Source: a bacterium
Lineage (GTDB): Bacteria > Patescibacteriota > JABMPQ01 > JAQVVF01
Assembly: GCA_030611905.1 (NCBI GenBank)
Contig: JAUWOX010000001.1
Coordinates: 1-31,709, forward strand
DNA: 31,709 nt
Direction of reading: 5' to 3'
Shown here: positions 1-31,709 of the stretch, piece after piece
Position numbering within the stretch: the stretch's first letter is position 1
How the letters are laid out: the number at the start of each line of letters is the position of its first letter
The notes under the pieces: model-generated
What the model saw: only the letters and a program-made list of their open reading frames with translations
What the model was told of the DNA's origin: nothing
The model's database searches: none
Translations under genes and position numbers: made by a program

Positions 1-2804
1 CCTGGCGTGGCTGTGAATTGTGAATCTTTTATTTTATTAATTAGTTCTTGTGATTTCTGAATGATTTTTTCTTCTTTTTTTATGTTCCTTTCGGCGGTTA
101 GTTTTTTGTTTTGATCGATATAATAGAGACTTAGTTTTGATGGGGTGAGGCCAAGAACCTTTTCACAAGCATAGGAATAAAGTAGAAGCTGATCATTTCT
201 TTCAACGTCTTTGTCGTTTTTTGGAGGCTTGCCTGTTTTATAATCAACTATTTCAATTGTGCCGTCAGGAAGCTTGTCAATACGATCAATTTGGCCTTTA
301 AGAACATGCTCGCCCAGTTTTAGATTAAAGCCTTTTTCAATGAATAACGGCGCCTTAAATTCGTCTTTGTTAAGTTCGTAAAATTTTTGTAAAGCTTTTT
401 CACCTGCTTGTTTTCTCTTTTGTTCATGAGCTTTTGACAAATAAAAGTCATTAAGCCAAAAACTTTGATAATAATCCAGCAGTTTTTCTTGAGAAGATGT
501 CTTTCCTTCCTGAAGGTCTTGGTAAAATTTCTGTAATGTGGAATGCATCGTCTTGCCATAACTAAAAGTGTGAGTACTCTGCGACGGGATACGCAAAATA
601 TGGGCATAGCGATATTGGTGAGGACAGGTTTCAAAAACTTTAAGCTGGGTATAGGAAAATTTGGAAGGGAGCTGATAAGTGATTTTTGAAGAAGATTGAA
701 CTGGTTGTTCTTGATGTTCAAACTGAAGTTGATCTTGTTTTTCTTCTTTGACAGGTAATGCAAATTTATCTATATCTGTTTTAATTTCTTTGAGAAACCG
801 AGAAATCTTCTTTTTTCTTTTTCCTCCATAGTCTTCTGCTGATGTAAAGAATAATCTTTTTTTGGCGCGAGTCATGGCAACATAAAAAAGCCTTCTTTCT
901 TCTTGGACATGGCTATCCCCTTCTGGTAATTTTTCTTTGATTAATTTTTCGGGAAGTTCTATTCGATCTCTGCGTCTCCTTGAAGGAAATCTATCCTCTA
1001 CCATGTTAACCACAAAGATATTGTCAAATTCCAATCCTTTGGCAGAATGAATAGTTAGTATTTTGACAGAGTCTGGTCCTTCGTCTAATTGAACTGGAGA
1101 TGGGTCTTCCCCTGCTTCGAGTGTTAGGTCAAGATGATCCATGAATTCACGAACTGATAGTTTGCTTGTCTCTTGTAACTCTTGAATTTTTTTGAAGAAT
1201 AAAGAAATATTTAGAATCTTCTTTTCCGCTTCTGTATTTTTTTCTTTTTGAAGCATTTTGAGGTAGCCAGAATTTTTCAGAAAATCCAGGAGAACCTCCG
1301 CAGCGCCTTTGTTTTTACTCTGTCTGGCATGCTCTTTTACCAAATCAGTAATTCTTTTTAATTGTTCTGGGGTTTTTTCGCTAAGCTCTGCGAGGCGACT
1401 TGGAGTTGAGGCTAGATCAAATAGGGAGATATTTTTTCTTCTAGCAAGTGAAATGATTTTTACAATATCTTTTGGAGAGATGTTAAATAATTTGAGGTTC
1501 AAAATACGGTAAAAGTTTATGTCGTCGTAAAAGTCATTGATGACACGAAGATAAGAAATTAGATCCATTATTTCTGACTGAGAGTATAACCCTCTGGAAG
1601 CAATAAATTGGTACGGGATTTTTTTGCTAACCAAAAGGCTGATGAAAATTTCAGCTGAAGCATTGGCACGCACAAGGATGGCATTATCTGACCAACTGGA
1701 TTTTTCTTTGTTTTTTAATTTAATTATATTGTTTATGACTTCAACTGCTTCTTGCTCTAAAGTATTTTTGTGGATATGACAAAGGTTTTGATCAATTTGC
1801 TGTTTTATATTAGATTTTAGTTTTTTGTTAATCTTATATTTCGCTTCTAGCCGATCTGGATTATTTAGTTGAATTGATTTATAGGAAAGATCAAGAATAG
1901 GCTGTTCGGAGCGGTAATTTTCAGTTAGTACTATTTTTTTTGTTTTATTATAATCTTTTTGGAATTGTAGAATATTGCTAACAGAGGCGCCACGAAATTT
2001 GTAAATGGCCTGATCATCATCGCCAACAACTGTTAAATTATCTTGTGGCGAGGATAAGAGCTGTAATAATTTGTACTGAGCATAATTTGTATCTTGGAAT
2101 TCATCAACTAAGATGTATTGGAATTGCTGCTGATATTTCTTAAGTAAATGTTTTCTTTTCCTGAATAGATCAATAGTATTGATAATTAAGTCACCAAAAT
2201 CTAGATTGCTTTCTTGGATCATGAGGTCTTGATATTTCTTGAAAGCTTTGGCAATCTCTGTAATTTTTTCTATCTCTTCACTATCCAAATCTTTATTTGA
2301 TTTTAAGCTTTTGGCATATTTTAAATATTCATCTGGAGAAATGTCTTCGTCTTTGGCTCGGGAAAAATGCTTGATTAATTCTGAAATGAATGAATTTGGA
2401 TTACCAAGGGGGCGATAATAATCAAGGTCAAAATCAAATATATGAGCTTTGATAAACATCCATTGCTCAGATTGGGTTAATAATTTGTAATTGGGATCAA
2501 GGCCAATGTCTAAAGCATTCTCCTTCAAAATACGATCACAAAAGCCATGAAATGTTTCTATCCAAAGATCGGTATAGCCATAGGGCAATAATTTGTCAAC
2601 GCGCTCTTCCATTTCTTCAGCAGCTTTTTCTGTGAAAGTGAGAGCTAAAATATTTTCAGGCTTGATCTTTTTTTGCAGCATAAGCCAGGCCAGTCTTTTG
2701 GTGATAGCCATTGTTTTGCCTGTTCCAGCGCCAGCAACAATGAGTAGTGGACCGGCTGGATGAGTAACAGCTTGTTTCTGCTGCGCGTTTAATTCTTGTA
2801 GCAT
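1..2804 (-). CDS. UvrD/PcrA-family (SF1) ATP-dependent DNA helicase fused to a C-terminal PD-(D/E)XK (AddB/RecB/Cas4-like) nuclease; 3' end runs off the window
   Basis: Translated by hand from ATG at 2804: MLQELNAQQKQAVTHPAGPLLIVAGAGTGKT (Q motif and Walker A), ERRLFYVAMTRAK (motif VI), FSYTQLKVFETCPHQY and GQIDRIDKLPDGTIEIVDYKTGK (nuclease motifs). All motifs checked are in the same frame. It is absent from the ORF track, consistent with no stop inside the window (at least 934 codons). Confidence 0.93.
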   Translation of the reverse strand, partial: MLQELNAQQKQAVTHPAGPLLIVAGAGTGKTMAITKRLAWLMLQKKIKPENILALTFTEKAAEEMEERVDKLLPYGYTDLWIETFHGFCDRILKENALDIGLDPNYKLLTQSEQWMFIKAHIFDFDLDYYRPLGNPNSFISELIKHFSRAKDEDISPDEYLKYAKSLKSNKDLDSEEIEKITEIAKAFKKYQDLMIQESNLDFGDLIINTIDLFRKRKHLLKKYQQQFQYILVDEFQDTNYAQYKLLQLLSSPQDNLTVVGDDDQAIYKFRGASVSNILQFQKDYNKTKKIVLTENYRSEQPILDLSYKSIQLNNPDRLEAKYKINKKLKSNIKQQIDQNLCHIHKNTLEQEAVEVINNIIKLKNKEKSSWSDNAILVRANASAEIFISLLVSKKIPYQFIASRGLYSQSEIMDLISYLRVINDFYDDINFYRILNLKLFNISPKDIVKIISLARRKNISLFDLASTPSRLAELSEKTPEQLKRITDLVKEHARQSKNKGAAEVLLDFLKNSGYLKMLQKEKNTEAEKKILNISLFFKKIQELQETSKLSVREFMDHLDLTLEAGEDPSPVQLDEGPDSVKILTIHSAKGLEFDNIFVVNMVEDRFPSRRRRDRIELPEKLIKEKLPEGDSHVQEERRLFYVAMTRAKKRLFFTSAEDYGGKRKKKISRFLKEIKTDIDKFALPVKEEKQDQLQFEHQEQPVQSSSKITYQLPSKFSYTQLKVFETCPHQYRYAHILRIPSQSTHTFSYGKTMHSTLQKFYQDLQEGKTSSQEKLLDYYQSFWLNDFYLSKAHEQKRKQAGEKALQKFYELNKDEFKAPLFIEKGFNLKLGEHVLKGQIDRIDKLPDGTIEIVDYKTGKPPKNDKDVERNDQLLLYSYACEKVLGLTPSKLSLYYIDQNKKLTAERNIKKEEKIIQKSQELINKIKDSQFTATP

Positions 2805-2808
2805 ATAT

Positions 2809-3606
2809 TTAAAATTGCTTTCTTTCTGGCCGAGGTTTTTTTTGTTGTTTGAAGTCGGGGGTTGGCATGGTGAGCTTTAATCCGTGATCTGTCATTTCCG
2901 CCTTTTTTGCAGCTAGTATTTTGAGAACAAAGCCAGCCTTAAACAATCTTTCTATATTACCAAGAGCATACCTAGAAATGTGTTTTCTTTTTTCTTGTCT
3001 TATATCTTTCAAGGCTTCTTTGAATTCTTGGATGAAAAAATTACTGGCTCTGATTGGAATTTCGGTATCTTTAATTACTTCTGGTGCGTAAATTTTCAGA
3101 TAATGGAGATTATAATAAGTAATTATTTTGTGTTCTCCGATTGGGATACCCCAATCCCTTGGATTATCTGACAGTTTTTCTATATTTTCTCTTAATTCTT
3201 GTTTTTCTTCTTTGCTCATCGATTTTAGTCTTTCCGTTATGTCCTGTCTGAAAATTAAATCTGAATTCTCGGCTTCATGAATTTCTTCGTCAGTTAATTC
3301 GAAATCAAGAAATCTATCAGACCAGATCTTTAATAAACCTAGTAATTCTAAGTATTTCTTTCTAACAGTCCTTTCAGATGGGGGACTATAGGGACGATGG
3401 TCAACAACTGAATCTGATAAAGCATACTCATCTAAACATCCTTCAACACTATTCAATGTTAAATCTTGACATATAATTTCCCAGTCTCTTTTGGTAACTT
3501 CTTCTTCTGGATCAAAAACAAGTACTTCAGGTTCCTCTGTTTCTAAAGATAGATCCTGTAATTTTAATTCATCTGGTTTTTTTTCGAAATGTTTTCGTAT
3601 TCCCAT
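2809..3606 (-). CDS. Hypothetical protein, paralog P1 of the MGIRKHFEKKP...KKPRPERKxF family (core type A)
   Basis: 265 aa. Shares its N-terminal 22-26 aa and C-terminal motif with 3615-4421, 4430-5185 and 7755-8603. The core aligns by eye with 4430-5185. Confidence 0.85.
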   Translation of the reverse strand: MGIRKHFEKKPDELKLQDLSLETEEPEVLVFDPEEEVTKRDWEIICQDLTLNSVEGCLDEYALSDSVVDHRPYSPPSERTVRKKYLELLGLLKIWSDRFLDFELTDEEIHEAENSDLIFRQDITERLKSMSKEEKQELRENIEKLSDNPRDWGIPIGEHKIITYYNLHYLKIYAPEVIKDTEIPIRASNFFIQEFKEALKDIRQEKRKHISRYALGNIERLFKAGFVLKILAAKKAEMTDHGLKLTMPTPDFKQQKKPRPERKQF

Positions 3607-3635
3607 GAGATTAGTTAAAAGTTTTTTCTTTCTGG
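3533..3635. repeat. 103-bp direct repeat, copy 1 (end of P2, 8-nt spacer, start of P1)
   Basis: Identical to 4348-4450 apart from a GT/TG swap (101/103 nt), offset 815 nt. Confidence 0.9.
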
Positions 3636-4421
3636 TCTTGGTTTTTTTGGTTGTTTGAGGTCAAGTTCTGACATTACTAATTTGTATCCTTGATTTGTGA
3701 ATTCTATTCTCTTTGCAGTTAATATACTGAGAGTGAGCGCATCATAGCTATACTGTATCCAATCAATAAGTTTGGCTCTATTCATTTCTTCTTTTTTGTT
3801 TTCAAAATCTTTTTCAGTTAGACCTAATTCTTCGAAAAGTTCTGGTGAAAATAATCTTATTTTTGCAGCAAAACGGCAATATCTTCCGTGATGATCTTTT
3901 TTGTTAAATAAAGCTCTTTTAATTTTGTCAATAATTTCGTTATTTTTTAGGTCTAATTCTTTGGATTCTTTTGGAAAAAGAGTTTGCAAACTAAAAGCCG
4001 TTGTAACATATAGTTCTAAATCTGTGGATTTGTTAAACTTTAACTCTTGTTTAAGTTTTTCAAAATCTTCTTGGCCAAAATTTATTTGATCTGGAAAAAG
4101 ATTTTTTAGAATCATCATATGGTAGTGCGTTTGGAAAGTATTCTTTTGCTCTTTAATTCCTTTTAACGCTTGTTGATCAAGTAGAAAAAAATTTGATTTG
4201 TCTGGAAAAATAATTTTGAAATTGTGTGCTAGTCTAGCAAACTGTCCCCACCATCCTTTGTCATGATATTCTTTGAGTCTTTGCAATATTCTTTCCCAAT
4301 CTTGTTCAATAATCTCTTCTTCTGGATTAAAAACGAGTGCTTTAGGCTCCTCTGTTTCTAAAGATAGATCCTGTAATTTTAATTCATCTGGTTTTTTTTC
4401 GAAATGTTTTCTGATTCCCAT
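3615..4421 (-). CDS. Hypothetical protein, paralog P2 (core type B, degenerate helical repeats)
   Basis: 268 aa with the same termini. The core has degenerate W..F...A..(M/F)K.(L/I).P.K repeats like those of 7755-8603. Confidence 0.85.
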   Translation of the reverse strand: MGIRKHFEKKPDELKLQDLSLETEEPKALVFNPEEEIIEQDWERILQRLKEYHDKGWWGQFARLAHNFKIIFPDKSNFFLLDQQALKGIKEQKNTFQTHYHMMILKNLFPDQINFGQEDFEKLKQELKFNKSTDLELYVTTAFSLQTLFPKESKELDLKNNEIIDKIKRALFNKKDHHGRYCRFAAKIRLFSPELFEELGLTEKDFENKKEEMNRAKLIDWIQYSYDALTLSILTAKRIEFTNQGYKLVMSELDLKQPKKPRPERKNF

Positions 4422-4450
4422 GAGATTAGTTAAAAGTTTTTTCTTTCTGG
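4348..4450. repeat. 103-bp direct repeat, copy 2 (end of P3, 8-nt spacer, start of P2)
   Basis: See copy 1. A more diverged partial copy (about 6 mismatches in 65 nt) lies at 5121-5185. Confidence 0.9.
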
Positions 4451-5185
4451 CCGTGGCTTTTTTGTCTGTTTAAAATCCTCTTTTTTCATTGTTATCTTCA
4501 ATCCTTGATTAGTCACTTTTACTTCGTCAGCAGTAAGGATTTTGAGAGTAAGAATAGCTTTAAACAAGTCATCAATATTTGAAATATGTGACCATTCGGG
4601 CTGACGCATTCTTTCTAATATTGTTTTTATCTCTTCTGTAATAAATTGCTTAATTGAATCAGGCATTTCTTGGTCTTTGAATAGATTAGAATCAACAATC
4701 TTCAGATAATACAAGTCCTTTAATATATACATCTTTGGATTGGCCTGAAACATTTTTATAGTTTTGTCTCTTAATTCCCCTCTCTCCTGCGGACTCATTG
4801 AACGCATTTGTTCTATTCTATGTGCTTTTAAAATTAAATCTGGATCATTAATTCGTCGATTTTCTTCATCAGACAATTCGAAATCTTCAAATCTGTCAAC
4901 TGAGGCAATTCTTAATAAACTTAGCAAGCTCAAATATTCTTGGGCGACATACTCCTCAGATGGAGCTTCGTAATCCATGTGATCGGCTGCCGCAACCATC
5001 TGTTCGTAATTTTCCAAATAGCGTTTAACATTTTCTTTGGTTAACTCTTGGCGTATAATATCCCAGCTTTGTTCGGTAATTTCTTCCACGCCAAATTCAG
5101 GTTTCTTGTCCGACACATGTTCTAAAGACAAGTCCTGCAATTTTAATTCGTCTGGTTTTTTTTCGAAGTGTTTTCGTATTCCCAT
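4430..5185 (-). CDS. Hypothetical protein, paralog P3 (core type A)
   Basis: 251 aa with the same termini. Starts 5 nt after the rmuC stop. Confidence 0.85.
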   Translation of the reverse strand: MGIRKHFEKKPDELKLQDLSLEHVSDKKPEFGVEEITEQSWDIIRQELTKENVKRYLENYEQMVAAADHMDYEAPSEEYVAQEYLSLLSLLRIASVDRFEDFELSDEENRRINDPDLILKAHRIEQMRSMSPQERGELRDKTIKMFQANPKMYILKDLYYLKIVDSNLFKDQEMPDSIKQFITEEIKTILERMRQPEWSHISNIDDLFKAILTLKILTADEVKVTNQGLKITMKKEDFKQTKKPRPERKNF

Positions 5186-5190
5186 AAATT

Positions 5191-6384
5191 TTATTGATAA
5201 ATATTTTCTTGTTGCATTGGCACTTCTTTTTGAACTGGCATTGCCTTAGCGGTAATTTTTTCAGATACAGGCGTTGTCTCGCCATAATCGATTTCTGCTA
5301 ATTTGTCATTAAATTTTCCTAGCCTTTTTTCTGACTCATTATATTTTTTGGTGGCATTGTTGAGATGACTACCAAGAACTTTAAATTCATCGTCGAATTT
5401 ACCAAAGTCACCTTGCAAGCGCTTAAGATTATGCAAGATCTCTTTGGCGCTCTCTTCAATTTTCATTCCCTTGAGTCCGAGGAGTATAGCTTGAACAAAG
5501 ACATAGAGAGTGTTAGGAGAGACTGGAAAAACTTTTTTAGCATAAGAAAAATTGATAAGAGGATTGTCATCTTGATCTCGGATAATTGTTTCATAATAAA
5601 CATTTTCTGCTGGAATATACATTAAGGCATAATCTATTGTTCCTTCGTCTGGCAAAATGTATTTTTGAGCAATAGCGCTAATGTGTTTTTTAACATCTGT
5701 TTTAAATTGTTTTTTGAATTTCTTTTTTTCTTCCTTATTTTTAGCCGCGCTGATCATCTTTTGAAAATTTTCTAAAGGAAATTTTGCATCAATGGGAACC
5801 AACATATTGTCTTTAAGCTTGATGACAGCGTCAACTTTTTCTCCAGAACGAAAGGTGTACTGTTCTGCAAAATGTTCTTTGGAAAAAGTTTGTGATAATA
5901 AATCGCCCAGAAATAATTCACCAAAAGCGCCGCGCAGTTTTGGAGCTTTAAGAATTTCCTGCAACCCACTAATATCCTTACCTACTTCAAATATTTTCTC
6001 ATTAGCTTCCTGCATTTGAGCCAAGCGAGTTTGTACAGAGCTAACTACTTTCGCAGCATTGTCTAGGCGAGAGCCAACTGTTGACTGTGATTTTTGAATA
6101 AGTTCACTATTTTCTTTGAGGCGCTGATTGAATTGATTGGTTTGCGCATTCATTTGAGCAAGCATGCTCTTGGTGACTTGATTCATATTTTCCGAAATAG
6201 TTTTGCTGGTTTGATTTAAATTCTGTCCAACGTGTTGGTTGAGATTGTCGATTCGCTCATGTAAAATTTTATCTTCTTTATTTTCAGGATTGGCTAGTTT
6301 TTGATTGATTTTTATTAGATAAAAAGCTAAAAAACCACATATTCCTGCTAAAATGACGGTTATGATTACTAAGAATGTTAACAT
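5191..6384 (-). CDS. rmuC: DNA recombination protein RmuC
   Basis: N-terminal TM anchor, coiled coil, then RGAFGELFL, EQYTF, VDAVIKL, PIDAKFPLENF, GTIDYALMYIPAENVY and VSPNTL, which are RmuC-family motifs. Confidence 0.92.
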   Translation of the reverse strand: MLTFLVIITVILAGICGFLAFYLIKINQKLANPENKEDKILHERIDNLNQHVGQNLNQTSKTISENMNQVTKSMLAQMNAQTNQFNQRLKENSELIQKSQSTVGSRLDNAAKVVSSVQTRLAQMQEANEKIFEVGKDISGLQEILKAPKLRGAFGELFLGDLLSQTFSKEHFAEQYTFRSGEKVDAVIKLKDNMLVPIDAKFPLENFQKMISAAKNKEEKKKFKKQFKTDVKKHISAIAQKYILPDEGTIDYALMYIPAENVYYETIIRDQDDNPLINFSYAKKVFPVSPNTLYVFVQAILLGLKGMKIEESAKEILHNLKRLQGDFGKFDDEFKVLGSHLNNATKKYNESEKRLGKFNDKLAEIDYGETTPVSEKITAKAMPVQKEVPMQQENIYQ

Positions 6385-6525
6385 TTATTTTGATTATATT
6401 TATAGAGTATAATTTATTTTAGCAGATATTTAATGTAATGGAAAGTTTGCTATTATTTTAAATTTTATTTATAATATGTATATTACTAGTTTAATAATCT
6501 ATCAGCTACTAACTACTAACTAATC

Positions 6526-6624
6526 ATGCAATTACCTGAAAAATTTTTATTAGGGTTAACTATACTGTGCATAATATTAATTTTTACTCTGATTTATGTA
6601 ACTAGACTCTGGCTCAAATGTTAG
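6526..6624 (+). CDS. Possible 32-aa single-TM peptide (MQLPEKFLLGLTILCIILIFTLIYVTRLWLKC)
   Basis: Translated by hand. Hydrophobic stretch; overlaps the start of the next small ORF. Confidence 0.3.
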   Translation: MQLPEKFLLGLTILCIILIFTLIYVTRLWLKC

Positions 6625-6725
6625 AAGAATTAAAAATTTTAAGACTTTATGTTATATTGGTAGTAATTTTATCACTAATTTTTTATGTTGCCTTGCCCTT
6701 ATTGAAGAGATATTACGGAAGTTAA
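6618..6725 (+). CDS. Possible 35-aa single-TM peptide (MLEELKILRLYVILVVILSLIFYVALPLLKRYYGS)
   Basis: Translated by hand. The ATG overlaps the end of the previous ORF (ATGTTAG); TM segment followed by a basic tail. Confidence 0.3.
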   Translation: MLEELKILRLYVILVVILSLIFYVALPLLKRYYGS

Positions 6726-6792
6726 TTTCTTATTAAAATTCAATGAGTCGTGAATATCGAAATTCAATTGGCTTAAAAACGCTATAATCGTT

Positions 6793-6831
6793 AAATAAAC
6801 GGCTATTATCGACGAAAGTAGCCGTTTATTT
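6793..6831. terminator. Perfect 13-bp hairpin, probable terminator
   Basis: aaataaacggcta (6793-6805) pairs with tagccgtttattt (6819-6831). Confidence 0.55.
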
Positions 6832-6962
6832 TACCTTAAATAAGCCATTTGCTTTATTTAAGCCCTGCCTTTGCCGGCAGGCAAGCAAAATAATTTCATG
6901 ATTTACAAAGGTTGAGCTTGTTTTTTTTATAGTTTAATATATAATATAAGAGTAATTATTGG

Positions 6963-7036
6963 CGCGGGGTAGAGCAGTCTGGAAGCTCGTCAGGCTCATA
7001 ACCTGAAGGTCGGCGGTTCAAATCCGCCCCCCGCAA
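6963..7036 (+). tRNA. tRNA-fMet (CAT), initiator
   Basis: CGCGGGG...CCCCGCA-A acceptor with C1:A72 mismatch, anticodon loop CTCATAA, T-loop TTCAAAT. CCA not encoded. Confidence 0.95.
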
Positions 7037-7177
7037 TTTTAAAAATTCCAAATTACAAGATACAAGTACCAAACAAATTATAAATTACAATAATTAAATT
7101 TCAAACACGCGAATTTGAGATTTATAATTTGAAATTTGTTTGTAATTTGAGTTTTGTAATTTGGAATTTTTAAAGGG
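7037..7177. repeat. Heptamer-built (NNCAAAT-type) imperfect inverted repeat filling the inter-tRNA spacer
   Basis: 7038-7058 tttaaaaattccaaattacaa is the exact reverse complement of 7154-7174. Confidence 0.8.
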
Positions 7178-7251
7178 GGCAGGGTAGCTCAGCTGGTTAG
7201 AGCACCACACTCATAAAGTGGCGGTCGACGGTTCGAATCCGTCCCCTGCTA
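7178..7251 (+). tRNA. tRNA-Met (CAT), probably elongator (Ile2 not excluded)
   Basis: GGCAGGG/CCCTGCT acceptor with G2:C71 and C3:G70, D-arm GCTC...GAGC, loop CTCATAA, T-arm GACGG-TTCGAAT-CCGTC. Confidence 0.9.
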
Positions 7252-7267
7252 TATCATAAAACAAATT

Positions 7268-7344
7268 GGGGGCGTAGCTTAGTGGCTTAAAGCGCCTGCC
7301 TGTCACGCAGGAGACCGCCGGTTCAAATCCGGTCGTCCCCGCCA
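7268..7344 (+). tRNA. tRNA-Asp (GTC)
   Basis: GGGGGCG/CGTCCCC acceptor, anticodon arm CCTGC-CTGTCAC-GCAGG, G73, encoded CCA. Confidence 0.96.
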
Positions 7345-7365
7345 ATTGAACGAATTTTGAAGAAG

Positions 7366-7392
7366 AGCCGTTTTGAAGAACGGTTTTTTTTT
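7366..7392 (+). terminator. Intrinsic terminator after the tRNA cluster
   Basis: agccgtt-ttgaag-aacggtt followed by a T tract. Confidence 0.75.
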
Positions 7393-7700
7393 GTTTTTAT
7401 AAGTAGTTTCTTGTCTTCTAAAGTAGCTTTCGAGCCAAACATTAAAGAGAAAATGATTCTCTTTTCCTCAGGTTATTGATTCTTATGGTAAAAAGAATAT
7501 GGAAGATTCTGTTATTCTAACTATGCCAAAAGATGAATTTATGAAATATGACTGGGAGGGACTTAAATACGAACCTGTTTATAGTCAAATGGAAACATCT
7601 TGTTCATATTATTATATTCATCCCGCAGTAAAGAAGAATCTAAAATATGATAAATTATATTTATCATTATAGCCTATAGTGAGTAAGGGGGTGGGGGTAT

Positions 7701-7732
7701 AAAAAAGCAGAGCGTTATAGCTCTGTTTTTTT
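7701..7732. terminator. Bidirectional intrinsic terminator
   Basis: A6-gcagagc-gttata-gctctgt-T6, between converging units. Confidence 0.75.
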
Positions 7733-7754
7733 ATTTAATGGTTTATTAGTTAAA

Positions 7755-8603
7755 CTAAAAGTTTTTTCTTTCCGGCCGTGGCTTTTTTTCTGATTTGAAA
7801 GATTCTGGAGGAAACATAGTGATTTCTAGGCCCTGATCGGTTATTTCTACTTTGTCGGCGGCCAGGATTTTGAGATTCATGGCCAGCGTGGCAAAACTCC
7901 ACCCTTCTTTTTGTTTTCGCCATACTTCTAATTCCTGTTTCATCCCCTGCCAGGCTTGATCATCTATTTCTAATTCCGCTGATTTGTTAGGTCGAAGGAT
8001 TTTCATACGCATGGCTTGAAGGGCAAACCGCCACCAATTTCCATTTCGGTGTTGTTCTGCTTGCCATTTTATTCTCTGCCAGGCTCTTTCATCAATATTC
8101 AATTCAGAAAATTTATCAGGCTGTATAATTTTCATGGACACAGCTAGGTTGGCAAAGTGCCACCAATTCCTATTACGATCTTGTTCTAATTCTTGCTTCA
8201 TTTCTTGCCAAGCTTGATCATTAATGTCTAAATCAGAAAATTTATCAGGCTGTATAATTTTCATATACATGACTTGGCTAGCAAAATCCAACCATTTTTT
8301 ATCTTCTCTGTCTTGTTCTGATGCCAGCTTTATTCCTTTCCAAGCTTGGTCGTCAACGTCCAGTTCAGTAAATTTGTCGGGTCGAAGGAGCTTCATGCGC
8401 ATGGCCTGATATGCAAAATACTGCCACTCATCATTCGTCCGCATTTTTTCTAACTCCAGTTTCATTTTCTGCCAATCAGATTCTGTAATTTCTATTTCTG
8501 GATCAAATTTCAACTTTTCAGTCTCTTCCTGTTCCAAGCTCAAATCCTGAAGCTTGAGATCTTCATCGGTTGGTTTTTTTTCGAAATGTCTTCTAATTCC
8601 CAT
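7755..8603 (-). CDS. Hypothetical protein, paralog P4, with about five tandem 43-44-aa helical repeats
   Basis: 282 aa; starts MGIRRHFEKKP and ends KKPRPERKNF; repeat unit W..FA..A..MK.(L/I).P.K..(E/D)L.(I/V)....W..(M/I)K. Confidence 0.87.
   Translation of the reverse strand: MGIRRHFEKKPTDEDLKLQDLSLEQEETEKLKFDPEIEITESDWQKMKLELEKMRTNDEWQYFAYQAMRMKLLRPDKFTELDVDDQAWKGIKLASEQDREDKKWLDFASQVMYMKIIQPDKFSDLDINDQAWQEMKQELEQDRNRNWWHFANLAVSMKIIQPDKFSELNIDERAWQRIKWQAEQHRNGNWWRFALQAMRMKILRPNKSAELEIDDQAWQGMKQELEVWRKQKEGWSFATLAMNLKILAADKVEITDQGLEITMFPPESFKSEKKPRPERKNF
7860..8495 (-). repeat. Intragenic tandem repeat, unit 129-132 nt
   Basis: The exact 32-mer tcagaaaatttatcaggctgtataattttcat occurs at 8104 and 8233 (offset 129). 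ggtcgaagga...catggc occurs at 7990 and 8380 (offset 390, three units). Confidence 0.85.
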
Positions 8604-8825
8604 TTTGTTTTGCTTAACTAGTTTTATATACTCTTATTTAAAATTATAGCAGAAATTAATATAAACGGACATAGTGAGTTAAGTATGGGGGTATATTATA
8701 TTAGGTACTTATCTCTTGGTGTGCGGGGTGGGTATAGAATTTCTTTTATATCCCTCTAACTATATCGCATATGCAATATTCCATCGTTTTCCTTCTATAA
8801 AGAAAGTTCGAATATCGTCTAATAT

Positions 8826-8876
8826 GTCCCGCCTTCGCCCTGAAGGGCTCCGGTGGACAAGCCGGCGGACAAGCCC
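8826..8876. repeat. GC-rich REP-like palindromic element
   Basis: gtcccgccttcgccctgaagggctccggtggacaag plus a partial tandem ggcggacaagcc. Related copies at 21138-21170 and, reversed, at 16556-16580. Confidence 0.65.
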
Positions 8877-8890
8877 ACTTATGGATAAAT

Positions 8891-8917
8891 AAAAAACTGC
8901 TGATTCAGCAGATTTTT
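8891..8917 (-). terminator. Intrinsic terminator downstream of the GAP-family gene
   Basis: On the minus strand: ctgctg-aat-cagcag followed by T6. Confidence 0.6.
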
Positions 8918-8939
8918 ATTTAAATAATGATTGAGATTA

Positions 8940-9599
8940 TTATTTAAAGAAATAAGATAGACCTTGATATAAAAGCATAATTCCCAAAATTATAAATAAT
9001 CCAAACATTATATATTTGCTGTATTTGAGAACTACTTTGTTTATTCTTGACAAAATTCGGGAGGCTATATCTGGGATAATCAGATAGACAAGAAAAGGCA
9101 CAGTAATTGGCAAGGTTAAACAGAATAAAATAAAAAGAAGTAGAATCAGTTTTTCTGGATCATCAATATTTGCTGAGCTGCCGACTTCTTTAGCCGCTGC
9201 AAAACTTAATAAAATTGCGTCAAAATTTGTAGCACCAATAACAAAGCCGGCTGCAGCTAATTTTAGATTTTCATGCTTTATGCTTTTCTCTGATTCTTTT
9301 ATTTGTCTTTCTTTGGAAAGCAGTATTTTAATTCCAAAGGCGATAAAAATTATTCCAAGAGCTAAATCAACAATTGAAGAGGTCAGATTTGCCTTTTCTT
9401 CGTCTGGCAGAGTTTGTCCAAAATAAAAACCGATGACTATAGTGATAATTCCAATAACTGCCAAACCGACAAATAGAGCTATAACACGCATCTTAGGATG
9501 TTTCTTGCTCCCAAGCAAAACTAGAGCTAGAGCAAATATGCCAGGACTCAAAGCCGAGGCCAGGCTCATGGGGATGATTTTTATTAAGTCTTCGAACAT
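8940..9599 (-). CDS. GAP/Sap family (lipid-addressing, LysE superfamily) membrane protein
   Basis: 219 aa with about six TM helices; SLASALSPG...LLGS N-terminus and GFVIGATN motif as in GAP-family proteins. Confidence 0.7.
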   Translation of the reverse strand: MFEDLIKIIPMSLASALSPGIFALALVLLGSKKHPKMRVIALFVGLAVIGIITIVIGFYFGQTLPDEEKANLTSSIVDLALGIIFIAFGIKILLSKERQIKESEKSIKHENLKLAAAGFVIGATNFDAILLSFAAAKEVGSSANIDDPEKLILLLFILFCLTLPITVPFLVYLIIPDIASRILSRINKVVLKYSKYIMFGLFIILGIMLLYQGLSYFFK

Positions 9600-9601
9600 G
9601 A

Positions 9602-9862
9602 TTATTTGAATGAAATTATTTGAAAACCGTATTTTTTAATTTCCTTTTGCGGCCAGAATTTTATGTCTTTAGTTTTTAGAACATAGCTAACTATTTTCTC
9701 AATTTTACGGCTGGTAAATTTTGAAGTCTCGGGATCCCATTCCTTGAGAACTAAAATGTCTCCTGGCTTACATTTCCAATCAGCTAATCTAAGTTCAAAT
9801 GTCTTTTCGCCTGATAAAATTTTTTCAAAATATTCTGGCCAAATCTTTTTTTCGATTTTCAT
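9602..9862 (-). CDS. ASCH/PUA-like DUF3850 domain protein
   Basis: KIWPEYFEKILSGEKTFELR...GDILVLKEWD signature. Confidence 0.85.
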   Translation of the reverse strand: MKIEKKIWPEYFEKILSGEKTFELRLADWKCKPGDILVLKEWDPETSKFTSRKIEKIVSYVLKTKDIKFWPQKEIKKYGFQIISFK

Positions 9863-9869
9863 ATATTAA

Positions 9870-10604
9870 TTATCTTAAGATCCAGCCGCCATCAACAACA
9901 ATGGTTTGTCCGGTAATATAATCAGCCTGGTCAGAAGATAAAAAGATTGCTAAATTAGCAATATCCTGCGGTTGACCCATTCTTTTTAAAGGGACCATGG
10001 CAATGGTCTGCTGTTTGGCTTTTTCATCGGTGCTGGCTCCGGGGGTTTCAATCGCTCCTGGGGCGATAGCATTTACATTAATTTTTTTAGGGGCTAATTC
10101 TAGAGCAAGAGCTCTAGTGAAAGAACTTACTCCGCCCTTTGAAGCACAGTAATGAGTTAGATTTTCAAACCCAACAAAAGCGGCAATGGAAGAAATATTT
10201 ACTATTTTTCCATTTTCAGGCATTGTTTTTATAGCTTCTTGAGATAATAAAAACATGCTTTTTAAATTAACATTCAAAACTTTATCCCAATCAGATTCAG
10301 TCATTTTTTCAAATGGTACAAAAGGAAAAATGCCGGCGTTGTTTACTAAAATATCAATTTTGCCAAATTTTTGAACTAATTGGTCCATAAGTTTGACTAT
10401 TTCTGTTTTTTGGGAAACGTCGCATCGTAAAGCAAAGGATTCAACACTCATTTTTTTTATTTCTTCTGCGGTTGCGTCAGCTTCGTCTTGATTAATGTCA
10501 GCAATAACTACGCTTGCCCCTTTTTTGGCTAAAGATAAAGCAATAACTTTGCCAATACCTTGTCCAGCGCCAGTTACTAGGGCGGTTTTGTTTTTTAGTG
10601 TCAT
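9870..10604 (-). CDS. Classical SDR family NAD(P)-dependent oxidoreductase (FabG-like)
   Basis: TGAGQGIG, NNAG, YCASK catalytic motif, NAIAPG, ITGQTIVVDGG. Confidence 0.93.
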   Translation of the reverse strand: MTLKNKTALVTGAGQGIGKVIALSLAKKGASVVIADINQDEADATAEEIKKMSVESFALRCDVSQKTEIVKLMDQLVQKFGKIDILVNNAGIFPFVPFEKMTESDWDKVLNVNLKSMFLLSQEAIKTMPENGKIVNISSIAAFVGFENLTHYCASKGGVSSFTRALALELAPKKINVNAIAPGAIETPGASTDEKAKQQTIAMVPLKRMGQPQDIANLAIFLSSDQADYITGQTIVVDGGWILR

Positions 10605-10659
10605 ATTTTTTTATTATTTATTAAAATTAAATTGATCGTTTATTAAAATTTTGAGCTAA

Positions 10660-12084
10660 CTAAGTTAGTTGTTTATTTTTCAGCGCAATTTTCAAGAAAT
10701 TTTTGATAAATGGCTTACCATGATTATAATCAACATTTATTTCAGCATGAAATTGGATGCCGTAAATAAATCTTCGGGTGCTTTTTTGGACCTGAACATA
10801 ATCAGATTTGGCGATAACTTCAAATTCTTGGGCGGAATCAGCTACTGCCCAGGAATGAACTTCAGGGGCTGTGAAATTGTCTGAAATGCCTTGAAAAATT
10901 GGATCTTTTTTTAGGATTTTAATTTTGGTCATTCTGCTCTTTGGTTCCATAGCAGAAATATCAGACCAGCCCATGCTTCGAGCACGCGTATAACCATAGG
11001 CCATGGCCATAAATTGATGACCAGCGCAAATGCCTAGCATTGGAATATCAGTCTGTCTGATAATTTCAAATTCGCCATTGTGTTCAAACATGGGTAGATT
11101 TGGATAATCAGCATTATTGCCGCTAAGGATGACGGCAACTGGTTTTTTTTGTAATTTGTGAAGCATTTCTAGGCTGGCTTCATAATACGGAATAGTTAGG
11201 GTCTTTAATTTGGGGAACAGGCTTTCAACTTTTTTGGCTAGTTCGGTAAAAGTATAGCCATTATGTTCATTGCCAATAATTAGGACATAATCTTGATTTG
11301 GAGCCTGCGGAACTTTTGGCTGGCCAGGTGAATATAGAATAATTTCATTTATTTGCGCGGCGTAACCGAGAAAATCTTTTATAAATAGTCTGAAATATCT
11401 GGCCTTAACTGGTTTAAAGCTGATGATACTTCTAAACGTATTATTGTTTTTTGTTCTTGTTTCTGTAATATCTTTCCAGGTCGAGCCATTGGAACTTGAT
11501 TGCAGGACAAAGTCTTTGAGCCAGCCGTCTGGTTCATTAAAGTTTGATAAAATCCAGAGACGGCAAACTTCTTTTGAAGTGCCCAAGTCAAACTGTACCC
11601 AGTTTGTTTTTTCACCTGGCGGTGGACTTTGCCAGAATGTAATAAGCCCGGGATCATCATGATCAATAATATTTTTAACATTGTAGCCAGCCGATGCAGT
11701 GATATTTTTTATTGGAGTTCTAATTAAATTCATGAAATGATCGTCTGATTGGGTGTTTACAAAAAAGCGGGAAACTTCCCAGTCACTGTTGCCATTTGAT
11801 GTAATTGCTCTAGCGCGCCAAAAATATTGCGTGCTATCTTTTAAAGCGTCCTTTTTTTCTACTTTTTGACCAGTAACAAATTGACTGGTTTCTTTAATAT
11901 CTTTGTAAATAATCTTGTCAGAAGAATCAAAATCTTTGGATGTGTCTAATTGGATTTCGTATTTACAATCTTTGGGTCCGCCTTGGGAATTAAAAAAAGA
12001 TAATAAGGGCGTAGTTTGGGTAACAACAACGTCCCAGCTTGGATTGTTTTTTAAATTAGGGGGCGTGATTTCATGTCTTGGCAT
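10660..12084 (-). CDS. Fusion protein: Fn3/Ig-like domain + discoidin (F5/8 type C) domain + class I glutamine amidotransferase
   Basis: YEIQLDT...YFWRARA (Fn3-like); FWQS...WVQFDLG...SSNGSTW...ARYFRL (discoidin); VILSG, LGICAGHQ and GIQFHAE (intact Cys-His-Glu triad). Confidence 0.85.
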   Translation of the reverse strand: MPRHEITPPNLKNNPSWDVVVTQTTPLLSFFNSQGGPKDCKYEIQLDTSKDFDSSDKIIYKDIKETSQFVTGQKVEKKDALKDSTQYFWRARAITSNGNSDWEVSRFFVNTQSDDHFMNLIRTPIKNITASAGYNVKNIIDHDDPGLITFWQSPPPGEKTNWVQFDLGTSKEVCRLWILSNFNEPDGWLKDFVLQSSSNGSTWKDITETRTKNNNTFRSIISFKPVKARYFRLFIKDFLGYAAQINEIILYSPGQPKVPQAPNQDYVLIIGNEHNGYTFTELAKKVESLFPKLKTLTIPYYEASLEMLHKLQKKPVAVILSGNNADYPNLPMFEHNGEFEIIRQTDIPMLGICAGHQFMAMAYGYTRARSMGWSDISAMEPKSRMTKIKILKKDPIFQGISDNFTAPEVHSWAVADSAQEFEVIAKSDYVQVQKSTRRFIYGIQFHAEINVDYNHGKPFIKNFLKIALKNKQLT

Positions 12085-12157
12085 TTGTTTTAATTAGTTT
12101 ATATATTTTTATTTTAACACATTATTGATTAGGAGATAACACCTATTTACAACTGCA

Positions 12158-12185
12158 TTGTCAAAATTTTACATTTTGCTATAAT
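12158..12185 (+). promoter_or_regulatory. Sigma70-type promoter for the APC permease
   Basis: TTGTCA-N16-TATAAT with TG upstream of the -10 (extended -10). Confidence 0.6.
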
Positions 12186-12226
12186 TAAGATAATTAAATA
12201 TTCTATAAAAAATAAAAACTAAAAAA

Positions 12227-13642
12227 ATGACAAAAGTGAGTAAAACAGGTAAATTCTTGGGCGTATTTGCCTTGGCAATGATTAATGTATCTTTGATCTG
12301 TAGTTTGAGAGGACTCCCTACAATGGCAGAATATGGCCTTACTGTTGTTTTCTTTTTGCTGGTTTCAATTATTTTGTTTTTGATCCCGGTATCTCTAGTT
12401 TCAGCAGAACTGGCTACTGGCTGGCCAAAGCAAGGCGGTATTTATAGGTGGGTAAAAGAAGCTTTTGGAGAAAAATGGGGTTTTGCTGCTATTGTTTTGC
12501 AGTGGGTGCAAAATCTTGTTTTTTATCCAACAGCATTAGCTGCTACGGCCGCAGTTATTGCTTATATGTTTAATCCCGCTCTGGCCAGTAACAAATACTA
12601 TACATTAGCAGTTATTATTGTAGTTTATTGGCTGGCTCTTATTATAAACCTGCGTGGCATGAAGATTTCTGGAAAAATAACCAGCATCGGAACACTGCTG
12701 GGAATTATTTTTCCTGGAGTAATTTTGATTGTCTTGGGTATGGTCTGGGTTTTTTCTGGACAAGATTTGGCCATTCCTATTACCGCCAAAGGATTTATTC
12801 CCAATCTTCTAGACCTAGATAATTATATTCTTTTAACTGGCATGTTTTTGTTTTTTGCTGGCATGGAGGTATCTGGAGTACATGCGAAAGAAGTCAAAAA
12901 TCCGACCAAGGATTATCCAAAAGCAATTTTTTCTTCTGGTATTATAGTGGCGGGCATTTTTCTTTTGGGATCACTGGCAATTGCTCTTATCATTCCGGCT
13001 TCTGAAATTAGCTTGACTGCTGGTATTATGCAAACTTATACAGCTGTTTTAGATAAATTCAGCATAGGCTGGGTAGTGCCCCTTATTGCCATACTAGCTG
13101 CTCCGGGGATGATTGTTCAGGTTAGTTCATGGATTGCTGGCCCAAGTCGAGGACTTTTGGTAACAGCAGAACAGGGCGACTTGCCTCCTTTTTTTCATAA
13201 GATGAACAAAAATAATATGCCAGTCAATATCATGATTGTGCAGGGAGTCTTGGTTTCTATTATCTCTCTGATTTTTATTCTTATGCCATCAGTGAGTAGT
13301 TCGTTTTGGATATTAACTGCCTTGGCAGCGATATTATATTTGACTGTATACGTGATTATGTTTGCGGCTGCAATAAAGTTGAAATATAGCAAACCTAATG
13401 TACCGCGTCCCTATGCAGTGCCCGGAGGAAAAATTGGAATGTGGATTGTTGCTGGCATAGGAATCCTAGCTTGTCTATCTGCTATTTTCTTTGGCTTTTT
13501 CCCGCCTTCTCAGCTTTCGACAGGTGACATTGGACGATATGAAGGATTTTTGATAATAGGCTTTCTGGTTTTAGCCTCTATTCCTTTTGTTATTTATGCT
13601 TTTAAAAAAGATTCCTGGAAAAAGAAGATTAGAGTTGACTAA
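12227..13642 (+). CDS. APC-superfamily amino acid permease, GadC-like (Glu/GABA antiporter family)
   Basis: 471 aa, about 12 TM; LRGLP, VSAELAT, GGIYRWV, FAGME, GPSRGL and RPYAVPGG motifs. Confidence 0.85.
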   Translation: MTKVSKTGKFLGVFALAMINVSLICSLRGLPTMAEYGLTVVFFLLVSIILFLIPVSLVSAELATGWPKQGGIYRWVKEAFGEKWGFAAIVLQWVQNLVFYPTALAATAAVIAYMFNPALASNKYYTLAVIIVVYWLALIINLRGMKISGKITSIGTLLGIIFPGVILIVLGMVWVFSGQDLAIPITAKGFIPNLLDLDNYILLTGMFLFFAGMEVSGVHAKEVKNPTKDYPKAIFSSGIIVAGIFLLGSLAIALIIPASEISLTAGIMQTYTAVLDKFSIGWVVPLIAILAAPGMIVQVSSWIAGPSRGLLVTAEQGDLPPFFHKMNKNNMPVNIMIVQGVLVSIISLIFILMPSVSSSFWILTALAAILYLTVYVIMFAAAIKLKYSKPNVPRPYAVPGGKIGMWIVAGIGILACLSAIFFGFFPPSQLSTGDIGRYEGFLIIGFLVLASIPFVIYAFKKDSWKKKIRVD

Positions 13643-13726
13643 ATTGAAAAAAATTAAAGGTGTTTAAGTCTATTTTAAAGACAGACCAACATGGCCTTGA
13701 ATTAATTTATAATTAACAAAAAATAT

Positions 13727-14062
13727 ATGAAAAAAGGAAAAAGTGGCGTTATTATTGCGGTCGTGATTGTGATCATCATAATCATTGTCGCAATTGTCTG
13801 GCTGGTTGTTGCAAGCAGGCCAATCAATGCTGTGTCATATTCCTGTAAAAACGGGAAGTCAATTGACGCTAAGTTTTACAAAGACAGGGTTGATTTGACG
13901 TTAAGTGATGATCGACAGCTTACTCTGCCACAAGCAGTTTCTGCTTCTGGTGCGCGTTATGCAAATGACGATGAATCAATAGTCTTTTGGGAAAAAGGCG
14001 ACACAGCTTTTATTACTGAATCTGACAAAGAGACTTTTAAGGATTGTAAGTCTGATTCTTAG
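13727..14062 (+). CDS. mliC: MliC-family lysozyme inhibitor with N-terminal TM anchor
   Basis: YSC.NGK, LPQAVSASGARY and FWEKG motifs, two Cys. Confidence 0.85.
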   Translation: MKKGKSGVIIAVVIVIIIIIVAIVWLVVASRPINAVSYSCKNGKSIDAKFYKDRVDLTLSDDRQLTLPQAVSASGARYANDDESIVFWEKGDTAFITESDKETFKDCKSDS

Positions 14063-14078
14063 ATTATAAATTAAATAC

Positions 14079-14115
14079 AAAAAAAACACCAGATTAATAT
14101 TTCTGGTGTTTTTTT
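14079..14115. terminator. Bidirectional intrinsic terminator
   Basis: A8-caccaga-loop-tctggtg-T7, between converging genes. Confidence 0.8.
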
Positions 14116-14128
14116 ATTGCAGTAATCT

Positions 14129-14494
14129 CTATTTCTTTATCCATTTCCAGGCTTCTTCTAGCTGGTCTTCATCAAAAACTTTTGCCTTGGCTTTTGCAAA
14201 ATGGTCGTCGATTTCTATGCCAATTTTGACCTATCTTGGTCCGCCGACAATTGCTAATTTTTCATAATCATTTTTGAATTTTCCAACCCCGATTTTGAAA
14301 TCATCCCAAAATGCTTTTGGTGTCCAGCCTTTGAACTCTTTGGGCATATATAATAGACATCTCATCTTTCCATATTTTTCGACTGCCTGCTCGATATCTG
14401 GGATAAAGATTTTTTTGTAATCTTCATCATGCAATCTGCCCGTTGCTTTGTAGCCTAGGATATTATCCTGACTCTCAGGTAGTTTTTTGACCAT
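14129..14494 (-). pseudogene. STAS/SEC14 (SpoIIAA-like) protein interrupted by an in-frame TAG at codon 88
   Basis: ...LAIVGGPR-TAG(14231-14233)-VKIGIEIDDHFAKAKAKVFDEDQLEEAWKWIKK-TAG. The frame continues into the family-typical F...(E/D)A..W end; 121 codons in total. Confidence 0.8.
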
Positions 14495-14523
14495 TTGTTT
14501 TTATTTTAATTATTTTAGAAATA

Positions 14524-15195
14524 TTATTCTAATTCATTATTCTCTTTTTTTTTGAATAATTTTTTAGAAATATTTATCGCAGGGAAACTCTGCCAGTTGA
14601 ACGCGTACGAGAGCATTCTAATTATAAATATTAGAGCTATTCCTGCGATTGCCGCGATTTGGGCATTGACATCTGCGTACATGGCCAAGCCAATAAAAAG
14701 TACAATTCCTGCAAGCGAGGCTGTAATATAATATTGGCCGGGTTTCAAAAGCAGAGGCTCGCTTTTGGTGAGAATATCGCGCAGGAAACCACCGCTAACT
14801 GCGCCAACCATGCCAACTAAGACTGCTGCCAAGATATTTAAATTATTATTTAATGCCATTTGCGCTGCAATGATTCCAAATATCCCTAGGCCCAAAGCGT
14901 CAATAATTATGAAGATTAAAGTGATCTTTTTAATGTAAAAAATGAATAAAGGCGTGATTATTGCTGCTAATATGATGGCTACCAAATATTGCCAATCTTC
15001 AATCATTATTGGTATTTGTGCTAAAAAAACACCGTCCCTAATAATCGCTCCACTGGCACCGGTGATAAATGCCAAAACAAAGACTCCAGAAATGTCGTAT
15101 TTTTTTTCAGTAGCAAGTATTGCTCCTGTTATTGCCAGTAAAAATACTGCGACTACTTGAAGCATTAATGGTAATTCAAATTGGCCTGATATCAT
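14524..15195 (-). CDS. TRIC cation channel family (UPF0126/YadS-like) membrane protein
   Basis: Duplicated GAILA...D..G...GG..RD / DALGLG...GGFLRD motifs, about seven TM. Confidence 0.88.
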   Translation of the reverse strand: MISGQFELPLMLQVVAVFLLAITGAILATEKKYDISGVFVLAFITGASGAIIRDGVFLAQIPIMIEDWQYLVAIILAAIITPLFIFYIKKITLIFIIIDALGLGIFGIIAAQMALNNNLNILAAVLVGMVGAVSGGFLRDILTKSEPLLLKPGQYYITASLAGIVLFIGLAMYADVNAQIAAIAGIALIFIIRMLSYAFNWQSFPAINISKKLFKKKENNELE

Positions 15196-15239
15196 ATTTT
15201 TAATTTTATTTTTTAGATTTCAATTTTTGTAATTTAGAG

Positions 15240-16439
15240 CTAGCCAGCCAGAAGGAAATATATTAGTGCTATCGCAACAAGCAGTGTCATCATTAAAAAA
15301 ACGATTAGGGTCCCTTTTTTCTTTTTATCTTTGGAATGAAATTGACTTAGGTTCATCCCATATATAGCGGCTACAAAGGATAGTAGGAATAATACTGTAG
15401 AAAAAATGGTTAAGAATTTTAAAATATGGTTAGTATCGTGACTGAAAATCGAAAGATAAAAATTCACCATGTCTGAAGCGATGGTCCAAAAAATTTCAAT
15501 GGTGCTGTTAAGATATTCTATATTTTCATATGTTGCGTGAAAATAATTCTTTACTTCAGATGAGACTAACGGATAATCATAGGTAGACAAATTATATACT
15601 ACATCGCGTATTGGCCAGATTACCTGGCGCCCAACTGTTAATTCGCGTTTTACAATATAAATACCTTTGAGTATGTCCTCATTGGGTGAATCCATTAGTT
15701 GTTTTTCTAAAACATCAATTTGCTCGTTAACAATTTCTAGTGCTGGAAAATAACTATCAACGACGGTATCAATTAGAACAAACGCTAAATAATCACTGCC
15801 CATTTTAGACATAAGCCCTCTTTTCTTGGCCAGTTGATCATAAACTAAATCAAAGTCTTTGTCACTATTTGCTTGAAAAGAGATAACATAATTATTGCCC
15901 CAAACCAAGTTTATTTGTTCTAATTGCATTGCATCTACACTAGAACTTTCATCGATCATTTTCAAAGACACAAAAATATAGTTATCATTTTCCCGAATAT
16001 CTGGACGCTTGGTTGTATTCGCAATATCTGCTTGTTCTATAGGCGACAGGTCAAAAGCTGTACCAAATTCCTTGATAATTTTTTCATCATGAACGCCACT
16101 GACATCAATCCAAGTAACAAAACCATCTTCAACCAGTTCTCTGGCAGCAGCCGGTGTGTCCACTTCTGTCTCTTCAAAAGAATTTTCATTGTATTTGACA
16201 ACTCTGATTGTAACTGGTTCGGTTTTTTCTTTTCCAATATATCGGACCTCTCCCGGTGGGCCTGAGAGATCTTCTTCTTGAGGCAGCTCAATGTCAGACA
16301 AATCATTAGTTGACCCCAACTGCATATCGGCGAAATAAGAATCTTGGGCCTTAGCTATCTTATTTGAGGAAATGACAAAAACTAAACCAACCACTGCTAA
16401 TACAGTAAATACCATTTGAATAATTTTTTTTGTTTTCAT
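15240..16439 (-). CDS. corA: CorA-family Mg2+/Co2+ channel with an N-terminal signal-peptide-like extension
   Basis: GPPGEVRYIG, WIDVSG, DYLAFVLID..VDSYF, IWPIRD and YGMN signature, two C-terminal TM helices. Confidence 0.88.
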   Translation of the reverse strand: MKTKKIIQMVFTVLAVVGLVFVISSNKIAKAQDSYFADMQLGSTNDLSDIELPQEEDLSGPPGEVRYIGKEKTEPVTIRVVKYNENSFEETEVDTPAAARELVEDGFVTWIDVSGVHDEKIIKEFGTAFDLSPIEQADIANTTKRPDIRENDNYIFVSLKMIDESSSVDAMQLEQINLVWGNNYVISFQANSDKDFDLVYDQLAKKRGLMSKMGSDYLAFVLIDTVVDSYFPALEIVNEQIDVLEKQLMDSPNEDILKGIYIVKRELTVGRQVIWPIRDVVYNLSTYDYPLVSSEVKNYFHATYENIEYLNSTIEIFWTIASDMVNFYLSIFSHDTNHILKFLTIFSTVLFLLSFVAAIYGMNLSQFHSKDKKKKGTLIVFLMMTLLVAIALIYFLLAG

Positions 16440-16555
16440 GTTTTTGTTTTTACGATATCATAAATATCTGATCAGTATTATATGGAAGTAAATAATGATA
16501 ATTAATAATATCTTTATTTTGAAGGCAAGTCGAAATTCTTTGGTTAAAAACGGAT

Positions 16556-16580
16556 TTATCCGCCGGAGTCCTGCCGAAGG
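16556..16580. repeat. REP-like element, reverse orientation, next to the 3' end of tRNA-Ser(TGA)
   Basis: ttatccgccggagtcctgccgaagg resembles the reverse complement of the 8826 and 21138 elements. Confidence 0.5.
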
Positions 16581-16589
16581 CACGCCGAA

Positions 16590-16678
16590 GGCGGAACGGG
16601 TGGGATTCGAACCCACGGTCCCTGTTAAGAGACTCCGGTTTTCAAGACCGGTCCCGTAAGCCACTTGGGTACCCTTCC
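16590..16678 (-). tRNA. tRNA-Ser (TGA)
   Basis: Reverse complement GGAAGGGTACCCAAGTGG...CCGGT-CTTGAAA-ACCGG, long variable arm, GTGGG-TTCGAAT-CCCAC, G73. Confidence 0.95.
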
Positions 16679-16780
16679 ATTACGAAAATTCCAAATTACA
16701 AATAAATTATAAATCAAAATGACTAAAATTTCAAATATTGCGTTTTAGTATTTTGAATTTGTGATTTGTGATTTTAAATA
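16679..16780. repeat. Heptamer-built (NNCAAAT-type) imperfect inverted repeat in the tRNA-Ser spacer
   Basis: aaaattccaaattacaa at 16685-16701 is identical to 7042-7058; right arm made of atttgtg/attttga units. Confidence 0.7.
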
Positions 16781-16865
16781 CGGAGAGAGCGGGATTCGAA
16801 CCCGCGATGAGTTTCCCCATACACGCTTTCCAAGCGTGCGCCTTAAACCGCTCGGCCATCTCTCC
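16781..16865 (-). tRNA. tRNA-Ser (GGA)
   Basis: Reverse complement GGAGAGATGGCCGAGCGG...CACGC-TTGGAAA-GCGTG, long variable arm, GCGGG-TTCGAAT-CCCGC, G73. Confidence 0.96.
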
Positions 16866-16867
16866 AT

Positions 16868-16894
16868 AAAAAAAGAAGTCCGTTTACCGGACTT
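16868..16894 (-). terminator. Intrinsic terminator ending 2 nt before tRNA-Ser(GGA)
   Basis: On the minus strand: aagtccg-gtaaa-cggactt-c-T7. Confidence 0.75.
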
Positions 16895-16951
16895 TAACTT
16901 GAAAAAGAACTATCTTTGTTGTGTAGGACTCTACAAAATACTAAACTGGGC

Positions 16952-17143
16952 TTACCTGCCTCTTTTTCCACAAATCCTCGTGCTTGCACATGGTCTTACA
17001 GGAGTCTTCCGGCGCCCCCGAGGAGGTGCGATGGGGGGAAGTTTGTGAGCACCATGGACGACGAATAGGCCATCAGGTCCACGCTCGGAACTGATGAGCT
17101 CTGGGACGAGTGAGGATGCGGCGAGGACGGACTTATCAGACAT
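16952..17143 (-). CDS. Possible 63-aa small protein or leader peptide (or an ORF within a structured RNA)
   Basis: Preceded by AAGGAGG (17148-17154) and a promoter, followed by a terminator; about 59% GC counted over 16981-17140. Confidence 0.45.
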   Translation of the reverse strand: MSDKSVLAASSLVPELISSERGPDGLFVVHGAHKLPPIAPPRGRRKTPVRPCASTRICGKRGR

Positions 17144-17174
17144 GGCTCCTCCTTGGTTAAACGAACATATTTAT

Positions 17175-17202
17175 ATGATAATACATCAGATATTGATGTC
17201 AA
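17175..17202 (-). promoter_or_regulatory. Sigma70 promoter with an overlapping palindromic operator-like site
   Basis: TTGACA (17202-17197)-N16-TATCAT (17180-17175). The inverted repeat ACATCA-N5-TGATGT at 17183-17199 covers the spacer and part of the -35. Confidence 0.65.
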
Positions 17203-17306
17203 GGGTAATTTTCGCCTAAATTATATAAAATAGAATGGCTTAAACAAGCCAAAAATTGTGATAAATGCCTGCATGCCGATAGGCGAGTCAGGCGTTAAAA
17301 TAGGGA

Positions 17307-19676
17307 TTATTTTTCTATTTTTAGTATTTCTAGAGTAGTTTTAAACACTGCGTCTGGACTAAGGGAAATAGAGTCAATTTTATTTTTAACTAGAAATTGG
17401 GCAAATTCCGGGAAGGTTGATGGCGCATCACCGCAGATGCCGATTTTTATTTTATGGCGATGGGCGGCTTTGATTACTTGGCTGACTAGGATTTTGACTG
17501 CCTGATTTCTTTCATCAAAAATATGACTAATTAATTCTGAATCTCGATCAACGCCTAGAGTGAGTTGAGTCAAATCATTGGTGCCAATAGAAAAACCATC
17601 AAATAGCTTGGCGAATTCATCTGCCAAAATAACATTAGACGGAATTTCTATCATAACATAAACTTCTAAACCATTTTTATTTTGATCAAGTCCTTCTTCT
17701 TTCATGATATCTAAAACTTTTTTTCCTTCTTCTGGAGTCCGACAAAATGGAATCATTATTTTGACATTAGTAAAGCCCATTTTATCACGAAGCTTTTTAA
17801 AAGCTTGACATTCCATTTGGAAGGCTGGTTTATATTTTGGATCATAATAACGAGAAGCTCCGCGCCAGCCAATCATGGGATTGGGTTCTTGTGGTTCAAA
17901 TTCCTGACCGCCGATCAGCGAGGCATATTCATTGGATTTAAAATCTGAAGTACGAACAATAACTTCTTTGGGGTAAAAGGCGGCGGCAATTCTACCCATG
18001 CCCCAAGCAAGTTGATCAATAAAATATTGTGATTTGTCTTTATAGTTTTGAGTTAATTTGGCAATCTTTTGTTTAGCTTTCTCATTTTTGAGGTTCTGAT
18101 AATTCAAAAGAGCAAGCGGGTGAATTTTAATAAAATTGGCAATAATAAATTCCTCTCTAGCTAAACCAACTCCTTCATTGGGAATAAAAGATAAGGCGAA
18201 AGCTTCACGAGGAATACCAATATTCATCATTATATTGGTTTTAGATTTTTTAAATTTTTTTAAATTAATTTTCTTGGCTTTGACTGGTAATAATCCCTGG
18301 TAAACGCGCCCCACTTCTCCTTCGGCACAATTAACTGTTATTTCTTGTCCGTCCTTTAGGGTTTTAGTAGCTTGTTGAGTCCCAACGATGCAGGGAATTC
18401 CTAGTTCGCGGGAAACTATGGCGGCATGACAAGTGCGTCCTCCACTATTGGTAACTATGGCCTTAGCCTGACGCATTATCGGCTCCCAATCAGGATCAGT
18501 AATATCAGTGACCAAAACTTCTCCTTTTTTAAATTTGTTAATCTCCTTTACGTCTATAATTTTTCTTACTTTGCCTTGCCCAATTCTGGATCCAACTGCT
18601 GCGCCTTCTAATAGTAATTTTCCTTTTTTGCCAAGTGAATACTCTTCATAAATATTTTCTTTTTTAGCAGAATGAATGGTTTCTGGTCGAGCCTGAACAA
18701 TGTATAATTTATTGTCTAAACCGTCTTTGGCCCATTCAATGTCCATGGGTCTTTTGTAATGTTTTTCTATGGTTATCCCAAATCTGGCAAGTTTTAAAAT
18801 TTCATTATCACTGAGTGCAAATTTGATTCTTTTTTCTTCGGGTACTAAAGTATTTTTAGTAGGATTGCTCAAATCATTGGTATAAATTAGGGCTTTCTTC
18901 TTTCTGCCTAAGGTTTTACCGACAATAGGCTTGAATTCTTTCTGTAATAATTCCTTGTGAACAAAATATTCATCAGGAGTAACTTGGCCCTTAACTATGT
19001 TTTCTCCCAGACCATAAGCGGCATTAATTACTACTACATTTTCGAATCCTGACTCGGGGTCAATGGTAAACATGACGCCAGCGATAGATTTATCTGAACG
19101 AACCATTTTTTGAATACTAACCGATAGAGCAACATTAAATAAACTAATTTTCTTGTCTAAGCGATAAGAAATAGAACGATTGGTAAATAAAGAAGCCATG
19201 CATTTTTTGCAGGCTTGAAGCAAGGCTTGATCCCCTTTTATGTTTAAATATGTTTCTTGCTGTCCGGCAAAAGATGCAGTGGGAGCGTCTTCAGCTGTGG
19301 CGCTGGAACGAACAGCAACATCTAGATTTTGTTTTTTATATTCTTGGCTTATTTTTCGATAAGCTTGTTTTATTTCTTTTTCTAAGTCTTTCGGAAATTG
19401 AGCTTGGATAATGGTCTGACGGATCTGGCCGCCTCGTTTGATCAATTCCTGAACATCTTCTTTACTAATTCCTGCTAAAATTTCTTTTATTTTATTTTTA
19501 ATTCCAGCTTTTTTTAGAAAATACCAGTAAGCATCTGCAGTAATGGCAAGGCCATTGGGGACACGGATGTTTTCTTGGCTAAGTTTTTGATACATTTCGC
19601 CCAAAGACGCATTTTTCCCGCCAACGAGTGGGACGTCTTTCATTGACAAGTCTTTGAACCAACGAATATATTGCAT
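17307..19676 (-). CDS. ppsA: Phosphoenolpyruvate synthase (pyruvate, water dikinase)
   Basis: VGGKNASLGEM, VAVRSSATAED, FAGQQETYLN, GGRTCHAAIVSRELG (phospho-His), FSIGTNDLTQ. Confidence 0.96.
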   Translation of the reverse strand: MQYIRWFKDLSMKDVPLVGGKNASLGEMYQKLSQENIRVPNGLAITADAYWYFLKKAGIKNKIKEILAGISKEDVQELIKRGGQIRQTIIQAQFPKDLEKEIKQAYRKISQEYKKQNLDVAVRSSATAEDAPTASFAGQQETYLNIKGDQALLQACKKCMASLFTNRSISYRLDKKISLFNVALSVSIQKMVRSDKSIAGVMFTIDPESGFENVVVINAAYGLGENIVKGQVTPDEYFVHKELLQKEFKPIVGKTLGRKKKALIYTNDLSNPTKNTLVPEEKRIKFALSDNEILKLARFGITIEKHYKRPMDIEWAKDGLDNKLYIVQARPETIHSAKKENIYEEYSLGKKGKLLLEGAAVGSRIGQGKVRKIIDVKEINKFKKGEVLVTDITDPDWEPIMRQAKAIVTNSGGRTCHAAIVSRELGIPCIVGTQQATKTLKDGQEITVNCAEGEVGRVYQGLLPVKAKKINLKKFKKSKTNIMMNIGIPREAFALSFIPNEGVGLAREEFIIANFIKIHPLALLNYQNLKNEKAKQKIAKLTQNYKDKSQYFIDQLAWGMGRIAAAFYPKEVIVRTSDFKSNEYASLIGGQEFEPQEPNPMIGWRGASRYYDPKYKPAFQMECQAFKKLRDKMGFTNVKIMIPFCRTPEEGKKVLDIMKEEGLDQNKNGLEVYVMIEIPSNVILADEFAKLFDGFSIGTNDLTQLTLGVDRDSELISHIFDERNQAVKILVSQVIKAAHRHKIKIGICGDAPSTFPEFAQFLVKNKIDSISLSPDAVFKTTLEILKIEK

Positions 19677-21103
19677 TATTTTATTTCTTTTATTTCTACA
19701 AGGTTAACTCCGGATCGTCCGACTGGTTCGCCAGCAATAATAATTATTTTGTCTTGTTTTTTTACTTTTTTTTCTTTTTGCAAATAACCTAGTGATCGAT
19801 CAATTAATTCTTCAATTGATTTGCAAGTGGGAAGTAAAAACGGAATAATGCCCCAAGATAAATTGAGCTGGCGGCGGACTCTTTGATTATCTGTTGTAAC
19901 ATAAATTGGTAATTCGGGTCGATAGCGGCAAACAATTCGAGCGGTATATCCTGACAAGGAAGCAACTAATATTAATCTGGCGTTAACACTGGAAGCTAAA
20001 ATATTAGCAACTTCACTAATGGCGGTATCTATTGGCAATTTTTTTAACATCCCCTGTAAAACCAAGTCATCATATTCTGATTTTTCAGTTTTGCTGACTA
20101 TTTTAGTCATTGTTTCAACGCTTAGAACTGGAAATTTACCAGTGGCTGACTCTGCGGAAAGCATGACTGCATCAGTATGATCAATAACAGCATTGGCAAC
20201 ATCAGACACTTCGGCGCGGGTTGGTTTAGGATTTTCAATCATAGAATTCAGCATTTGAGTGGCAACAATAACTGGCTTGGCGGCCGCTAAACATAGGTCG
20301 ATCATTTTTTTCTGATGCAAGGGAACGTCTTCGGCAGGCAATTCAATTCCCAAATCGCCGCGAGCAACCATTATTCCATCAACTGCTTCAATAATTTCTT
20401 TGATATTATGAACTGCTTCTTTCCTTTCAATCTTGGCAATGGTCATGATTGGTGCTCGTTTCTCTTCTTCTTTTTTTGGTGCGAATTCTTTAATTAAATA
20501 TTTTAAATCATAAATGTCTTTGGCACGGGACACAAAAGAAAGCGCTATAAAATCGACATTATTTTTAATAGCAAATTTAAGGTCTTTTTTATCTTTTTCT
20601 GTAATTGGCGCAATGGATAATTTAGTATCAGGAAAATTCATTCCGCGATGAGTTTTAAGAAGACCGCCGCGAACTACTTGGCAATAAACATCTTCTTGAT
20701 TTATTTTTTTTACTTTTAATTCTATCAAGCCGTCGTCAATCAGAATACGTTCATTGGAACTAATATCATGAGCTAATTTTTTATAGGTTACAGGGATTTT
20801 TCCTGCTTGATGGTCTTGAGCATTAAGAATAATCTCTTGGTCTTTCTTTATTTCTATTCCCTTTTCAGACAGCTGGCCAGTTCTAATGCGCGGACCTTGT
20901 AAGTCGGCCATAACGGCGATGGGTAGATTCAATTCTTGGCCAATCTGTTTGATGTTGCTAATCAATTCTTGATGATGTTGATAGGTTCCATGAGAAAAAT
21001 TAAGCCGGCAAACATTCATGCCTGCTTTAACCATTTTTAAAAGCACATCTTTTGATTCAGATGCGGGCCCAATTGTACAAATTATTTTTGTTCTTTTGTC
21101 CAT
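19676..21103 (-). CDS. pyk: Pyruvate kinase
   Basis: RTKIICTIGPAS, RLNFSHG, DLQGP, IAKIER, MVARGDLG, ATQML, PTRAEVSDVANA. Start moved to the MDKRTK Met at 21103. Confidence 0.96.
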   Translation of the reverse strand: MDKRTKIICTIGPASESKDVLLKMVKAGMNVCRLNFSHGTYQHHQELISNIKQIGQELNLPIAVMADLQGPRIRTGQLSEKGIEIKKDQEIILNAQDHQAGKIPVTYKKLAHDISSNERILIDDGLIELKVKKINQEDVYCQVVRGGLLKTHRGMNFPDTKLSIAPITEKDKKDLKFAIKNNVDFIALSFVSRAKDIYDLKYLIKEFAPKKEEEKRAPIMTIAKIERKEAVHNIKEIIEAVDGIMVARGDLGIELPAEDVPLHQKKMIDLCLAAAKPVIVATQMLNSMIENPKPTRAEVSDVANAVIDHTDAVMLSAESATGKFPVLSVETMTKIVSKTEKSEYDDLVLQGMLKKLPIDTAISEVANILASSVNARLILVASLSGYTARIVCRYRPELPIYVTTDNQRVRRQLNLSWGIIPFLLPTCKSIEELIDRSLGYLQKEKKVKKQDKIIIIAGEPVGRSGVNLVEIKEIK

Positions 21104-21325
21104 AATATATAATACGAATTTACGAATAATGCGAATGATCCACCTTTGCTTGCGAGCTCCGGCGGACAAGTGCGAATATGCGAATTGTCAATTTACTTTG
21201 AAAGAGCGGGGCATGTAACCCCGCCCAGATCAAAAAATAATATACTATTTTTTATTCACGAATTAGTGAGATTCGTGGCCTCGAACGCCATAGCGCGAGG
21301 GGCATTCGTGCATATTCACGCAACA
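21104..21325. repeat. Composite intergenic repeat: NNCGAAT-type heptamer arms with nested GC-rich hairpins and a REP-like copy
   Basis: tacgaat/tgcgaat units on the left and attcgtg/attcacg on the right; REP-like copy at 21138-21170; hairpins at 21206-21224 and 21279-21300. Confidence 0.6.
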
Positions 21326-21634
21326 CTAGAATTTGAATTTTTCAGCTAAATCTCCAACTAATGGAAGCTTAGTCCATTTTCCTGTAGCCGCATTGACAAT
21401 TCCCCAAATACTGAAAACAATTAGAATGATATCAAGGATAAAGCCGATAAAGACAAAGGACAATAACCATGCTATTACCCAGGCAATTAATAGAACTAAT
21501 CCTTGCTTAGCGTGAAACATGGCAAATTTGCTGTCTTTTTTAGCTAATAGAGGAACAACTACTAAGATACCTAGATAAGACAAAACAGCGAAAATTTTAT
21601 TTTCTTCCACGTCTCTTGAACTTGTTTCTGGCAT
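21326..21634 (-). CDS. DUF4870-family small membrane protein
   Basis: AVLSYLGILVVVPLL.KKDS.FA.FHAKQGL...GIVNA..GK...LP..G signature. Confidence 0.85.
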   Translation of the reverse strand: MPETSSRDVEENKIFAVLSYLGILVVVPLLAKKDSKFAMFHAKQGLVLLIAWVIAWLLSFVFIGFILDIILIVFSIWGIVNAATGKWTKLPLVGDLAEKFKF

Positions 21635-21671
21635 ACACTCACCCCCTTTCTTTGATAAAAAAATTTTTCAT

Positions 21672-22133
21672 TTACTTTATTATTTTAGCTGTAATTAAAC
21701 CATTAATCAAGTAGATAACTAAGCCTTCAAAGAGCCAATAAACCAGTAAATTTATCGGTAAATTGACAAGAAGAAGCAATGCGAGAAAGAATGACACACC
21801 AACTAGCAAAAATACTAAAAAGCCATACATCAATCCTTTTTGGATAGGAATTTGTCCAGGGATGCCGTTTTTTATAATTGCATATACTGAAACAAAAATT
21901 GAAGCGTTGATTAGAGCGAAGGCCAATCCCAGAAGAGTAAAACTTAATGGCGGTGGTCCAGCTACCGGCATCATAAAAACTGACCAGACTTTATGATATT
22001 GCGGATCCATGTAATATGTCATGGTAACCATGGCTCCAATAAAATGAATAACTTGTGAAATAATCATGTAAATTATAGCGGTGATGATTATTTTTCCCAG
22101 AGGAAGATTCTTGCTTGATATTTCTTTTGCCAT
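21672..22133 (-). CDS. Hypothetical membrane protein, about four TM
   Basis: 153 aa, four hydrophobic segments, co-oriented with neighbours. Confidence 0.7.
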   Translation of the reverse strand: MAKEISSKNLPLGKIIITAIIYMIISQVIHFIGAMVTMTYYMDPQYHKVWSVFMMPVAGPPPLSFTLLGLAFALINASIFVSVYAIIKNGIPGQIPIQKGLMYGFLVFLLVGVSFFLALLLLVNLPINLLVYWLFEGLVIYLINGLITAKIIK

Positions 22134-22155
22134 GCTTTAAAAGATTATTATATTA

Positions 22156-22626
22156 TTAACGCTGGACTGAAATTGCACCGGAATAAGCTGTACAGGCACC
22201 GACGGTGACAATTCCTCCTGCTGCGCGCTGAACATAATAGCCTGTTTTGCCGCTAGAACCTATCGTCGGATCTTCTGGAATAGAACCAAGATAATTATTA
22301 GTGACGAGGTCTGTTAAATTAAGGCAAGCGGCTTGAGTAGCTTGAGCAGTACAATTATTGCAACCAGCTGCATCTGTCCCTAATTGATAATAATTGGTTG
22401 CTGCCCACGTTGCTTGATTTGGAAAAGTTCCAGAATTGTCAACAATAGATTGCTGTATTGCACCTAAGATTGAGTTAACTTCACTCCATCTTTGAGAATC
22501 ATTGGCATCGCCAATTCTTTTGGCGGGATTTAGAGCAACGAAAATGGCTGCGGCAATAATAATAATAATTGCGATGACAAGAATTAACTCAATTAAAGTA
22601 AAGCCTTTTTGTTTTAATTTTTTCAT
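22156..22626 (-). CDS. Type IV pilin, probably the major pilin
   Basis: KG|FTLIELILVIAII class III signal peptide, Cys residues in the C-terminal half; overlaps the pilM stop by ATGA. Confidence 0.9.
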   Translation of the reverse strand: MKKLKQKGFTLIELILVIAIIIIIAAAIFVALNPAKRIGDANDSQRWSEVNSILGAIQQSIVDNSGTFPNQATWAATNYYQLGTDAAGCNNCTAQATQAACLNLTDLVTNNYLGSIPEDPTIGSSGKTGYYVQRAAGGIVTVGACTAYSGAISVQR

Positions 22627-23693
22627 TTTATATTTTTTAATAAATTAATTCCTAGTTTGTGAGGATTTTTTTCAAGGCCACGGAGGGCTAAACCAGCGAC
22701 TGTAGCATAAAAAATCTTATCTGTGATTTTTTGCTGACTTTTTATTTTAGTAAAAGGATTGCCTATTTCTGATGTAATATTTATATTTTTTGCAAGATAA
22801 TCAGATATTTTAGGCATTAAGGCCGAACCTCCGCAAAGGATAATTTTGGAAATTTTGCGACCGGTCTTGTCTTGATAATAGTTAATATCTTTTTTAACAG
22901 CGGCTAGAAGTTCTTGAATGGTTTTTTGCAGAACAAGCATAACTTTTCCTTCTTCGGCGACTGGATCTAAGCCATAACTCTTTTTGAATTCCTCAGCTTC
23001 CTGAAAGGACAAGTCCCATTTTGTAGCGATTGATTCCGTAAAAGTGTTACCGGCAATTGAGATATTATTAGTAAATCTGATATTACAGTAATCATAAATA
23101 CTGATAATAGTTGTTCGTCCTCCTATATCAATTATAGCATAAGCATCGTTCATATTACAATTGCCAATCAAAGATCGAACCATGCAGGCGGATTCAAAAT
23201 CGACTATTTCCAAATCTAGATTAGCGTTTTTGAAAACTTCTATAAAATCATTCAAAATATCTTTTTGCACAGCGGCAAACAGTATTTCATAGTAATCTTC
23301 GTAATCCAAAACAGTCTTGTAATCATAATAAATTTCTTTTAACTGGAAAGGTATAATCTCTTGAACTTTCTGTAAAATTTCCTTATTGAGATTTTCTTGT
23401 TGTATTTTTTTAGAAATTTTGACATGTGTTAAAATCAGCTTTGATTCTGGAAGAGCAAAGAGGCAGCTGGTAGTAGATATTTTTTTGGGCTGTGTTTGAG
23501 CGATAGCTTGTTTGATAGCTTCAGTTAATAATTTTTTATTTACAACCTGGCCATTTTTGATTATTTTGGTTTGTAAATCTAAATTGCCATATGAATTTAG
23601 AGTGGCTGAAGAAAAGGAACCCGAAAGCTCCATTGCCTTAATAGCATTGTCGGATATATCGATTCCAAAGTATTTTTTTCCAAAGATGGACAT
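22623..23693 (-). CDS. pilM: Type IV pilus assembly protein PilM (actin-like)
   Basis: GIDISDNAIK, IIDIGG.TT, IILCGGSA..P and A..GLALRG motifs. Confidence 0.9.
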   Translation of the reverse strand: MSIFGKKYFGIDISDNAIKAMELSGSFSSATLNSYGNLDLQTKIIKNGQVVNKKLLTEAIKQAIAQTQPKKISTTSCLFALPESKLILTHVKISKKIQQENLNKEILQKVQEIIPFQLKEIYYDYKTVLDYEDYYEILFAAVQKDILNDFIEVFKNANLDLEIVDFESACMVRSLIGNCNMNDAYAIIDIGGRTTIISIYDYCNIRFTNNISIAGNTFTESIATKWDLSFQEAEEFKKSYGLDPVAEEGKVMLVLQKTIQELLAAVKKDINYYQDKTGRKISKIILCGGSALMPKISDYLAKNINITSEIGNPFTKIKSQQKITDKIFYATVAGLALRGLEKNPHKLGINLLKNIK

Positions 23694-23813
23694 AATGTTG
23701 AAATTTCTAATATCTAATAAATAATTTCTAATTAATATCTAATTACTAATGCTCAATATCGAAATTTGTTATTAGTCATTAGAAATTGATTAGTAATTAG
23801 AAATTGGTAATTA
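23694..23813. repeat. Heptamer (NNCTAAT/ATTAGNN) inverted-repeat element
   Basis: Left arm ttctaat/atctaat/tactaat, centre atcgaaatt (23758-23766), right arm attagtc/attagaa/attagta. Confidence 0.85.
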
Positions 23814-24209
23814 TCATTGCGTTTCTTGCCAGCTAGTTAAAGCAAAAGACGGATTCCAGCGTACAGTGGCTTGTATTTTACGAATTATTGTTGAATTTAC
23901 TGTTGCAGTGACATCAATAATTCGATTCTGTCCTTGTGTTGTTATAGTTATTGTACACGAATTTGAACCAAAATTCAAAGTCCCGCCATTATACGAGGCC
24001 TCTTCACCGTCTTTTACGCGACGCAAGCGCAAGATAGCCTCGTCAATGCAGCCATCAGCTATTTGAAAGGCATTTTCTGATCTTTGTTCGTCAAAGCTCA
24101 TTAAGGCTTCATTAATTCCCATTGAACTGATCGCTAAAGAAACTACTAAAACAGCAGCTGAGATAATTAGAATAGCGATGAGAGCTATTTGTCCGGATTG
24201 ATTTTTCAT
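23814..24209 (-). CDS. PilX-like minor pilin
   Basis: SG|QIALIAILII...SLAISS hydrophobic N-terminus lacking Glu5; AFQIADGCIDEA helix typical of PilX/GspK-like subunits. Confidence 0.7.
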   Translation of the reverse strand: MKNQSGQIALIAILIISAAVLVVSLAISSMGINEALMSFDEQRSENAFQIADGCIDEAILRLRRVKDGEEASYNGGTLNFGSNSCTITITTQGQNRIIDVTATVNSTIIRKIQATVRWNPSFALTSWQETQ

Positions 24210-24330
24210 AATATCTATCTAAATGTCTAATTTCTAATATCTAATTACTAATCAATGCCTAATGACTAATGTCTAATGCCGAAATTAGTTATTAGATATT
24301 AGGAATTGATTAGACATTAGAAATTAGTTA
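24210..24330. repeat. Heptamer inverted-repeat element
   Basis: Same architecture, centre gccgaaatt (24278-24286). Confidence 0.85.
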
Positions 24331-24846
24331 TTAATAATTTCGTAAAGACGTGCTCGTCTCAACATCATATGAATAATTAAACTCCTGTCTTCCGCCAGGA
24401 TTGTTGAATTCTGCTGATAAAGTAATTGTAATATTGCCTGGAGTTCCAGGGGCAGAATTATTATAGAAAATCAAACTAGTAATATTAACATCACTTATTG
24501 TTAAATAAACAGGCGCGGCATTACCTATTTTTATTCTTAGTCTGTTAGAATCAATGTCAAAGACAATATCGTCATTGGCACCAGCTCCCATTTCAAGATG
24601 AAGTCTGCCTGGATCTGTGGGACTAAATTGTGAGTCGCCGACATCAATGCCGTCTTCAGAATTGCGGATATAATATGTCAAGCGTTGCATTGCAAAACGA
24701 ACATTTTGCTGGACTTCGTTGATTGAACTAGCTTTGGCCTTTGTTTTAAAAACGTCGATACTAAAATAAGTCAGCGCTGTAATAAAAATTGCGATGATTG
24801 CGATAGATAGGATTAGTTCTATTAATGTAAAGCCTTTTTGTTTCAT
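24331..24846 (-). CDS. Minor pilin (PilW/GspJ-like)
   Basis: KG|FTLIELILSIAII; EVQQNVRFAMQRL..YIRNS helix. Confidence 0.85.
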   Translation of the reverse strand: MKQKGFTLIELILSIAIIAIFITALTYFSIDVFKTKAKASSINEVQQNVRFAMQRLTYYIRNSEDGIDVGDSQFSPTDPGRLHLEMGAGANDDIVFDIDSNRLRIKIGNAAPVYLTISDVNITSLIFYNNSAPGTPGNITITLSAEFNNPGGRQEFNYSYDVETSTSLRNY

Positions 24847-25039
24847 AATATCTAATTTCTAATATCTAATTACTAATCAATGAATAATGGCTAATGACTG
24901 CATAAATATCTAATATCTAATCAATTTCTAATTTCTAGTTACGACATTGAGCATTAGTAATTAGATATTGATTATTAATTAGTTATTAGGAATTAAAGTA
25001 GGCATTGATTAGACATTAGTAATTAGTTATTAGTAATTT
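24847..25039. repeat. Heptamer inverted-repeat element (longest, 193 nt)
   Basis: Same architecture, centre agttacgac (24937-24945; reverse complement gtcgtaact). Confidence 0.85.
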
Positions 25040-26974
25040 CTAAAGTGGTTTATAATTCACAGTAATATCTTCAAGCACCGGTGTATTAGCACCATCGCCT
25101 GTCAAAGTTAATTTATATTTGATCCAATTGTCTCCGATGTGATCTGGATTGATTATTTCGCCATTTGGATCAGTAAAATAGTCTGTTTCATCTCCATCTT
25201 CGCCTTCGGGGCCGCACCAAGTAGGTGACCATGCTCCAGGAGACCCTCCAGAATCTGGAGCTGTTTTTATTTGGACCTTGAAATCATAGGCTGGACCTGG
25301 TAAAGTTTGCGTCCATTTGAGAAGGTTGTAATTGGCCTGCGGACCAAAATCTGATGATTCATAAGTGCCGGAAAGTTGATAACCGCCAGCACTGGGAGGA
25401 AATCTAAAAGCAACATCTTGATTATTATTATCTGTCCAATTGGTTCCGCTATTATTGCTGAATGAATAAGTGGAATTAGTTGCTAAGTAATTGATACCAT
25501 TATCACTAGCGTCATTTGTATTGTCTAGTGTAAAAATTTGATAGGCTTGACCAATTGCTGTGCCGCTGGAATGGATGTAGATGCGATATTGATCGCCGTC
25601 TGTTAAGGCAATTGGGCTGTCAAAATTTACCTCGTGCCAGGCAAAAGCCGGAGTAACATCTGCTGGGGTGGCCAGGATTTTGCTGGCTAGCTGAACATCA
25701 TTAGTAACATCGTGAAGTGTGACTATAATGTCAGCCTGAGGCTCTGCGTTTGTTTTTTGCTTTACATAAAATCCAACACTAGAAACTGTTTTATTTCCGC
25801 CGCTGAGTGTAAAAATCTCGCCTTGGTAAAAAGTACTATATATATTTATTTCAGTATTTTGATAATATGGATTGCCTTCAAAAGTTGCGTCATTATATTC
25901 TAGAACATAAATTGGTTGTGTATCTTGGGCTACCCAAGAACTGCCGCTATTGTCGGTCCAAATAACATTAGAATTGGAATCAGTCGTATTGTTATAAGGA
26001 ATCCGCTGATTGCGTGGTGATGATTGTCTGATGTCGATGTATTTACCATTATTGATCTGGCCTGATTGATGCTGGATAATTAGATGATAAGTCGTACCTT
26101 GTGTTAGATCAACTGTTTCGTTTAGGCTAACAGTTTGCCATTCATCTGAAGTGGCTTTTAGATCACCATAACCATTATTGGTTCCCCCGAGCCAAGTCCC
26201 AGAAGGATCGCCGCCACTGTCTGCTTGCAATCCATAGCGATAAGTAGGACTATTGCCTTGTTCTCTATCTAGATAAACTCTAAGAGCTTCAACTGTCTTG
26301 GTATTTTGAGCTGTAAAACGAATGGAAGTCCACTTATTAGCATTGTTCATGGCATTAATTCCGCCTGTGCTTTCGACTAAAAAAGAATTGCCGTAAGTAT
26401 CACCTCCGCCGCCACCAGCAGCCAACTTCACTTCTCCGCCCGAATCATTTGTCACTTGCGTATTATTTGTTGTGCCAGTATTAAATTCTGCTTCTGTCGT
26501 TTGTGTCCATAATCCCCTGTTCCAATTTGTTAGATAGAAGGTTTGTGCAACTTGATTAGAGCGGCCAAGAGCAAAAGACCAATCTGTATTAACAACAATT
26601 TCTTTGGTTTCTATGTCATTTACACCTGCTCCGATATTGCCGCTTGCGTCACGGGTAACCTCATTAACTTCAACTGTTCGAGTAAATTTTTTCCAAGAAT
26701 TGTCAAAGCCAGCAATATCCCAAATGCCTGATGAGTTATCAAGGCCATGAGTAGCGCCGTCATCGTAATATGCTAATTTATTCCAAGCTTGATCACGGAT
26801 GCTTTGAGTTGCTTCAGATCCCTCTTGTGAATAAAGAGTTGCCTGAGTAATTTCTCCGCCTTGTCTTTCTGAAATCAGTGCGCCCAAAGCCAGCGTCATT
26901 ATTCCACCAGCTATAATAACAAAAAGCCCTAATGCTATGACTATTTCGATTAAACTTTGGCCTTTCTCCTTCAT
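25040..26974 (-). CDS. Large pilin-like protein (PilV-like N-terminus with tandem beta-rich domains), possible adhesin
   Basis: KG|QSLIEIVIALGLF prepilin motif; 644 aa, rich in Thr/Asn/Ser/Gly; two internal domains similar to each other. Confidence 0.8.
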   Translation of the reverse strand: MKEKGQSLIEIVIALGLFVIIAGGIMTLALGALISERQGGEITQATLYSQEGSEATQSIRDQAWNKLAYYDDGATHGLDNSSGIWDIAGFDNSWKKFTRTVEVNEVTRDASGNIGAGVNDIETKEIVVNTDWSFALGRSNQVAQTFYLTNWNRGLWTQTTEAEFNTGTTNNTQVTNDSGGEVKLAAGGGGGDTYGNSFLVESTGGINAMNNANKWTSIRFTAQNTKTVEALRVYLDREQGNSPTYRYGLQADSGGDPSGTWLGGTNNGYGDLKATSDEWQTVSLNETVDLTQGTTYHLIIQHQSGQINNGKYIDIRQSSPRNQRIPYNNTTDSNSNVIWTDNSGSSWVAQDTQPIYVLEYNDATFEGNPYYQNTEINIYSTFYQGEIFTLSGGNKTVSSVGFYVKQKTNAEPQADIIVTLHDVTNDVQLASKILATPADVTPAFAWHEVNFDSPIALTDGDQYRIYIHSSGTAIGQAYQIFTLDNTNDASDNGINYLATNSTYSFSNNSGTNWTDNNNQDVAFRFPPSAGGYQLSGTYESSDFGPQANYNLLKWTQTLPGPAYDFKVQIKTAPDSGGSPGAWSPTWCGPEGEDGDETDYFTDPNGEIINPDHIGDNWIKYKLTLTGDGANTPVLEDITVNYKPL

Positions 26975-27071
26975 AAATATCTAATAACTAATCAATATCT
27001 ACTTCAATTTCTAATTTCTAATAACTAATTACTAATCAATTTCTAATTTATAATGACTAAACTCTTCGAAA
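26975..27071. repeat. Heptamer element, left arm flanking the four-helix-bundle gene
   Basis: About ten NNCTAAT-type units, then ttcgaaatt (27065-27073). A short complementary arm overlaps the gene's last codons. Confidence 0.85.
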
Positions 27072-27440
27072 TTAGATATTAGTAATTTTATTCGACCTGT
27101 TTGCTGAGTGAATAATTGCATTAAAAATAAGATTCAATTCTTTTGCTTCTTTCCAAAGCATTCTGGCTTCATCTTTTTGTTCAGGGATAGCTATCGCTGT
27201 CATTCTTAGCCAATGCATTGTTTCTCTAGATTCTTTTTTGCAGATCCCAATTTTATGTTTAAAATCTTTTTTTGATTCCGCATTATCTGCCTCACAATAA
27301 TTTGCTCCAACACTTGTTCCAGATCTGGTTATCTGAGATTTTATTGATTTATTAATCGATGTTTCAGATATGCTTTTAGTAAATTTTATAATTTCTTCTC
27401 CAAATTTTGCAGTTCTTTCCTCTAAATCAAATTTGGTCAT
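27072..27440 (-). CDS. Four helix bundle protein (TIGR02436 / 23S rRNA IVP family, Avd-related fold)
   Basis: DLEERT..F, QITRSGTSVGANYCEA, S.KDFKHK.GI.KKE..ET..WL and EAKEL..IF..I motifs. Confidence 0.92.
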   Translation of the reverse strand: MTKFDLEERTAKFGEEIIKFTKSISETSINKSIKSQITRSGTSVGANYCEADNAESKKDFKHKIGICKKESRETMHWLRMTAIAIPEQKDEARMLWKEAKELNLIFNAIIHSANRSNKITNI

Positions 27441-27489
27441 TTGTCATTAGTTATTGATTAGTAATTAGATATTAGAAATTAATAATTAA
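27441..27489. repeat. Heptamer element, right arm flanking the four-helix-bundle gene
   Basis: Only ATTAGNN-type units (attagtt, attg, attagta, attagat, attagaa, attaata); no left arm of its own. Confidence 0.85.
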
Positions 27490-27933
27490 CTATTCATATT
27501 CAATTTTTCCTACACTGCTGACACTAACAGTTTTTGTTTGATTGATATTGTTGGTGATGGTTATGTTTCCAGTGTCGCTTGTTGTGCCGAAAAGTTTTTC
27601 AAAATCAACTTGATTGTTGGTAAAGCCCTGAGCAACATTGATGACATTTGGATAATCAAATTCTATGTTTTCAGAAGGATTATCGCCATAATTGTTACCG
27701 CGAAATAAGACGAATTTATTATTAGGTTCATCAAAATAGACTCCATGCATAGAGTCTTGCTCAACGGCCATTGCTTTTTGCTGCGCAAATCGAAGCGCGC
27801 TAATTATTTCACTAGTCGTGGCATCTATTTGTGTCCGGTTCGAAAAATTTCCCAAAGTAGGAATAGCCATGGCAGCTAATATTGCAATTATAGCAATTAC
27901 TAAAATTAATTCTACGAGAGTAAAGCCCTTCAT
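27490..27933 (-). CDS. FimT/GspH-like minor pilin
   Basis: KG|FTLVELILVIAIIAILAAMAIP; I..ALRFAQQKA; HGVYF; ITI.N.....V.VS.VG.I end. Confidence 0.85.
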   Translation of the reverse strand: MKGFTLVELILVIAIIAILAAMAIPTLGNFSNRTQIDATTSEIISALRFAQQKAMAVEQDSMHGVYFDEPNNKFVLFRGNNYGDNPSENIEFDYPNVINVAQGFTNNQVDFEKLFGTTSDTGNITITNNINQTKTVSVSSVGKIEYE

Positions 27934-28027
27934 GGCTTAAATTACTAATTTCTAATAACTAATTCCTAATCAATTACGAATGCCTAAATCTTTGCGTAAT
28001 TAGGCATTGATTAGATATTAGTAATTA
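27934..28027. repeat. Heptamer inverted-repeat element
   Basis: tactaat/ttctaat/aactaat/tcctaat/caat, then the attacg/cgtaat inner stem, then attg/attagat/attagta. Confidence 0.85.
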
Positions 28028-29116
28028 TTAATTAGTCTGCTCGCCAATAGTCGATGTCAATTGATAAATCGGAGTTATTATCGCAATAACAACAAAGCCA
28101 ACAATTAAACCAATGATTATTAATAAAACTGGCTCTAGTGTCGTAGATAAGTTTTTTGATGATTTATCTACTTCTGATTCATAAAACTTGGCGAGAAAGA
28201 TTAGAACTTCTTCGAGTTTGCCAGATTTTTCGCCAACATCGATCATGCGGGAAGTGATTTTGGGAAATACTTTGTCCATTGGCCGCATCAAAGAATTCAT
28301 GCTATTCCCCTCCTTTATTCCAGCTAAAACTTCGTTAATGCTTTTCTTGTATACTTCATTGTCCATTGTATTGGCAACGATGTGTAAGCTTTCGGTAATG
28401 GGGAGGCCACTTTTTAATAGAGTTCCAAGGCCTCGATTAAAGCGGGCCAGGTTGATATTTTTGATTATTGGCTTGATGATGGGAATTTTTAGCAATAGCG
28501 CGTGCCAATATGGTTTTATTGACTTGAGGCGCAAGAACCAAATCAGGAAGATAATTAAAATTATTGAACCGAAAAAAATGTAAATTCCATAATTAATTAA
28601 AACATCTACTATCCATAATAATATTTTGGTCGCTAACGGAAGTTCTCCTTGAAAAACATCAAACATTGATTGTAATTTTGGAAGAACAAAAATGGAAATG
28701 CCGCCGCCAACCAGAATTATTGCAATCAAAACAATGATTGGATAAAGCATAGCTTGCGTAATTGTGTTGCGGAGTTGATGTTCTTTTTCTAATTGAACAG
28801 CTAGTTGATTTAAGCTTTCAACTAAAGTTCCACTTTTTTCACCTACTCGGACAATGCTGATATAAAGTTCGGAAAAGACCTTTGCATGAGCTTGCATAGT
28901 ATCGGCTAATGATTTGCCGGCAATGACTTGTTCTTTCATGTCTTCTAGAACAATTTTAAATTTTCCAACTGCTTCGTCGGCAGTGACATCTAGAGCTTCG
29001 TTGATTGTTAAACCGGCACCGAGCATTACTGCGAGATGTTTTGTAAACAAAGCCTTGTCAATTAGAGAAATGCGGCCAATATTAATATTAAATTGTCTTT
29101 TTTTTGTTTTAGCCAT
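28028..29116 (-). CDS. pilC: Type IV pilus / T2SS inner-membrane platform protein (PilC/GspF)
   Basis: Duplicated GspF domains: LAVML.AGL, VGEKSGTL, AMLYP, LLKSGLP, VGEKSGKLEE, LEPVL. Confidence 0.93.
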   Translation of the reverse strand: MAKTKKRQFNINIGRISLIDKALFTKHLAVMLGAGLTINEALDVTADEAVGKFKIVLEDMKEQVIAGKSLADTMQAHAKVFSELYISIVRVGEKSGTLVESLNQLAVQLEKEHQLRNTITQAMLYPIIVLIAIILVGGGISIFVLPKLQSMFDVFQGELPLATKILLWIVDVLINYGIYIFFGSIILIIFLIWFLRLKSIKPYWHALLLKIPIIKPIIKNINLARFNRGLGTLLKSGLPITESLHIVANTMDNEVYKKSINEVLAGIKEGNSMNSLMRPMDKVFPKITSRMIDVGEKSGKLEEVLIFLAKFYESEVDKSSKNLSTTLEPVLLIIIGLIVGFVVIAIITPIYQLTSTIGEQTN

Positions 29117-29231
29117 TTCTTAATATCTAATATCTAATTACTAATATCTAATCAATGTCTAATTTCTAATGACAAAATTTCGACATTAGAAATTGGGCAT
29201 TAGTAATTGATTAGTTATTAGAAATTGGTCA
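29117..29231. repeat. Heptamer inverted-repeat element
   Basis: Same architecture, centre aatttcgac (29176-29184; reverse complement gtcgaaatt). Confidence 0.85.
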
Positions 29232-30923
29232 TTATTCCTGCGTTACCCTAATTATTTCATCAATAGTAGTAACTCCAGCCATAACTTTCTTAATTCCATC
29301 TTCTATCATAGTAGTCATACCATTTTCAATTGCTTGCTTTTCTATCTTGGCGGCATTGGTCTTTTCCATGATTAATTTTTTTATACTGTCGTCCATCTTT
29401 AATGCTTCAAATATTCCAATCCTCCCTGAATAGCCGGTGTCCTGACAGGCCTTGCATCCCTTGCTTTGATAAATTGTAAGCTGATTATTGCTGATATGTT
29501 CATCCAATATTTTTGAAGCTCTAGGACCTAGCTGCTGCTTAATTTCATTTATTTTTTTCTGATCTAAAGTTAAACTGGCGCGGCATTTTTCACATATTTT
29601 TCTGACTAAACGCTGGGCAATAATGACATTAATAGTTGAAGCAATTAAAAATGGCTCAACCTTCATATCAAGGAATCTGGGAATGGCAGTGGCTGCATTA
29701 TTGGTATGTAGGGTAGAAAGAACCAGATGGCCGGTCATGGCTGAATTAACTGCAGTGCTGGCTGTCTCTTCGTCGCGAATTTCACCAACCATAATAATAT
29801 CTGGATCTTGACGAACTACAGAACGAAGCCCTTTAGAAAAGGTTAAATTGGTACGCGTGTTAACTTGGATCTGATTAACTCCGTCAATATCATATTCAAC
29901 TGGATCTTCAATGGTTGCTATATTTACTTCTGGACGATCCAAAATTTTTAAGACTGAATAAAGAGTAGTTGTTTTGCCACAGCCAGTTGGCCCGGTTGCC
30001 AAGATCATGCCCCAAGGCCTTTTAACAGCATTGTCAACTTTTTCCAGAGTTTTTTCGCTTAAACCTAAAGTATCTAGAGTAAATTGTCTGGCGTGTTCTG
30101 ATAAAATACGCATCACAACTTTTTCACCAGATGTAATAGGGACAATTGATACACGTATATCGATTTCTTCGCCATTAAATTCTCGTGAGATTTTGCCGTC
30201 TTGGGCAGAGAAATGTTCATCTGTACGAAGTCTGGCTAAAATTTTTATTCGACTGACAATAGCCTCCAAAAGATCTATTGGCAGATCCATGGCATTATGT
30301 AGGACTCCGTCAATTCTAAAGCGGACAACAATTTTGTTTTTATGAGGCTCAATGTGAACATCCGAAGCTTTGTTTTTATAAGCGTATTCCAGTAGGGTAT
30401 CAACAAGCTTAACGATAGGAACATCTTTTTTGATCTTTTTTTCTGCTTCTGTAACACTTTTTTTTATTAATTCATCATATTGTTCTCCTAGCTTTTTCTG
30501 ATAAATATCAAGGGATAGCAGGATATCTCTCTTAGTTGCAAAATAAGGAATTACTTTTTCTCCTGTTTTTTTCTTCATCAGGCTAATGAAATCTAGATCT
30601 GCAGGATTATTCATGGCTATCTTTATTCCATTTTCATCACGAGCAAAAGCAATGGCCAATTGATTTTTGGCAACTACGCTAGGAATCATTTTGAAAATAT
30701 TTTTATCAATGCCTTCGCGTTTTAAATTGGCAAATTTATACCCCAGATCGTCAGCAATGAGTTTGCCTAATTGATCATCAGTGACTAGGTTTTTATTGAT
30801 CAATACATCCTCTAGTGAGATATTCTGCTCTTGAGCTTCTTTTTGAGCGGTTTCAAAATCAGCCTGTCCGATATGACCGGACTCAACTAGAAGTTGCTGC
30901 AATTTTTCATTAGTAACTTGCAT
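29232..30923 (-). CDS. pilB: Type IV pilus assembly ATPase PilB/GspE
   Basis: N-terminal MshEN/T2SSE_N-like region, ASDVHIEP, GPTGCGKTTT, IEDPVEY, RQDPDIIMVGEIRD, tetracysteine motif (CEKC...GCKAC). Confidence 0.95.
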   Translation of the reverse strand: MQVTNEKLQQLLVESGHIGQADFETAQKEAQEQNISLEDVLINKNLVTDDQLGKLIADDLGYKFANLKREGIDKNIFKMIPSVVAKNQLAIAFARDENGIKIAMNNPADLDFISLMKKKTGEKVIPYFATKRDILLSLDIYQKKLGEQYDELIKKSVTEAEKKIKKDVPIVKLVDTLLEYAYKNKASDVHIEPHKNKIVVRFRIDGVLHNAMDLPIDLLEAIVSRIKILARLRTDEHFSAQDGKISREFNGEEIDIRVSIVPITSGEKVVMRILSEHARQFTLDTLGLSEKTLEKVDNAVKRPWGMILATGPTGCGKTTTLYSVLKILDRPEVNIATIEDPVEYDIDGVNQIQVNTRTNLTFSKGLRSVVRQDPDIIMVGEIRDEETASTAVNSAMTGHLVLSTLHTNNAATAIPRFLDMKVEPFLIASTINVIIAQRLVRKICEKCRASLTLDQKKINEIKQQLGPRASKILDEHISNNQLTIYQSKGCKACQDTGYSGRIGIFEALKMDDSIKKLIMEKTNAAKIEKQAIENGMTTMIEDGIKKVMAGVTTIDEIIRVTQE

Positions 30924-30927
30924 AATT

Positions 30928-31308
30928 TTAAGATTTGTTTCTAGCTAAATGTTCTTTAATTTTTTCGACGACCTTGGCCATTGTCCAATCAGCTTTGACC
31001 AAATAGTCTACCGCACCAATATCTCTGCATTTTTTGACGTCTTCTTGTTGTCCTAGATTAGACAAAACAATAACGGGAATGGTTTTTAACTCTCCGCTAA
31101 GTTTCATTTCTTCAAGAACCTCAAAGCCGTTTTTGACAGGCATAATCAAATCTAATAGAACTAGGTTTGGTTTTTCATTTTTGACTTTTGCAAGAGCTTC
31201 TTCACCATTAACAGCAGTAATGACTTCAAAATTTTCTTTTTTTAATTTATCAATCAGAGCGATTGCTAAAAACTTGTCGTCTTCTGCGATTAATATTTTT
31301 TCAGACAT
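30928..31308 (-). CDS. Single-domain response regulator (receiver only)
   Basis: ILIAEDD, LVLLDLIMP..NG, IPVIVLSN, DYLVKA. Confidence 0.92.
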   Translation of the reverse strand: MSEKILIAEDDKFLAIALIDKLKKENFEVITAVNGEEALAKVKNEKPNLVLLDLIMPVKNGFEVLEEMKLSGELKTIPVIVLSNLGQQEDVKKCRDIGAVDYLVKADWTMAKVVEKIKEHLARNKS

Positions 31309-31319
31309 ATTTTTTATTA

Positions 31320-31691
31320 CTATTTATTATTTAATTCTTGTTCTACTTTTTTTACTACGTCATCCAATTTCCAATCGGCCTTGATTAAATATTCATTAAC
31401 TTCTTTTTCAACTCTCTTTGTCTTTTTGTCAGCAGCGCTGAGATTTGTTAAAACAACAACAGGAACTTCTTTACCCCACTCGTCTTCGCGAAGTTTGTTC
31501 AACATGGTAATGCCATCCATTTTGGGCATGATAATGTCGAGTAAAATTAGATCGGGATGCTTTTCTAAAGCAAGTTCAAGTCCTTCTTCGCCATTTCTGG
31601 CTTTGAGTATTTCAAATCCTTCTTGGCTAAATTTGTCAGACAGAATATTGATTACCGATTCTTCATCTTCAACGATTAATATTTTTTTCAT
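31320..31691 (-). CDS. Single-domain response regulator (receiver only)
   Basis: ILIVEDE, LILLDIIMP.MDG, VPVVVLTN, YLIKA. Confidence 0.92.
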   Translation of the reverse strand: MKKILIVEDEESVINILSDKFSQEGFEILKARNGEEGLELALEKHPDLILLDIIMPKMDGITMLNKLREDEWGKEVPVVVLTNLSAADKKTKRVEKEVNEYLIKADWKLDDVVKKVEQELNNK

Positions 31692-31709
31692 ATTTTTTTA
31701 TTTATTTTT

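What the first reader, a model, noticed from the sequence alone, without database searches (positions are those of the whole stretch)
2809..8603. Four-member protein family with invariant ends and swapped cores (candidate polymorphic effector/cassette family)
Seen: P1, P2 and P3 share the N-terminal 22 residues exactly (MGIRKHFEKKPDELKLQDLSLE), P4 has a close variant, and all four end in L.IL.A......T..G..(L/I).M.....K..KKPRPERKxF. The cores fall into two types: P1 and P3 align throughout (type A), while P2 and P4 carry roughly 43-aa helical repeats (type B). P1 (type A) shares 26 identical N-terminal residues with P2 (type B), more than it shares with P3, so the ends and cores have different histories. 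No signal peptide or TM segment is visible. Established: conserved termini around a variable core are typical of polymorphic toxin and secreted-effector families. Inference: the terminal motifs may be export or chaperone signals, possibly for host-directed delivery by a host-attached CPR cell, and cores may be exchanged by recombination at the ends.
Basis: partly seen in the sequence, partly recalled or inferred. Interest (0 to 1): 0.8.

Follow-up and report, generated by a model that had tools for sequence, protein, structure and literature searches.

The report
Tail-tagged helical-repeat family of AAA+/VWA machine
The four genes belong to a family of at least 41 copies (3% of this tiny CPR/Parcubacteria genome) that encodes fast-evolving helical-repeat proteins, whose conserved end peptides are also carried by a MoxR-like AAA+ ATPase encoded inside such gene arrays in related bacteria, so the ends look like docking tags for that ATPase/VWA machine rather than export signals.

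Summary
Four minus-strand ORFs (265, 268, 251 and 282 aa) share the MGIRKHFEKKP..LKLQDLSLE start and the L.IL.A..T..G..M...KKPRPERKxF end around divergent cores.

They are four of at least 41 paralogs (57 ORF fragments on 28 of 170 contigs, 34 kb) in co-oriented tandem arrays that break the assembly.

The P4 model is a confident all-alpha repeat (five units of about 44 aa, three helices each) with a C-terminal beta-hairpin and disordered tails. It matches no Pfam, NCBIfam, PHROGs or PADLOC family and has no convincing PDB match.

The ends are kept by purifying selection on the peptide (pN 0.13/0.24 against 0.47 in the core; pS is saturated everywhere), not by general end-mediated core swapping. 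One adjacent junction is homogenised (101 of 103 nt).

In all nine related CPR loci with readable flanks, arrays of 2 to 23 family genes flank a MoxR-like AAA+ ATPase. A zincin(HExxH)-VWA protein lies in six of them (seen in Parcubacteria; the AAA+/array pairing also in Doudnabacteria and Daviesbacteria). The ATPase carries the same C-terminal hPxx[KR]xF tag, which co-varies with its neighbours' tags (32 of 5040 permutations), and one natural ATPase-family fusion exists.

This 76%-complete assembly lacks the ATPase/VWA genes. The polymorphic-toxin/export reading has no support.

The scan reached the same reading before on other DNA (e1-1010783).

The parts
2809..3606 (-). P1, 265 aa, family member with a divergent ('type A') core
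   Evidence: ORF. Family profile E 1e-113. AF2 model pLDDT 83, all-alpha plus a beta-hairpin at 235-246. The core has no relatives except P3.
3615..4421 (-). P2, 268 aa, family member with five eroded 43-aa repeats
   Evidence: repeat hits at residues 58, 103, 142, 185, 220.
4430..5185 (-). P3, 251 aa, family member with a 'type A' core, 49% identical to P1
7755..8603 (-). P4, 282 aa, canonical family member
   Evidence: AF2 pLDDT 87.7, pTM 0.81.
8523..8603 (-). P4 N-terminal disordered tag (residues 1-27, MGIRRHFEKKPTDEDLKLQDLSLEQEE)
   Evidence: pLDDT below 50. Nearly invariant in at least 41 paralogs. Family mean pN 0.13 against pS 0.64.
7911..8498 (-). P4 repeat core: half repeat (residues 36-57) and four full 43-aa repeats (59-100, 103-144, 146-187, 189-231), each with helices of about 14, 7 and 16 residues
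   Evidence: Repeat HMM i-E 1e-24 to 1e-26 per full unit. DSSP of the model.
7818..7901 (-). P4 terminal modified repeat helix (LKILAAD) and beta-hairpin (KVEITDQGLEITM), residues 235-262
   Evidence: Conserved across the family.
7758..7817 (-). P4 C-terminal disordered tag (residues 263-282, ending KKPRPERKNF)
   Evidence: Low pLDDT. Family consensus hPxx[KR]xF-COOH. The same motif sits on AAA+ ATPases of related loci.
3541..3606 (-). P1 N-terminal tag (residues 1-22)
2812..2931 (-). P1 C-terminal module (last 40 residues: last repeat helix, hairpin, tail KKPRPERKQF)
4356..4421 (-). P2 N-terminal tag (residues 1-22)
3618..3737 (-). P2 C-terminal module (last 40 residues)
5120..5185 (-). P3 N-terminal tag (residues 1-22)
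4433..4552 (-). P3 C-terminal module (last 40 residues)
3533..3635 (-). Junction copy 1: last 7 codons of P2, the 8-nt spacer CTAATCTC, and the first 74 nt of P1
   Evidence: 101 of 103 nt identical to 4348-4450; sequences shown.
4348..4450 (-). Junction copy 2: last 7 codons of P3, the spacer, and the first 74 nt of P2

Best explanation
P1-P4 are paralogs of a CPR-specific, unnamed family of proteins of about 280 aa. Each has a short disordered N-terminal tag (h-x-h-x-D-L-x-h-E core, here MGIRKHFEKKP..LKLQDLSLE). Then come about five 43-44-aa three-helix repeats whose buried positions are conserved (W..F...A...KIL.P.....L..D..W) and whose other positions diverge fast. The protein ends in a beta-hairpin and a disordered C-terminal tag ending hPxx[KR]xF-COOH (here KKPRPERKNF).

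Shown: the family is hugely expanded here in tandem arrays. The tags are under strong purifying selection while the cores run free. In related CPR bacteria the arrays are built around two genes: a MoxR-like (AAA_5) AAA+ ATPase that carries the same, co-varying C-terminal tag, and a protein with an invariant HExxH zincin motif plus a VWA domain with an intact MIDAS site.

Inferred: the tags dock every paralog, and the ATPase itself, onto one receptor site of this ATPase/VWA machine. The VWA-zincin protein or the ATPase ring is the likely receptor; the zincin domain might instead process the tags. The variable repeat surface of each paralog would then recognise a different target. On this view the family is a repertoire of interchangeable client or adaptor subunits of an ATP-driven remodelling or proteolytic machine, most likely used in conflict with phages or hosts.

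Predicted: this genome's own ATPase/VWA genes lie in the unassembled 24%, inside an array.
For: Copy number and layout: 57 ORF fragments on 28 of 170 contigs, at least 41 N-termini and 40 C-termini, 34 kb (3.1% of the assembly), and 24 of the 28 contigs end inside the family.

Fold: AF2 pLDDT 87.7, tails with pLDDT below 50. No library family matches. Foldseek against PDB gives nothing below E 0.28.

Selection: pN 0.13 (N tag), 0.47 (core) and 0.24 (C module), with pS 0.64, 0.68 and 0.78. Omega in the closest pairs is 0.03-0.28 for the tags and 0.3-0.5 for the core.

Neighbourhood: each of the eight ATPase loci tallied is flanked by 5-23 family ORFs, and L078 has family genes on both sides of its ATPase. 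The ATPases are orthologous (43% identity over 655 aa). The zincin-VWA proteins are orthologous and have invariant HE[AS]GHH and DxSGS/GGGT/LTDG motifs.

Shared tag: L058 TPEARQF against IPEAKQF; L074 LPDQKQI against MPEQKQF; L075 IPESRKF against LPEVRKF; L072 MPIQRTF against LPLVRKF; L038 RPERK against RPERK. Own-locus pairing is matched or beaten in only 32 of 5040 permutations. About half of the 77 ATPase homologs end in Pxx[RK]xF, and many others in close variants.

Fusion: P0180 is an ATPase with a family member at residues 715-1009 (E 6e-41).

Same subfamily as the window: L078 holds a MGIRKHFENKP...KKPRPERRQF gene (71-91% nt identity to copies in this genome), then the ATPase, then zincin-VWA, then another family gene. 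In L077 the ATPase tail ERRSF and the preceding family gene's tail are the same DNA, and the contig breaks there.

Tail-less relatives: three single-copy relatives in genomes without the ATPase have the repeat core but neither tag.
Against: No ATPase or VWA gene of this type was found in the window's own assembly, either by tblastn or with HMMs at E 0.01. The assembly is only 76% complete and breaks at these arrays, but true loss cannot be excluded. G005 (97% complete) has two short tagged copies and no ATPase.

The Glu of the tag is not universal (L072 LPLVRKF), which weakens a simple MIDAS-Glu model. The tag of the L076 ATPase is degenerate (YPQVVKT).

The N-tag resemblance between the ATPase (PERLLPxHLGGE) and the family is only partial.

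The biological target and purpose are pure inference. The loci used for co-variation are few and not phylogenetically independent.
Confidence: 0.6

Rival explanations
1. Secreted or host-injected polymorphic effectors. On this view the conserved basic tails are export signals, for example a positively charged C-terminal signal read by the VirD4-like type IV coupling protein, and the cores are shuffled between copies.
For: There is no Sec signal yet the termini are conserved and disordered, and the C-tail is basic, at +3 or +4. Tandem, fast-evolving paralogs occur in a host-dependent lineage. A VirD4-like gene lies on the same contig as two arrays, and this synteny is shared with G015. T4SS substrates in Patescibacteria are unknown (PMC12102498).
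Against: The coupling protein is present in 41 of 41 relatives irrespective of the family, so the linkage is ordinary synteny. The same tag sits on a cytoplasmic AAA+ ATPase. No toxin or enzymatic domain was found in Pfam, NCBIfam, PHROGs or PADLOC. No immunity-like partner gene lies beside the copies in the window or in the loci I examined; this absence comes from reading the gene lists, not from a dedicated search. End and core distances correlate, and the ends show saturated synonymous divergence.
Confidence: 0.12
2. Structural building blocks. On this view the paralogs co-assemble, for example by N-tag strand addition to the C-terminal hairpin of the next subunit, into a heteropolymeric scaffold or coat. 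The AAA+/VWA pair would act as its assembly or disassembly chaperone, and core variation would be drift or surface variation.
For: The N tag has a strand-like alternating pattern (LKLQDLSLE, INIKDLSLE) and the C module ends in an exposed beta-hairpin. MoxR-VWA pairs are known assembly chaperones. Many copies are probably co-expressed from operon-like arrays with 8-109 nt spacers.
Against: Nothing was predicted or tested for oligomers. The core divergence is extreme (70% amino-acid difference). The ladder of repeat numbers (150, 194, 238, 282 aa) is odd for a lattice subunit. That the ATPase shares the tag is not explained by polymerisation alone.
Confidence: 0.12
3. In this particular genome the family has become independent of the AAA+/VWA machine, which was lost. 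The tags would then serve another partner, such as a protease, chaperone or nucleic acid.
For: No ATPase or VWA gene is in the 1.11-Mb assembly. G005, 97% complete, has tagged copies without the ATPase. The neighbours of the arrays here are housekeeping genes.
Against: The tags are still under strong purifying selection in at least 41 copies. A near relative with the same subfamily has the ATPase and VWA inside its array (L078). ATPase genes of this clade are seen stranded on contigs of about 2.3 kb that break at the shared tag (L077), below this bin's 2.5-kb minimum contig length.
Confidence: 0.1
4. Ordinary tandem duplicates or decaying repeats without a shared function; on this view the conserved ends reflect recent duplication or gene conversion only.
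For: One junction pair is 101 of 103 nt identical. Several copies are broken by in-frame stops (C15, C50, C133, C140, C141, C155).
Against: pS at the ends is saturated (0.64-0.78) while pN is 0.13-0.24. The tags are conserved across CPR lineages at 20-30% core identity.
Confidence: 0.03

Closest known systems
MoxR-vWA 'ternary' conflict systems (Kaur, Burroughs, Iyer, Aravind 2020, eLife, PMC7159879)
   Same: Both have a MoxR-type AAA+ gene, a vWA gene and a further, rapidly diversifying component in one neighbourhood. Both have a patchy phyletic spread. In both the proposed logic is that the vWA captures a peptide of a partner and the ATPase remodels it. Some of those systems also include a zincin peptidase acting on proteins with a conserved C-terminal peptide.
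   Different: The third component here is none of the four described (VMAP, iSTAND, FtsH, beta-propeller). It is present in 5 to more than 40 copies rather than one. The zincin motif is fused N-terminal to the vWA, and no effector domain is fused to the vWA. The ATPase shares the clients' terminal tag. The lineage (CPR) was set aside only in that paper's test of association with multicellularity; the paper nowhere mentions Parcubacteria or Patescibacteria.
MoxR/VWA remodelling pairs: CbbQ-CbbO, NorQ-NorD, RavA-ViaA, BchI-BchD
   Same: An AAA_5-type ATPase is paired with a MIDAS-containing VWA adaptor that binds a short motif of the client (from established knowledge of these systems).
   Different: Those pairs serve one defined client (Rubisco, NO reductase, Mg chelatase). 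Here there are dozens of divergent clients with a common tag. The ATPase has a 300-aa N-terminal extension, and the VWA protein has a zincin-like domain.
Substrate-receptor families such as F-box proteins of SCF ligases (analogy only)
   Same: A short conserved docking element is joined to a variable repeat domain, the family is large and tandemly expanded, and the binding part evolves fast.
   Different: There is no homology. The docking elements here are terminal peptides, the machine is an AAA+/VWA pair, and no ubiquitin-like chemistry is involved.
HbYX-type C-terminal docking tails of proteasomal AAA+ ATPases (analogy only)
   Same: A conserved extreme C-terminal tripeptide with an aromatic residue on an AAA+ ATPase is used to dock onto a partner.
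   Different: The motif differs ([KR]-x-F-COOH against hydrophobic-Tyr-x), there is no proteasome, and here the same tail is also on the client proteins.
Alpha/alpha toroid folds (transcobalamin/intrinsic factor alpha-domain, C3d thioester domain, prenyltransferase beta subunit, terpene cyclases)
   Same: Most of the top VIA-align hits of the P4 model are alpha/alpha toroids, with about 200 aligned residues at 3.5-4.3 A and Z 8-9.5.
   Different: Z is below the tool's stated noise level for helical repeats (about 13). Foldseek finds nothing. Sequence identity is 6-11%. The ladder of repeat numbers suggests an open solenoid rather than an obligately closed ring.

Membership tests
Unnamed tail-tagged helical-repeat family of CPR (AFDB clusters A0A2M7H280, A0A3A4JFM2, A0A1G2JM39; 1177 representatives) | Length about 265-295 aa with an N-terminal h-x-h-x-D-L-x-h-E tag | tested here: met
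   P1-P4 are 251-282 aa and all carry LKLQDLSLE. Family-wide pattern.
Unnamed tail-tagged helical-repeat family of CPR (AFDB clusters A0A2M7H280, A0A3A4JFM2, A0A1G2JM39; 1177 representatives) | 43-44-aa repeats W..F...A...KIL.P.....L..D..W | tested here: inconclusive
   Clear in P4 (four full units, i-E about 1e-25) and eroded in P2. In P1 and P3 only the terminal repeat scores clearly (P3 i-E 2e-6, P1 i-E 3e-4); the other traces are not significant. The P1 model is all-alpha but reaches only TM 0.31-0.44 to family clusters.
Unnamed tail-tagged helical-repeat family of CPR (AFDB clusters A0A2M7H280, A0A3A4JFM2, A0A1G2JM39; 1177 representatives) | C-terminal KILAA helix, beta-hairpin and hPxx[KR]xF-COOH tail | tested here: met
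   All four proteins. Hairpins are modelled in P4 (251-262) and P1 (235-246).
Unnamed tail-tagged helical-repeat family of CPR (AFDB clusters A0A2M7H280, A0A3A4JFM2, A0A1G2JM39; 1177 representatives) | Co-oriented tandem arrays | tested here: met
   P3-P2-P1 are separated by 8-nt spacers; arrays lie on 28 contigs.
Unnamed tail-tagged helical-repeat family of CPR (AFDB clusters A0A2M7H280, A0A3A4JFM2, A0A1G2JM39; 1177 representatives) | Array linked to a MoxR-like AAA+ ATPase and a zincin-VWA gene | tested here: not met
   Met in the related loci L038, L058, L070, L072-L076 and L078. No such gene is in this 76%-complete assembly.
MoxR-vWA ternary systems (PMC7159879) | Adjacent MoxR AAA+ and vWA genes plus a conserved third component | tested here: inconclusive
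   True of the related loci but not observable in the window's genome.
MoxR-vWA ternary systems (PMC7159879) | The third component is VMAP, iSTAND, FtsH or a beta-propeller protein | tested here: not met
   The family matches no Pfam or NCBIfam model; it is a different, multi-copy helical-repeat protein.
Polymorphic toxin / secreted effector systems | A C-terminal or core toxin or enzymatic domain | tested here: not met
   No domain above threshold in Pfam, NCBIfam, PHROGs or PADLOC. The fold is a helical repeat.
Polymorphic toxin / secreted effector systems | An adjacent immunity gene and linkage to a secretion apparatus | tested here: not met
   The neighbours are housekeeping genes. The VirD4-like gene is universal in the phylum sample, 41 of 41.
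Polymorphic toxin / secreted effector systems | Ends and cores with incongruent histories (cassette swapping) | tested here: not met
   Mantel C-end against core r 0.43, p 0.001; N-end r 0.30, p 0.057. Only one local junction is homogenised.
Known helical repeats (TPR, Sel1, HEAT, ankyrin) | A profile match to the repeat | tested here: not met
   No Pfam repeat hit at E of 1 or less. The repeat is a three-helix unit of 43-44 aa.
DGR-diversified target proteins | A reverse transcriptase in the genome | tested here: not met
   PF00078 was not found in this assembly, which is incomplete.

The most novel reading that the evidence does not exclude
CPR bacteria carry a previously undescribed ATP-driven machine: a MoxR-like AAA+ ATPase plus a zincin-VWA hub. 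The hub reads a two-ended peptide address code (an N-terminal strand motif and C-terminal hPxx[KR]xF-COOH) that is present on the ATPase itself and on dozens of rapidly diversifying helical-repeat receptor proteins of a new fold. This would be a germline-encoded recognition repertoire taking up to 3% of a 1-Mb genome, used to capture and remodel or degrade phage or host proteins.
Probability: 0.3. Interest if true: 0.85.

Novelty: new variant of a known kind. Interest (0 to 1): 0.7.

Why it matters
CPR/Patescibacteria have genomes of about 1 Mb and depend on hosts, yet this one spends about 3% of its DNA on one unnamed family. That investment points to something central to its lifestyle, such as defence against phages or dealing with hosts.

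The link to an AAA+/VWA machine, and the shared, co-varying terminal tag, turn an anonymous 'hypothetical protein' expansion into a testable system: peptide-tag docking, tag swapping between systems, and target pull-downs.

It also explains a practical problem. These arrays break assemblies: 24 of the 28 carrier contigs end in them. No ATPase of this type was found in 250 genomes that are at least 90% complete, whereas the ATPase carriers among the 40 relatives (G014, G015, and G011 with a distant homolog) are 79-87% complete. The system is therefore probably under-represented in genome catalogues.

I found no description of it in Pfam, NCBIfam, PHROGs, PADLOC or the searchable literature.

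Tried and rejected
- Type IV coupling protein as the tag receptor. The VirD4-like gene on C36 near two arrays is conserved synteny and is present in 41 of 41 relatives, so it gives no specific support.
- Constant neighbours in this genome. There are none: aldolase, TIM, alanine racemase, DnaX, a Clp-like AAA, CorA and FtsX.
- A single conserved junction DNA element. Spacers between tandem genes range from 8 to 109 nt and differ in sequence.
- Clamp-binding motif, N-myristoylation signal and encapsulin or BMC targeting peptides. I considered these from memory and dropped them because the registers or consensus residues do not fit. They were not tested further.
- DGR diversification. No reverse transcriptase is in the assembly.
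- Complex prediction of the VWA-zincin protein with its cognate family member.
- ESM Atlas look-alikes gave no usable hit, and the Atlas fold search gave nothing above TM 0.42.
- Relatives of the type A core. None were found among 161 family proteins plus this genome's paralogs or in the 5.8-billion-protein index.
- The metagenome pattern scan for the ATPase returned only two loci, one of which was already known.
- Two general literature searches on Parcubacteria paralog expansions returned nothing relevant.

Full report
**What is in the window.** P1 is at 2809-3606, P2 at 3615-4421, P3 at 4430-5185 and P4 at 7755-8603 (translations). P3, P2 and P1 are head-to-tail with 8-nt spacers. P4 is separated from them by an RmuC-like gene (5191-6384) and a tRNA-Met/tRNA-Met/tRNA-Asp cluster (6963-7344). 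A UvrD/AddB-like helicase lies downstream of P1.

The alignment confirms 22 identical N-terminal residues in P1-P3, 26 shared by P1 and P2, and the P4 variant. It also confirms the C-terminal pattern, which ends in invariant KKPRPERK.F. None of the four proteins has a hydrophobic segment: the highest 19-aa Kyte-Doolittle mean is 1.02 or less.

The charge layout is the same in all four. The first 12 residues carry +2 or +3, the next 18 carry -2 to -6, the core is acidic or neutral, and the last 12 residues carry +3 or +4.

**Ends and cores are one repeat architecture.** I built a repeat HMM from canonical units. It reads P4 as an N-terminal half repeat (residues 36-57), four full 43-aa repeats, and a modified terminal repeat (235-275). 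It reads P2 as five eroded repeats at the same spacing. In P1 and P3 only the terminal repeat scores clearly.

The conserved FDPE.EIT..DW near the N-terminus is a half repeat.

The AF2 model of P4 is confident (20-sequence alignment, pLDDT 87.7, pTM 0.81). It shows five units of three helices (about 14, 7 and 16 residues), a beta-hairpin at 251-262, and low-confidence tails at 1-27 and from about residue 263 to the C-terminus (pLDDT below 50 at 1-27 and 268-272).
- Foldseek finds no PDB relative; the best E is 0.28.
- In AFDB clusters it finds only three uncharacterised clusters of this same family.
- VIA-align's top hits are mostly alpha/alpha toroids at Z 8-9.5 over about 200 residues. That is below the tool's stated noise level for helical repeats, so I leave 'closed toroid or open solenoid' open.
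- Pfam, NCBIfam, PHROGs and PADLOC give nothing.

The type A core of P1 and P3 has no detectable relative other than each other. The P1 model (pLDDT 83) is all-alpha with the same terminal hairpin, but it superposes poorly on family clusters (TM 0.31-0.44). P1 and P3 are therefore family members by their ends, with a strongly diverged core whose arrangement is uncertain.

**The family is huge here.** The window is the longest contig (C148) of a 1.11-Mb, 170-contig assembly that is 76% complete.
- A family profile finds 57 ORF fragments on 28 contigs.
- At least 41 distinct N-termini and 40 distinct C-termini are present.
- Together they cover 34 kb, or 3.1% of the assembly.
- They always lie in co-oriented arrays, and 24 of the 28 contigs end inside a family gene, so the family fragments the assembly.
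- Six copies are broken by in-frame stops.
- Full-length copies form a length ladder of 150, 194, 238 and 282 aa, one repeat per step.

Distribution is patchy. Among 40 relatives the family is present in three (13, 4 and 3 matches). All three are in the same order but other families. It was not found in the three 97%-complete genomes of the same family. In public data it has 1177 cluster representatives at E of 1e-3 or better, nearly all 265-295 aa long.

**How the ends are kept.** I compared 24 full-length paralogs of this genome.
- Amino-acid difference is 0.20 in the N tag, 0.70 in the core and 0.35 in the C module.
- The share of identical residues encoded by different codons is 0.38, 0.45 and 0.50 in the same three regions.
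- Nei-Gojobori estimates give mean pN 0.13/0.47/0.24 and mean pS 0.64/0.68/0.78.
- In the closest pairs omega is 0.03-0.28 in the tags and 0.3-0.5 in the core, and dS is lower in the cores than in the tags.

The tags are therefore conserved by selection on the peptide, not by DNA homogenisation.

DNA distances of the C-end correlate with core protein distances (Mantel r 0.43, p 0.001); for the N-end r is 0.30 and p is 0.057. This means ends and cores mostly share their history.

The junctions 3533-3635 and 4348-4450 are 101 of 103 nt identical, which is a local conversion or unequal crossover between adjacent genes. Spacers elsewhere range from 8 to 109 nt and are unrelated, so there is no universal junction element.

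**The partner machine.** The context of distant members gave the key lead. Nine loci with readable flanks carry a MoxR-like AAA_5 ATPase of 700-940 aa with family ORFs beside it.

| Locus | Source | Family ORFs | Zincin-VWA gene seen |
|---|---|---|---|
| L038 | Parcubacteria bin.624, same as G015 | 8 | yes |
| L058 | JGI contig | 13 | yes |
| L070 | Ca. Doudnabacteria | 12 | no |
| L072 | 399-kb contig | 5 | yes |
| L073 | 723-kb groundwater contig | 12 | no |
| L074 | GW2011-type Parcubacteria | 17 | yes |
| L075 | Ca. Daviesbacteria | 23 | no |
| L076 | 886-kb contig | 9 | yes |
| L078 | ENA contig, same subfamily as the window | 2 complete or partial genes plus a fragment | yes (split in two ORFs) |

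'No' means no VWA gene lay in the stretch I held, not that the genome lacks one.
- The ATPases are orthologs (43% identity over 655 aa).
- The second protein has an invariant HE[AS]GHH zincin motif, a K/E-rich linker, and a VWA domain with an intact MIDAS site (DxSGS, GGGT, LTDG).

**The shared tag.** The ATPase ends in the same tag as its neighbouring family genes, and the two co-vary.

| Locus | ATPase tail | Family tail |
|---|---|---|
| L058 | TPEARQF | IPEAKQF |
| L070 | VPAAKQF | LPEAKHF |
| L072 | MPIQRTF | LPLVRKF |
| L073 | QPIPRSF | LPEARRF |
| L074 | LPDQKQI | MPEQKQF |
| L075 | IPESRKF | LPEVRKF |
| L038 | RPERK... | RPERKELN |

- Own-locus pairing of ATPase and family tails is matched or beaten in only 32 of 5040 permutations. 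The caveat is that the loci are few and not independent.
- About half of the 77 ATPase homologs end in Pxx[RK]xF, and many others in close variants.
- One homolog, P0180, is a natural ATPase-family fusion.
- The ATPase N-termini carry PERL[IL]PxH[IL]GGE or F[MV]PxHFGRE. These resemble the family N tags (NPDRINIHELTVEEPE, MGIRKHFEKKP) only partly.

**Link to the window's own subfamily.** L078 carries a MGIRKHFENKP...KKPRPERRQF gene with 71-91% nt identity to copies in this genome. It is followed by the ATPase, a zincin/VWA gene and another MGIRRHFENKP gene.

In L077 an ATPase ending TKPERRSF follows a family gene ending ERRSF. The 2.3-kb contig starts and stops in that shared DNA.

This shows how such a gene would be lost from a bin whose shortest contig is 2.5 kb. 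This assembly indeed has no ATPase or VWA gene of this type.

In 250 genomes of the phylum that are at least 90% complete, the ATPase was not found at all. The family was found in four of them. Three hold single-copy relatives that have the repeat core but neither tag nor hairpin. The fourth is G005, with two short tagged copies. Apart from G005, the tags therefore travel with the machine.

**Reading.** Four things are shown: the expansion, the architecture, the selection pattern, and the recurrent neighbourhood with the shared, co-varying tag.

The mechanism is inferred by analogy with MoxR-VWA pairs and with the MoxR-vWA ternary conflict systems of Kaur et al. (PMC7159879). On this inference the tags dock the ATPase and every paralog onto one site of the ATPase/VWA-zincin machine, or are clipped by its zincin domain. 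The variable repeat surfaces would each recognise a different target. The family would then be a set of interchangeable client or adaptor subunits, probably used in conflict with phages or hosts.

The system fits none of the four described ternary types. Its third component is multi-copy, and its ATPase shares the client tag. I therefore class it as a new variant of a known kind.

**Rivals and what was rejected.** The export and polymorphic-toxin reading lacks any toxin domain, any immunity-like partner and any specific link to a secretion system. The VirD4-like gene near one array is universal in the sample, 41 of 41. A Patescibacteria T4SS paper (PMC12102498) confirms that such coupling proteins are ubiquitous and usually unlinked to virB4. 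A structural-polymer role, and independence from the machine in this genome, remain possible.

**Earlier scan notes.** After searches had given me this result, a word search of the scan's notes showed that another agent had reached the same 'tail-tagged helical-repeat array with AAA+/VWA machine' reading on another genome (e1-1010783). The notes on this window about the 103-nt junction (e1-5284925) and the P4 repeats (e1-5284926) were re-checked here and hold.

Noticed in passing
window 6963-7344: A cluster of two tRNA-Met genes and one tRNA-Asp gene on the plus strand lies between the RmuC-like gene and P4. No ORF of 60 aa or more lies in 6385-7754.
   Followed up: no
L043 (G000 contig C36) 11181-11585 and 12762-13133; L078 3481-3852: Small four-helix-bundle genes (PF05635 23S_rRNA_IVP, bAvd-like) are scattered near the arrays. 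In L078 one sits between the ATPase and the zincin-VWA gene, and the VWA gene there is split into two ORFs (292 and 355 aa).
   Followed up: partly
G000 contigs C30 (spacer after position 5100), C94, C15, C36, C144: Some spacers between tandem family genes hold a GC-rich hairpin (CTCCTGCCTGCCGGCAGGCAGG) or long CTAAT/ATTAG-built repeats. These resemble the heptamer hairpins another note describes at 23.7-29.2 kb of the window.
   Followed up: no
G000 contigs C30, C155, C144, C94, C36: Full-length paralogs form a length ladder of 150, 194, 231-241 and about 282 aa, one 44-aa repeat per step. This implies in-register repeat loss or gain.
   Followed up: partly
G000 contigs C15, C50, C133, C140, C141, C155: Six family copies are interrupted by a single in-frame TAA or TAG. 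They may be pseudogenes or assembly chimeras between paralogs.
   Followed up: no
P0180 (Logan contig, 1009 aa): A natural fusion of the MoxR-like ATPase to a complete family member. The join replaces the ATPase tail with the family's N tag (…EAEFP-IQLNIKSLTLEEP…).
   Followed up: partly
L079 (G235:C3), L080 (G227:C19), L081 (G078:C2): Single-copy relatives in high-quality genomes without the ATPase keep the repeat core (HMM positions about 35-263). They have E/K-rich N-termini and stop right after the last KIL helix, with no hairpin and no tail.
   Followed up: partly
L043 13177-17290 and L038 15715-20374: The order VirD4-like coupling protein (837 or 829 aa, 65% identical), a 150-159-aa protein, CorA, then the family array is conserved between this genome and G015. 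The window has another CorA at 15240-16439.
   Followed up: partly
phylum sample: The ATPase carriers among the 40 relatives are 79-87% complete and in 80-160 contigs, while none of 250 genomes at least 90% complete has the ATPase. The arrays probably bias genome catalogues against carriers.
   Followed up: partly
L073 13347-13673 and 14536-15423: In this locus a PemK toxin gene and a Peptidase_M10 gene lie just beyond the ATPase, where other loci have the zincin-VWA gene.
   Followed up: no

What the first reader, a model, noticed from the sequence alone, without database searches (positions are those of the whole stretch)
26975..27489. Four-helix-bundle gene sits in the loop of a heptamer hairpin: candidate autonomous member of the repeat family
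Seen: the spacer on one side is almost entirely left-arm units and the spacer on the other is only right-arm units, so the pair forms one element with the 369-nt gene as its loop. The gene's first and last codons (MTKF, KITNI) are themselves made of repeat-like units. It interrupts an otherwise purely pilus operon. Established: this family was first found encoded inside the stem-loop intervening sequence of 23S rRNA, and the related Avd protein binds nucleic acid in diversity-generating retroelements. Inference: gene plus arms is a mobile or self-excising unit, and the gene-less hairpins nearby are its non-autonomous derivatives, analogous to RAYT and REPINs. The protein may bind or spread the repeats.
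Basis: partly seen in the sequence, partly recalled or inferred. Interest (0 to 1): 0.75.

Follow-up and report, generated by a model that had tools for sequence, protein, structure and literature searches.

The report
Four-helix-bundle gene inside heptamer-repeat hairpin
A small gene of the family first found in ribosomal-RNA intervening sequences sits inside a long hairpin of 7-base repeats between two pilus genes, and in this group of tiny bacteria such repeat hairpins were seen only in genomes that carry this gene family.

Summary
The 122-aa gene at 27072-27440 (minus strand) is a PF05635/TIGR02436 four-helix-bundle gene. Its two spacers each hold one arm type only, whereas the five other pilus-operon spacers hold both. 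The arms form a 56-nt, 82% complementary stem (RNA fold z -4.5).

One correction: the hairpin centre lies just after the stop codon. The gene therefore sits inside one arm, 16 nt from the centre, not in the loop.

- All six copies in this genome, and 29 of 35 loci examined in related genomes, have such arms, against 25 of 952 control genes.
- The orthologous junction in three sister genomes holds a GxxExxY gene in other arms, a gene-less hairpin, or a 21-nt spacer.
- Seven genomes without the gene have background levels of heptamer arrays; ten with it have 8-45 per 100 kb.
- The gene is co-oriented with its neighbours in 87 of 90 cases.
- This genome's 23S rRNA carries ORF-less hairpins of the same kind at the classic helix-25 and helix-45 sites.

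Against a REP/RAYT-like reading: unit types are far too diverse, no enzyme is evident, and no recent movement was seen.

This scan has found the same layout before on other DNA.

The parts
27072..27440 (-). PF05635 / TIGR02436 four-helix-bundle gene, 122 aa, net charge +5
27441..27489 (.). Arm on the gene's 5' side. It fills the whole spacer between the pseudopilin stop codon and the gene's ATG. ATTAGNN units on the + strand (4 ATTAG, 0 CTAAT).
   Evidence: 29 nt identical to gene-less hairpins at 24228 and 24853
26975..27061 (.). Arm on the gene's 3' side. NNCTAAT units on the + strand (7 CTAAT, 0 ATTAG in 26975-27071). It ends one base before the next gene's start codon.
27062..27071 (.). 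CG-containing hairpin centre (cttcgaaatt), directly after the stop codon. Similar centres occur in the gene-less hairpins and in the rRNA insertions.
   Evidence: sequence
27072..27087 (-). Stop codon and last five codons of the gene, made of two arm units. They can pair locally with 27027-27049.
   Evidence: (I9, I14)
27490..27933 (-). Upstream neighbour: GspH-like pseudopilin, 147 aa
   Evidence: orthologues at 77-79% identity in G001-G003
25040..26974 (-). Downstream neighbour: 644-aa pseudopilin with DUF4082 and lectin-like domains
23695..23813 (.). Gene-less hairpin of the same unit type (5 CTAAT, 4 ATTAG)
24210..24330 (.). Gene-less hairpin of the same unit type (7/6). It shares 29 nt exactly with the element's arm.
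24847..25039 (.). Double gene-less hairpin of the same unit type (8/8). It shares 29 nt exactly with the element's arm.
27934..28027 (.). Gene-less hairpin of the same unit type (4/3)
29117..29231 (.). Gene-less hairpin of the same unit type (6/4)

Best explanation
The 515-nt spacer between two pseudopilin genes is an intervening-sequence-type cassette: a PF05635 ORF enclosed by inverted arrays of 7-nt units.

Shown:
- It is an insertion relative to sister genomes.
- It lies in one arm of a hairpin belonging to the same family as the gene-less hairpins at every other junction of the operon.
- It points the same way as the operon, as this gene family nearly always does.
- The same kind of hairpin, without an ORF, sits at the helix-25 and helix-45 loops of this genome's 23S rRNA.
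- In the genomes sampled, heptamer hairpins occur only where the gene family is present.

Inferred:
- The cassette is read through as part of the pil transcript.
- Its arms pair into a stem of about 45-56 bp that closes the ORF and covers its start codon.
- RNase III, which the genome encodes, cuts this stem as it cuts rRNA intervening sequences. The insert would then be tolerated inside the transcript.
- The basic protein, which is pentameric in solved relatives, binds the heptamer hairpins. The hairpin family depends on it to arise or persist.
- Cassettes move between hairpins by recombination within the arrays rather than through an enzyme of their own.
For: - Anatomy and fold.
- All six copies in the genome are armed.
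- 29 of 35 loci in relatives are armed, against 25 of 952 controls.
- 51 of 80 loci from many phyla have flank score >= 24. Heptamer arrays number 160 in their far flanks, against 19, 36 and 21 for periods 6, 8 and 9.
- Filled, other-cargo, gene-less and near-empty alleles occur at one orthologous junction.
- 29-nt identity between cassette arm and gene-less hairpins.
- A 73%-identical protein with the same arm type sits in a different context in a sister genome.
- Unrelated lineages of the gene occupy the same sigma-factor/tRNA junction in three genomes.
- Co-orientation in 87 of 90 cases.
- Arrays per 100 kb: 0-4 in 7 genomes without the gene, 8-45 in 10 with it.
- RNase III in 38 of 41 genomes, including this one.
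- ORF-less heptamer hairpins at 23S model positions 583 and 1218.
- The Coxiella rRNA intervening sequence has a 28-bp stem, tandem heptamers before the S23p start codon, and is cut by RNase III (PMC4990558, passages read).
- 32 of 35 proteins are net basic.
- Relatives 2GSC and 2RLD each have five chains in the entry.
Against: - Stems of 90 gene-less hairpins show no bias toward G-U wobble on the sense strand (72 sense, 85 antisense; p 0.34). There is thus no sign of selection on the sense-strand RNA.
- Hairpins lie in divergent and convergent junctions about as often as junctions in general do.
- Unit types are very diverse: 64 consensus heptamers among 131 arrays. Copies in one genome never share arms, which fits poorly with simple copying.
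- No catalytic domain, no target duplication and no near-identical copies were seen.
- The co-occurrence rests on 17 related genomes, sampled at 100-400 kb each.
- MutS is a partial confound: present in 3 of the 7 array-poor genomes and in 0 of the 10 array-rich ones.
- The direction of dependence between gene and hairpins is not resolved.
- Nothing about transcription, cleavage or binding was measured.
Confidence: 0.5

Rival explanations
1. REP/RAYT-like system. The PF05635 protein itself mobilises the hairpins. The gene-carrying hairpin is the autonomous copy, and the gene-less hairpins are its non-autonomous copies.
For: - The gene is flanked by inverted copies of the repeat.
- Gene-less hairpins greatly outnumber gene-carrying ones.
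- No arrays in the 7 genomes without the gene.
- 29-nt identity between the cassette arm and gene-less hairpins.
- The rRNA insertions at helix 25 and helix 45 are paralogous copies, 110 of 157 positions identical.
Against: - A four-helix bundle has no known nuclease or recombinase motif. The nearest structures are uncharacterised.
- There are far more unit types than genes: 64 consensus heptamers among 131 arrays, against 6 genes.
- Each copy has different arms.
- Paralogues 69% identical have different arms.
- An unrelated GxxExxY gene sits in the same junction with other arms.
- Neighbouring arrays share unit type only in G000 and G023, not in the 5 other genomes tested.
Confidence: 0.2
2. 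Hairpins come first and genes are passengers. Heptamer hairpins arise by replication slippage and arm-to-arm correction at AT-rich spacers, or they serve the host as intercistronic structures. Small genes (PF05635, GxxExxY) merely settle in them. The protein's function is unrelated to the repeats, for example defence.
For: - Two unrelated cargo families occupy such hairpins.
- In this operon and in G001, the cargo's arms have the unit type of the neighbouring gene-less hairpins.
- The gene lies in one arm, on either side of the centre, in different loci.
- No sense-strand G-U bias.
- MutS was found in 0 of the 10 array-rich genomes.
- PF05635 genes are reported wedged into cas loci (PMC3936711, passages read).
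- Heptamer arrays, often as inverted pairs, are described without any gene link in Xanthomonas and Nostoc (PMC4692102, passages read).
Against: - G032, G009 and G036 lack MutS and still lack arrays.
- All 10 array-rich genomes carry PF05635, whereas only 5 of those 10 have PF13366.
- 29 of 35 copies are armed, so the gene is almost never found outside arrays in this clade.
- The period is specifically 7, not 6, 8 or 9.
Confidence: 0.25
3. Chance resemblance of low-complexity AT-rich spacers, or an assembly artefact.
For: The genome is 36% G+C and is a fragmented assembly of 170 contigs.
Against: - Score 62, against a shuffle maximum of 30.
- Fold z -4.5.
- Period 7 is specifically enriched: 137 arrays, against 13-57 at other lags.
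- The same layout occurs in dozens of independent genomes.
Confidence: 0.02

Closest known systems
ORF-bearing intervening sequences of 23S rRNA (Coxiella burnetii, Leptospira; S23p ORF; Warrier et al. 2016, PMC4990558, passages read; Ralph and McClelland 1993, seen only as a citation)
   Same: Same protein family. The ORF is enclosed by terminal inverted repeats that form a long stem. Tandem heptamers lie in the stem next to the start codon. The element is transcribed as part of a host RNA. This genome's own 23S rRNA has ORF-less hairpins of this kind at the helix-25 and helix-45 loops.
   Different: It sits between two protein-coding genes of a pilus operon, not in rRNA. Its arms are long arrays of 7-nt units shared with gene-less hairpins at the neighbouring junctions. 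RNase III excision is inferred here, not shown.
REP sequences / REPINs with their RAYT transposase
   Same: A gene flanked by inverted copies of a repeat that is much more abundant without the gene. The repeats were not found in the sampled genomes that lack the gene.
   Different: No HUH/Y1 transposase. Dozens of unit types per genome instead of one family of near-identical copies. Arms are tandem arrays of variable length.
Tandem heptanucleotide repeat arrays of bacterial intergenic regions (Xanthomonas GGGAATC inverted pairs and Nostoc, PMC4692102; TAACTGA repeats of Beggiatoaceae, PMC4679880)
   Same: Intergenic arrays of 7-nt units, often as convergent pairs able to form stem-loops. Length and sequence turn over quickly between close relatives.
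   Different: Those papers name no associated gene: 'four helix' and 'intervening' each occur 0 times in the two texts. Here the arrays co-occur with PF05635 genes and enclose them.
Small nuclease genes framed by their own repeats: Ssn GIY-YIG nucleases with NTS repeats (PMC11893778, abstract and outline read); GxxExxY cassettes noted earlier by this scan
   Same: A small gene bracketed by repeats that are dispersed in many gene-less copies. A GxxExxY gene occupies the orthologous junction in G001.
   Different: PF05635 has no recognised nuclease fold or motif.
Avd, the accessory protein of diversity-generating retroelements
   Same: Homologous four-helix bundle. The G023 pil-operon copy hits NF033474 at E 2e-7, below that model's cut-off.
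   Different: No reverse transcriptase was found in this genome (the assembly is 76% complete). Reverse-transcriptase presence does not follow the arrays. The window protein gives no Avd match at E <= 0.001.

Membership tests
PF05635 / TIGR02436 four-helix-bundle protein | Match to the family models above their curated cut-offs | tested here: met
   PF05635: 56.3 bits, cut-off 33.8. TIGR02436: 77.1 bits, cut-off 24.
PF05635 / TIGR02436 four-helix-bundle protein | Conserved polar motif on helix 2 (GxxRxxxSxxxNxxE in PMC3936711) | tested here: met
   Q36, S43, N47 and E50 of the window protein are invariant, and R39 nearly so, in a 24-sequence alignment.
ORF-bearing 23S rRNA intervening sequence | S23p/PF05635 ORF enclosed by terminal inverted repeats that form a long stem | tested here: met
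   56-nt arms, 82% complementary. The minimum-energy fold closes the ORF.
ORF-bearing 23S rRNA intervening sequence | Tandem heptamers in the stem next to the ORF | tested here: met
   Compare with Coxiella.
ORF-bearing 23S rRNA intervening sequence | Located in 23S rRNA (helix 25 or helix 45) | tested here: not met
   The element lies between two pseudopilin genes. ORF-less hairpins of this kind do lie at those rRNA sites in the same genome.
ORF-bearing 23S rRNA intervening sequence | Excised from the precursor by RNase III | not testable with these tools
   An RNase III gene is present, as a partial match at a contig end. There are no transcript data.
REP / RAYT (REPIN) system | The associated gene encodes a Y1/HUH transposase | tested here: not met
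   The only family matches are PF05635/TIGR02436.
REP / RAYT (REPIN) system | Many near-identical copies of one repeat type matching the gene's own flanks | tested here: not met
   64 consensus heptamers among 131 arrays. All six gene copies have different arms. The CTAAT type does have at least a dozen gene-less copies.
REP / RAYT (REPIN) system | Repeats missing from genomes that lack the gene | tested here: met
   0-4 arrays per 100 kb against 8-45, in 7 and 10 genomes. The sample is small and the genomes are related.
Diversity-generating retroelement (Avd) | Adjacent reverse transcriptase with template and variable repeats | tested here: not met
   No PF00078 match in G000 (assembly 76% complete). 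The neighbours are pilus genes.

The most novel reading that the evidence does not exclude
PF05635 proteins are the trans-acting partner of a genome-wide population of heptamer-repeat hairpins. The hairpins arise or persist only where the protein is made. They colonise any transcribed spacer and the helix-25 and helix-45 loops of 23S rRNA, and some carry the gene. If so, three things are one phenomenon: the rRNA intervening sequences known since the early 1990s, the unexplained excess of heptanucleotide repeats in bacterial genomes, and this orphan protein family.
Probability: 0.3. Interest if true: 0.85.

Novelty: new variant of a known kind. Interest (0 to 1): 0.68.

Why it matters
The origin and purpose of rRNA intervening sequences and of the S23p/PF05635 protein have stayed open since they were described (PMC4990558, discussion passages). 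The excess of heptanucleotide repeats in bacteria has no accepted cause (PMC4692102 and PMC4679880, passages read).

This locus shows four things side by side in one small genome:
- the gene-carrying form;
- a run of gene-less forms with identical arm segments;
- ORF-less forms at the classic rRNA sites;
- sister genomes whose same junction is empty or holds a different cargo.

Together with the presence/absence link across genomes, this gives direct experiments: protein binding to hairpins, RNase III cleavage of operon transcripts, and array gain or loss with and without the gene.

It also matters for annotation. These genes split operons, including cas loci (PMC3936711), without belonging to them.

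Tried and rejected
Reverse-transcriptase origin of the arrays (an Avd-like role). PF00078 is in 8 of 41 genomes and does not follow the arrays. G000, G001, G002, G018, G007 and G004 have arrays and no match. G029 and G032 have a match and no arrays.

Loss of mismatch repair as the sole cause. MutS is missing from G032, G009 and G036, which nevertheless lack arrays. It remains a partial confound. The test case G026 (MutS plus five copies of the gene) could not be fetched.

RNase III as a discriminator. It is present in 38 of 41 genomes, so it says nothing either way.

Sense-strand G-U bias as proof of an RNA stem. None was found (72 against 85).

Hairpins as terminators. They lie in all junction types in roughly the proportions of junctions in general: 90 co-directional, 14 divergent, 8 convergent, 4 genic and 6 at contig edges.

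Local spread of unit types as a general rule. It holds only in G000 (47% against 16%) and G023 (32% against 22%). It does not hold in G037, G001, G002, G030 or G018.

Population-level empty sites.

Known RNA families. Only sub-threshold microRNA look-alikes matched the hairpins.

A 327-nt 'loop' between complementary arrays on C160. I first took it for a decayed cassette. It has no PF05635-like frame and is genuine 23S rRNA between two insertions.

23S gene length as a proxy for insertions across relatives. It is confounded by other large inserts.

Literature. The link between PF05635 and heptamer hairpins outside rRNA was not found in searches. Subscription journals are mostly outside that library. 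Supplementary files were not opened.

Limits.
- Gene calls are my own crude ORF calls.
- Array detection uses one threshold: 21-nt windows with at least 76% self-match.
- Only 35 of the 127 matches were examined, namely those the tool returned as loci, which are the best-scoring ones.
- The 80 loci were picked by likeness to a profile built from ten CPR proteins.
- Related genomes are not independent.

Full report
**What is at the coordinates**

The window is contig C148 of a 1.11-Mb, 170-contig, 76%-complete genome with 35.7% G+C. Earlier notes of this scan place it in the candidate phyla radiation.

On the minus strand lies a type IV pilus operon:
- a 563-aa ORF that I read as a PilB-type ATPase by eye only;
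- a T2SSF/PilC gene;
- four genes, three of them with prepilin N-methylation motifs.

Between the 147-aa and the 644-aa pseudopilin genes sits a 122-aa ORF (27072-27440). It matches PF05635 (56.3 bits, cut-off 33.8) and TIGR02436 (77.1 bits, cut-off 24). Its nearest solved relatives are 2RLD and, for a profile of the family, 2GSC; each entry has five chains.

The spacer below the gene (26975-27071) has 7 CTAAT and no ATTAG. The spacer above it (27441-27489) has 4 ATTAG and no CTAAT. Each of the five other spacers of the operon has both.

- The two arms are 56 nt long and 82% complementary.
- The flank score is 62, against a maximum of 30 in 100 shuffles.
- As RNA the element folds at -106 kcal/mol (z -4.51; 0 of 100 shuffles as good). 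A long stem closes the ORF and reaches the start codon.
- The first and last codons are made of arm units.

One correction. The CG-containing centre that the gene-less hairpins also have lies directly after the stop codon (27062-27071). Two arm units, which are the last codons, separate it from the gene body. The gene therefore lies inside one arm, 16 nt from the centre.

In other loci the centre lies on the other side of the gene (C61, L024), or the ORF is exactly the loop (for example L015).

**The layout is the rule for this gene family in this clade**

The genome has six PF05635 genes. All six are flanked by inverted short-unit arrays, each of a different unit type. By flank complementarity they rank 4, 6, 8, 13, 22 and 24 of 987 crudely called genes. 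Ranks 1, 2, 3, 5 and 7 are the pil genes, which have same-type hairpins on both sides.

Of 41 related genomes, 26 have the family, with up to 17 matches and 127 matches in all. I examined the 35 loci that the tool returned. Of these, 29 have a flank score of at least 24, against 25 of 952 control genes of G000.

In 80 further loci from many phyla, chosen by likeness to a profile of ten of these proteins, 51 reach that score.

**The gene is an insertion, not part of the pilus machinery**

The 147-aa pseudopilin has orthologues of 77-79% identity in three genomes of the same family. At the junction that follows it:

| Genome | Content of the junction |
|---|---|
| G000 | the 515-nt cassette |
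| G001 | a GxxExxY gene (TIGR04256, 95.9 bits; PF13366) between inverted arms of another unit type, the type also found in that genome's gene-less hairpin one junction upstream |
| G003 | a 121-nt gene-less hairpin of a third type |
| G002 | 21 nt, including two ATTAG units like the outer part of the G000 arm |

G008 and G012 (65% and 61% identity) have short plain spacers.

Only 2 of 99 loci around homologous pilins carry the gene within the flanks. One is G023, where the copy is only 32% identical over 31 residues to the window's protein.

The junction between a sigma factor gene and a tRNA gene is likewise occupied in G000, G023 and G004. The copies there are not each other's closest relatives: 28.6% identity, no hit, and 41%.

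Conversely, the C115 copy and a G002 copy are 73% identical and share their arm type. They lie in different contexts, sigma/tRNA against a gene read by eye as a Mur ligase.

**Relation to the gene-less hairpins**

The arm on the gene's 5' side shares 29 nt exactly with the hairpins at 24228 and 24853, and a different 29 nt with a hairpin on contig C19. Cassette arms and gene-less hairpins are therefore related by descent or by conversion.

The REP/RAYT picture fails in detail.
- G000 has 64 consensus heptamers among 131 arrays, and G023 has 64 among 182.
- Neighbouring arrays share their type clearly only in G000 and somewhat in G023.
- Paralogues 69% identical (C61, C36) have different arms.

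**Genome-level link**

I sampled 100-400 kb from 16 relatives and used all of G000.

| Group | Genomes | Period-7 arrays per 100 kb | Arrays with a nearby complementary partner |
|---|---|---|---|
| No match over the Pfam cut-off | G031, G032, G029, G016, G009, G020, G036 | 0.2, 0.9, 0, 0, 4, 2, 1 (no more than periods 6, 8, 9) | 0 or 1 |
| With the gene | ten genomes | 8 to 45.5 | 3 to 120 |

The separation is complete. By my own arithmetic that is 1 chance in 19,448 for 7 against 10, before allowing for relatedness.

- PF13366 is in only 9 of the 41 genomes and is missing from several array-rich ones.
- Reverse transcriptase does not follow the arrays.
- MutS was found in 3 of the 7 array-poor genomes and in none of the 10 array-rich ones. 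However, three array-poor genomes also lack it.

In the 80 loci from other phyla, stretches more than 600 nt from the gene hold 160 period-7 arrays in 1.115 Mb. Periods 6, 8 and 9 give 19, 36 and 21.

**RNA or DNA?**

For an RNA-level life:
- Where both neighbours point the same way, the gene points with them in 87 of 90 loci. It evidently relies on host transcription.
- The arms abut or overlap its start and stop codons.
- RNase III is nearly universal in these genomes.

The most telling point is in the rRNA. This genome's 23S rRNA gene (C160:1701-5175, 3475 nt against a 2925-position model) carries ORF-less heptamer hairpins exactly in the loops at model positions 583 and 1218. These are the helix-25 and helix-45 sites of classical intervening sequences; that naming is recalled. 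A third insertion lies near position 1540 and a small one near 280. The first two are paralogous: 110 of 157 positions are identical, with shared ends and centre.

Arrays also lie inside the 23S genes of G018, G004 and G002. None lies in that of G009, which lacks the gene.

Against selection on the sense-strand RNA: mismatches in 90 stems are no more often G-U on the sense strand than on the antisense strand (72 against 85). Hairpins occur in all junction types.

**Reading**

The element is best described as an intervening-sequence-type cassette living in an mRNA. It is one member of a hairpin family that, in this genome, also occupies the classical rRNA sites. Processing by RNase III and binding of the basic protein (32 of 35 are net positive) to the hairpins are inferences. 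So is the claim that the hairpins depend on the protein rather than the reverse.

**What is known**

- Warrier et al. 2016 describe the same build inside Coxiella 23S rRNA: a 28-bp stem, tandem heptamers before the S23p start codon, and an RNase III cut. They recount the old proposal that it was mobile (passages read).
- Heptamer arrays, often in inverted pairs, are described in Xanthomonas, Nostoc and Beggiatoaceae without any gene link.
- PF05635 genes wedged into cas operons were reported as cas-associated.
- My searches found no paper tying the family to heptamer hairpins outside rRNA.
- This scan has noted the layout repeatedly on other genomes.

New here are five points: the series of gene-less hairpins with identical arm segments, the four-state orthologous junction, the presence/absence link across 17 genomes, the co-orientation count, and the ORF-less hairpins at the rRNA sites of the same genome.

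Noticed in passing
G000 contig C160:1701-5175 (locus L353 1501-4975): The 23S rRNA gene is 3475 nt long against a 2925-position model. It carries ORF-less heptamer hairpins (CAAAT/ATTTG-type units) in the loops at model positions 583 and 1218. A third insertion lies near 1540 and a small one near 280. The first two are paralogous, with 110 of 157 positions identical.
   Followed up: yes
L039 1992-2444 (G001:C1, about 252208-252660): In a sister genome, a GxxExxY gene (TIGR04256, PF13366) occupies the junction that holds the four-helix-bundle gene in the window. It lies between inverted arms of another unit type. That type also forms the gene-less hairpin one junction upstream.
   Followed up: yes
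L003, L032, L018: The junction between a sigma-70-type gene and a tRNA gene holds a PF05635 cassette in three genomes of different families. The arms differ, and the proteins are not each other's closest relatives.
   Followed up: partly
L044 1040-1930 (G023:C1): In G023 the pil operon has a heptamer hairpin after pilC. It is followed by an ORF whose first ~89 residues look like a GIY-YIG nuclease by eye (no NCBIfam match) and whose frame runs into the pseudopilin. A PF05635 cassette follows.
   Followed up: partly
G000 contig C23:2462-3031: A 189-aa ORF that looks by eye like a REP-associated tyrosine transposase, flanked by GC-rich palindromic repeats, on a 3.2-kb contig. This would be a true REP/RAYT pair, or contamination.
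   Followed up: no
window 7039-7173 and 16686-16775: Further heptamer arrays and a hairpin of the CAAAT/ATTTG unit type, the type seen in the rRNA insertions, lie elsewhere in the window.
   Followed up: no
L023 (G026): One PF05635 gene is flanked on both sides by long direct arrays of an 8-nt unit instead of inverted heptamers.
   Followed up: no
L025, L031, L026: The only three net-acidic proteins among the 35 include two of the six copies without arms (L025, L031). L031 is also below the Pfam cut-off.
   Followed up: no
relatives G016, G020, G031, G026, G033: MutS was found in only 5-6 of 41 of these small genomes. Among the genomes with array counts, it occurs only in array-poor ones.
   Followed up: partly
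G000 contigs C108:13899-14324, C120:5248-5688, C90:9698-10156: The genome's three GxxExxY genes. The C108 copy lies between inverted CTAAT-type units. The C120 copy has an array of roughly 10-nt units on one side only.
   Followed up: partly
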